Origin: Azolla caroliniana
Taxonomy: Eukaryota > Plantae > Polypodiophyta
Reading direction: 5' to 3'
Length of the DNA stretch: 64,000 nt
Assembly: GCA_043228905.1 (NCBI GenBank)
Contig: JBHGNT010000017.1
Span: 14,570,001 to 14,634,000 of the forward strand
Position 1 is the first letter of the stretch, and the number at the start of each line of letters is the position of its first letter. Positions 1-64,000 of the stretch are shown here, piece after piece. Both the position numbers and the translations under genes were made by a program. Under the pieces are notes generated by a model. It searched no databases and was not told the origin of the DNA. It saw nothing but the letters and a program-made list of their open reading frames with translations.

Positions 1-32
1 TTACGAAGTTAGATGATATGCATCGATGAATC

Positions 33-546
33 TAGGGATCGACAACGGTTCAGTTTAGGCTTACTGGTTTGGGGTTCTCAAACCCAAACCAAACCAAACC
101 CTAAACCAGATTAAGCTAAACCGGTGAACCGGCTTGGGAACTGGCTTGGAAACATCCGTCCCTCTGTCCCTCTCTCACGTTAGTGTAGTCTACCTCTCCC
201 TCTCCCTACCTCCCTACCTCCCTCCCTCTCTCTCTTAGATGATCCACTATATAGTAAACAAGTTCCCTTCCTCCCTCTCTCTCCCTACCTCCCTCTCCCT
301 CTCCTCGTCTGTGTAGTCTCTCTCTCTCTCTCTCTCAAGTTTCTAACTAATTTCTAGCTTTGAAGTTTTTCTTTAACCTAACTAGTAAACCACATAACCG
401 GTTTGAGCCGGTTTGGCAAGGCTCAAGCCAAGCTGAACCAAGCTCAAACCGTTTAGTCAAGCACAAGCTTGAGCCAAGCCGCTAAGTCGGTTTAAACTGG
501 TTTAGCTCAACAGTTCAGGCTTGAGCTGAGCTGTTGTTGATCCCTA
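33..546. mobile_element. Non-autonomous hAT-type DNA transposon (MITE)
   Basis: TIRs TAGGGATCGACAACGG (33) and CTGTTGTTGATCCCTA (ends 546). Perfect 8-bp TSD GATGAATC at 25-32 and 547-554. Subterminal AAACC/AAACCGG repeats. Confidence 0.9.
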
Positions 547-2689
547 GATGAATCATTCAATTCTCATATCACAATGAAAAAGAGAATCAAGGAAGATAAG
601 AAGGGGGGATTTGTTTTTTGAAGACAAAAAATCATCCAAAAAAGGAGAGGGTGAAATTGAGAGGGGGCAAAGGAGGGACATAACATGTCTTGTCAAGGTT
701 TAGTGCACTTGCCCTTGTGTGTGGGGTGTGTTTGTAGGCATCATTTGTGTAGGTGGCATCAACTTTTTTAATGGTTACTTGTGTGATGATTTTGAGGTTG
801 TTGCATTGTTCATGATCTTCTTGCGAGCATGCAATGTTAAAAAGGCACTTAACTTTGCAAGGTTAAAATACTAAGATTGAGGCTTTTATAATCTTTTGGG
901 GTAAATGGTGGCCACATGGTGATTCCTTTCATAAAGTTAGTATATTCTAGCTCTATGTTATTCTTCAAACACTTGGGCATATCTATATGGAATAGGTGTG
1001 GGACATGAGGTAGATTTGATCACAAATGGTCCCAAGCTCAAAAAACAAAAAGAGAACTTCACTATAGTCAGCGGATGCCATGGGCATGTGAAATGTATAA
1101 GTCATAATATATGGTGTGTATGGGATGATGATCGAACCACAAAACATATAAGCAAAAACCTCAACAAAATGTAACGAGAATGGAATTGATTGTATGAGCT
1201 CAATTGTAATGGGCTAGCTAGCCCTCCAAAAATTAAGTAATGTCTACACTTGAATTTTAGATGATATGCATGGCACTCAATTCTCCTTTCACACCTAAGA
1301 AACAAGATCCCAACAAATTTAAATACACTCCTTTAGCTCTTGGATTGAACTGCTGAATCTTGATGAAACTTATACCAACTAGGTGTATGTACACATACAC
1401 TTGGTATATGATACAAATTGTATAACTAAATTTGAAACATTTACAATATTACTATCTCATGTGATGTAGGTGAAGGCCGAATAGTGGAGGGGTTTGGGTG
1501 AATCTATTGTGTCGAGCCTAATCTCTTCGACATATTGGACGCATACTTAAACGCGAACGCGGTGTGCATGCATGCATGGCAAGACCCGAGAACGCGAAAT
1601 CAAAGACTCGTTCAGAACGTGGTGAAACAACAAAATTCGAGCGCACATGCTTGGGGGGAAACATAATTGGAATAATAGAGGATACGGATGGCAAATGGGT
1701 GGGGTGCTAGAGGAGATCAATGGCCCAAAGGATAGATCGATAGGTTGGAGCACTATGAAGAACCTTGCTTGACCTACAAGCGTTTTGGGCACCTCTGGCC
1801 ATGGCTAAAAGCAAGTAGAAGTCTACTACTACTACTTCTATTAGCAGAGCTACTACTAGATGGCACAACTCGGGAAAAGACCTTGGCTTGACCTGCAAGT
1901 GTTTTTGAGGGTACCTCTAGGCTAAAAGTAGTAGTATTTCTAGTAGAGCCGCTACCAATGGGACAACACTGCCAAATTGGACTATATATGGCTACATATA
2001 CTTGATCAAATGTGTGCACTATATATGGCCACAAATACGTTATCAAATGGATCGTATACGACAAAACTATGCGAGTATACGTATCAAATGCAACATATAC
2101 GGTTATAAACGATCATATATACGGCTATATACGGACATAACTCTACGACAGATCTGCCCGACTCTGTCTCTGTCACTGTCTCCCTGAATCTCTGTTTCTG
2201 TTACCCCAATTCATTCCTTCGATTCCTTGGACGATGGATCTGCAATTGTATGCCAATCATCTCATCTCATGTTACCCCAGTAGTATGTATGGATTCCTTG
2301 GGGGCGATTGATCTGCAATTATGTTGCCAATCATCTCATGCAATTATATGTATGGCACGACTAATTACATTCTAATTCATTATTGAGATTCATCTATGCT
2401 CATATGCAATTGTGAGCTTGGTAATCACTAGGTAAAAATGTTTGAGAACCATACATAAAGGGGATCAAAATCATGGACAATAATTCAGCCAATAAGCATT
2501 AGATGGCTGTTGTGGAGCACGATCTTGTCCTGACACAACATAGACTCGATTCCATCGGTTTGTTCACAATTCATTAATTCTAAAATTTTATTCACTTGAG
2601 TTAGGTGTGTGTTAATTTGGAGTGATTTTTAGTGTATTTCTTGTATTCATATGGAGGAGATTCAACATCAAGTTTTTGAGAATATCCAA

Positions 2690-2974
2690 GACGACAAGAG
2701 AGTCATGCTTGATGCCACCACATTCATGTCTTCTTAGTGCATGCAGTAGAGGCAGTCTTGTTGATGAAGGGCACAATTACTTCAGACTTGTTGATCAAGG
2801 GCACAAATACTTTAGAATGATGGCTGAAGTCTATGTAATTTTTCCTACGACTAATCATTCGAATTGCATTGTGGATCTTCTTGTGCAAACTGGAGATATA
2901 TATGAGGCTATGAAGTTTATTGGGTTAATAAAATAAAGTTCTAGTCCATCTAGGGATATGTTAAATGTTCTATT
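2690..2974 (+). pseudogene. PLS-class pentatricopeptide repeat (PPR) gene fragment
   Basis: Translates to LLSACSRGSLVDEG..YFRMMAEVYVIFPTTNHSNCIVDLLVQTGDIYEAMKFI, the L2/S2-type motif of plant PLS PPRs. Has a frameshift, a 30-bp internal duplication and a stop. Cut by an LTR-like sequence at 2975. Confidence 0.75.
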
Positions 2975-3561
2975 TGTTAGGAATATGTGTCTCATGTGGG
3001 AGGAGCCGACTGTTTGGCTGAGCAAGAGCGGACAATTGAAGACAATGAGTAGCAGACTGGTTAGGTTGAGAGCCGACAGTCGAAGACAAGGAGAGTCGGC
3101 ATGGAGAGAGACTAGGGGAGTCGACAGTAGATGATCCAAGTCGAAGACAAGACCAACTAGTCCGACTGACCAGATGGTCGACGACAAGGTCGACTTGTTG
3201 GGCCGACTAGACAATCGACATAGGTGTCCGCTAGTCGAAATGACTAGTCGATCAGTTGGTTGATTAGTGATTGTTACTGTTATTATTAGATAATAATAAT
3301 AACAGACATATTTGTAAATAACCCATATTATGTATGAGTATAAATACGCCTAGGGCAAACTTTATGTTGTGTAGAACAAGAAGAATAGAATAGAACGAAG
3401 CGCTGCAGTGAGTGTGCGAGAGGGAAAAGAGAGAGTGAGAGAGCATTGATAGAGTTCAGTGAACTTGCCAAGAACCCTAAGTGGTTATCCTCTGAGTTTT
3501 AGAGGGCGTTGTTACTGCTTTCTCTGTATTCTCTGTTGTATAGTGGAATATATGTTCCCGT
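2975..3561 (+). mobile_element. Truncated LTR-like fragment
   Basis: Starts TGTTAG. GTCGAC-rich U3-like part, TATAAAT near 3339, then purine-rich R-like sequence. No 3' end or TSD found. Confidence 0.4.
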
Positions 3562-4604
3562 TGTCATGAAGTTGAGGCTTCATGATGTCAAAACAATGTC
3601 AAAAATATATAGAAAGATATTTCCCATCTGGAACTTATGACAAGGAGCAAGTAGGAATTTTCGATTCGTGAATCGGAGTTCAAAAGCCCAAGATACAACC
3701 TTCGGAAAGATTAATGTGACCTTCAAGATCACTCAAGACACAAATGTAATTATATAAAAAAGGGGAGTTCGAAATTAAATGAGGGTGATTTTGTAATTTA
3801 TCAATTGTAAAAGTATAAAATAGAATTTGTAAATAAATAAATAAAGAAAGAAAAAGAAGAAGAAGTAATATATATATATATATATATATATAATCGCCCT
3901 TGCATGAGGCAGTTTGTCAACCACCTCAAGAGGGTGGCTAGGCGGTTGACCCCCCTATAAAAGCCACCCCCATGGTGACTAAAGGGAAGAAGGGGAAGAG
4001 GAGAAGGAAGAAAAGAAAGCGATGAAGAAACTCGCAAGGAAAGGATGGCGAGGTCGCTCAATAAGGTGGTTGAATACAAGACAAATAGTAAAGAAAAGAA
4101 ACAAAAAGCAAGAAAACGAAGGAGTTGAAATGGTCTGTCTCAAGCATCTCTTCTCAAATATAGGTTGTGAGTTTGAGTCCTCCCAAAACGACTTCTTTTG
4201 GTAAACAAGTTTTGTAACATAAAAATAGTAATAGTACGTCAATTTCGCGTTTGTTAACCCAAACGTTCATTTCCATACGTTTTTTCAAACGAATGCGTAT
4301 GTTATTAAAAACATTCTTGTGCTTTTTTTTTACACTTTTTACCTTAACTTTGTTACCCTTAAAAACAATTACCTTATAATAAATCGTGAGTGCAAAAAAG
4401 TACGGTATTTACCATACTTCGAGGGTGTTTTTCATACTCGGATGATAAGAATGTCGCGAATGTGAATGGTACGTTTGCTTCATACTATGCTTGGAGCCAT
4501 TTCACATATGAGTATGATACAAATATTCACATATATAGTATGGCTCGAGCTATGCTAGATAGATATAGAAAAGTTACAAAAGTGGCTTTTACAGTTTTCT
4601 GACA
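3562..4604 (+). mobile_element. Possible solo LTR (TGTCA...TGACA)
   Basis: Inverted termini TGTCA/TGACA and internal TATAAAA near 3956. Flanking 5-mers do not match. Confidence 0.3.
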
Positions 4605-4891
4605 ATGCCCTCAAAACATTTTGTATTAATGGATCTCATTTTCTTGCAAGATATTTTATATTAAATCAACTTTGAACATTCAAAGACGTGGGCAAGGGTT
4701 CAAAACTCTCACGATTCACTACACGTTTTTGCATTGCTTGACTTGCTACATACCAACTTTTCATTTTTCTCGTTTTTGAGTATATATATATATATACACA
4801 CACACACATCATATAGCCCATCCACACCCATTACACTACATTCACTACTACACTTTTTGGCACTATCTTAACTTGCTACATACATACATAC

Positions 4892-6601
4892 ATGGCTTCA
4901 AGCTCCACCAATTTTAGCTATGGTTTCCCTACACCCGGCCCCCAAAATCCTACCGGCACACATGTCATGGATCAGACCTTCTTCCTCTCCGAAGACCAGT
5001 GGAGAAAAGCTCGGGAGCAGGAGCAATTCGATTACATCGTAGTCGGCAGCGGCTTCTGTGCTCTCGCGTTCGCATCTCGGATCTTGGAGAAGGACCCGAG
5101 AGCTCGGCTACTACTGCTAGAGAGGGGCCCATTCTTCTTGCCAGAGCATTGTCAGGCTCTCCCGCTCCCATTCGAACACGCGATCGGTGGCTTCTCGGAG
5201 ACCTTCCCGTGGACGCTATCCGCCACAACTGCCGAGAGCAAGCCGCCTCACTATGTGACATGGCAGCACGGAATGGTCCCGTTCTTCGGTGGCCGATCCA
5301 CTACATGGAGCGGTTGGTGTCCGGAGCCGACCGATGAGGAGTTTGAGGATTGGCCACGAGAAGTCGTGGCCGCAGCTCGGGAATACATGCCCCTGGCAAG
5401 GGACCTCCTCAATGTGGTCTCATCCGACAAGATCGGGAACTGCCGGAACGATGCCGTGTTCGGGAACCTACAGCGCGAGCTCTTCGATTTCCTAGCTGGA
5501 CGCATCCCCGCGTTCAAGGCGGTCACGAGGGCGATCTATGCGCCCCTTGCTGTCCGGGACCCGCACGAGCAAGGCCTCGACTTCATCAAATTCTCCACTG
5601 TCGGCCCTCTGCTCACGCTGGTCGGGAAGTACCCAGGACAGCTCAAGATCGCCACTAACTGCACCGTGTACCGCATCCTCCACCAGAACTCCACGGCCAC
5701 CGCGCTCGAGACCAGCCGTGGCCATGTCCGCATCCACAGCTCCTCTAAGCTCATCCTCGCAATGGGCAGCATTCCGCCCGCGACCCTCGTCTTGAACTCA
5801 TTCCCGTCCCTACCCAATGTCGGCAATCGCTTCACCGCGCATTTCATCACTGCGATCGTGGCCAGGATCCCCCGCGCCTCTTGCACCTTCGCCGACTCCC
5901 TAGATAAGGAGAAGCTTGAATTAGGGGCGATCTACATTGCCGGGGTGGATCCTAAGAACAAATCCGCACAGTTCCATATCCAGCTAACCGCGATTCATGA
6001 CCCCGATCCCGACCGCAATGCTGAGGTGGCATTCCGCTATATGCCGGATGTGGTGGCTACGGCAAGTACCCAGCAACTAAATACGTCCCGGGAAAAGTAT
6101 GTGGTGCTTGTATGCGCCGTGTTGGGCGAGCTTGAGCATAAGAACGCTGATTCGTGGCTCAAACGGGGCGGCAATAATAACGGGGTGGTCGTAGAAGACC
6201 CGACGACAAACGTCGTCTTGCAAGTGAGAGAGACGGAGAATGATTTGCAACTCTGGGATGCTATGGATGAGACCACATTCCAAGTGTTGGAGCAGGGGCT
6301 AGCATCGGCTTTGAACGCAGAAGGCGGGTTGGAGTATTGGCACGGAGAGACGAACGACTGGAGAGCAACAAGACCAAGTAGAGATAGTATCCGCGTGCCG
6401 GGATTGGTGCACGAGGGGTCCACCATGCACATTGGAGGGGACATTGACCCAGAGGCTGTAGTTGACCTTGACTATCGCCTAAAAGGTGTCTCCAATGTGT
6501 GGGTGACAGGTGGTGCTTTGTGGCCGAAGAGTGGGTCATGGAACCCTACCCTAACGATGGTTGCCTTGACCCAACATCTAGCGGATAACTTCCTTGCTTG
6601 A
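4892..6601 (+). CDS. Intronless GMC-family FAD oxidoreductase (pyranose oxidase / C-glycoside oxidase / BetA-like), 569 aa
   Basis: Rossmann motif DYIVVGSGFCA..LLLERG, FFGGRSTTW flavin-loop, LILAMGSI, catalytic His (VHEGSTMHIG) and Asn (WNPTLTMVAL). Uninterrupted GC/CpG-rich ORF in AT-rich flanks, with a (TA)n TATA-like tract ~100 bp upstream. Confidence 0.92.
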   Translation: MASSSTNFSYGFPTPGPQNPTGTHVMDQTFFLSEDQWRKAREQEQFDYIVVGSGFCALAFASRILEKDPRARLLLLERGPFFLPEHCQALPLPFEHAIGGFSETFPWTLSATTAESKPPHYVTWQHGMVPFFGGRSTTWSGWCPEPTDEEFEDWPREVVAAAREYMPLARDLLNVVSSDKIGNCRNDAVFGNLQRELFDFLAGRIPAFKAVTRAIYAPLAVRDPHEQGLDFIKFSTVGPLLTLVGKYPGQLKIATNCTVYRILHQNSTATALETSRGHVRIHSSSKLILAMGSIPPATLVLNSFPSLPNVGNRFTAHFITAIVARIPRASCTFADSLDKEKLELGAIYIAGVDPKNKSAQFHIQLTAIHDPDPDRNAEVAFRYMPDVVATASTQQLNTSREKYVVLVCAVLGELEHKNADSWLKRGGNNNGVVVEDPTTNVVLQVRETENDLQLWDAMDETTFQVLEQGLASALNAEGGLEYWHGETNDWRATRPSRDSIRVPGLVHEGSTMHIGGDIDPEAVVDLDYRLKGVSNVWVTGGALWPKSGSWNPTLTMVALTQHLADNFLA

Positions 6602-6660
6602 CCATTTCCTCTAGCAACTCGTGGACATGGAACCCATTACCTTCTTGTCTCCATTGGACA

Positions 6661-6664
<4 letters not shown>

Positions 6665-6700
<36 letters not shown>
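6665..6700. repeat. (CT)n microsatellite in putative 3' UTR of the GMC gene
   Basis: Direct reading. Confidence 0.9.
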
Positions 6701-6703
<3 letters not shown>

Positions 6704-6905
6704 GATTGATAAGCTTTCTTATTGTCACATGTAGGCCATGTGCATTGTAGTCCATTTGACCATCTCTTTCTTTCGTAAAATGTGAACATATTCACACTCA
6801 AACATAAGATGCCACTATGAAAAATGTGAGAACCAATTATAAATCATCAATACTTAAAAGTTTTAAATTAATTGTAAATCATCAACGCTTTTTACTAGTT
6901 GTAGT

Positions 6906-7609
6906 CATAGATTGACACATGCGTGATATTCTCAATATTCGAGAATACAAAATGGCCCTAAGAATATTTAAAAACCATTCGTTTTGTAAAATAAATATAC
7001 AAATAATCAATTAATTAATTAATTTTAAAATAAATAAATTTAATTCACTAAGAAAAAGAACAATTATTCATTAATAAATTATAAAAATATGATTAGTATA
7101 AACTCTCCTTTCTAGTGTCAAATAAAAAAAGAGGAGAGTTTATGAACCTTTATTTTATTTAAATAATTGATTTTTTTATTTTAAAAAAACCAATATTTTT
7201 ATATTTACTATGAAAACATGATTAATGTGAAGTCTCAATTTTAATGTCAGGTAAAAATATCCATAAATTTTGGGAAAAGAAAAGGTGAAGAATTAATTAA
7301 CCTTTATTTTATTTTATTTATTTATTAAAAATAAAACAATATTTTATTTTATTTTATTTATTTATTTATTTAATAAAGAATCAAGATCTCCAATGAAAAT
7401 TTATTACTGTCAAGTCTCTCTCAACTCTCTATTTTATTATCCCTTTTTTTATTGTCAAGTCTTCCTTTTTTTCCTAAGAAACTAAAAGGAGGGAGTTCAT
7501 CTCCTTTTTTTTCCTTTTTTTTTTTAACGAATACTTGACCACACGAATATATGCGTATTCGTTTGCATTCGAATGGGAAATCCCACGAATGCGAATATGT
7601 CAATCTATG
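6906..7609. mobile_element. Non-autonomous hAT-type MITE, CATAGA-terminus family
   Basis: Perfect 12-bp TIR CATAGATTGACA / TGTCAATCTATG. Perfect 8-bp TSD GTTGTAGT (6898-6905, 7610-7617). AT-rich interior. Confidence 0.9.
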
Positions 7610-8039
7610 GTTGTAGTTGAATACTAGGTTGTTTGGTGGAGTCAATATGTGTTCCGACCCTACATTCCATAATGGCATCCAGTAAATTAAGAATTAAATA
7701 TGTATGTCATAATCGAGAGAGATTCAGCAAGTATAACTTGTTGTTGTTTGAGGCATACAGAAGGGGTCTTTACTCAAAATGTTTAAAATGGTACAAATGA
7801 TGGGATGGAGATCACCTTACAATTTTTAAGTTATTGGGTGTTACAACATTAGTTGAATATACATAATGTTTTCATGTTTGAGACATGGAGTTAAAACATA
7901 TATTAGGAAGTTGAAAGGTATTCTAATGCGGCGCGTTTGGGTATTTATATTTTTTGATGGTTTTAGAGAATGTCCCTCCTTAAGAGAGAGGTTTAAATCA
8001 TGTTTTTTACATGCAATTAATACAATTAATTGTATGCTT

Positions 8040-9447
8040 GGATTGGATAAGTTGAATGCAGAAGAGACAGTTTGTTCAGGTTGGTTTGTAGGTGAGGGTG
8101 ATGCACAACTTATCCGTGGTAGGTGCTCAACTAACGGGGATCATTTCTGGGGTAACCTAAGTTCTTTGACAAATGATGGTAGGTGGATGGTAGTGTTGAC
8201 GGGTAAGTGGTGGCAATTGAACCCATACCCTAAGACACTGGATCATGATTGTAAAATATGGCTTTATGATAACAAGCCCTTATATGATTTGGAGTGGGAT
8301 CCATTGGAGGTTTGGCGGCTGACTCCAAGAACAAAAATCTTGAAAAAGTTTTTTGAATACAATACCAAGCTAGGAAGACGAATCATTGGCTCCAAAACCG
8401 TGGGTGCTGGAATGATTCGCAACAGCTGGAAGGATAAAGGCATTTCAGACGACGATTTGAAGTCGTTTTGGAGGAGACTAAGGGCATTGGATATGCCAGA
8501 AAATTTTAAGGCTTGGTTGTGGCTTCTTAGCCATAAGGTAGTACCTGTAGGTGAGTGGTCGAGCTCTCGTGGTGGTGAGGCTAGCTGTAGGTTATGTGGA
8601 CAGGCTTTGGAATCAATCTCTCACTGTTTTTGGAATTGTACAGAGGCAATTAGCATTTGGAGTAGACGCCTTCGAATCATGGCAGCATGTGGTGTGAAAG
8701 GGAACGTTGTGTGGGGCTCAATACAAGAATTGTCCCTAAAAGGGGAAAGCTGGGGTGAACAGTTAAACCCTCGAGGACATGGATTTATAATGCAAGGTGG
8801 TAGAGTGTTCCAATGTAATGGGGTGAGACCAGGCACAAATTCTGAATTTTTTGAGGAGATTTGGCTTTATGGTGGCGTGTTTGACGGCCTAGCACATCTG
8901 GATCAGGCGTTGTAAGTTTGTTTTTCAGCAGCAAAAGCTCTCGTGCATGGAGATGATGTTAAATATATGGTTTGATCTTTGTGGCTTGGTTGCACGGTCG
9001 GTATGATTCAATTCAAGGGGATTCAGAAGAAGTAGAAAGGGCAAGGTCCAAGTTCTTGCTAAAATGGAGTAGCTCTCCCATGCTAGTTAAATCTTCATTG
9101 AGGCCTAAGTGGAATTACCAGGCACCTAGGTGGTTGTTTCCACCGATGGCTCCCAATATTGTACATGGGTTGTAATTATGTATGTATAACTAACACAAAC
9201 GTGCGTTAGTATAGTCATGTTACCCGGATAATGTTGTTAGAAAAGAGTTAGTTGGGTAGAGTCGGGGTAAATTAGGGTTTATTTCAATTTTGCTTAAGGA
9301 TCGGTTGAGTTTTTTTGTTGTTTTTGTTTGATTTTGGAGTTGTTTCTCCAAGTTGTATATGTTGATCCCATTGTGGATTTGGACAAACTTTGTTGTATTC
9401 TATTTGCTAACTAATGCGAAGCAATGGTTTTTGGAAAAAAGAAGAAG
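8040..9447 (+). mobile_element. 5'-truncated LINE (L1-like) with zf-RVT CCHC domain
   Basis: FWRRLRAL..KAWLWLL..CRLCGQALESISHCFWNC is the zf-RVT motif of L1 ORF2. A-rich 3' end. 13-bp TSD TAATTGTATGCTT at 8027-8039 and 9448-9460. Confidence 0.88.
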
Positions 9448-9830
9448 TAATTGTATGCTTTACGAAGAGGGAGAGACATTATGTGTTATAAACCAAATGA
9501 CGTAAAGTATATTAAGTAATATGAGAGACAATTACAAGGATGGTAACACTACGTATGAAAAGTAAATAAACTCTTATTAATATTTCATATAGCTCTTTTG
9601 GCTACCAAAACAAAAGCTGCTGGGAGTGGTTGGATATGATAAATCTGTTACATTGAACACAAAAAATATTCGGGTGGTTGTATTATTGTGATGAATGTAT
9701 GACAAAAGATATGGTCTTTAATGTTGTTGACAATCAAACTCAACAGTGTCCAACATGTGAACACATTGTGGTGGGTGGGGCCAATTGCATTTAAAGTCCA
9801 ACTTTCTCAAAAGGAATTAAGTACTATCAT

Positions 9831-10104
9831 TAGGAGTTTGCAATGGCTCGGCCTAAGCTTGAACTAATCCGTTGAAAAGTTTTTAAATGGTTTGGTGGTT
9901 CGGCTCAAATCATGCTTGAACCTCCTTATCCGGTTTGAACTCAGTTTGGCAACGCTCATGCCAAACCAAACCAGGTGAGCCTTAATTGGTTTGGGGATTA
10001 GTTTGGTTCAAGTTTGAAAACTCTTAAAACGGTAAAGGCTTAACCGGTTTGGTTTGGACGAGGCCTAATTGATTAAGCTGAATTTGAACCATTGTCGATT
10101 CCTA
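9831..10104. mobile_element. Degenerate hAT MITE, same family as 33-546
   Basis: Reverse complement of the right end is TAGGAATCGACAATGGTTC, close to TAGGGATCGACAACGGTTC. AAACC repeats. TSD ACTATCAT/ATTATTAT (6/8). Confidence 0.7.
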
Positions 10105-10289
10105 ATTATTATTATATAACAATAAGTTAATTAATGAGAAAAAGGATATTGTATAACGTGCTCCCTTGTAACATGATGCATAATAAGAATTTCACTCTTT
10201 ATAAAGCACCCCTGTCACCTTCTATAATGTTGTTCATGGTGTAATCTCCTATGTTGCTAATATACATATTTCGTCTTTAGTACACGACC

Positions 10290-10690
10290 CTCTCTCTCTC
10301 TCTCTTTAAACTGGTCATATATGACCTCCGAAGACGATAATATAATCTATCTATCTCTTTAAATTGGCCTCATCATGGACAATAAAATATCGATTATATT
10401 GTCTCTCTCTCTCTCTCTTTAAATTGGCCTCATCATGGACAATAAAATATCGATTATATTCTCTCTCTCTCTCTCTCTTTAAATTGGCCATATTTGACAT
10501 TTGAAGACCCTAATAATCTATCTAATCTATCTATCTCTTTTTAAATTGGCCTCATCATGGACAATAAAATATCGATTATATTGTTTCTCTCTCTTTCTCA
10601 ATGTTGGCCTCGTCATGGAAGATAAAATATCTATTATATTGACTCTCTCTCTCACACACAAAAGTGGCCTCATCATTGTCGATAAAATAT
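10290..10690. repeat. ~60-bp tandem repeat with (CT)n spacers
   Basis: About seven units of TTTAAATTGGCCTCATCATGGACAATAAAATATCGATTATATT(CT)n. Confidence 0.8.
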
Positions 10691-10691
10691 T

Positions 10692-10840
10692 GGGAAAAGT
10701 ACCAGGATACCCTTGGAAGTTTATCTATTTACTAGAATGCCCCTGGAAGTTCCAAACTACCCCTATGTCCAAAAGAATACACTTTATAAAGTAATTATAC
10801 ATCAAATCTACAAGCCCTATTTACCAAAATACCCTTCAGA
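10692..10840 (+). mobile_element. Mutator-like (MULE) terminal sequence; second direct copy at ~11579-11650
   Basis: GGGAAAAGTACCAGGATACCC..TTACCAAAATACCC motifs resemble plant MULE TIRs and occur twice in direct orientation. Confidence 0.45.
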
Positions 10841-12094
10841 CACAAATTTCTTTACTTAAGTGATTCATAAGGTGTCATGGGAAAGGAGGCAATGTTCGCA
10901 GTTGTAGGACCCCAATTTAGTGACGATTGTACATTATTAGATATTTTGTTGAGTCGATAGATATATTTGATTTTGTGGATATTTTTGGAATTATATGTTT
11001 TGTAGATGGATCAAAATTAACATGCGAGCTAATTGCATCATCTCTCACAGCTTGTCAAAGCTCCTTCAATGAGTCAAACTACCTTCTCTCCACCAAAGCC
11101 ATTCTATGAGAGACATCAACCATTGAAATGAGACAGAGAGAAGAAGAAAAGAAAAGAAAAATCTTTGAAGGATATAGGAAAATGAGAATTTAGAAGGGAA
11201 AGGGGATTGCATAATAAAAGAAGAAAGAGCAAACCTAAACATAGAGAAATGACCACATATAAAGAGAGAGAGAGAGAGCGTGTGTGTGTGTTGTGGATCC
11301 TGATGATGAAGACGATTGATCAACCCAATGAACAAGGAAGAAAAGAAAGACTACATTGTTAGGTACAAAGGAAATAAGTAAAGAAATTTGTGTTTAAATG
11401 GTATCAACATCATGATGCAAGAAAAACGAGCTTAAAGGAGTGTGTTGAGATGACAAGGCAACATCAACGGTGGAACACATGTGTGCATTCTAAAGAGATT
11501 GAAGAAATAGAGTGCTTGCACAACATAATAGATTACATGCGTGTGTTGTGCGTGTGAGTGTGTGTAATATATATTTTAGGGAAAAGTACCAGGATACCCC
11601 TAAAAGTTTGTCTATTTACCAAAATGCCCTTGGAAGTTCTAAATTTACAACATTAAAACAATGTAAAAAGAAATGTGTTGAAGTGGTTGGCTTGATAAGC
11701 CTTAGTTCCTAGAGAGGATATGTTCATTAGCACAGCCACTCTAGAGTTGTCTCTCTATGTATTCACTCTAACTTGTTTCTCTATATAGCTACTTTGATTG
11801 TGTTTATGTAGCCACTATGGGCTGTACTTTCTAATTTGTTGGGGATATGTATTTTTTTTGTGCTAATAATGAATTAGTCTAGCATTATGTTGCATAAATA
11901 TTCATAATTCATAGGTCTTGGTATGACATATCTTTATAAATTCTTGTCTCTTGTTGGGAGCATAACTATTGTTGTTCACTTGTAGTTTAAATTGTTGTGT
12001 AGGATCTATGTATTGATGGAGTTAGCTCCTCGATGTCATTTGCGGAGTTCGGACCGGCATATACCCTTTTGATGGCGAATCAGGTAGAGATGGT

Positions 12095-12791
12095 TGTCAG
12101 ACACCTTCGAGCCTCACACTCACTTAACGATTAATAGATGATTAAGCATGATATCTCTCTCACTCTCTCAAGCTCGCTCTCATAGACAATAGGGTAATAA
12201 ATATAGACAATAAGAGTAATGAATATGTTTATTAACCCTCTTTGCTAAGAGGTCTAGCACCAACAAGGAAGAGAGATTAGTGTTCTCTAACTAAACACTT
12301 CACTAATCTCTCTTAAGCTTAAAGTTTACAGGGAGGAGAGGAAGCTCTACCTCTTAATCAATAGGGAGATCTTTACAAATGAAAGAACCATTACAAAGCC
12401 AACACCATGTGGTTTATATAGCATTTACATTTAGGGTATGGACCTTGCACACTTGGATGTCCTTTAACCCTCTTTCTTCTTGTCATTCTCTCTTCGTAGG
12501 TCCTTTAGCCATACTATGTCCTTGTTGATGCGCTCTTCTTCACGACTGGTCGTGGTGCTATCCAAGGGCTTAATCAATAGGGAGATCTTTACAAATGAAA
12601 GAACCATTACAAAGCCAACACCATGTGGTTTATATAGCATTTACATTTAGGGTATGGACCTTGCACACTTGGATGTCCTTTAACCCTCTTTCTTCTTGTC
12701 ATTCTCTCTTCGTAGGTCCTTTAGCCATACTATGTCCTTGTTGATGCGCTCTTCTTCACGACTGGTCGTGGTGCTATCCAAGGGCTTAACA
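12095..12791 (-). mobile_element. Probable solo LTR with an internal 216-bp tandem duplication
   Basis: TGTCA...TAACA termini with flanks ATGGT/ATTGT (4/5). 12353-12568 is repeated at 12569-12784. Confidence 0.55.
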
Positions 12792-13677
12792 ATTGTCATA
12801 GGAATTCATATGGAATCTCTCAAAAACAATATGCTCACTTCACTTTTTTGTAATATAGTGGCATGTCCTAATTCTTCTTGATCAATAAATGAGAATACAT
12901 TCATGATCATAGTAAGAATTGGGTCTTGGTCAATATGGTACATTAACAAATATCCATCTCATATTTCTATGTTGTTTAGTGTCTTCTCTTAAATATACCT
13001 ATGTAATATCTTGCATGGATAATTCTGTAAAACATTTGCATTACATCTTATTTGAATGTGGATTGCTAGGTGTCTACTTTACTTTTTTCCCCATTTGACT
13101 TTCTCAAAAGATCAACTCAATTTTAGACAACTGATCTCGAGATTCACATAATTTGTTCTTCCCGGTCAATTCTCTCCTGTGCAGTGCCTCCTACCTTTTA
13201 TTAGTTTCTATATGTTTCTCGCCTCTAACTTGAAATAATTTTTTGAACTTCAAACACAGCACAAGGGCACCTTTGTTTCCCCTTGACTTTGTGAGACATA
13301 CATGTAAACAAAGATGATGTATAAGAACATTCAACCATGACACATACATAATAGTTGTCTTTATATATATAACTCACGAGTCACGAATAATTCAATGGAT
13401 CCTCTTTGTTTCATGAAACACTAGTCTCAAAAGTGCGAATTACCGGGAGCATATAACTTTGGAGGTCAGACAGTCTCAAAAAAGTGTGAAATAATTTGCA
13501 GGATATTCTGGTGGATATATATAGTAAAAGAAGACTGGCATCAAATCATGAATCTCTTAAGAAACCAAACTCTAGTCAGAAATACAGTAACAAAAAACAG
13601 AGTCAGAAACAAAGCAGGGGATTTAGATGGATATTTAAACCAGGAAAGAATACGTTTATCCCGTGTGCTTCTCTGCC

Positions 13678-14516
13678 ATGGATCATCATCAGAAGCTTTT
13701 GTCCGTTGCAATAGATGCTGCAAAGTTGGCTGGGAAGGTAGAGATATATAGATATATGTATGTATTTCTTCCATTGTTTCAACTAAGTTCTTGTATATTA
13801 ATAAGAAGCACTTCCTGGTTCTGCTTTTGTCTACAGATTATCGCAGAAAATTTTCATTCAGAAATCAAGACAATTGAACATAAAAGTCAGGTTGATAATA
13901 TACATTCACCCGCATGACCAACTCTCATTATGTAGCTTATCTTTATGCTCATCGTTTATGAATTTGATTTCGTAAAGACACTCTATTAATTTAGACAATG
14001 CATGTCTGCTTCTGATAAAGTATAATCCATGACATATATGTAATATCAACACACGCATTCATATATGTCCGTGCTTATATGTTTTTGTATATTGCATATA
14101 CATCATTGTGATAGGAGGATCACAGGTCTTTTATAGCAATTAATCGTTTTAATTGTCCTAATACACTTCCAGAATTCTAGACGTAATAATGATGCTAGCA
14201 TATATTCATGTTATACTTTGATGCCTAAATTCCTTTATTGATGAATATGCTGTAGGTTGACCTCGTGACAGAAACAGATAAAAGATATGAGGAGTTAATT
14301 TTCGAACATATCAAGAAACATTATCCTGATCATAAGGTGTGTGTGTGTGTGGTTAAACGAGACTTTCCTTGTTACAATCTCCCAATACTTTCTGTGTCAT
14401 CTATCAACAGTTGATTGGAGAAGAAACAACAGCTCTTTCTGGATCATTTGAAATCACTGATCTGTTCCAACATGGATAGTGGATCCCGTCGATGGGACAA
14501 CAAATTTTGTACACAG
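13678..14516 (+). pseudogene. VTC4: Myo-inositol monophosphatase / L-galactose-1-phosphate phosphatase (IMP/VTC4-like), exons 1-4, frameshifted in exon 4
   Basis: Exons 13678-13737 (MDHHQKLLSVAIDAAKLAGK), 13837-13890 (IIAENFHSEIKTIEHKSQ), 14256-14336 (VDLVTETDKRYEELIFEHIKKHYPDHK) and 14411-14516 (LIGEETTA..TD/PTWIVDPVDGTTNFVH), with GT-AG introns. Five nt lie between the TD and PTW codons, breaking the frame. Confidence 0.85.
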
Positions 14517-15074
14517 GTGTGTTTCAAAAGAAGTTTTTGATGATGGTATATTATTATTGTTTTTAAACATCAAAAACTTATCTGCCCTGTCGTTAGACAT
14601 TATATTTTAGTCTTGATGATGGTATACTTATCTGCTCTGCCATTAGACATTATATTTTAGTCTTGATTTGTACCTACACTAAGTGGCTGCCCGAATTAAC
14701 TGGTCTGTGATCAAGTGCTATCATATACAAACCATGGGTATAGTGTACAAATTAACTTCATACTTGAAGAGGTGGAATGCAAGTGGATCAGCCCATGAAT
14801 GTTCTCATAGGGTGATGCCAGTATGGCATCATGTTATCCATCACGAAATCGTCTGGGGGATTGGGCAGTGGCACCATGTATCCTTCAATTTAGCCAACAT
14901 CTCTTATGGGATGTTCATGTATCATAGGGCATGCGGAAGTAGCCAAAAGAAAAACTTTGGTCAAGCAATATCCCTTTATGAGTTTCTGGTTGTGTACATT
15001 CTGTGATATTTTCATACAGGCTATAGAAGAAACCTGACATCTGCTGTATAGAGAGAGAGAGAGAGAGAGAGATA

Positions 15075-18000
15075 TTAACGTCTTTTAAGAGGCCAAAATG
15101 GCCTATAAGACCAAACAAGAGATTACATCTTAAGTGTTGTCTCGTCTTTGTTATGTCCTGGTTTAGAGCCCATTTGTGTATCTTGTGATTGATTTGTAGC
15201 ATTATGCCAAATAACATTTTGGCAAACAAATATTGTAAGTGGTCTATTTTACAAACAAAATTCTTTTCGCGACAACGTTGCATCTATCTTGTCTTCTCGC
15301 CTTCTTTTCCTTGCATCATCTGCACGATCATCCCCAAATCACGGAGCCCCGGCGGTTGCTACACACATCCACAATCTTTACGACAATGTGGTTTTCCCCG
15401 TTTTAGGGTTTCCACACAAAACTGTGTATACTCTGTCTATCTTGCAGTTTTTGCGTTTTGTCTATACATTTCAACATATCTTCCTCATTGTTTTACGATC
15501 CCATCTCATCAACTGGTATCGGAGTGATAGGGAGATGGAAGGAGGTGTGAGTGGCCTCCCAGGAATGATGGTCCTGAACTCACACAACTACACAGACTGG
15601 AAGATCAAGATGGAAGATTTTCTCATCGTCAAAGATTTGTACGAGCCCATCGATAGAGAGCAAATACCCATGAGGGTATTAGAGTTTGAATGGAAACTCC
15701 TGAACAGGAAGGCAATGGCCACCATTAGACAGTGCGTAGATGTAAGTGTCCTTCAGCATGTGGCGAATGACACAAATGCCTATGAGATGTGGCAGAAGCT
15801 ATCAGGGCTATACGAGAGGAAGAATGCTCTTAATAAAACATCTTTGATGAGAAAGATTGTAAGGCTGAAATATAGAGATGGAGAAAGTATAGTGGAGCAC
15901 ATAAGCACATTCATGAGGTATGTGAACCAACTTGCGGCAGCCATGTTTCCCCTTGATGATGTTATGCAGGACATTCTACTATTGTGTACCTTGCCGGACA
16001 ACTGAGGGAACTTGGTGGTAACTCTCAGAACCTCGTGTCAAGTGGAAAACTTGTCTCTAAAAGTGGTAAAGACAAGCATCTTGAACGAGGAGACAAGAAG
16101 GAAAGACAAGGGTGTCCTGTCCCAATTGGAGTCAAATATGGCTCAACATCTCGACAGAGGAAGGAACAGACAGAGAAGTCCATAAAGGAGGGAGAAATCC
16201 CAAGCCAGGTCCAAGTCCAGAGGTAAGCTCACATGTTTCTATTGTGGAAAGCCTGGACACTTCCAAAATGACTGTCGACACCTTAAGAAGGACAAAGGTG
16301 TCTCAAAGGATGTCGAACCCAGAAAGATTTCTGAGGACAAGGGCATTTCAACTGTAGCTAAAAGTGAGGAGGAGATCTTGTTCATTTTTGAGCAGGCAAG
16401 TACAAATCTTTCAAGTGAAGAGTGCACTTGGGTAATTGACTCGGGTGCATCTTTCCATATAACTCCCTCGAGAGAGTGTTTATCGCCTTACACAACCGGG
16501 GATCATGGCTATGTGAAGATGGGAGATAATGGGGAATGCAGGATAGCTGGCATTGGAAGTGTATGTTTGACAACATCGACAGGTTATCAACTGATCCTGA
16601 GAGAAGTTCAACACGTCCCTGATATCAGGTTGAATCTAATATTGACTAGAATATTGGATGATGAAGGCTACGGTGGTAGCTTTTGAAATGGCAAGTGGAA
16701 GTTTTGTCGGGGAAACCTCATAGTGGCCCGAGCACAAAAAGAGGGCACATTTTATATGATGCATGCCCACTGTGCAAGAACGAAGCAAATGTGGCAACTG
16801 ACTCGAGTGGAGAGTTATGGCATAAGAGACTAGGCCACATGAGTGAAAAAGGAATGCACATCCTAGCCGACCAGAAACTTCTCCCAGAAGTGAAAGGGGT
16901 GCACTTGGAGAAGTGTGTCGACTGCCTGGTCAGAAAGCAAAACAAAACTGCATTCCACTCAAGACCACCAAGGAGAAGAGAAGTTGCATTGGAACTTGTG
17001 CACATTGACGTGTGCTATGTAGATGCTCTATCACATCGAGGTGGACAATACTTCGTGACGTTCATAGATGTCTATAGTTGAAAGTTGTGGGGTTTCATAC
17101 TAAAGTCGAAAGACCAAGTACTATCATTCTTCAAGGAGTTCCAGGCAAGGGCCGAAAGAGAGTTGGATCGGAAGCTGAAGGTTGTCCGAACCAACAATGG
17201 TGGGGTGTACATAGGGCAGTTCGAAGAATACTGCAAGGCCCAAGGTATTCAAATTGAATACACAATGCCAAAGATTCCTGAGTTGAACGGGCTTGCAGAG
17301 AGGATGCATTGAATGATTATGGAGAGAGTAAGGAGCATGTTGTCGCATGCTAAGTTGTTGAAATCGTACCGGGTTGAGGTGATGTATACAATTGTTTATC
17401 TGATCAACAGATCTCCCTTAGTGCCTTTGAAAGGTGATGTCCCAGAGGGTGTGCACAGGAAAGGATGTCTCCTACTTATACATGAAGGTGTTCGGATGTC
17501 TGGTGTATATGCATGTGGCGAAGGATTAGAGGTCGAAGCTCGAGAATAAGTCGAAACCATGCATATTTCTCGGAATTCGGCTATAGGTTGTGGGACTTAG
17601 TCGACAAGAAGGTAGTAAGGAGTCAGGACGTAGTCTTCTTAGAAGACAAGACGATTGAGGACTCGAAACAACAGAAGTGGGAATCGACTTCCCAGTTGAC
17701 TCCTACTACCACCGACTTAACACTAGTTGAACCGACACAATCAATTGTTCGAAGACAGCCAGTCGGCACAGCCAAATCCGAGTCGGTCGACTCGGAGCAA
17801 CCGACCAATACATATTTGTTGGAGTCGGTAGACCTACTGAAGTCGACCAAGGAATACGAGTCGAAGTCGGCTAACCCTGAGCAATCGATCGACATGCATG
17901 AGCCCGAGCCGAGAGAAGAGTCGACAGAGACATTCGAACTGGAGCCGACAACAGGAGGAAGGAGATACCCACTAAGGGAAAGAAGAGCACCGACACATAT

Positions 18001-18300
18001 GCCGGTCAATACATCCTCTTGACTGATGAAGGTGAGCTTGAGTGCTATGATGAGGCCATAACTGACAAACACAAAGAGAAATCGTTGAGTGCAATGCAAG
18101 ACAAGATGGACTCCTTGCATGAAAACTAAACCTATGACCCAGTAGAGTTACCAAAAGGTAAGAGAGCACTCAAGAATAAATGGGTCTACAAGGTGAAGAC
18201 TAGAGAAGTCGACAGTGCACCCAAATATAAAGCCCACATTGTGGTGAAGGGGTTTCAATAGAAAAAGGGTGTCGACTTTGACGAGATATTCACTCCACTT
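15075..18300 (+). mobile_element. Ty1/copia LTR retrotransposon (Tnt1/Tork-like), decayed, 3'-truncated in RT
   Basis: PBS TGGTATCGGAG (tRNA-iMet) at 15514. Gag from 15535, CFYCGKPGH knuckle, WVIDSGASFH protease, LWHKRLGHMS plus integrase core, RT start. Many stops and frameshifts. The 5' LTR start is approximate. Confidence 0.88.
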
Positions 18301-19289
18301 GTACAAATCTGTAATAAAAAGAAACACAAAATACAAATTATACAAAGAGATGTTGAACAAATCAGCTATTTTGCCAAATTGGCAATGACCGAATAACAAA
18401 AACTGAATCGGCTAGTTCGAATGCTAAATGCCGAATTCCAAAATATCGAAATGCCCAAGTTGATTGTCTGAAGTCATCTCTGTGTCGAACTCAATCAGAC
18501 CGATTTGTCCTTAACCCCATTAGGTGCCTTAGTGATCGAAATCGGTTAATTGAAAGACACTTGGGCATCTCGTCTATTATGTTGTTGGTTGTGGAGATCT
18601 TCTCCAGGCTGAGTTTACCTGTAGTTACGCAGTCATGAATGAAGTGATATTGAACGTCGATATGCTTTGAGGCGTTATGATGGACCGGATTCTTCGACAA
18701 GTTGACAACACCCTGACTGTCGTTGTAAACAATTGGAGCCGAATTGGGATCGCCTTGTCGAAACGTGCATGCCAGCCGACCGAGCCATAGAGCCTCTTTG
18801 GCCACGTCGGACACAACTATGTATTCAACCTCGGTCATCGATGTGGTCGTGCACTCCTGAAGTTTCGACTTCCATGATATTTCTCTAGTGCCGAATCAGA
18901 AGAAGTAACCAATTGTTGACTTTCGTCTGTCCAGACAGTCGGCAAAGTCCGAGTCAGTGTAGCCGACTACGTCTAAGGTCTTATTTGGGCCGAATAGGAT
19001 ACCAAGTGTCATGACATGACCCCAAAAGGAATTGAACCCGTGACCTTATGTCACATGGGTTGAGGCCATACCACTAGCATAACAATTGTGATACAAAAAA
19101 TATCATTTTCATTTTTAATTTAATTACAGAAAATTCATGTATATTCTAGATTACTCCTGATCATACTATAAATTGAGGCATATATCACACTATTCAAAAC
19201 TAATTCGGTTCAACGCTAGTCTTAAGCCTCTTAACTATCTTTGTACTCTTTTCATATAATATACTTCTATGTTATCATACTTCTCTCTT

Positions 19290-19336
<47 letters not shown>

Positions 19337-20405
19337 CTCATGGTTCTCCCACAATTTCTCTTCTTAAATGTGATGAAGTACCGGGAGCCTCCAAGTGATC
19401 GCTCATGCATAGGCCAATGTACATCTATGTACACGAGCTCTAGGGGCTATCGTACCATATCATAGTGGAGAGAGTGCGAACTTCAGGTCTATTTCCTGTA
19501 TCGACAATGCTCGTAGAAGTTTGTCTTTGCTTGAAGTTTCGGGATGTAGCCTACCGCCATCAACTGATCGAGTATGGCTTTAGACATATGGCCGAGTCGG
19601 CTATGCCATAGGTTTGGGTTGGTCTTTTCGGCTATGTTCACGGACCCTTTTGGATTGATCACCATTAATGGGTATAAGTTATTGTACTTGTGCCCACTCC
19701 TGAGTTTGAGATGTCCTCGGCTAATCACCCATACCGACTCACTTAGAGTCGTTCGATACCCATCTTCGGCTAGTATGCCGATGGAGATCAGACTACTTTT
19801 CAGATCGGGTATGTGTTGGACTTGGTACAAGATTATTGTGTTGCCGTTTGGCAGTTGAATTGGTACTTTGCCAACTCCTACTATTTTGCACTCTTGCCCG
19901 TTCCCTAGTCAGACTGTGTCGCTGGCGTGCCAAATAGTCTGAAAACCATTCGATGTTGGGGGTCACGTGGAATGTGGCACCGGAATCCAGTAATCACGTG
20001 TGTGCATCTTGTGCAGTGTAGAGAACTTCTCCGATTGTTGAATCCTCTAAGGAGAGAATTTCTCCAGATCGGGTGTCGGCAACGTTGATTTGATTGCCGA
20101 CCGGAGAGTGGTCCGAGTCGGGTCGTCCTTGATTTCGCTCAGATCATCGACCACTCTCTTTCCTCTTGATCGACCAGCCATTGGAAACATTGTGGCCAGC
20201 GGTGTGCAGAATTCGCCTGATCGACCTGTTCTCGACTTCGACCGTTGTCAGTCTCCCCTCATTATCGATCGACTATGGTGTCGACCGACTCTGTCGGTTT
20301 GTTCTTTTGATCGACTCAATTGGTCGACCGACTCAATCGAATGGTGGGCTTCTGCCGACTCCTCGATGGTGAGTCCCATCGATTTTCGCCGAATGTCCTC
20401 AGTGA
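18301..20405 (-). mobile_element. Ty1/copia remnant (gag/PR/IN start and RNase H) with a large internal deletion
   Basis: LLDSGATFHVTP protease (~19990), LWHSRLGHMS, GGSRYFITF (~19366), GYTDSDFA..KST RNase H (18491-19006). Confidence 0.82.
19007..19365 (+). mobile_element. Truncated LTR of the Tcn1-like family inserted in the copia remnant
   Basis: Starts TGTCATGA and shares GGTTCAACGCTAGTCTTAAGCCTC with the chromovirus LTRs. Contains (CA)n. Confidence 0.75.
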
Positions 20406-23106
20406 TGTCAGGAATAGTACTAAGACAAAGAAGAAATTAGTACTAAGAGAGGAATATTAGTACTAAGAGGAATAGAGGGTGTAGAACACGAGAGGGAGAG
20501 AGAGAGAGAGAGAGAGAGATCGAGGGAGAGAAAATGATGATGACAACGATATTATATTATGTGAGAAGAATATACAAGGAAGGCTAGGAGGCTTAAGACT
20601 GGCGTTGTACCGATTTGGTTCGAAACAATGCCTTGTGCCTCCTTTTATAGTGTTCTCAGGAATAATCCTGAAGCTTCTAGAATGTTCTAGAGAAATCTGA
20701 AATATACATTAATTTTCTATAGTAAAACTTAAATAAAAATAACATCTTATGTATTACAATAGATAGTGTAATGGGCAAGAGCTCGACCCATGTAACATAA
20801 GGTCATGGGTTTGAGTCTTGCCATATCATGACACTATCCCCCTTTTAAAACGACGAATGTCACGAGTAATTTTGGAGTGAGGATCCGGTTTATCTGGATA
20901 TTGACAATGGAAGTATTCAACAAGAGCACGAGCATTGGTCACATTCTCTATTGGTTCCCAAGTACGCTCATTGGGACTATATCCTAGCCACAACTAAATA
21001 GTAGAGCTTGTTGTGAACAATCTTGGAATCGAGGATGGCGGCAACCTCTTACTCAGGTCCATCTTCAGGTTCGATTGGGGGTGGAGGTTGTGGAATACGT
21101 CTTGGGATGGTGCTGTCTTGATAGGGTTTGAGGAGAGAACTATGAAACACCGGATGTAGATTGAGATGAAAAACGACATCATTAATCTTTCCGATAATGC
21201 GGAAAGAACCTAATCGCCGATAATCCAACTTCTCACATGGGCGAGTAGTCTTGATGTGTCGTTGTAGTAGCCATACCCCATCTCCAATGTTAAAACTGGA
21301 TGAAAGCCGATGACAATCCGCGTAAACCTTGTGTGTTTGTTGAGATTGTTGTAGATGAGTAGATAAATCTGCTTGTATCTTGTGTAACCGCTCCAAACAA
21401 TCCTCTGTGCAAGGATTTGTGGGTAACTCTAGGGTTTCAAATACACACCACCGGGGGTGACAACCCGTATAAGCATAAAATGGCGTAACTTTAGTTGATG
21501 AGTGGACAGAGTTATTATAGGCAAATTCGGCGAAGTGGAGAACATCCGCCCAATCATCCTAATGATAGCTTAGAAAGCACCGAAGATACTGCTCGAGCGT
21601 TTGATTTGTTCGTTTTGCTTGGCCGTCAGTTTGCGGGCGGTAGCCGGAGGAGAGGTTACAAGTGACCTTGAGCATTTTAAAAAGGTGCTTCCAAAATTTC
21701 GAGATGAATTGGGGTCCACGGTCGCTGATGATATTATCAGGAAGGCCATGATGCCGACATACTTCACACATGACAATTTCAGTGGTTTCTTCACTGGAGA
21801 TTTCCTTAGTACATGGTAGGAAATGAGCCATCTTCGTATATCGATCTACTACTGTTAAAATTGCATTGAATCCCTTAGAGATTGGAAGATTTGTGATGAA
21901 ATCTAGAGCAATGGATTGCCACGGCTTGCTTGGAATTGGTAATGGTTCTAATAAACCATATGGATGATGCCTTGGCATTTTTGCTCTGCAACATGTATCA
22001 CAAGTCCGAACAAAATCTTTGACAAATTGTCGCATACAAGGCCACCAGAATGATCGTTGTACTAAATCTAATGTCTTAGTACTACCAAAATGCCCAGCTG
22101 TATATGTGTCATGATAGTTTTGGAATACTCGAAGGCAGCAAGAGCCATTAGGAACATACAAGAGTTTCTTAAAGAATAGTAATCCATGATGAAATTTGAA
22201 TTGTCGATAGTCTGTACCTGGTTGTTGCGACTATGAACAAGATGCTCGAGAGGGATCAATTTGTGTTAGAATGGCTTGGGCGAAAGCATCTGTCTTCAAG
22301 TCCTCACGTATGGTATCGATAACATCGGAATCCAAGGGCATGCCGAAGACCTGTGTTGCTTGTAGTTGTGCCGGTCCCAAGATTACTTGCTTTTGGTTAT
22401 CGAAAGTTGGCTCACCGAGCTGCGGTGCTAGATATGAAGGCCGTTATAATGCATCTGCCTTCCCTTGGTGCTTCCCCAAATGATATGTAATTTTGAAGTC
22501 GAAACGCGTGAGGAATTGGACCCACCAAGCTTGACGTCGATTTAACACACGAGCACTTTAAAAGTAGGCAAGGATTTTGTGATCACCGAATACAGTGACT
22601 TGATGAGAGGATCCCTCTAGAAAATGCCTCCATTGCGTAAAAGAGTCCACTATTGCTAATAACTCCTTATCATGAATTTCATAGTTGATTTCGGTGGTGT
22701 CAAACTTGCGTGAGTGGAAAGCCATAGGATGTAGCTTTTCATCATTACCTTGTTGTGACAGAATGCTACCCAATGTGAAATCCGACGCGTCCGCTTCCAT
22801 GATGAATGGTTTTTCTGGATCAACATGAGCTAGAATAGGAGCCAATGTAAATGCCTTCTTAAGATTCTCAAAATCCATGTCCGCTTCTTCGGACCAAACG
22901 AACGATTGTCCCTTCTTAGTAAGTTGTGTGAGAGGCAGAACAAGCTTTGAGTAATCCTGTATAAACTTGCAGTAGAAATTGGCAAAGGCTAAAAAGCATT
23001 GCACATCTCGCAACGAACGCGGAGTTTGCCACTCTACCACCGTTTTGACCTTAGTTGAATCCATGGAGATGCCTTTGGAGGAGATGACATAGCCCAAAAA
23101 TTCCAC
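20406..23106 (-). mobile_element. Ty3/gypsy chromovirus (Tcn1-like) copy 1: 3' LTR, chromodomain, integrase, RNase H, RT end
   Basis: 3' LTR 20406-20833 with adjacent PPT. Chromodomain (LGYSPNERTWEPIENV), integrase (SDRGPQF..PQTDGQ), ADASDF..YEIHDKELLA RNase H. Fused to copia RT at ~23102-23106. Confidence 0.9.
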
Positions 23107-26100
23107 GTACAAGAGGAAGATGAGGAAATCTCCTCCGTCAAATTTCTTCACAAACACGCAATGATTGGCCTACGTTTTGTGGTACCCGTTGTTGGTCATG
23201 AAGGATTCGAATTTTTAGTACCATTGTCGAGGAGCTTGCTTCAACCCGTACAAGCTTTTCCTCAATCGGGTACTAGATTTTCTTTACCCTTTTCCATGAA
23301 TCCTTCTGGATGGTGCATGTATATCTCTTCCTCCAAGTCTCCATGGAGGAAGGCAGTCTTGACGTCCAATTGTTCGACTTTGAGATCCATGTTGGCCGCG
23401 ATGCTCAACACTGTTCGGATTGACGTCATCTTCACAACATGGGCAAATATTTCGTCAAAATCAACACCCTTCTTTTGCTGAAAGCCTTTCACGATGATTC
23501 GTGCTTTGCACTTGGGTGGATTCCCGCCATCTCCCGGTTTTAACTTGTATACCCATTTATTCCGAAGTGCCTTCTTTCCTCTCAATAGTTTGGTTAGTTC
23601 ATATGTGTGGTTCTCATGCAAGGAATCCATCTCCTCTTGCATGGCACTCAACCACTTTCGGTTGTGGGTATCTTCCTTAGCTTCTTCAAAGCTTTCCGGC
23701 TCCCTCTCATCGGTTAGCAGTACACGCTCTTCATCTGGAAATCTTCGGGGGGGCCTCCTTTCTCTTAGGGGGTAGCTTCAGCCTCCATTTGACATGGTCG
23801 GTTCTTCTTCAACTTCTTCAACTGAGTTGAATTCGGTTCCTTGTTCGGCGGTTTCCCATCGTTCTTCAATCGGTTCTCGATTTTGCCGAGTATTAGATCG
23901 GTCGACTGGCTCAGATTCGATTTTGATTTAATCGACTTCTACTTGATTCGGCCGCGCGTCAACTCGGTTCAATTTGGTAGTTGGAGACTTGTTCTCAATC
24001 TCCCAATCAACTATTGTCTTTTCCTCCATGAAGACAATGTCTCTGCGCCTAATCACTTTCTTCTCGGCTACCATAGCCGATAGCCAAATTCATCATTGCC
24101 GTAAGCGAGAAATATGCATGGCTGAGATTTTGGGTCCAATTTCCCCCCTTTGGTCCTTTGGCACATGCACATAGGCAAGACAACCGAACACTCTCAGATG
24201 TCGGTATGAGACCACTTTCCCTCTCCACACGCTTTGTGGAATATCACCATCCAAGGGTAGTGAGGGTGATCGATTTATCACATACGCTGCCGTGATCAGT
24301 GCCTCAGCCCAGAACGTCTTTGGTAACTTTGCATGTGCAACCATACTTTTGACCCTCTTCATTATGGCCCAGTTCATTCTCTCGGCCAATCCGTTAAGCT
24401 CTGGCGTCTTCGGCACGATATACTCGAGCTAGATTCCTTGCTTTCGGCAATATTCCTCGAACGGTCCATGATACTCTCCGCCATTGTCCGCTTGGACTGC
24501 CTTCAGTTTTCAACCGGTTTCTCTCTCGGCCCTCACTTGGAACTCTTTGAAGACGGATAACACTTGATCCTTCGTCTTCAGCACAGAAGCCCACAAATTC
24601 TGGCTACAATCATCAATGAAGGTCACGAAATACTCTGACCCACCATGCAACTTCGTATCCACATAGCATACGTTTGTATGCACAAGTTCCAACGACATTT
24701 TCTTCCTCATTGGGGGCCTCAATCGAAAAGCTGTTTTGTTTTGTTTTCTGGACAAGCGATCGGCACACTTATCTAGATGCACTTTCTTTACCTCCGGTAG
24801 GAGTTCCTTTTCAGCTCATGTGGCATGGCCTCTTATGGCACAACTCACCCGTTGTGTCGACTGCGACATTCACTTCCCCTCGGCATAATCAGGCATTCAT
24901 TATGTAGAGTGTGCTAGTTTTCCAGGCTCGAGTCACGATCAGGCTCCCCTTGCAGAACTTCATGACGCCGTTCCGGATGCTACCCGTGCAGCCTTCATCA
25001 TCCAGCCAACCAGTTGATACCAAGTTCAGTCGAACTTCTGAAACGTGCCAAACGTATCTCAACACAAGTCTGCACCCAGTTGAGGTCACCAAACACACAT
25101 CTCCAATGCCGACAATTCGGCATGCTCCTTCATTTCCCATCTTTACAGATCCGAGATCTCCTGCTTTGTAGGATGAGAAGCACTTTCGATCAAGGGTTAG
25201 GTGAAACAACGCACCCGAATCGACCACCCATGTCGATTCTTCGCCTGCGAGATTCACTTTGTTTTGCTCACTAATGAGCAACAACTCCTTGTCACTCACG
25301 GTGATTGCTGAGGTGTTCTTCGTGTCCCGGATTTTCTTCGGCTGTACACCATCAACTCCCCCTTTCTCCTTTCAAAAGTGTCGGTAGTTTTTTTGGAAGT
25401 GCCCCGGCTTCCCACAGTAGAAGCATGTGGGTCTCCCCCTCGACTTCGATCTGGTTCCCGACTTATCTCGGTTCCGGGGACTTCAATTTTAGCTTCTTCC
25501 CCGAATCGTGTCACCTTCCATGACTAAGGCCTTCTGGTCGGTATTGGACTCTTGGTCCTTCTTGTGAGCTTCATTCAGTAAGCTCGACTTCATCTGCTCT
25601 AGGGATAGATGCTTCCCTTCCGGCCCGGCGTTGCCCAATGTTAAACGAGCATTTCCTAAATGCCCGGAAGGGATCCGAGCAACAATAATGCTAATACCTC
25701 GTCGGCCAGAGGTACTTCTAGAGAGCTGGTTTGGTTCATCAATCCTTGGAAGGAATTGATGTGCTCCACCATACTAAAGCCATTCTAATACCAGAGTCTC
25801 ATGATTTTTCGAAATACTGAGACTCAGTTCACGATGTTCTTGTTTTTGAACATGATGCCGATCTTCTTCCATAGGATGTCTGATTCTATTTCTTCGCCGA
25901 AGTTGTTGTATAGACTCATGTCTATAAAACACCTTATATATGCGGCCACCTTCAGATGCAACACTTCTCAAGTCATTGTATCGATCTTGTATGGTCTCTT
26001 ATCTTTGAATTGCACCGACAGCCAGAGGTCTTTGCACACGCATGCCTCTCATCTTCGACTTCCACATTGAATAGTTGAAGCCAGTTAACTTGAACATGCC

Positions 26101-26408
26101 GCCGAACAAGTCTTCCATCGCTCTGATACCACTTTGTTAGGAATTGACCAACCACAACTGGTTGCACGTTCGTATTCGGGTGCAGAAAACAAGAGAACTA
26201 GTGCAGAGATAGAAAAACGAAAAAAAATGCAAGACACAAGATACAGAGACACAAGATTTACCGTGGAAACCCGGACTGGGAAAAACCACGTGGAGTCCAC
26301 AAACTCCAAATAGATCACTATGGTAGAGAAGAGGTACAATAAGGAACTTAGAAGCAATGACCTCGAGTTCTCCTTCGTCTGACAGACGGCCACAGAGTTA
26401 CACTCCCA

Positions 26409-26451
<43 letters not shown>

Positions 26452-26745
26452 GTCTTGCTATATCACCGAGGCAACTACCTCGTTCTAACTACAACACAAT
26501 AATAATACCTCTCTCTTTCCTCTTGTTTTTTCACTAAGGTTTGCCCTAGTTATATATATACTTATACAACTTTATGGCTATTTACATACATAGCCCTCAT
26601 GTTGCACATTTCAACTATTTACAAATATAGTCTCCCAAGTTGGCTGCATCCACGATTTCGGTTTCGGTCTCGGCATATTAGCCTCGACCGAGTTACTCAT
26701 TAACTTGGCTCTTCTCTTCCCATCCGGAGGGACCTGTTCCCAACA
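23102..26745 (-). mobile_element. Ty1/copia (MEDxxGGMFKLTG family), 5' LTR to mid-RT
   Basis: 5' LTR 26135-26745. PBS TGGTATCAGAGC at 26120-26131. Gag, WVVDSGA, integrase, then RT QLDVKTAFLHG ending at LLYV. Confidence 0.9.
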
Positions 26746-27077
26746 TTGTGGACCAATTGTGGACGAAATATGCGTGGAAATGTATGTGTTTGTGTGTGTG
26801 TGAGGACCTATCGTAGTGTTCAACAAACAACATAGAAGGAGGCGAAGAGAATAAACAGAACATAGACACGGTTTAAGCTTTAATGGAAGCTTTGTTATTA
26901 CGTTCTCTCTCTCTCTCTCTCTCTCTCAAAGATTGCCCTACCAGATGATCAAGAAGCTCTAGCTTTGCAATATTAGGTTATTGCTTATATACTAAGCCCT
27001 AACTCTTTGGACGAGTTCACATTAGGATACAAGGTGGAAGGAGTCGGCCTTTTATGCCAACAATATCTTCCACCCAT

Positions 27078-30000
27078 CATTGCGGTATTCCGCGGGTATG
27101 TGTAAAAGAGGGGCGGGACCACAGGGATCTCGGACGAGGAAGTGATGGGGTGTCGGAAGCCGACTTCTCTCCGGTCTTGGCTGCACTGGTTGTGGCACGA
27201 ACTGGAGAGATTCCGGACGCGTACTATGGCTACCAAACGCGAGAGAGGAAGAGAGGGAGAGCATGTGCGCGACACCGACTTTTATGTACAGTCAAAACAA
27301 AGGAGGGGCCTATCCACCCGACACCAACAGAGACACCATTATGCACACACAGATATGATCATGTATATTACAAGGGAAAGAATACAACCCCAACTTCGAG
27401 CCGGACCAATGTAGGTTACAGCCGCAGTCGGTTGCCAAGCCGTCGGTCGGGGAGCTCATGGGTTGTTGCGCGGAGCGGGGTCTTGCATAGGACCGAGCAG
27501 AAGCAAACCTCAAAAAGGGGGGGAGATACAACCACGGCCCCGAGTCGGCTACGCACAGAAGAAGAGAAACTAACCTAACAGCTTGTCGTCATAGCTACTG
27601 CTCGACTCCTCGAGAAGAAGCAGGAAAGAAACGAAGAAGAAAGGAAAGAATGTAGCTAACCCTAGAAAGAAACATAAAACGGTATACCCTTATGACTCAA
27701 AATTGGGCAACCCCTTCACAAGGGGCTCTCCCTTCCTTTTATAGAACAAGGAGAGAGATGCGTTACAATGTGGGATAAATCCCGATTTACATGAGATCCT
27801 CTGTCCCTACTTAACTCCTATTATTCACACATTTTTACAAGGGTAAGTGCACATGGTGCACACCACCAATTCTCCCGATATTCTTCGATTCTGCCTAGGG
27901 AAGGTTTTCTCCACGACATCCGCCCCCACCTAACCGCGCATCCACCGGTATGCGCCAAAATAGACTCTTGCCGGAGAAGACCGACCCGCACTTACCCTTC
28001 GTTCTCCGGGTCACCAATCGCTTCGAATCGGTCGTCCTCGCTATCCATGTTGCCCAGATCCGGTTCATCCTCATGCCGCTTGCCTCTCCGTAGGCTCATT
28101 CGTCCCGCCAATAGGTCGTTCGCTGCAACCCCGTAGTACATGTGCCTCATCGTTGGCCCTTCCCTCGGCCGTATGCACGCTCCGCTCTTCGTGTACTGGT
28201 GTCCTCCACGTCCGAGGAACACCCCGTGGTAGCCCGCTTGACCACTTTCGTCCCACGCTGCTGCTACCGGTTTGGAGCCTTCCGCTCGCCGTCGTCCCCT
28301 CGCCCCCACCAGCTTGTTGTCTCGGGTCTGGTACGCTACGCCAGTCGTTGCCACTCCCATCCGTAGTTCTTTGCCTTCGTCCCCTTGCCACCACCGATCG
28401 TCACTCTAGGTCTCACGCCGGCCCTTCGGCCGACCGCCAGAGTCTCTGGAACCGGTGTGAAGGATCCTCCTCGGCTCGTTGTATCTCAGACCCTTATCCC
28501 GGGTCGTCTTCGTCCGCAAGTCGAGAGGGTGGCTTGCTCCACACCCTCTCCCGTGGTACCGCCATACCGTGTTCCCGGCCTCTCTCTCTTCTTCTGGATC
28601 GGTTATCCGAAAGTCCGTTCCGCCCCGTTCTCATCCGGGTCTGCCTGTCATTCTCTGGATTGCCGGGTCCCCTTCTCCCATCGCCACTGATCTCTCCTAT
28701 AGGACTCACGCCGGCACTCGCGCCTACAGCCGGATCGGTGTGAGGATCTCCGTAGGACCGGTCTTCATTCTCCTCTTCATCCTCTGTACTTCTCCTGAAC
28801 TCGTCGTCGCTCTCCTCGCTGTGCTCCCGCCACCATCTTCCATCTCTTTCGGTCTCACGTTGCCACGCCGACCGAATTGCCGAAGTCTCCGGACAAGATG
28901 TGGGGTAAATGATTTCGCAACATCTTTTGGTGACTCGTCCAGGGCCATTGACCCTTTTAGTGGTGTCGGTGGAAAGCATCCGCTCTGTGATTAACCAAGC
29001 CCCGCCTGGGCTTGATTCTCCAATGTCCGAGGTTTCGGCTGTGATGCTGACCTCGCCGGACTCATTCTGAACCCTTGATCACCTTCTTCCTGATGTCCCG
29101 ACCTTCGCCCGACCGGTCTTTCTCCCCATGTAAAAGAGGGCGGCTCGTTCCACACCCTCTCCCATATCGGCACCTTCATGCCAATTCCGGCCCCCGTCGA
29201 ATAATTCACGAGTGGATCGCACCCCACCTGAATCGGAGCGCCGCGGGGTCGGTCCCCGGTCGGATCGTTTCATGGTCCCCTCGTCGACCTTCTCGCGGGC
29301 TGTCTCCCATCCATTTTCGCTGGCATCGTGCTAGGACTCCTCGATACCGTCATCCATCTCCTCGGTCTCACATGGGCGTAAGGGCCCGAATGCCGAGTTC
29401 TCCGGAATCGGTTTCGAGGGCTCTTGTCTGCTCCTTCCTTGAATCATCTCGCCGGCGATTCTCGGTCTTACGCCGCTGTCTTCCTCCTCCAGGGACTCAC
29501 GTGGGCACTCAGGCCTGATTGCCATCGTCTCGGGAGCAAGTGTGGGAAGATGCGAAGAGCCGCCCGTCCGTTTTACGCCCTCGTTCGTAGCCACCGGCTC
29601 CTCGTGGTCGGTGGTCGACTCCTTACTGATCGCGCAAGCCCCGCTTGGGCTTGCTTTTCCCATGTCAGGGGTTTTGGGCTGACATGCCCGAAACCGCCGG
29701 TCCCAATGTTCCGATTCTGGGATCGGTATCTCGGCCTCGTCCTCGGCCGTTCTAGCTCCGCAAGTCGAGATGGCGTTTTGTTCCGCGCCCTCTCCCGTGG
29801 TACCGTTGTATCGATCTCCTGCCATCTCGTGGGGCAAGTCCGCCTCCCCGGCGTCGGCTCGCGGTTTCAATCTTTCCTCTTCCTCGAGCATTCCCTCGAG
29901 AGCCGCGTACGCCTCCGCAATCCTGGCCCCGACGCCGACCCTTGCTGACTCTCTTTGCCGTTCGGCCTCTTCCCGTTGTGATGGCACGCCGTCACGCGCC

Positions 30001-31440
30001 TTCCTCTTAGCCTTCTTGGCTCGCTCGTCGTCTAGCTGTTGGCATACCCTTCCGACCTTCGACCAGTCCTCCGTAAGGCCATTCGTTCCGTCCTCGTCTT
30101 CGAGGTCAAGCCCGATGGCCTCCTGTTCCGCTCGGTCAATCGACCTGACGAACAACAGGACTTTGTCCGCCCCCACCAAACCTTGTTCCTGCTTCGGGAG
30201 CCGAGCAAGTCGCCGCTCGAACTCTCGGAACGCCTTCATTGCGCCTCGGTGGGTCTTCGCCGATGCTATCCACTGGTTGAAGTTGCGTCATCCCCGGCTC
30301 TTCCGACGTCCTCCATATGCCTGCAGGAGCGCCTCTTCGAAGGCCTCCCACGAACTATGAGCTTCTCGGAGCTCCTTCACCTCCGTCTCACTCCTCCATT
30401 TCTGCGTTGTAGGCTTCCAAGTAGAATGGGACCTTGTCCCCGTTGAAATGACTGACTCTTTCGACCACTAGCTCCACCGCTTGCTGCGCCGACTCTCGTC
30501 TTGCTGTTGCTCGTCCAAACTCCCTCACCACTTCGACAAAAAGTTGCACGAAGTCGTCTTCTTCCAACTCCATCCTCCCTTGCCGCCCTTCACGTCGGGT
30601 TCACCAAATATATCGCGGTATTCTGCGGGTACGTGTAAAAGAGGGGCGGGACCATGGGGATCTCGGACGAGGAAGTGATGGGGTGTCGGAAGCCGACTTC
30701 TCTCTGGTCCCGACTGCACTAGTTGTGGTGCGAACTGGAGCGATTCTGGACGCGTAACGGTGGCTACCAAACGCGAGAGAGAGCATGCGCACGACACCGA
30801 CTTTTATGTACAGTCAAAACAAAGGAGGGGCCTATCCACCCGACACCAACAGAGACACTATTATGCACAAACAGATATGATCATGTATATTACAAGGGAA
30901 AGAATACAACCCCGACTTCGAGCCAGACCAAGGTAGGTTACAACCGCAGTTGGTTGCCAAGCCGTCGGTCGGGGAGCTCACAGGCTGTCGCGCGGAGCGG
31001 GGTCTTGCACAGGACCGAGCAGAAACAAACCTCAAAAAGGGGGGGAGATACAACCACGACCCCGATCCGGCTACGCACAGAAGAAGAGAAACTAACCTAA
31101 CAGCTTGTCGTCATAGCTACTGCTCGACTCCTCGAGAAGAAGCAGGAAAGAAATGAAGAAGAAAGGAAAGAATGTAGCTAACCCTAGAAAGAAACATAAA
31201 ACGGTATACCCTTACGACTCAAAATTGGGCAACCCCTTCACAAGGGGCTCTCCCGTCCTTTTATAGAACAAGGAGAGAGATGCGTTAAAATGTAGGATAA
31301 ATCTCGATTTACATGGGATCCTCTGTCCCTACTTAACTCCTATTATTCACACATTTTTACAAGGGTAAGTGCACATGGTGCACACCACCTATTCTCCCGA
31401 TATTCTTCGATTCTGCCTAGGGACAGTTTTCTCCACGACA
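27078..31440 (-). mobile_element. Non-autonomous gag-only LTR retrotransposon with tRNA-Trp PBS (Phygy-like)
   Basis: Highly similar ~830-bp LTRs at 27078-27918 and 30611-31440. PBS complement TTCACGTCGGGTTCACCA at 30589-30606. PPT near 27920. Gag-like ORFs at 29331-30573. No RT/IN motifs. Confidence 0.85.
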
Positions 31441-32144
31441 CCGTGCTTGGTGTTGATCGGCCACCGGCCCTTCTTTTTGAAGTCCATCGACATTAGATTG
31501 TTTTCCGATCTGTGGTCGATTAGTGCCACCATTGGCTCCTTCAGATCCCCGATCCGAACCGGGGTTTCTGTCTAGCTTTGGCCTAGCGTGGGTTCATATA
31601 GTGGCTGTCTGGAAACTCCTCTTCCATCGCCACCCCTTCGATGTGGGCTGCCTTCACTTCGCCCGGCTTCTCCGGCTCTGGCTCTGTCGAGAGCCGCTTC
31701 CTTTTCACCAAATTCACAATGGAATCGTGGAATTCCATCTTTGCGATTCCTAGCACCTCCCTCAACGAGAGCTCCACGTTGTTGTCAAGGATTCGTTCCT
31801 CTAAGACCTTCCACAAGTCTGTCGCTCTCTCTATCTCCGAGCTCAACTGGAAGCCCGACATATTCATCTTCTCCTGTGAGCCGATTGGGCCTCCGTCATT
31901 CCTTTTTGACCCACTCCGGGTCTCATACTGGTTCGAGGGTCCGGCCTTCCCGACCCGCTTATCTTACAACTAGAACCTTGTAGTTTTGGTACGCGGCTTT
32001 CCACGAAACTGGTCTTCTCTTCTGCCGGATCGTCCCATCCGGTGCCCTCATGGATCCGCCTCTCCGCACGGTCCACCTCTTACTTTCTTAGCCTCACCCC
32101 CGAGAGGCCTTCAGCATGAGCACCCAGAATTTGGTATTGCTTCT

Positions 32145-35100
32145 TGTTGAGCGAGCAAGCTCAACCGGATCCGGATCGGCTAAATAAGCCAAAGCCAGAT
32201 CGGTATTTGGATACAACCGGCCGGGTCGGGGAGACAGATTGGAGAGCCGGATTTGAGTGGGAACCGGAAACCTAATAGTAGCCTAGACTACTAGGTAATC
32301 ATTGTCTTGTATTTAGTGTCAGTCGCTCGTATAAGCATTGAAGTACCTGTTAGTACTTCTGTTAGTCCTTTTGAGGACTTGTATAAATAGTGTTGTTTAG
32401 CATGTTGTATGTATAGAGTTTTAGAGTGATTTTTGAATTGAGTTTATGTTCTGCTCTCTCTGTCTCTCCCGTGTATATTCTCTGTGTATTAAGCTTCTCC
32501 ATTAAACCTTCCTCTTATTCTCTGTTGCTATCCAGCTGATCCGGTTCTGTCTAATAGTTCCGGACATAAACATTTACATGATATTAGAGCACGAGGGTTG
32601 AGAACCTGTGCAACCGACCCTTGCTTTCGTAGACGAACCCTAGAACCCGGTAACAACAGACATAGAGAAGATATGGACAGAGGAATGACAAGTTCACTTC
32701 CAATAGAGAAGCTCGATCGGAGCAACTACGTGTCCTGGTCATACAAGATGCACCAGTACCTGCTGGGGCATGGATATTGGAGCTTCATGGAAGGAACGAA
32801 ACGAGGTAGCGCCAGAGCCGACACACGAGGACTTCCCGATATGGGAGCAAGGAACGAGCTGAGTATTGTACTGCCTTGTGTCCTGTGTGCACGAACATAT
32901 GCTCGACTGCATAAAGGATGCAAAAACACTGAAGGAGGCTTGGGGAAATCTGAAGAAGATTTTCGCCGCGAGTACCACAACCCGTAAGTTGCAGCTCCGA
33001 CAAGAGCTAAACAACATCCGACAAAGGGACATGTCAGTTACGGATTACACCACCAAGATAAAGGAAATTTGTGACCCACTCGGGTCCATCAACGTGACGG
33101 TGGACGAAGACGAGATGCTATAAATCTGCCTCGGTGGACTAGCGCAAAGGTACGGGCCAATCCGAACAACAATCTGCACTTGGGAGAAACCACCATCTTT
33201 CTTTGACTTGCAATTGATGCCGATGGTTGAAGAAAACCATGCGAGTGGGTCCATGATCACTCAATCGGACACCCGGATGCTGGACATGGAGTCGGATCGG
33301 CCCCGTGGGCGTGGAGGACGAGGTAGGACGACACGCAATGGAGGCAGCCGGCAAGAGCATGACGAAAGGCACATAGACAGTGCCGACAACAGTTCCGAAC
33401 CCTCCAGAGGTATGGGGAGTCAAAGCGGCGCTGGGAACCGGCAAGGGAAGGCCGACATAGAATGCTGGTACTATGGCAAGAAAGGCCACAGGGAAAGCGA
33501 GTGCTGGAGGAAGCGTGCCGACTCGGACAAATCCGGATCCGCCAAAACCGGTCCGGAAAACTAGGAAAGCTTGCATTACACGGAAGGATCAGAATGATCC
33601 GGAACCAGGAAGACCGGTAAAGGGCTAGTCTTCGTGATGAAGCACAAGGCTAATTTGATGAAGAAGACTACTTCCAAATCGGAGGAAGTATGGTACGTTG
33701 ATTCCGGAGCGTCCAACCACATGACGAGCCATGTAGAGTGGTTCTCTTTTTTGGAGAAGTCGGAACAACAGGGGATTGTCGAAACCGGAGACGACACCCC
33801 TCACTCGATTGTGCATGTCGAAGAAGTCCCTTTAAGCCATGTCAGACAAAAGGGGAAGCAAATGAATGTACTACACGTTCTAACTATCACAAAGAACCTA
33901 GTGTCAGTTGGACAAATCTTCGACCAAGGGATGCAGCTGCAGTTTACGCACCTAGGGGGCTTCATCGAGGAAGAAGGTCGGATACTTGCGCAAGGGCGCC
34001 GAGAAGGGAGGATGTGCATCCTCAACACCAATGACGTTGGCACCGCCATGTTTGCCAAAGGGTAGAAGGTCGAGTCGGACATCGACCTGTGGCACAAGCG
34101 GATCGGCCACATCAACTACCAGAGGCTTCAGGACCTGCAATCGAAATAGGTTGTCTTCGATTTGCCAAAATTTAGCGGCTCGAAGGCCGAAGTTTGTGAA
34201 GCTTGCCAACTCGGGAAGCAACACCGGCTTCCATTCCCCACTGATCGAAACCGGAGCCATAACAAGCTCGACTTAATCCACTCGGATGTATGGGGACCCA
34301 CACAGAACGTTAGTCTTGGTGGGAATCGGTATTTCGTCTCCTTCATTGACGACTATAGTTGGCACACATGGATCTACCTCATCGAGAGGAATAGTGAAGT
34401 CTTCGAGTGTTTTTGGAACCCTCAAAGCTTGGTTGAACGGGAAACGAAGAAGAAGATCAAGTGCCTACAGTCGGATGGCGGAAAAAGAATACTTTTCCAG
34501 CCAATTCAACAGTTATCTACAGCATAACGGAATTCGGAGAGAATTCAGTTGTCGATACACATCGGAACAAAACGGTGTGGCCGAGAGGAAGAACCGGTCG
34601 ATTGTCGACGCGGCAAGGGCAATGTTGGAGGAGAAGAGCATGCCCCAATTCTATTGGGCTGAGGCGGTCCGGACGATTGTCTACATCCAAAACCGGATCG
34701 GGGACAAGGTGTTAGCACATGAGTTGTATTTCGGGCAGAAGCCGAATTTGAGGCACCTTTGGATATTTGGTAGCATAGCATATGTGCATGTACCGGATGA
34801 GAAGCGGAGGAAGCTGGATCCGAAGTCGGAGAAGTGCATTCTAGTCGGTTACTCGCATGAGCAAATGGGGTATAAGTGCTATAACCCCCAAACTAACCAG
34901 GTTTGAGTAAGCTGAGATGTCGAATTTGATGAGAGGGCATCATGGTACTCCTTATTGACTCCAACTCCTGATGAAGTCCCGATTCCAGAAGATGAGGCTA
35001 GTGAGCCTGAGGAGGTCCAGATAGAAGATGACGAGCTTGAGACTCTAGAAGAGAGTCTGGAATTGTTTCGGTTGAGTGGACCGAACGAGCGACTGGGTCA

Positions 35101-37498
35101 AAGTGACCAGTTGAATGAGGAACCGGTGAGTAGTGGAGACTCTGCCATCCTGTCCCCACGCAAGGAACTGAGGAGACGGTTCATGCGCAAAGAGAAGGGG
35201 AAGAAGAAGATGTTGGAATAGGAAACCGGCAATGTTGAGTCAGATTAGAGCAAATCCGACTCAAGAAAGGATGAAGGCGGATCTTCGGGAACAAAGTTTG
35301 AACCAGCCAAGAAGGGCCCCAAACCAGGTGATGACAAGTTACGCCGGTCTTCCCACTAGAAGAATCCCGTTATGCGGTACAGGTACAATGAGTACATGGC
35401 GCATCACTATGCGTACATGACCAAAGTGGTGGAAGTGTGTGAGCCGGAGAGATATGCAGAAGTGGCAAAGGATGCAAATTGGCGTGCCGCTAAGGAGGAA
35501 GAAATACGGGCACTCGATGCCAATGACACATGGGACCTCGTTGACCCTCCCCAACACTGTAAGTCGATGAGTTGCAAATGGGTGTACAAGGTAAAGTACA
35601 ATGCCGACGGTTTGGTTAACCGGTACAAGGCCCGGTTAGTGGCGAAGGGATATGCACAGACCCACAGAATCAACTATGACAAGACCTTTGCTCCGGTAGC
35701 GAAGATGACAACTGTTCGTGTGGTACTTGCGGTTGCTGCGGCAAGGGGGTGGCATCTTCACCAGAAGGATGTGAAGAATGCGTTTCTTCAAGGTGACCTT
35801 GAAGAATGGGTCTATATGATCCAACCTCTCGGTTTTCAGTCGGAGATGAACAAGTTGGCGGTGTGCCGGCTTAAGAAGTCGCTTTACAGTCTGAAACAAG
35901 CCTCCCGAGCTTGGAATGCGAAGATCATGTACTAGTTGCGTAAGATGGGGTTTGTGACCTCTAAATCTAACTCATCGTTGTTCATCCGGCAAGGTCTGAA
36001 CGGTTCGGTTTGCATCTTGCTTTATGTAGATGATTTAGTCATCACCGGACCCAAACTCAATGAAATCGGCCGAGTAAAGTGCCTGCTGTCAGACACATTT
36101 GAAATGAAGGACCTGGGGGACCTTCATTATTTTCTTGGGATCGAGGTGATCCGAATCCCCGATGGCATATTGTTCTTACAACACCATTATGTGTTGAATA
36201 TGCTGTACAAGTTCGGCATGACGGAATGCTGACCGATCTCCACACCCCTGGACCGGAACTAGAAGCTCCGTCCCAACTCTGGACTAGCCTGCGATGAGAA
36301 ACGGTTCCGACAAATTGTCGGAAGCCTGATATACTTGACAATCACCCGACCCGACATCAGTTATCCGCTCGGTGTGATCAGCCAATTCATGCAAAAGCCA
36401 ACCGTGGAGCACCTTCAGTGCTCGCATCAAATATTGCGGTATGTGAGCGGATGAAGGACCGGGGACTGTTATACTAGCATGGTATAACTCAACGATATGC
36501 TTGGTGTACAACATCTCGACGTGCCACACTTGAGGGGGCGAACAGGAATGGGCAAAGCCACAACATGAACGGGCAAAGGCATTGGTGATGAGGTAGCCGA
36601 GTCGACGAAGGAAGTCGGCACATCCGAGCAAGTCGGAACAAGTGGCAACGGCGGTAGAGTCAAGAAGAACAGAGCCGACCGGAAGGAGAAGGCGAAGACC
36701 CGGACATGGTCTGATGTTGGAGAACACCGACTCGGACAAGAGATGGAATGACGAAGATAGCCGATTCGCTTCAACTGTTGGATTCGAAGAAGCCGGATAA
36801 ACTAAAGGCCAACCAAACGAGAAGGCAGCGAAAGTCGACACCGACACGAGGAATTGATGGATCGACAAGCGCCAGAGTCATAACAGCGAAGGAGCTGAAA
36901 TGGGCCTATTGAGCAGACAAGCCGACCAAGGAGGTCGAGGTGCGCAGTACCGGACGGGTCGCGGGAAGCGGAACCGGACCGGAAGAGGAGCGCGAGCAAG
37001 GCAGAACAATGCCAAAAGGAGCTGGGTGGAAGGATTGGCTGCCACAGACACTAGCATCACAATCCGACCTCAAGTTGAGCTTGAGGGGGAGTGTTGAGCA
37101 AGCAAGCTCAACCGGATCCGAATTGGCTGAATAAGCCAAATCCGGATCGGGGAGACGGATCGGAGAGTCAGATTCGAGTGGGAACCGGAAACCTAGTAGT
37201 AGCCTAACTACTAGGTAATCATTGTCTCGTAGTTAGTGTCAGTCGCTCGTATGAGCATTGAAGTACCTGTCAGTACTTTTGTTAGTCCTTTGGAGGATTT
37301 GTATAAATAGTGATTTTCAGGATGTTGTATGTATAGAGTTTTGGACTGATTTTTGAATTGAGTTTATGTTCTGCTCTCTCTGTCTCTCTTGTGCATACTC
37401 TCTATGTATTAAGCTTCTCCATTAAACCTTCATCTTATTCTCTGTTGCTATCCGACTGAGCCAGTTCTGTCTAACGCTTCTGCATGTAAACATTTACA
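32145..37498 (+). mobile_element. Two-LTR Ty1/copia element, decayed, RNase H largely deleted
   Basis: LTRs 32145-32578 and 37092-37498. TSD CTTCT/CTTGT. Mutated iMet PBS at 32579 and PPT at 37083. Gag, WYVDSGASNHMT, integrase, RT LLYVDD. Confidence 0.93.
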
Positions 37499-38399
37499 CT
37501 TGTGCATGCGATGCCCTTCTCTCCACCTACCCGGATCCCAGCTGACATCGAGTAGTGAATGACCTTGGTGTTCCGGGCCACGGCCTTCTCCATTAGCCTC
37601 TTCATTCCGCCCCGACTGGTGTTCAGCTCCGGTGGTTTCCGGGTCTCGCACGCGTGCACCACTCCGTTCCATAGGTACACCACGTCGCTCTTGAGCACTT
37701 TAGTGAAATCGGCGGTCTCTCTAGACGTGGCCGATGGCGTCGCACCACATACACCTTTGGTCAAACGGCAGCCTTCGGTCGCACGATTGACCACCGCCTT
37801 CTGTCCGGGCCTGAGCAATCTGATGGTCTCTTATAATCTTCGTTAGATCCTCTAGAGCCACGCCCTCGGGTGCTCTTGACCGCATTGGCCGGTACCGCAC
37901 CCGACTCGACCCACCTTTGTGCTTCCTCTGATCGTGTCGGAATCGATCCGTCCGGCTTCTTCCCGGTAGCCGAGCCTGCCGCCGATGGTTCCGCAACATT
38001 CCATTCTCGCCGTTTGTCGAAACGGCTACAAACCCTTTTTACCACGGCCCAATCGGCCGTGAGCCCTTCGTCTGTTTCCAATAGGAGACCCACCTTGTCC
38101 CGATCGAGCACGTCGATCGACCTGATAAATAGCAGGACCTTGCTCATATCGAGCACGGTTCGGTCCAATGCCGAGAGTCACACAAATCGTCTTTCAAACT
38201 CTTGGAGGAGTGCTGATGTGTTCCTCTCCTTACCAGGGCTCTCGACCTACTCCATTAGCGCCCTCTACGACAATCAAAGCTAGTCATCAAAGTCGTATCT
38301 TTCGAGGAGTCGCTCCTCGAACTCCAGCCAACTTTGGGAGTCGGCGTGCAACTCGAGCACCTCTGCGTGGATGCTTGACAAAACTACCCGGGGAAATGT

Positions 38400-39578
38400 T
38401 GTCATGAAGATCCATCACTATGTGCGTATCGTGAGGCGGAACCGCCGGGGTTCTGGACCGGAAGGATTCGAAGTTTGCACAAGCTTTAGCGAGAAAGTAT
38501 TTAAGATAGATTGAAAGAGAGAGATTGAGATAAGATAGGACACTTGACTTTAGATTGAGACACAAGATTAATACATCACAAAAATGGGATAACGAATTTT
38601 CTTCTTAATATTAATTTTGATATAAAGTACAAAGCTTGTTTGATTAATCCCTAGCCTCCCCTTTTGATCTTTTTCAACTACTCTTTTATAGAAGCCCCCA
38701 TGCATATGATGCATGTGAGGCTATAAGACATGCATACAATGCATGGAATACATGTGATGCATGTTTGCCATTTGGCGCTCATGCATTACATGTGATGCAT
38801 GATAACCATGTCACTCAATCAAGCTCTAATATGAGAATTTACATGTAAAAGTATAATGATAGAAAAAACATTTCTAAGCAAATGATTTAGCTTAGTTGTA
38901 AGTCTATTGCCTCCTATCTTGGAGGTGCAAGGTTCAAGTCTTGCTTGCATCCCTTTGATTACAAATTTCTAATAGGTTTTTTAGTCTAGATGATTTTGTT
39001 CGTTTCACACTGAAATCGTCGCGATTAACCTATTTGATCGATCCGTCTATCCGATTCGCTTCCAACCCGGTGATCTGGTCTATCCGTTCCGGTTCTGTCG
39101 CCGTTCGGTGCCGGTGTCGGTTTCGGCTCCGACGCCGTCTGTCCGTCTAGTTCCGTCGTCGTCCGTCTGTCCGGTTTCGGCTCCGTCCAAAACACTATTT
39201 GAATAACTTGGCCACATCCATTCATCCAAGTTATACAACCCAACCCTTCTAGGCTCCTAGCACTTAGATAAAATATAACAAGATATGGCTCTACTTATAT
39301 ACTCTTACATCCTGATGTTGTCCTATTTATGTGGGATAACTCACAAATTTGTTTTTCTCTTCTTCTTCTCAAACTTCATATTCACATAACTTGACACTAA
39401 TTTGTCCATTTCACATGTAGTAAAATGCATTCGGAAGCTCTTGAAGACATCCATCTTTTCATACCAAGATATAAAATAATATCTTCATTATTATTTTTCC
39501 ATATTGTGTGTGAAGAACCACACTCAATTTTGTACATTCCATGCAATTTTCACACCGTGGGCGAAAATCTTTACGACA
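38400..39578 (-). mobile_element. Solo LTR (~1.18 kb)
   Basis: TGTCATG...TACGACA termini. 4-bp TSD ATGT/ATGC; removing the element restores the host gag frame (LFA-FPRVV). TATA on the minus strand near 38685. Confidence 0.8.
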
Positions 39579-39839
39579 ATGCGAACAACTATCTATCGTC
39601 TGGAATATCTCTGAACAGCATCTCAGCCTTGAAGGCCTCGAGGTAGTTCGTGACATCCTTCCTGTTGAAACGGCCTCTCGTGCTGACTATTGTTTCCCCA
39701 GCCGTGTCGAGGCCACTAGTGCTTTCACGAACGTTAACCAGACGGTCAACAACCACCGCCATTGATTCAGCTAGTTCGCTTCCTCTCATCTTCGGACTCC
39801 TCTGCCGCCCCTTTCATGTCGGGTTCACCAAAAACACTT

Positions 39840-42627
39840 GGTTATTTGAAACAGGTAATATGTCGCAATTTAAGAACAGTCCATCCAAAAAAGCCACAAA
39901 ATAGGTCATTTCACAAAAAGGACCATCGCATGCGTAAAGGGTTTTGGAAATTGAATCAAAATATATTGATTTATACCATGTCCAAATATTTAGGGCTTTC
40001 AAAAAATGCCCCTAGTAATCGACGCATGAAATTTACAAGAGAACGTACAAAAATTACAAAATGACTAACATATATATTTATACATATTTGTGAATTGCCA
40101 TATTGATGTAACATACAATATTTACATTTCATATATGAGATCCATCACTTCCTAGAGATAAGCCTTCCCCTTCAGACCCACCCGATGAACTCGAAGAACT
40201 TTGTGAGGTCTCATCGTGATCATCACTAGCAACCAATGCATTGTCTTCATCCAATTACAATCCAACGTCACCGTGATTATGAGACATACTCCTTGTTCGT
40301 CTCTATGTTGCGTCAACATGCACATCTGGGATCTTCTCTTTTATTATCTTGATTGTAGTATGTCTTAGATGGTCTGTTTTGGTCAAGGAGAAGTCATACA
40401 CGAGTATGTCGACATTATCAAGTGCTAGAGTAGATGTGCTTGGTAGATTCTTTCTTCTCCGCTTTCTGCTTGTGCCTTCGTCATCCTTAACCATCTCTAA
40501 AGAGTACTTCCCAATAAATGCATCTTTGGAAGATGTATGATACCAATGAACCACAATAGATTTTACTTGATTGCCTTCATCATCCTTAATAATTTCAATG
40601 ATTTTGGCAATCTAGAAGGGATGACCCAACTTATCACCCCTAGCTAATGTTGCAACCAACATACCAACTTGTAGCTCATGTAGATTGCCTTGCCACCTCG
40701 CCTCTGCAACATGCGATAATCTTGGTCCCACGTAAATATCTCTTTGTCGTGGACGAACTAGATTATTTAATTCAAGATTATCTAGTGGATGTAAAGGAGT
40801 CGTGCTCGCCATTGATGGGCCACCAAGCACCCATTCAAATTGATTTGTAGTGGACAGTACCATGTAAAGTGGTTATCTAATATTGTATGTTGATGATTAA
40901 AGAAGACATCCCACCAATCCACATCCTGATCATCAACGTACTTTTTGGTTCACTCAATATTTTTCTGTTTTTCCTCAAGGCACCGCATCCAATATATCTT
41001 TTGCTCTTTAATTGAACTACCAATAACCAATATTTTATGGTCTTCATAGGGCATTTGCTTAGAACCATAGATTATTGCATTTGGGAAATGCAACAAGAGC
41101 CTACATCCGTCTTGTGGCTCCCATTGCAAACTAGATGAGTATTGTTTGGCATACAACATGGTCTGGTTGTGACCAACCACACTTTTTTGGATGAGGAAGA
41201 CGTGGTTAAAACTTATATTATTAAGTGGAGCAAGAACCCTACATCCAGTCCCATCACCATCCACACAAAAGCATTTGAAATCATATATTTCATGTAAATG
41301 TTGCACATCTATCTTGAGGGTATAAGCTTCAACGATCAACCTTGATAGCATAGGAAGTGTGTTCAAGCATCGCACCTCGCTAATTTCTTGGAGAACCTAC
41401 TAAACATTTGATCTATGTGATCATGTGTATGAACAACTAGCAAGAAGTTGACCTTAATCTTTTTGAAAATACCATTGTCTACTAACATGCTCAAATAAAC
41501 AAACATAGTTGAGTTCTTGTTTTCTCTCGTTGTGTTGTCAAGTTGCTCATAGTGTATTTTGTACACTACGTGAAAAACGTATAAAATAACCGATTGAATA
41601 AATATGAAGAAAAAGAAAGAAATATGAAAATATATATTACATGCATAGGGCAAGATTCAAACCTTGTACCTCCATGTTACTAATGTGAAGCCTTACCATT
41701 ACACTAACATATTATTAGTGTCAAAAAGTAGATGTCCCACATAGAAACTTAAGTTCATGCTAGGATAAACTTTAGGAAAACGTATGATAAAAGAAAAAGC
41801 TACACATGCACATCTAGCGTGTATGAACACTATAGTCAATAAAAAACGCATGACTTTAGAAAAAGCATGTTAGAGAAAGCATATAGTCTATTGATAGAAA
41901 AAGCATGGAGGGCATAATTAGAGAAAAAGCATGGATTGCCAAGACTCTCTCATCACTATATAAGGATGGGGAGCACAATGTAATAAGTGTGTGAAAACTT
42001 TGGAAATTGGATATATTTCAAAAAAACACTAAGTAATAAACTATACTCGTGGGATTCACGAGGTTTCTATATCCTTATCTTTCAATCTACATTCATATTC
42101 TTACATAAATATTGATTAATATAATACTTGTGGGATTCACAAGTTTTGATCTCTTTTCTCAATCTACTCTAATCTATTCTAAACTATTACAATTTATTAC
42201 TACGATTAAGATAGACTAAAACAATTATACTTGTGGGATTCACAAGTTTTTATATCTCTTTCTTATAATATATTCATATTCATAACTAGATTCGCCTCAA
42301 ATTCTTCCTCCTCCTAGTCCAAAACCCTGGTGGTTCCCACCCGACTCACGCAACGATCCGACGCCGAAAGGCACAACAACGTATCATATTGATGGGAGTA
42401 AACCTTGCCAACTCTGCAGAACTCTTGCATGACTGTCACTGTAAGATTAGGGTCGTTGTGGATATTTGGATAAGTTAGGAACACTTGAGGCCTTATTGTC
42501 TGACAATACAGAAGACATCCTACTAAGTGCATCTACACTAGGTATTCATCTCCAACATCCTTGGGCAACCTTTGAAAATGTGGCAAACAAGTTTTCTTCT
42601 GATCCATCCCATCTATAATCAAGCACA
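39840..42627 (-). mobile_element. DUF7869/Sola-like DDE DNA transposon, transposase pseudogene (3' portion)
   Basis: CLIIDGMDQKKTCLPHF (~42620) and QLDNTTRENKN..FLLVVHTHDHIDQMFSRFS (41380-41550). Interrupted by a solo LTR and cut by chromovirus copy 2. Confidence 0.72.
41560..42386 (+). mobile_element. Solo LTR inside the transposase
   Basis: TG...CA termini, flanks TATTT/TATTG, TATATAAGG near 41957. Removal joins LLPSI to HYEQLDN. Confidence 0.75.
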
Positions 42628-45600
42628 TGTCAGGAATAGTATTGAAACAGAGAGGAAATTAGTACTAAGCGATGAAGATTAGTACTAAGAGGAAAAGAGG
42701 GTGTAGAACACTCGAGAGAAGGAGAGAGAGAGAGAATGATGATGACAAAAGATATATTATGTGAAAAGAATATACAAGGATAGCTAGGAGGCTTAATACT
42801 GGCGTTGAACCGATTTGGTTCGAAATAATGCCTTATGCCTCCTTATATAGTGTTTTCAGGAGTACTCTTGAAGTTTCTAGAATGTTCTAGAGAAATCTGG
42901 AATATACATCAATTTTCTATAGTGAAATAATAAATGAAAATAATTTCCTTCGTATTACAATATATAGTTTACTGATAAGGGCTTGACCCATGTAACATAA
43001 GGTCATGGGTTCGAATCTTGCCATATCATGACACTATCCCCCTTTTAAAACGATGAGTGCTACGAGTCATTTTGGATTGGGGACCTGGTTTGTCTGGATA
43101 TCGATGATGGAAGTCTTTAAGAAGAGCACAAGCATTAGTCACATTCTCTATTGGTTCCCAAGTATGCTCGCTGGGACTATATCCTAGCTAATCGACCAAA
43201 TAGTAGAGCTTGTTGCGAACAATCTTGGAATCGAGGATGGCGGCAACCTCGTACTCAGGTCCATCTTCAAGTTCGATCGGGGGTGGAGGTGGTTTGATAC
43301 GACCTGGGATAGTGGTGTCGTGATAGGGTTCTAGAAGAGAACTATGAAATACCGGATGTATTCGTAGTTGCGGCGGTAGATCGAGATGAAAAGAGACATC
43401 ATTAATTTTTTCGATAATACGGAAAAGACATGATCGCTGATAATCCAATTTATCGCATGGGTGAGTAGTCTTGATGTGTCGTTATAATAGCCATCCCCGA
43501 TCTCCAATGTTAAAACTGGATGGAAGTCGATGACGATCCACATAATCCTTGTGTGTTTGTTGAGCTTGTTGTAAATGAGTAGATAAATCCGCATGTATCT
43601 TGCGTAGCTACTCCAAACGGTTCTCTGCACAAGGATTTGTGGGTAACTCCGGAGTTTCGAATACACACCACTAGGATGATAGCCCGTATAAGCATAAAAT
43701 GGTGTAACCTTAGTCGATGAGTGGACAGAGTTATTATACGCAAATTCGGCGAAGTGGAGAATATCCACCCAGTCATCTTGGTGATAGCTTAGGAAACACC
43801 GAAGATATTGTTCCAGCGTTTGATTTGTTCGTTCTGCTTGTCCATCTATTTGTGGTTGGTAGCCGGAGGAGAGGTTACAATTGACCTTGAGCATTTTGAA
43901 GAGGCACTTCCAGAATTTCGAGACGAATTGAGGTCCATGGTCGCTGATGATACTATCGGGGAGACCATTTTGATAGCTTAGGAAACACCGAAGATACTGT
44001 TCCAGCGTTTGATTTGTTCGTTCTGCTTGTCCATCTGTTTACGGGTGGTAGCCGGAGGAGAGGTTACAATTGACCTTGAGCATTTTGAAGAGGCGCTTCT
44101 AGAATTTCGAGATGAATTGAGGTCCATGGTCGCTGATGATACTATTGGGGAGACCATGATGCCGACATACCTTACGCATGACCGTTTCAACGGTTTCTTA
44201 ACTAGTGATTTCCTTAGTACATGGCAGGAAATGGGCCATCTTCGTATATCAATCTACTATTGTTAAGATCACATCGAATCCCTTAGAAACTAGAAGATCT
44301 ATGATGAAATCTAGAGCAATGAATTGGCACGTCTTGCTTGGAATTGGTAACGGTTCCAATAAACCATGTTGATGATGTCTTGGCATCTTTGCTTTGCAAC
44401 ATGTATCCCATGTCCAAACATAATCTTCGACAAATTGGTGCATATGGGGCCACCAGAATGATCGTTGTACTAAATCTAATGTTTTAGTACTGCCAAAATG
44501 CCCAGCTGCATATGTGTCATGACAATTTTGGACTACTCGAAGGCGACAAGAACCATTAGGAACATACAAGAGCTTCTTAAAGAATAGTAATCCATGATGA
44601 CATTCGAATTGTCAATAATCCGTACCAGGTTGTTGCAACTGTGAACAAGATGCCTAATAGGGGTCAATTTGTGCTAGAATGTCTTGAGCGAAAGCCTCTG
44701 TCTTCAAGTCCTCACGTATGGTATCGATAATCTGGGAATCCAATGGCATATTGAAAATTCGTGTTGCTTGTAGTCGTGCCGGTCCCAGGATTACTTGCTT
44801 TTGGTTATCAAATGCTGGCTATATACGAGTGCTGTGATAATGCAGATTTGCCTTCCCTTGTTGCTTCCCAGGACGATATGTAATTTTTAAGTCAAAACGA
44901 GTGAGGAATTGGGCCCATTAAGCTTGACGTCGATTTAATACACGAGCATTCTAGAAGTAGGCAAACTTTTTGTGATCATTGAATACGGTGTCTTGATGAG
45001 AAGGTCCCTCTAGAAAATGCTTCCATTGCGTAAAAGAGTCTACTATTGCTAATAGCTCTTTATCGTGAATTTCATAGTTGATTTCGACGGCGTCAAACTT
45101 GTGTGACTGGAAAGCCACAGTATGTAGTTTTTCATCATCACCTTGTTGTGAAAGAATGCTACCCAAGGTGAAATCCGACGCTTCTGCCTGAATGATGAAT
45201 GGTTTTGCTGGATCAACATGAGCTAGAATGGGAGCTAATGTAAATGCCTTCTTAAGACTCTCAAAAGCCATGTCTGCTTCTTTAGACCAAACAAATGACT
45301 GCCCCTTCTTGGTAAGTTGTGTGAGAGGCAGAATAAGCTTTGAGTAACCCTTTATAAAGTTGTGGTAGAAATTGGCAAAGCCTAAAAAGCATTGCACATC
45401 TTGCAATGAACGTGGAGTAGGCCACTCTACCACAATTGTGACCTTAGCTAGATCCATAGAGATGGCTTATGAGGAAATGACATAGCCTAGAAATTCCACC
45501 TGGTTGCACTCGAAACTACATTTTTCTAGTTTTGCATAAAGACCATGTTCTCAAAGTCCTTTTAGTACTAATGGTACATGAGAATCATGCTCTTCTTGGG

Positions 45601-45976
45601 TCTTCGAATAAACCAGTACATCATCCAAATAGATGATCAAACAAACATCTAAGAGATCTTGGAATATATCATTTGCCATGTGTTGGAAGACTGTTGGTGC
45701 ATTAGTGAGACCGAATGGCATGACCGTATACTCGAAGTGCCCATATCTGGTGCGAAACTGGGTCTTCCATTCATCTCCTAGTCGGATCTGTATGAGGTTA
45801 TATGCTCCTCGTATGTCGATCTTTGAGAAGAACCTTGCACCATTGATCCATTCTAAAAGACTTAAGATAAGGGGAAATGCATACCTATTCCTGATGGTGA
45901 CCTTATTCAAGCCACAATAGTCTACGACGAGACAAAGTGATCCATCCTTTTTCTTGACGAAGAAAATGGGAACGCC
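42628..45976 (-). mobile_element. Tcn1-like chromovirus copy 2: 3' LTR, chromodomain, IN, RNase H, RT
   Basis: 3' LTR 42628-43033 with PPT. PEYEVAAILDSKIVRNKLYYLVD chromodomain and YLDD RT. 189-bp tandem duplication in IN (43782/43971). Confidence 0.9.
42961..43028 (+). other. tRNA-like A-box/B-box module in LTR U3 (antisense to element); best-preserved B box of several copies
   Basis: TAGTTTACTGATAAG...AGGTCATGGGTTCGAATCTTG, with tRNA-like spacing and B box at 43008-43017. Confidence 0.65.
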
Positions 45977-46128
45977 GTACACCTGTTCCTCAAGGTCTCC
46001 TTGCAATAACGCATTTTTCACATCCATCTGATTTAGAGGCTAGCCCTACGCCGTTGACACTTCAAGCAAGACAAAGACTGTTGTCATCTTCGCAACCGGT
46101 ACGAAGGTCCCGTCATAATCGATTCCGT
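45977..46128 (-). mobile_element. ~150-bp copia RT remnant fused in frame to gypsy RT
   Basis: [35 protein letters not shown] directly joined to [12 protein letters not shown]. Confidence 0.8.
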
Positions 46129-48683
46129 TGTCGTGAAGGATTCAAGCCATAGAGAGAAACGAAGCCGGATACGTGTGAACGGGCGTATGCACGGATGCGT
46201 ACAAAAATTAAGTCTTTATGTACAAACATATGTAAATAGCATAGGACTAGTAAGTACTAGGGAGTAGGATTCAATGGGTACTTTAAAGTCCTGCACGGAT
46301 AGAGTGTTAGGATTTCGGTCCCTCTTGATGGGATGATGAAGGCCTGGTGAGAACTGGATGGTGAAGACCCGGCAAGAGTCGAATGATGCAAACCCGGTGA
46401 GAACCTCTCACCGGATGAAGGGACATATATGTAAATAGCCCGAAAGTCATATTAGTATAAATATGACTTAGGGCAAACAGGTTTTGTGTGTCGAGTTATT
46501 CTTTGTTGTCATTTCTTGGTGGAACTTATGTACAGAGTGTAACAAAGAGTGAGAGAGAGAAACAGAGTAAGTCTTTGTTGTAACCACCGCCAGGCGAAGA
46601 GAGTGAGTACGAGGTCGTTGCCTCTATGCCCCCTTGTTGTATTATTTGACATAATGATAGTTTGGAGTTTGTGGGCTCTCATGGTTTTTCCCTTTCAGGG
46701 TTTTCTACCTTAACATACTGTGTATTCTCTCTCACTTATGTGTGTTTGTGCATTTACTCTCATTGCCCATTTCTTCTGTGTTTGATTATCATTAAGTGAT
46801 CTAAGTGTCGGTTGTGGCCAAAGATTATTCCGCATATTCTGTCAATTTGGTATCAGAGTGAAACGACACAGAAAAAAAAATGGAAGATTCGTTGGGAGGC
46901 ATGTTCAAGCTCACCGGCTCGAACTACTCAATGTGGAAGTCGAAGATGAGGGACATGCTCGTGGTTAAAGATCTTTGGTTGCCGGTTCAGTTCAGGGACA
47001 AGAGACCAGACAAAATCGATGCCACGATATGGGAGGTGATGCACATGAAGACAACAGCCTACATACGGTGCTTCATCGACATGAGCCTGTACAACAACTT
47101 TAATGAGGAGAGTAAGGCTCATGAACTCTGGGAGAAGATCGGCATTATGTTTTAGAACAAAATGTTGTTAATCGTTTTGGTATTCCGAAAGCTAGTAAGA
47201 CTCTGGTACCAAGATGGCTCCAGCATGGTGGAGCACATGAATGCCTTCTAGGGGCTGATTCACCAGGCAACATCGTTGGAAGTACCTCTCGCCGATGAGG
47301 TACTAGCACTGGTCCTGCTCGGTTCCCTCCTGGATAGCTAGGAGATGTTGGTTGTCACTTTGGGCAACGCCAGGCCGGAAGGAAAACAATTATCCCTAGT
47401 AAGAGTCAAGTCGAGCTTGCTAGATGAGGAGGCGTGTCGGAAAGACAAGGATACGATCTCTGACTCCAAAGCGCTCCTTACCGAATCGGAACGCGGAAGA
47501 CAAAGGAACCGTAGTCCCCAGAACCGGGAAAAGTTGGGGACACGGTCAAAGTCAAGGGGGAGGCCTAATTGCTTCTATTGCGACAAGCCAGGGCACTTCC
47601 AGAAGAACTGTCGGCATTTTCGGAAAGACAAGGAAACTGACAGTACCGATTCGAAGCGGTCACTGAACCGGAAGGGAACGACGACAATCGTGGCAAGTGA
47701 AAAGAGTTGATGCTCATCACCGAGGAGAGTGAGTTGAACATTGCTGGCGACGAGACAACGTGGGTTGTTGATTCCGGGGCATCGTTCCATCTAACCCCGG
47801 ACCGGAAATGCTTCTCATCCTACACAGCTGGTGAGCATGGTTGTGTCCGGATGGGGAATGAAGGTACATGCCGAATTGTCGGCATAGGAGATGTGTGGTT
47901 GACAACACCAACCGGATGCAAAATGCTGTTGAAGGATGTCCGACACTTTCTTGAGGTTTGGTTGAACCTGATATCAGCCGGTAGGCTAGAAGATGAAGGC
48001 TACACTGGTAGCATCCAGAACGGTGTCATGAAGTTCAGCAAAGGGAGCCTGACAGTGGCTCGTGCCCGGAAGGTCAACACACTGTACCTGATGAATGCCC
48101 GTTATGCCGGGAAGAAGTGAATGTTGCATCCGAAACTGCCGGTGAGCTGTGGCACAAGAGACTATGTCACATGAGCGAGAAGGGGATGAAGAGGCTTGCC
48201 GATGACAACCTCATTCCGGTGAAAGATGTGCACCTTGAGAAGTGCACCGACTACTTGGCCGGTAAGAAAAACCGGACCTCCTTCCGCTCAAGGCCACCGA
48301 TGAGACGTAATGCACCATTGGAGCTGGTGCATACCGATGTGTGTCAAGTGGACACAAAGTCACATGCTAGATCGTAGTACTTCGTGACGTTCATAGACGA
48401 CTACAGCTGGAAGCTGTGGGCCACACCGTTGAAGATGAAAGATCAGGTGTTATCTGTCTTCAAGGAGCTCCACACAAGAGTGGAAAGAGAAACCGGCCGG
48501 AAGTTGAGGGCGGTTCGTGCAGATAACGGAGGAGAATACCGAGGGCAGTTTGAGGAGTATTGCCGCTCGAAGGGAATCCGACTCGAATTTACCGTGCCGA
48601 AGACGTCGGAACGAAACGGGCTGGCCGAGAGGATGAACCAGACCATAATGGAGAGGGTCCGGAGTATGCTGGCACATGCAAAG

Positions 48684-49547
48684 TGACAGGAACTCACGCT
48701 CCCTTCGCGCAACGCTCGACCACAACCGAGCTTAGAATCATACACAGAAAAAAACGGTGAAAGAATGCACGACACGAAGAAGAGAAGAGTACACATGATG
48801 TTTACGTGGAAAACCCAAACTAAGGGAAAAACCACGGCAGCCCACAGGCTGCAAACTATCACTATGTTAGAATGTACAACAGTGAGTTCACGGAGGCAAG
48901 GACCTCGTGCTCACGATCTTCGCCACAGGCGGCGGTTACAATAGAGGCAACGACCTCTTTCTCTCTCTGTACACAGTTACGCGCTCTCTCTCTCCTTGCA
49001 CCAAGAAGAATGACAACAACTCTACATAACCCAATAAGTTTGCCCTAAGTCATATTTATACTAATATGACTTTTTGGCTATTTACAAATATAGCCTCGAT
49101 GGACTCTCAGAAACATATTTACGAATATGTCTCTTCATCCGGTGAGCACTCCTCACCGAGTCTGCACCATCCGGCTCTCCATAGCCGGGTACTGCTCATC
49201 CGGTTCTCACTGGGTCTGCACCATCCGGCTCTCCGAAGCCGGGTACTCCTCATCCGGTTCTCACCGGGTCTGCACCATCCGGCTCTCTGAAGCCGGGTAC
49301 TCCTCATCCGGTTCTCACCGGGTCTGCACCATCTGGCTCTCCGAAGCCGGGTACTCCTCATTCGGACCTCACCGGGTCTGCACCATCCGGCTCTCCGAAG
49401 CTGGGTACTCCTCATCCGGTTCTCACCAGGTCTGCACCATCCGGCTCTCCGAAGCCGGGTACTCCTCATCCGGTTTCGGCCTCGGCCGAGTTTGCTCATC
49501 AGCACTGTTCTTCTCCCTTCCCATCCGGAGGGACCTGTTTCCTAACA
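48684..49547 (-). mobile_element. Solo LTR of a related copia family inserted in integrase
   Basis: TGACAG...CTAACA termini. Perfect TSD CAAAG. End resembles the LTR end at 26720-26745. Confidence 0.9.
49155..49475. repeat. 54-bp tandem repeat, six copies, within the solo LTR
   Basis: Unit TCTGCACCATCCGGCTCTCCGAAGCCGGGTACTCCTCATCCGGTTCTCACCGGG starting at 49161, 49215, 49269, 49323, 49377, 49431. Confidence 0.92.
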
Positions 49548-52500
49548 CAAAGTTACCCAAGATGTTTTGGGCTGAGGCGCTGTCGACAACGACATATGTG
49601 ATAAACAGGTCACCCTCAGTACCCTTGGATGGAGACACGCCGCAGAGAGTGTGCACCGGTAAGGAAGTGTCCTACTGGCATCTTAAGGTGTTCAGGTGTC
49701 TCGCGTACGTGCATGTTGCAAAGGACCGGAGAGCAAAGTTGGATCCAAAGTCCCGACCTTGCATATTCCTCGGATATGGTGATGATGAGTTCGGCCACCA
49801 CATGTGGGATCCGGTCGACAAGAAGGTTTTCCGGAGTCGAGATATTATCTCCATGGAGGACAAGACCCTTGCCAACTGGGAGTCGGAGAAGAAGATAATG
49901 AACTCCGAGTTGACCGGTAAGGATCGGTTCGATGAGATACGGACCTACCCGGCTAAGAGCCGGTTGACACTCGAAGAACCGGCTGGTTACGGAGAGGAAA
50001 CCGAACCGACCGAAGAAGAAGAAGAAACCGGAACCGGTCAGGATCCCAAACCGGATTCGGATGAAGAATAGACGCAGGAGCCGGTTACTGAAAACCGAAG
50101 TCGGAGATATCCTCTCCGGGAGAGAAGAGCCCCTCAGAGATTTCTGGATGTAGAGCGTGTGTTGCTAACCGTTGAGGGGGAGCCAGAAAGCTTCAAAGAA
50201 GCAAAGGAAGACACCCACAATAGGATGAGATGGATTCCCTACATGAGAACCACACTTATGAATAGGTGGAGTTGCCAAAAGGAAAGCGGGCACTCCGAAA
50301 TAAGTGGGTGTACAAGTTGAAATTGGGAGATGTCGGCAACCCCCCAAGGTACAAAGCCAGGATTGTGGTGAAGGGGTTCCAGCAGAAGAAGGGAGTGGAC
50401 TTCGACGAGATATTTGCCCTGATAGTGAAGATGACTTCCATCCGAACGGTGCTGAGCATAGCGGCAAGCATGGACCTCGAGGTAGAGTAGTTAGACGTGA
50501 AGACGACATTCCTCCATTGTGACCTTGAAGAGGAGATCTACATGCAGCAACAAGAGGGATTTGTGAAGAAAGGGAAGGAGCACCTAGTTTGCCGGTTGAG
50601 GAAGAGCCTCTACGGTTTGAAGCAGGCTCCCCGACAATGGTACTGGAAGTTCGACTCCTTCATGACCGATCAAGGGTACCACAAGACGTAGGCCGATCAC
50701 TGCATATTTGTGAAGAAGTTTGAAGGTGGAGACCTCCTGATACTCCTCCTATACGTGGATGACATGTTGATCATCGGACGAGAACAAGTCTAGATACGGA
50801 TGCTGAAGAAGGCTCTGAGCCGGACCTTCTCAATGAAAGACTTGGGTCCGGCAAGACAGATACTAGGGATGCATATCATCCGGGACCGGTCAAAGAAGCA
50901 ATTGTGGCTGTCACAAGAGAAATACGTGACAAAGGTGCTTCAACGGTTCAACATGTCAGATGCGAAACCGGTTGGATCGACACTCCCGGCAAACTGCAAG
51001 TTATCCGGTAAGCAAAGCCCGAAGACAAAGGCAGAGAAGGCGGATATGATGAAGATACCATATGCCTATGCTGTCAGGAGCTTAATGTATGCAATGGTGT
51101 GTACTTGATCGGATATCGGATATGCAGTCGGAGTGGTGAGTCGGTTTATGAGCAATCCTGGCAAGGAGCACTAGAATACGGTAAAATGGATACTCCGGTA
51201 TTTGAAGGGCACTTCGAGTATGTGCCTTCAATTTGGTTCAGGTAAACCCCAACTCGACGGATTCACAGATTCAGACATGTCGGCTTATGCAGATACCAGC
51301 CGGTCAACATCCAGATATGTCATGACATATGCGGGGGGAGCTGTTTCATGGCAATCGAGGCTACAGAAGACGGTTGCGTTGTCAACTACGGAAGCGGAGT
51401 ACATGGCAGTTGTGGAAGCTGGCAAGGAAATACTATGGATGAAGGACTTCATCGGAGAGTTAGGGATCTGGCAAGAGGAATACCGGCTCTATTGTGACAG
51501 TCAAAGCGCCATCCAGCTTGCGAAGAACGTGACGTATCATTCCAGGACGAAGCACATCCAGTGTAGGTACCACTGGATCCGGGAGCAAGTTGAAGATCAA
51601 GAGTTTGTGGTGAAAAAGATCCACATGGAAGAGAACGGGTCGGACATGCTGACCAAAGTGTTGACACCCGACAAGCTGGACGCATGTCGGACGCAGATCG
51701 GATTGACGAGGCATCCCATGCCGGAGTGAAGAGAGAGTTTGTTAGTATTTCGGTCCCTCCTAATGGGATGATGAAGGCCCGGTGAGAACCGGATGGTGAA
51801 GATCCGGCAAGAGTTGGATGATGCAGGCCCGGTGAGAACCTCCCATCGGATGAAGGGACATATATGTAAATATGTTTCTGTTAGCCCATTGTGGCTATAT
51901 TTGTAAATAGCCCGAAAGTCATATTAGTATAAATATGACTTAGGGCAAACAGGTTTTGTGTGTCGAGTTATTCTTTGTTGTCATTTCTTGGTGGAACTAA
52001 TGTACAGAGTGTAACAGAGAACGAGAGAGAGAAATAGAGTAAGTCTTTGTTGTAACTGCCGCCAAGCGAAGAGAGTGAGTACAAGGTCGTTGCCTCTGTG
52101 CCCCCTTGTTGTATTATTTGACATAGTGATAGTTTGGAGTTTGTGGGCTCCTGTGGTTTTTCCCTGTCAGGGTTTTCCACGTTAACATACTGTGTACTCT
52201 CTCTCACTTATGTGTGTTCGTGCATTTACTCTCATTGCCCATTTCTTCTGTGTTTGATTATCATTAAGTGATCTAAGTGTCGGTTGTGGCCAAAGATTAT
52301 TCCGCATATTCTTGTCATAGAGAGGATGCAAGGATTGGATGTGAAGAAATCGGGGAAAATCTCTGACACTGATCACGATGTTACGATCTCCCCTTGTGCT
52401 ATAAAAAGTGGGGTTTGAGACTGTTTCGGGGGAGACGTTTTTGGGGGGGACGAAGTGTTGCTGGACCGAGCTCTGCATGCTTCCTTCCTCTTCTCCGTTT

Positions 52501-53426
52501 CCGGTTTTGCCTGTCATTTTGCTGTGAGGCCTCTGTTTCGTGCTGGTAGCCTTTGTGCTCCTGATCAGAGGCTCACTAGTGTCTGCGTGTTTTTTTAGAG
52601 TGAGCTCGAAGCTCTTGTGCCGCTTGCGACCAGTTGTAACCTTTTCCTGTTTCCTCTGTTAATCGATTAGTTCGTTGAGTCTCTCTGTGTGCTTTGGGTT
52701 TCCCATGTTCTTGTCTCTGACCTATTTATGTTGTGTTGGGTATCCGAGCCAGTGAGGCCAAGAGCTCGTTGCTGCCAACCAGCATCTGGTTTGGGACCAT
52801 ACGCATCCCCAAGTCCATGTGTTCACCTTCCAACATCTTGAAACCATTCCGAACCGGACACGTGACCGCTAACCGATCTTGGGAAGATATCTGGACCCTG
52901 ATCCGAACAACCTTCCTACTCTCACCGGCTCTTTGGTCCGAGACCCCCGTGGTGCTACCCTATTTCAACATATCCACGTGGAATTCTGCGACATCTTTGA
53001 ACATCAGGTCATTTAGAACAAGTAATATGTCGCATTCCTTTATTGATAAATACACGAGATGTCAAGAATTACTATTTTTGAACAAACTTTCAAGAATGTA
53101 TCATGCATGCACACACGACTTTTAGAAACATCACTAAAAAATATAGTTAATATTATCAAGATTTCAAATTTAACCTATATTTTCTCAATTCATACACAGA
53201 TTTATCCGACTCTTAGGTTAGATTACGGGAATTTGTAATATGCTTCATTGTACATAATGTTGAATTCGAATCCAACTTAACAAATTTAGAAATGCAATTT
53301 TGTTGCTATATTTGTCTCTAAATCCTATAAAGATTGTTATATTGAATTAGTAAATAACATTTTTGGATATAATTAGAAACATATTCACGTATGAATATCG
53401 CATGATATACCACACATGCCCAAAAA

Positions 53427-56400
53427 CTACTTGTTGCGACTGTGAACAAGATACTCGAGAGGGATCAATTTGTGCTAGAATGGCTTGAGCGAAAACATCT
53501 GTCTTCAAGTCCTCACGTATGGTATCGATAACATGGGAATCCAAGGGCATATCGAAGACATGCGTTGCTTACAGTTGTGTCGGTCCCAAGATTACTTGCT
53601 TTTGGTTATCGAAAGCCGGCTCGCCGGGACGTGGTGCTAGATACGAACGTTGTGATATTGCATCTGCCTTCCCTTGTTGCTTCCCCAGACGATATGTAAT
53701 TTTGAAGTCGAAACGAGTGAGGAATTGGGCTCATCGAGCTTGACATCAATTTAACACACGAGCATTCTGAAAGTAGGCAAGGTTTTTGTGATCACTAAAT
53801 ACGATGACTTGATGAGAGAAAAGGCCTCCATTGCGTAAAAGAGTCCACTAGTGCTAATAGCTCCTTATCATGAATTTCATAGTTGATTTCTGCGGCGTCA
53901 AACTTGTGTGAATGGAAAGCCATAGGATGTAGGTTTTCATCATCGCCTTGTTGAGACAGAATGCTACCCAAGGCGAAATCCGACGCGTTTGCTTCAATGA
54001 TGAATGATTTTTCTGGATCAACATGAGCTAAAATAGGAGCTGATGTAAATGCCTTCTTAAGACTCCAAATGAACGATTTTCCCTTCCTGGTAAGTTCTGT
54101 GAGAGGCAGAACAAGCTTTGAGTAATCTTGTATGAACTTGCGGTAAAAATTGGCAAAGCCTAAAAAGCATTGCACATCTGGCAACGAACCCAGAGTCTGC
54201 CACTCTACTACTGTTTTGACCTTAGCTGGATCCATGGAGATGCCTTCCTGAGGAAATGACATAGCCCAAAAATTCTACCTGGTTGCACCCGAAACTACAT
54301 TTTTCTAGTTTTGCATAAAGACCATGTTCTCGAAGTCGTTTTAGTACTAATAGTACATGAGAATCATGCTCTTCTTGGGTCTTCGAATAAACCAGTAGAT
54401 CATCCAAATAGATGATCAAAAAATCATCCAAGAGATCTCGGAATATATCATTTGCCATGTGCTGGAAGACTACTAGTGCATTAGTGAGGCCGAATGGCAT
54501 GACCGTATACTCGAAGTGCCCATATCTGGTGTGAAACACAATCTTCCATTCATCTCCTAGTAGGATCCATACGAGGTTATACGGTCCTCGTAAGTCAATC
54601 TTTGTGAAGAGCCTTGATCCATTCTAAAATACTTGAGATAAGAGGAAATGCATACCTATTCTTGATGGTGACTTTATTTAACCCACGATAATCTACGATG
54701 GAACAAAGTGATCCATGCTTTTTCTTGACGAAGAAAATGGGCGCGCCGGCTGGAGATTTCGAATGTCGATTAAAACCATTTGCCAAATTCTCCTCTATAT
54801 AGGCTTGAAGGACTTCTAGCTCGGTTGGTGACAAATTGTAGATCGGTCCCCATGGTGGCTCTTTTCCCGGTTGTAAATCGATGGGGCAATCATACGATCG
54901 ATGGTGAGGAAGCGTATTAGCTCGTACTTTATCGAACACATCAGCATAATGACGATACTTCTTTGGAAGTTGAACGATGGACTCCTCTTTATTGATACTG
55001 GAGGGGTTTACTGATATTGCGAAGAGAAACATTTCTTCGTTGCGTCCTTCCTCACGCAACTGATGTAGCGAAATGGTTGCAATCTTATGAGTAGATCCTC
55101 GGGTTTGTCGACACCGTATTTCACTTGTTCTCCAATCTATGGCTGGGTTATGTAATTCGAACCATGGTAATCCCAAAACAATGGGATGTTTTGGGGTACT
55201 AATTATATTAAATGATACTACACATGCTAAATTATCTAGGACAATATAATATTCCCAGAAGCAATGGGACGACCATCAATGACTAATATAGAGGCTGAAC
55301 ATGGGAGTTTCTTTAGGGATATCTGATGAGCATGGGAAAAATTCCTATCCATGAAGCAAGAGTTGGCTCCGAACTCTAAGAGTGCTAAGACATGTACTAG
55401 AGGAGTACTTTTCGTACTAACCATTACTTGAGCTAAGAACACATTGCTAACTTGCTTAGAGGAAATGGAACCACTAATGGGCTGCACAAATCTAGGGTTG
55501 TCCAACCAAACGACTCCTATTTTGGCTCAACTTAATCGTTTAACTCTTCTTCTAGTTGACTAAGGGTTTCAAATTTGTTTAAAAGGCTTGGGCTATTAGG
55601 ACTATCAAACACACTTAGAGGAATAGACTCGGGTATAGTACTATTAGTACTAGTAGTTATTTGATTTACCTGCCTTTTCAGCCGATGGGGGCAGTTCACT
55701 GCAATATGCCCTGGTCCACCGCAATAAAGACATAATCGATTTGCCCTACGTCGCTGCTTTTCTTCTTCTCATAGTGGTCCGCGGCGACGTGTGGTGTCGA
55801 TTTCCATTGGAGTTGGAGTATTTGTTGGAGATGTATTGAATGACTCCCTTGGGAAAGGCTTTGCTACGATTGAAGCGTAGGTGGGCTCCGATCTTGTCTG
55901 TGGCATTTGGAATTGATGTTCCGAAAGTCGTTCGAAGAGGCGATTATCGCATCTCACCGCACGACTGATTGCTTCTGTCAATGACTTTGGCTCCTTGGGG
56001 AAAGTTAAGAGTAAATCTTTAACATCATTACGTAGGCCAAAACGAGATTGCTCCATTAGTGCCTGGTAATCCCAGGGAATATCGGTGGCGAGAAGATGGA
56101 AATCCGCAGCATAAGTCGAGGCCGGCCGCTCACCTTGGCGCAATCTTCGGATTTTGTTGATTGCTATTCTAACACTATCGGTATCTCCGAAACAGGCTTT
56201 AAACTCGGTAATAAACTCCTCGAAATTATTTAACAAGGAAGAGCTTTTTCCTAATAGGGGGGGGAACCATGCCAAAGTCGTGCTACTAAGTAGAGTGCCT
56301 ACTAGTCCCACTTGTGATGTATCGGTGGGATATCGAGAAGGATGAATGTGAATGACTAATCATACCTAATTAAGGAATCCTCTAAACTGCGATCGCGTTC

Positions 56401-57209
56401 CATCAAATTTCATGGGAAGACCGATCTTGGGTTCTTTATGAATCCCTTGCATACTGGGTCCTTGTTGTTGCATCGCTACTGAGGTTGCTTCAAGTTGTTG
56501 CACGCGTACCACTCGATCCCCATGTTGTTGTTGCATCTACTGCTTTTCTAAGGAGATTTGTTGAAAATCCCCCAACAACTGTTGATTTTCTTGTTCCAAA
56601 GCAAGGAACTTCTCCTTCAAGCATTGCAGCTCTGAGAAAATGGATTGATATTCTTGAGCGCTAACAATGGCCATAATATGAGAGAAAAGAGGAATAAGAG
56701 ATTAGTATGAAGGGAGGGAGAAATAAGAAGATAAAGGAAGAGAAGGACGAAGAGAAAATTGGTTCAAACTGTCAGGATCAATACTAAGATAGAGAAGTAT
56801 TATCAGGAACAATACTAAAACAAAGAAGGAATTAGTACTAAAAGATGAGGATTAGTACTAAGGGAGGTGTAGAACTCTCGAGAGAAGGAGAGAGTGAGTG
56901 AGAGAGAGAGAGAGAATGAGGATAACAAAAGATATATATTATGCTAAGGGAATATACAATAGTAGCTAGGAGGCTTAAGACTGGCGTTGAACCGATTTGG
57001 TTCGAAATAATGCCTTATGCCTCCTTTTATAGTGTTCTAATGAGTACTCCTGAAGTTTTGTTCTAGAGAAATCTGGAATATATATCAATTTTATATAGTA
57101 AAACCTAAATGAAAATAATATCTTTTGTATTACAACATATAGTCTAATGGTCAAGAGCTTGACCCATGTAACAAAAGGTCATGGGTTTGAGTCTTGCCAT
57201 ATCATGACA
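53427..57209 (-). mobile_element. Tcn1-like chromovirus copy 3: 5' LTR, gag, PR, RT, RNase H; 3' part lost
   Basis: 5' LTR 56770-57209, gag ATG at 56674, CLYCGGPGH knuckle, protease, YLDD RT, RNase H. Confidence 0.9.
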
Positions 57210-57589
57210 ATGTACTTTTGAAACTCTGTGACCATTTCATTAAGGCTGAACTCCTTGGCAGCCACTCTTGATAATACAGATATTAATAATCTATCATCCT
57301 TGATTCCTTGCAATGAATGCCAAGGAAGGAGTTTCATATCTTTGGAAAGCGGCATGTACACGAAAGACACTCCGATTTGGGTGAAAGCATGTGAGTGGAA
57401 ACAATTAGCTATGCAAAAATCCTACCAATGATAAATAGTCATTTTTGCACCATGAATGATAACATTAGAATGTTTTAATTATATAAATAAGCACCATAAA
57501 TTATATACCGAATTCCTAGGTCCATTATGCATGATCCATTGCCACATCAAATTGGCCATCACTTTGTGACTATTCAGGCTTAGATTACT

Positions 57590-57861
57590 ACCATTGTTCC
57601 TAAACCTTATGGAGTCCACTCCTCCACTGCCGCCATTCTACACTCAGTTGACACCACTGTGTGGTCCAAGCATCATCTACCACAGTTCGCGCCATTGTTC
57701 GATCTGACGGAGTTCACTCCTCCACTGTCGCCATTCTACTCTCAGTTTCCGCCATTGTGCGTTCCAAGCATCATCTGCCATTGTTCGATCTGACAGAGTT
57801 CACTCCTCCACTGCCGCCATTCTACGCTCAATTGTCGCTACTGTGCGTTCCAAGCATCATT
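57590..57861. repeat. ~85-100-bp tandem repeat, three copies
   Basis: GAGTTCACTCCTCCACTGCCGCCATTCTAC..GTTCCAAGCATCAT repeated. Confidence 0.75.
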
Positions 57862-58328
57862 TGTCATGGACATATACCAAAACTCCAATACTTGTAATAA
57901 GGATTTGAACCCATAACCTCTTTAAAGATAATGTGTAACTTCAACCACTAGGATACATCATATTATATTTATTAAATTGTAAATTCTTATCTTAGATAAG
58001 GAAGGAACATATCCAATAGTGTGAAACATTGCCACCGCATAGGCTAATGCATGATTACCAAGTGGCATGCTTGCATGAATGACAAATGGCGAGCATGCAT
58101 GCCTATGAGGTGGCGAGCATGCATGTATCCAAAGCATGCTATATAAACATATAGTGAACTATTGATGAACCATTCCGGTTCAACGCTAGTCTTCAACGTA
58201 CTCTTGTAACCCATGTTCTCATTGCTAATACATTTTCAATATCTTATTTCTCTCACATTCCGCTCTTATTTTCTATTTCTCATTCTTTTCTTCATTTTAA
58301 ACTTGTCTTTGGATATGACCCTAACAAT

Positions 58329-58340
58329 TTGAACCTGAAT
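58329..58340 (+). promoter_or_regulatory. Self-priming PBS of chromovirus copy 4
   Basis: TTGAACCTGAAT lies 2 nt after the LTR end and is complementary (11/12) to ATTCCGGTTCAA at 58172-58183, 30 nt after TATAAA at 58142. Confidence 0.8.
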
Positions 58341-59299
58341 CCCTAACCTTCTTCATTGTAATCTTTTTTTCCAAGCAACCTCTCATCCTATCTTCTCATA
58401 ACCATGGCAACAGTAAGTGAACAAGAATATATGCGCGTTCTAGGCGAACTTGAATGCTTGAACACCAAGTTCTTGGCCTTGGAGCAAGAGAATCAAAGGT
58501 TGCTCGGGGATTTACAACAAGTGAATGTCGAGAAAGCTCAACAACAGGAGGAATTGACTCAAAGGGTTCACCAACTTGAAGTGGCATTAATAACATTGCG
58601 ACAACAAGCATTACAAGCACTGAATTCGACAATAGAACCCAAGATAAGTCAGGTACTTCTAGTATTTCAAATGCATCTCACTCGATATCCAAAAGATTCG
58701 GCACGAGTAGGGTTGGTCGGAACTCTATTAATTGGTACAACATTGGCTTGGTTTGCGCCATTACTTGAGAAAAAGTGCCCTATTTTGGATAATTTTGATG
58801 AGTTTATTAAAGAGTTCCAAGCTTGTTTTGGAGATACCGATAGCATGAGAATAGCTATTAATAAGATTCGAAGGTTGCGACAAGGGTATCGCCCAGCCTC
58901 AGCCTATGCGGCTGATTATCGCCTTCTTGCATGTGACATTCCTTGGGACGAAGAGGCATTGGTGGATCAATTTCGTCACGGACTTCGTAATGATGTGAAA
59001 TACTTGCTTCTCACTTTCCATGAAGATCCAAAATCTCTTACTGAGGCGATTAGTCGAGCTGTACGATGTGACAATCGATTATTTGAGCGATGCTCTAAGC
59101 GTCAACAATGGTCTTGACCTCGATCAGAGCATATGCATCAGTAACATCACTACCTACATCTGGAACTATGCAAGTTCCTATTTCTAGCCCAATAAGTGGT
59201 CCTACTCCAATGGAAATTGATTCTACACATCGTCGAGGACCTTTAACAAAACCTGAAAAGCAGAGACGTTGGGCGAACCGCCTATGTTTATATTGTGGT

Positions 59300-60365
59300 C
59301 ATAGAATGAACCATACGTATCATACACACATTTGCACTCGAGAATGATTCAATCAAATGTGTAAGGTAAATCATCTCAAAGTTGGATTGGATTGACTATG
59401 GTCTATATTATATATTGATTCACTCTCAATCCCAATAAGTGGACTCTAATCCATTGTGAACCACCAACATAAGTATGGTTGCAATATTTGCATTATATCA
59501 CATGCATACTTTTGGGATGCTTCTTAAGAATCAAGACATCTCTATCATCCTCACTTTAGAACTTTACAAAAAAACGAGTATGAACTATAGAGATTGAATC
59601 AAAATATGTCATTGTAAATTATAATCAAATGTTCAAAAACTCATAAAATGTATATTCGAGAATATGAAGAAAACATGACATAGGCAATAGTAGCATAACA
59701 ACTTACCACTAGGGTGAGCTAATTTCTAATAACAAAGAAAGAAAAAAGAAATGTTCAAAAAATCATAAAACGTATATTCGAGAATATGAAGTAAACATGA
59801 CATAGGCAATAGTAGCATAACAACGTACCACTAGGGTGACCTAATTTCTAATAACAAAGAAAGAAAAAAAAGGAACATGACACTAACATAAAATGTTGTC
59901 ATGACATAGGTAGTAGTAGCATAACAACTTGCCACAAGGGTGAGCTAATTTCTAATAACAACGAAAGAAAGAAAAAGAAGAAAAAGGAACATGACACTAA
60001 CAAGAGGATATTAGAAAGTTGGGAATTGAACCCAAGACACAAGTAATAGTAGCACAACAACTTACCACTAGGTTGTACTTACTTCTAAATATAGAAAAAG
60101 AAAAGAAAAAACGTATTATAACACTAACATAAAATTTTGCTATAACATGGTACTAATGAGAGAGAGAGAGATAAGAAAATTGGGAATCAAACCTAGTTAC
60201 ACATAAAAAACAATAGCATGACTCCTTACCACTAGGGTAAGCTAAATTGTAATGACAATAAATGAAAAAAAAAGATAAAAAAAGGAGCATGTATTTTTCC
60301 CATTTCAAACATGTTCGTTTCCAAACATTTGAATGCTTGCACAAACACGAATATTACGTTCTATG
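59300..60365. mobile_element. hAT-type MITE (CATAGA termini) inserted in the gag zinc knuckle
   Basis: CATAGAA...TTCTATG termini. Perfect 8-bp TSD ATTGTGGT (59292-59299, 60366-60373). Removal restores CLYCGGPGH. Internal ~105-130-bp tandem repeats. Confidence 0.88.
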
Positions 60366-60537
60366 ATTGTGGTGGTCCAGGACATATAGCGATAAGTTGT
60401 CCCCATCGACCAAGGCATCAAGTTTACCAAGTAAGTTTTAGTACTAAATTGGATCTCGATTCTCCATATACATCTAGCAATCCTAGTAGCCCTACACCTT
60501 CAAATTGTTTTGAAGTACTTAGCCAACTAGATGACGT

Positions 60538-60582
60538 GTTAAACGAGTAAATCCAACCAAAATAGGAGCCATTTGGTTGGAT
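60538..60582 (+). promoter_or_regulatory. Putative -1 ribosomal frameshift signal (gag-pol)
   Basis: G_TTA_AAC slippery heptamer, 6-nt spacer, 11-bp stem ATCCAACCAAA/TTTGGTTGGAT. Pol is in the -1 frame and open from the slip site. Confidence 0.75.
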
Positions 60583-63500
60583 AACCCAGAATTTGTAGAA
60601 TCAGTCCATAGTAATGGTTCCATTTCATCGAACCAAGTTAATAGAGTTTTTGTTGCACATGTCGAGCTTAGTACCTCTAGATGTCATCAGGTCTTCGCAT
60701 ATGCTCTCTTAGATTCCAGAGCCAACTCTTATTTCATGGACTGGGATTTTGCCTTGACACATAATATCTTATTAAAACCATTGCATTGTCTAGTATCAGT
60801 CACAGTAATAGATGGTCGACCCATTGCCTCTGTAAATATAACTGAAGAGTCTGAATCAATTCGTGTAGTTCTTGGTGATTTAGCTTGTGTCATCTCATTC
60901 AATATCAAACATAGTCCGGAGCATCCGATTGTCCTTGGTCTACCTTGGTTTGAGCTTCATAAACACCAGATTGATTGGAGAAAACGAGTTATCCTAGTAT
61001 CCAAGAAAAACCATATATCGGATTTCCCTATTACTTATAACCCAAATTTAGAATGCCATCAGATGTCAACAATATCTTTGGAAAACTTATGCAAAGAGGG
61101 AGAGAAAGAAGAAATGTTTATATTTGCGATAATAACAATGCCAACACCAACTCAACAAAAGTCGAGTACCTTTCTTCCAACCAAGTATCAAGAATTCCAA
61201 GATGTCTTCAATAAGGACAAAGTTGATAGACTCCCAGAACATCGACCTTATGATTGTCCTATTGATCTTCAGCCAGGAAAAGATCCACCATGGGGACCCA
61301 TCTATAGTTTATCACCTGCAAAGCTCAAGGTTCTTCGCAACTATATCGATGAAAATTTAGCTACTGGATTTATTCATCATTCCAAATCTCATGCTGGCGC
61401 ACCAATATGTTTTGTCAAGAAGAAAGATGGATTGCTTTGTTTGGTCGTAGATTATCGAGGATTAAACAAAATCACAATTCAAAACAGGTATGCCTTGCCT
61501 TTAATACCAACACTTTTGGAGTTGTTGAGTGGAGCCAAATACTTTACAAATATCAATCTTAGAGGTGCTTATAATCTAGTTCAAATTCGTTCGGGTGATG
61601 AATGGAAAACTGCATTTCGCACTCGATATGGGCATTTTGAGTATATATAGTTATGCCATTCGGTCTTACGAATGCTCATATGGTTTTTCAACATATGGCC
61701 AATGATATTTTCCAAGACTTCTTGGATATATTCACCATCATTTATTTGGATGTTATCTTGATATTTTCCAAGACTCAAGAAGAGCATGATGAGCATGTAT
61801 GCCAAGTTCTACGACGATTACAAGAATATGGTCTCTATGCTAAACTCGAGAAATGTAGTTTTGATCACAACCAAGTGGAATTCCTCGGGTACATAGTATC
61901 ACCAGAAGGAATTTCTATGGACCCAACAAAGGTGCAAACAATTCTAGAGTGGGAAACACCACAATCTATGTGTGATGTTCAGTGTTTCTTGGGATTTGAG
62001 AATTTTTACTGCAAATTCATTAGGAACTACTCAAAGAAGGTGTTGCCTCTTACACAATTAACACATAAAAACCAACCATTCATATGGAATTCTAGTGTTG
62101 CTGAGGCATTCGAAAGCTTAAAACATGCATTCACATCACCTCCTATTTTGATCCATGCTGAGCAAGACAAGCCTTTTATTTTGGAAGGTGATCATCAAAT
62201 TTTGCACTCAGGAGTGTCCTGTCACAACCCAAAGAAAATGGGCTATTATATCTAGTTGCTTTTCATTCGCGGAAATTTGAAGCTGCGGAAATTAATTATG
62301 AGATTCACGACAAGGAGCTTTTGGCTATTATAGACTCTTTTGAGCATTGGCGCCACTTCTTAGAAGGTTCTCCCCATTAAATCATTGTATATAATGATCA
62401 CAAGAACCTAACGTATTTCTAGAATGCTTGAGTCTTAAATCGTCGACGGGCACCTTGGGCACAATTTCTTACACGCTTTGATTTGTTGATTGTGTATCGC
62501 CCCGCAATACACTAGGGAGAGGCAGATGCCCTATCACGGAATTCGTACATGGAACCCTGTTTAGGGGAACCTACTTTTGATCATCAAAAGCAGATCCTCC
62601 TTGGTCTTGATCGTTTACAAGTGATGAACGCTAATGCTTTTAAGACACCTACGGACTCGATACTTATAAGTACGATTCGTACTGATCTTGAAGCAGACGA
62701 ATTTGCCCAAGATGTCTTGAATCATATTATTCCAGATCGTGCTTCTTGATCAAGGTCGATGAATTCTCGTAAAGATTATAATCAGTTCAGTTGGAATTAT
62801 AATTTACTTTTTCGAAATAATTTTCTTTATGTCCCTGATGGCCGCTCTTGACTCGTTATTTTACAACATTGCCATGACATGCCAATGGCTGGACATTTTG
62901 GAATTCACAAAACATTGGAATTCATTTCTAGAAATTATTGGTGGCCGCATCTTCGTAATTATGTTGAAAACTACATTCGTAGTTGTGATGCATGTTGTCG
63001 GTCCAAGTGTCCTCGACATAAACCATATGGTTTAATCCAACCTTTACTAGTTCCTGATGGTCCCTGTAAGTCTATATCTATGGATTTCATTACTGATCTT
63101 GCATCTTCCAAAGGTTTTAATTCCATCCTTACTGTTGTAGATCGGTTCACTAAGATGACACATTTTCTACCATGCACAAAGACTATTAATAGTCAAGAGA
63201 TAGCAGATTTGGTTATGCGTGAAGTGTTTCGGCATTATGGTCTTCCTAATGACATCATTAGTGATCGAGGACCACGATTTATCTCAACATTTTGGAAACA
63301 CTTGTTTGGGCTCCTCCAAATTGATTGTAAACTCTCTTCAGCTATCACCCAAAGACAAATGGTCAAACCTAGTATACCAATCAAACCGCAGAACAATACC
63401 TTCATTGCTTCATCAATTATCAACAAGATGATTGGGTAGATTATTTACATTTTGCGGAGTTTTCTTACAACAATTCAGTTCATTCATCTAACAAAATTAC

Positions 63501-64000
63501 TCCCTTCTTTGCGAACACGGGTGTTCATCCCCGTTGGACAATTCTTGACCACCCAAGAATCTCGGAAAACCCCGCTGTGGAGGATCGCCTATGTCATATT
63601 AGAGAAATTCATATTGTTCTTTCTCATCATTTACATCACGCTCAAGCCACCCATAAGAAGTTTGTAAATCGCCATCGACTCAACTCATCACCGGAAAAAC
63701 CCAAATTTCAAGTTGGAGATCATGTATGGCTCTTACGATGTAATCTGAAGACCACTAGGCCTTGTAACAAGCTAGATTATCAACGCCTTGGCCCATATTT
63801 AATCACTAAACCGATCAATGAAGTTGCTTTTCAACTCGATCTCCCTCCTCATATGCGTCTTCACCCATTGTTCTATGTCTCACTCTTGGAACCTTATACT
63901 TTAAACTCTATTCCAGATCGCGTTGTTCCGCCTCCACCTTTTATTGAGCTTGATGAAGGCCCAGAATATGAAGTAAAATCCATTTTGGACTCCAAAGTTG

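Follow-up and report, generated by a model that had tools for sequence, protein, structure and literature searches.

A putatively functional GMC oxidoreductase gene of probable bacterial ancestry within retrotransposon-rich DNA of the fern Azolla caroliniana

How did an uninterrupted oxidoreductase gene of bacterial type come to stand among the retroelements of a fern genome, and does it still encode a working enzyme? We addressed this question for a 64-kb stretch of Azolla caroliniana DNA, here called the window. With a probability of about 0.72, we consider this GMC oxidoreductase gene to be functional, resident in the plant, and bacterial in ancestry. The argument draws on the following features.

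4784..4891, + strand: 5' flank, AT-rich, with a (TA)n(CA)n microsatellite ~85-105 nt upstream (direct sequence reading)
4892..6601, + strand: single-exon coding sequence of a GMC-superfamily FAD oxidoreductase, 569 aa plus stop, with an ATG start
5027..5125, + strand: N-terminal FAD-binding beta-alpha-beta unit, residues 46-78, FDYIVVGSGFCALAF...LLLLERG, with GxGxxA and Glu77 (aligned to 8qve, 8rpg, choline oxidase, and others)
5288..5308, + strand: GGRSTTW, residues 133-139, flavin-proximal loop (profile-to-PDB alignment)
6407..6424, + strand: VHEGST with the catalytic His507, invariant in 34/34 aligned members; its counterpart in 8qve is the segment with the catalytic His
6536..6556, + strand: SWNPTLT, containing Asn551, which partners His507 in the catalytic pair; S-W-N-P-T is invariant and aligned to ACNPTIT of 8qve and 7qf8
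6602..6702, + strand: 3' flank with a (CT)n microsatellite at 6665-6702 (direct reading, composition)
7866..8915, + strand: nearest ORF, a LINE-type fragment with a zf-RVT domain (Pfam E 2.9e-8), 1.26 kb downstream

The Pfam model GMC_oxred_C (PF05199) recognizes the protein at 49.5 bits against a gathering threshold of 24.6 (E 8.5e-13, residues 441-559), and GMC_oxred_N (PF00732), which only a minority of the family members match, finds no match in it. Despite the missing PF00732 match, the FAD-binding motif GxGxxA...E and its fold are present (structural alignments over residues 37-569, Z 27), and Gly52, Glu77, and Arg78 are invariant across the aligned family. The His/Asn catalytic pair that an earlier note on this DNA had read from HEGST and NPTLT is borne out as His507 and Asn551. 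In the profile alignment of the flavin-proximal loop, the His that bacterial pyranose and C-glycoside oxidases carry in their GG(M)xxHW motif is matched by Thr138, a position at which the family consensus, GGRSTLW, has Leu; we take the His of the ..HW motif to be the flavinylated residue of fungal P2O, which carries a covalent 8-alpha-histidyl FAD. Since Thr138 replaces that His, the alignment supports the absence of a covalent histidyl-FAD, as had been proposed from GGRSTTW when FAD was judged to be probably noncovalent. The window's protein has no N-terminal extension or hydrophobic leader relative to the bacterial proteins, which are likewise leaderless, in agreement with the earlier impression that there is no obvious signal peptide.

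Full-length matches connect the protein with ~460 relatives at 52-58% identity. Judged from their sequences, they form a distinct subfamily of GMC flavoenzymes that is overwhelmingly bacterial and is uncharacterized in bacteria too. Relatives are encoded in 108 genome stretches of GTDB species representatives, which amount to at least 80 distinct loci and span at least nine bacterial phyla; members of ~565-620 aa occur in Priestia megaterium, Paenibacillus polymyxa, Longimicrobium, Sorangium, Flavobacterium, and Scytonema, and a plant offshoot comprises Diphasiastrum O6H91_07G015200, Ceratopteris KP509_35G051300, and Adiantum L7F22_003942. The window's copy shares with this subfamily the N-terminal extension NF.YG.PTPGPQ.P, the FAD motif, GGRST.W, VHEGST, and SWNPT. 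It is set apart by deletions at ~184-187 and 248, by insertions at ~338 and 426-432, and by the lack of a C-terminal tail, whereas all six plant-clade proteins carry a Lys-rich one. In bacteria, the gene adjoins a PAS-Cupin_5 gene, with no sugar-utilization genes in the neighborhood; the window's gene has no such partner. Neither a PAS nor a Cupin_5 trace turned up, whether in the window or around the other plant copies, and co-transfer of the partner was rejected on that ground. The ordinary plant GMC proteins HOTHEAD, mandelonitrile lyase, and long-chain alcohol oxidase share the superfamily fold, but none of them appeared among the relatives found, and PF00732, which they match, is undetected in the window's protein; the earlier description of the gene as bacterial-type and apart from ordinary plant GMCs is supported.

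The plant copies outside the window are truly genomic. The Diphasiastrum gene is a single exon on a 75-Mb chromosome with AT-rich, CpG-poor flanks, and the genes of Ceratopteris (2323 nt for 592 aa) and Adiantum (2573 nt for 604 aa) carry introns, because their spans exceed their coding lengths. These three and three further contigs make up a six-row plant clade (support 97-98) that groups with Priestia/Paenibacillus (Bacillota) at a support of 99 and is thus nested in bacteria; the plant clade is 65-70% identical to Bacillota, and the Ceratopteris protein is 56-63% identical to bacteria. Since the family is overwhelmingly bacterial and its distribution in plants is patchy, horizontal acquisition fits, and we regard a bacterial origin of the family in plants as very likely. 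Because lycophyte and fern homologs form one plant clade, this transfer is old and shared, and it is not private to the window's genome. The acquisition from a microbe proposed in the earlier note is thus supported for a bacterial-type family patchy in plants, though not as an event of this genome only. Likewise, the likelihood phylogeny suggested there as a check against a vertically inherited clade returned a plant clade nested in bacteria, with homologs shared by a lycophyte and ferns.

Of 159 members, none diverges as far as the window's copy, which is 52-58% identical to all the others. Substitution-based trees never put it inside the plant clade; its neighbors shift with model and sampling among rows P0009/P0035 (which come from bacterial gene neighborhoods), Flavobacteriia, and Burkholderiales, and with the backbone fixed, only 0.14 of the expected likelihood weight for the window falls to the plant clade. 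One way to read this is that the window's fern lineage obtained the gene directly from an unsampled or divergent bacterium, in a second transfer apart from the Diphasiastrum/Pteridaceae event. The best likelihood placements, which lie beside bacterial long branches and outside the plant clade, are consistent with such a transfer, as are residues 141-159, which locally resemble P0009/P0035, and a gene that is intron-free, close to bacterial values in CpG o/e (0.91), and without the Lys-rich tail. However, in IQ-TREE constrained searches followed by the AU test, under LG+F+G4 only, placement within the plant clade (p 0.42) or the fern clade (p 0.24) was not rejected, and neither was placement beside bacterial lineages. 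Moreover, no bacterial protein closer than 58% identity was found among 5.8 billion clusters, no bacterial flank or partner gene is left in the window, and the diagnostic residues of no sampled clade are carried above chance-like levels: the window has 4/37 fern-diagnostic and 1/4 plant-diagnostic residues, and its residue signatures for ferns, P0009/35, P0032/34, and every tree clade are all only mildly over background. Kinship with P0032 was rejected, since the window has 1/40 of the states at the next node up, so that its P0032 similarities appear convergent.

Insertions and deletions give a different signal from that of the substitutions. A 4-residue deletion of the window is common to 6/6 plant proteins and 16/152 bacterial rows, and its deletion at residues 243-256 and insertion at 424-440 coincide with the sites of smaller fern indels. 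At these two sites, the window's indels exceed those of the ferns in size, and the loops that hold them are variable among bacteria too, so that their homology is uncertain. The combination of all three occurs in the window and three ferns only (0/152 bacterial rows, 0/3 lycophyte-like rows). These shared states, which count against a second transfer, mildly favor the view that the copy goes back to the old transfer shared with the ferns and has evolved fast within a fern lineage; fast evolution is general among fern copies. We give about even odds to descent of the window's copy from the transfer event that produced the fern clade, and regard a separate acquisition as possible, with the odds leaning against it.

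Could the gene instead be a functionless relic, a retrocopy or a duplicate left stranded in a desert of transposable elements, that remained open by luck and whose long branch reflects relaxed constraint? It stands alone among dead retroelements, without neighboring genes, it lacks introns where two fern orthologs have them, and where columns are conserved at 90% or more it departs at 25/218 positions, the most of the 159 members (maximum elsewhere, 16). Yet the ORF runs for 569 codons with 0 internal stops, which would occur by chance at the same composition with P ~9e-10, and at ~43% overall divergence the protein has kept 121/124 columns that are invariant in 33 relatives and, at columns at least 98% conserved, departs at 3/137, thus keeping 134/137. 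The FAD motif is intact, and a recurrent, compensatory R145E/E170R charge swap suggests a preserved salt bridge. Retention of 121/124 invariant columns together with the catalytic pair indicates past purifying selection.

The composition of the gene body differs from that of the adjacent elements as well. Along the ORF, GC is 0.54-0.60, against 0.35-0.38 beside it; over the whole coding sequence, GC is 0.57 (GC3 0.67) and CpG o/e 0.91, against 0.35-0.39 and 0.5-0.6 in the flanks. The single exon rich in GC and CpG between AT-rich flanks was thus correctly recognized at the outset. Among relatives, CpG o/e is ~1.1 in bacterial genes and 0.64-0.82 in most plant copies, with one at 1.04. The gene body is CpG-rich and apparently unmethylated, unlike the surrounding transposable elements. 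In the flanks, CpG is depleted and TpG/CpA is in excess. The 3' flank at 6602..6702 contains no poly-A tract, and no LTR pair, TIR pair, or target-site duplication was found around the gene; on these grounds, the idea of a retrocopy or of transposon cargo was dropped. Taken with the conserved columns, these findings make a relic improbable, and we judge, from the pattern of conservation, that the window's gene is very likely functional.

Descent from a gene ancestral to plants or eukaryotes and lost nearly everywhere was already disfavored and is very improbable. The ESM Atlas top cluster, in which only ~66% of the taxonomically assigned members are bacterial and which bears a eukaryote-style automatic name, leans toward it and indicates that further eukaryotic holders of the family may exist. 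Against it stand the nesting of the plant clade within bacterial diversity beside the Bacillota, at 65-70% identity to them, and the named eukaryotes in the best 120 matches listed, which are Diphasiastrum (a lycophyte) and Ceratopteris and Adiantum (ferns) only; no seed plant, bryophyte, or alga is among the named matches in those 120, most matches being nameless.

The neighborhood bears on whether the gene belongs to the plant at all. The ATG has A at -3 and G at +4, a eukaryotic start context, and the 40 nt read 5' of it show no Shine-Dalgarno motif; past the stop codon, GC falls immediately. Because the LINE-type zf-RVT fragment lies 1.26 kb downstream, the gene sits in eukaryotic retroelement DNA. 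Among the other ORFs of at least 140 aa in the 64 kb, those with a Pfam match all represent fragments of gag, RT, RNase H, integrase, or LINE sequence; the remaining ORFs of that length are without a Pfam match. Placement of the gene among plant-type retrotransposon DNA is thereby corroborated, and its description as the only intact gene in 64 kb is accurate at the level of ORFs of at least 140 aa. At the level of the assembly, the gene is contiguous with retrotransposon and microsatellite DNA and hence physically integrated. Bacterial contamination or a chimeric assembly, to which the bacterial-like composition of the ORF might point, is the least probable of the alternatives and was rightly doubted from the start, as AT-rich microsatellite DNA sets in no more than ~100 nt from either end of the ORF, a chimera would require junctions at both ends, the start context and 64 kb of surrounding retrotransposons are eukaryotic in character, and no near-identical bacterial or metagenomic sequence was found (metagenome scan with six window-specific peptides; word-indexed protein searches).

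We thus return to a probably functional gene of bacterial ancestry, maintained by selection in the nuclear genome of a seed-free vascular plant. In the scenario that we consider most likely, the subfamily would have arisen in bacteria and entered plants by horizontal transfer, and the window's copy and the fern clade would stem from the same old acquisition. The window's copy would then have evolved fast, lost the Lys-rich C-terminal tail, and either stayed or turned intron-free. Its product would be a leaderless, presumably cytosolic, FAD-dependent GMC oxidoreductase. By the chemistry of the family, His507, helped by Asn551, would take the hydroxyl proton from a CH-OH substrate, the hydride would go to N5 of the noncovalently bound FAD, and the flavin would be reoxidized either by O2, yielding H2O2, or by another acceptor.

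With respect to the substrate, the AF2 model of the window's protein (pTM 0.85) has its nearest solved folds in glycoside-3-oxidases, C-glycoside oxidases, and pyranose oxidases (VIA-align Z 25-27 over 404-436 residues; Foldseek E 1e-19 to 1e-22 for the same group, which tops both lists), with choline oxidase and other GMCs nearly level (Z 24 versus 27). The group includes PsG3Ox (7qf8/7qfd/7qva), CarA (7dve), and DaCGO1 (8qve), along with the pyranose oxidases 9fl2 and fungal P2O (1tt0). These enzymes share with the window's protein the His/Asn pair and a GG..(H/T/L)W..CP.P loop, but they are 12-21% identical to it, the His at their flavinylation position is replaced, and the window's family has an extra conserved N-terminal segment of ~40 residues. 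Against the pyranose_ox equivalog TIGR02462, the protein scores 19.1 bits, below the cut-off of 544.9, and an Atlas cluster of near shape is fused to the 3-keto-disaccharide hydrolase domain PF06439. For the sugar/glycoside oxidase named in the earlier note, the grounds would be these structural neighbors of 12-21% identity and the domain fusion in a related cluster, and we do not uphold it as an assignment. By fold similarity to bacterial glycoside-3-oxidases, oxidation of a sugar or glycoside would be only a lead; by that analogy, a sugar or glycoside hydroxyl is our best guess at the substrate, and a doubtful one. A defensive role through H2O2 is speculation.

Working enzymes from bacteria-to-plant transfer are few, and several are known from ferns and lycophytes. 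The LPMO-like insecticidal protein Tma12 and squalene-hopene cyclase are bacteria-to-fern transfers that are likewise bacterial-type, patchy in seed-free plants, and located within plant sequence, but they belong to protein families other than GMC, and neither paper mentions a GMC gene (PMC6786969; PMC12448838). Our literature search yielded nothing relevant on plant GMC transfer or on a studied bacterial member. Since the subfamily is unmentioned in the Azolla/Salvinia genome paper and in a 2025 plant HGT review, it would add a documented case of transfer. Its plant copies, which occur in a lycophyte and in two or more fern lineages, stand at differing stages of domestication, being intron-free or intron-bearing and with or without the Lys-rich tail. 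More tentatively, and in our estimate unlikely, the family may have entered seed-free vascular plants repeatedly, with the window's copy either a second acquisition or an ancient fern paralog changed in function, with a role in a cytosolic oxidation step peculiar to ferns, for instance glycoside 3-oxidation in specialized metabolism. The substrate of any member, together with the PAS-Cupin_5 neighbor, would establish a branch new to GMC chemistry, and it would also reveal what seed-free plants gained from the transfer.

An ORF scan delimited the GMC gene as a reading frame that opens with ATG and runs for 569 codons with no internal stop, a length whose probability of arising by chance is about 9e-10 at the ORF's base composition. 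GC content is 0.54 to 0.60 within the ORF versus 0.35 to 0.38 on both sides (GC3 of the coding sequence, 0.67), and the CpG observed/expected ratio is 0.91 in the coding sequence versus 0.5 to 0.6 in the flanks, which bears out the earlier note's observation of an intact single ORF richer in GC and CpG than its flanks.

Features of the GMC ORF and its flanks
4892-6601, + strand: single-exon GMC flavoenzyme gene, 569 codons
5' flank, + strand: AT-rich; (TA)n(CA)n microsatellite some 100 nt before the start
Start context, + strand: A at -3 and G at +4
3' flank, + strand: GC falls directly past the stop; (CT)n microsatellite 60 nt downstream

The 3' flank contains no poly-A tract, and a search around the gene for an LTR pair, a TIR pair, or a target-site duplication found none. 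The remaining Pfam-matching ORFs of at least 140 aa in the window are all copia, Ty3, or LINE fragments, carrying gag, RT, RNase H, integrase, and zf-RVT domains. The GMC gene is thus the sole intact non-TE gene at the ORF level, and at that level the claim that it is the only intact gene is true. Elsewhere, a stretch of about 60% GC at 28000-30500, with strong strand asymmetry (the + strand being pyrimidine-rich) and long overlapping ORFs on both strands, is probably TE derived; it includes a 302-aa Glu/Arg-rich ORF with no Pfam match (29331-30239, - strand). The window also holds a perfect tandem duplication of 2 x 216 nt (12353-12784) and a degenerate tandem array with a period of about 60 nt (10290-10690).

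The encoded protein aligns end to end, at 52% to 58% identity, with hundreds of proteins of 560 to 620 aa, and by sequence comparison they together constitute a compact, uncharacterized GMC subfamily. Pfam recognizes the C-terminal GMC domain alone, NCBIfam matches (MftG, choline dehydrogenase, and pyranose oxidase) fall far below threshold, and sequence matches to solved structures cover no more than the FAD motif and the C-terminal catalytic region. Conserved across the subfamily are an N-terminal segment of about 40 residues and the motifs GxGxxA...E (FAD), GGRST(L/T)W, VHEGST (His507), and SWNPT (Asn551). The solved folds closest to an AlphaFold2 model of the protein (34-sequence input; pTM, 0.85) are bacterial glycoside-3-oxidases/C-glycoside oxidases (7qfd, 7qva, 7dve, and 8qve) and pyranose oxidases (Z, 25 to 27 over 404 to 436 residues; identity, 12% to 21%), with choline oxidase little behind (Z, 24). 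The family profile pairs GGRSTLW..CP.P with GGM..HW..CP.P of 8qve and 7qf8, placing Thr138 of the window protein opposite their histidine, the residue that is flavinylated in fungal P2O. With Thr138 replacing a flavinylatable histidine in this alignment, the noncovalent FAD proposed earlier appears reasonable. Compared with its bacterial relatives, the window protein has no N-terminal leader, and a cytosolic location is therefore predicted. In the family alignment, bacterial members of several phyla share a C-terminal tail of about LE.T..S.[ML][ST], and all six plant-clade proteins (described below) end in Lys-rich, NLS-like tails; the window protein has neither.

Under the generic GMC mechanism, His507, with Asn551, would act as the base while hydride passes from a CH-OH substrate to noncovalent FAD, and the reduced flavin would then be reoxidized by O2 or another acceptor. 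We found no literature on the subfamily and no substrate reported for any relative. Of 75 bacterial loci, 18, belonging to distant phyla, have a PAS-like plus Cupin_5 (DUF985) gene, either fused (about 306 aa) or split (136 plus 180 aa), immediately next to the GMC gene.

Bacterial loci with the PAS-Cupin_5 pairing, directly up- or downstream, same strand
L009, L012, L014, L017, L021, L032, L040, L049, L051
L058, L059, L063, L065, L067, L071, L073, L081, L082

This pair is a conserved, unstudied operon, and the cyanobacterial loci L071, L073, L082, and L087 have a Polyketide_cyc2 gene in addition. The partner is found neither in the window nor at the other plant loci, and no sugar-utilization genes recur in the bacterial GMC loci examined. 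A functional lead is the ESM Atlas cluster that ranks second in shape similarity (TM, 0.81), a bacterial cluster of 53 members, most frequently Acidobacteriota, in which the GMC protein carries a fused 3-keto-disaccharide hydrolase domain (PF06439); this fusion fits glycoside 3-oxidation chemistry in near relatives. A sugar or glycoside, as the earlier note suggested, is a tentative candidate for the substrate of the window enzyme, and a role in defense is speculation.

Of 124 columns that do not vary among 33 relatives, the window protein keeps 121 despite about 43% overall divergence; a start-Met alignment artifact accounts for one of its three losses, and other members lose 0 to 7. It deviates at 3 of 137 columns conserved at 98% or more and at 25 of 218 conserved at 90% or more, the most of 159 sequences (others: median, 3; maximum, 16), many of these latter changes being conservative. 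Residues 145 and 170 (5324-5326 and 5399-5401) are R and E in 154 of 159 members and are swapped to E and R only in the window protein and the members P0032/P0034, with P0033 having E and K; this covariation suggests a preserved salt bridge. The overall pattern is consistent with purifying selection acting on the fold and on catalysis and with shifted or relaxed constraint elsewhere.

Our bacterial scan, which took one genome per species, found relatives encoded on 108 genome stretches. The 80 distinct loci retained come from Gemmatimonadota, Bacteroidota, Pseudomonadota, Myxococcota, Actinomycetota, Cyanobacteriota, Acidobacteriota, Chlamydiota, and Verrucomicrobiota. Among the best 120 matches of each protein query (window, Diphasiastrum, and Ceratopteris), the only named eukaryotes are the lycophyte Diphasiastrum complanatum and the ferns Ceratopteris richardii and Adiantum nelumboides, which together with three short-contig sequences form one clade (support, 97 to 98), nested within bacterial diversity as sister to Priestia/Paenibacillus (99). 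Given this patchy plant set within bacteria among the best 120 matches per query, an old transfer from bacteria to plants is the best explanation for the family's presence in the latter. The horizontal origin proposed earlier therefore stands for the family but not as a private event, since other ferns and a lycophyte share it. Judging from one ESM Atlas cluster, further eukaryotes may also carry members. Presequence-like N-terminal extensions of 40 to 70 residues occur in three Chlamydiales-group relatives (P0070, P0088, and P0090), two of which could be eukaryotic.

The Diphasiastrum gene has one exon and is located on a chromosome of 75 Mb, where its surroundings are AT-rich and CpG-poor; it is the single copy within the +/-10 kb examined. 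Locus tags 07G015100 and 07G015200, an unplaced-scaffold copy, and several annotated isoforms fall in one 90% cluster, which could reflect tandem duplication or a haplotig. The Ceratopteris and Adiantum genes are 544 and 758 nt longer than their coding sequences, which indicates introns in both. The window protein has no entry in a 15-billion-protein collection, and no metagenome contig carries a sequence near-identical to its gene. The Azolla/Salvinia genome paper, which describes transfers of Tma12 and of squalene-hopene cyclase from bacteria, does not mention a GMC gene (PMC6786969), and neither does a 2025 review of plant HGT (PMC12448838).

No family member has a longer branch than the window's copy (LG, 0.96; LG+C20, 1.35; medians, 0.17 to 0.25), and the neighbors of this copy shift with model and sampling among the bacterial group P0009/P0035, a Flavobacterium, and Burkholderiales. 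The AU test rejected none of three constraints, joining the window's copy to the plant clade (delta lnL, 9.0; p-AU, 0.42), to the ferns (26.8; 0.24), or to P0009/P0035 (12.2; 0.40). Scoring of all attachment points on a fixed backbone left 28 of 62 unrejected; the best-scoring ones lie deep in the tree, adjoining further long branches, and 0.14 of the likelihood weight falls to the plant clade. Group-diagnostic residues (ferns, 4/37; P0009/P0035, 6/60; P0032/P0034, 8/113; Bacillota, 0) just mildly exceed background for every candidate group except Bacillota. An independent transfer from bacteria would be a possible source of the window's copy, if a less likely one than the transfer behind the plant clade.

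Indels give the clearest placement signal. A 4-residue deletion is shared by the window protein, all six plant proteins, and 16 of 152 bacterial rows and is absent from the Bacillota sisters and P0009/P0035. A deletion (residues 243-256) and an insertion (424-440) in the window protein coincide with sites of smaller fern-clade indels, and the triple combination occurs only in the window protein and three ferns; because these loops are variable in bacteria too, and the indels of the window protein exceed the fern ones in size, this is moderate evidence. Ceratopteris is itself no more than 56% to 63% identical to the bacterial proteins, so rapid evolution is general to fern copies; in the C20 tree, the window's branch has about 1.7 times the length of the Pteridaceae path. 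From these alignments and trees, we put at about 0.5 the probability that the window's copy is a fast-evolving fern descendant of the same old transfer that would have brought the family into plants.
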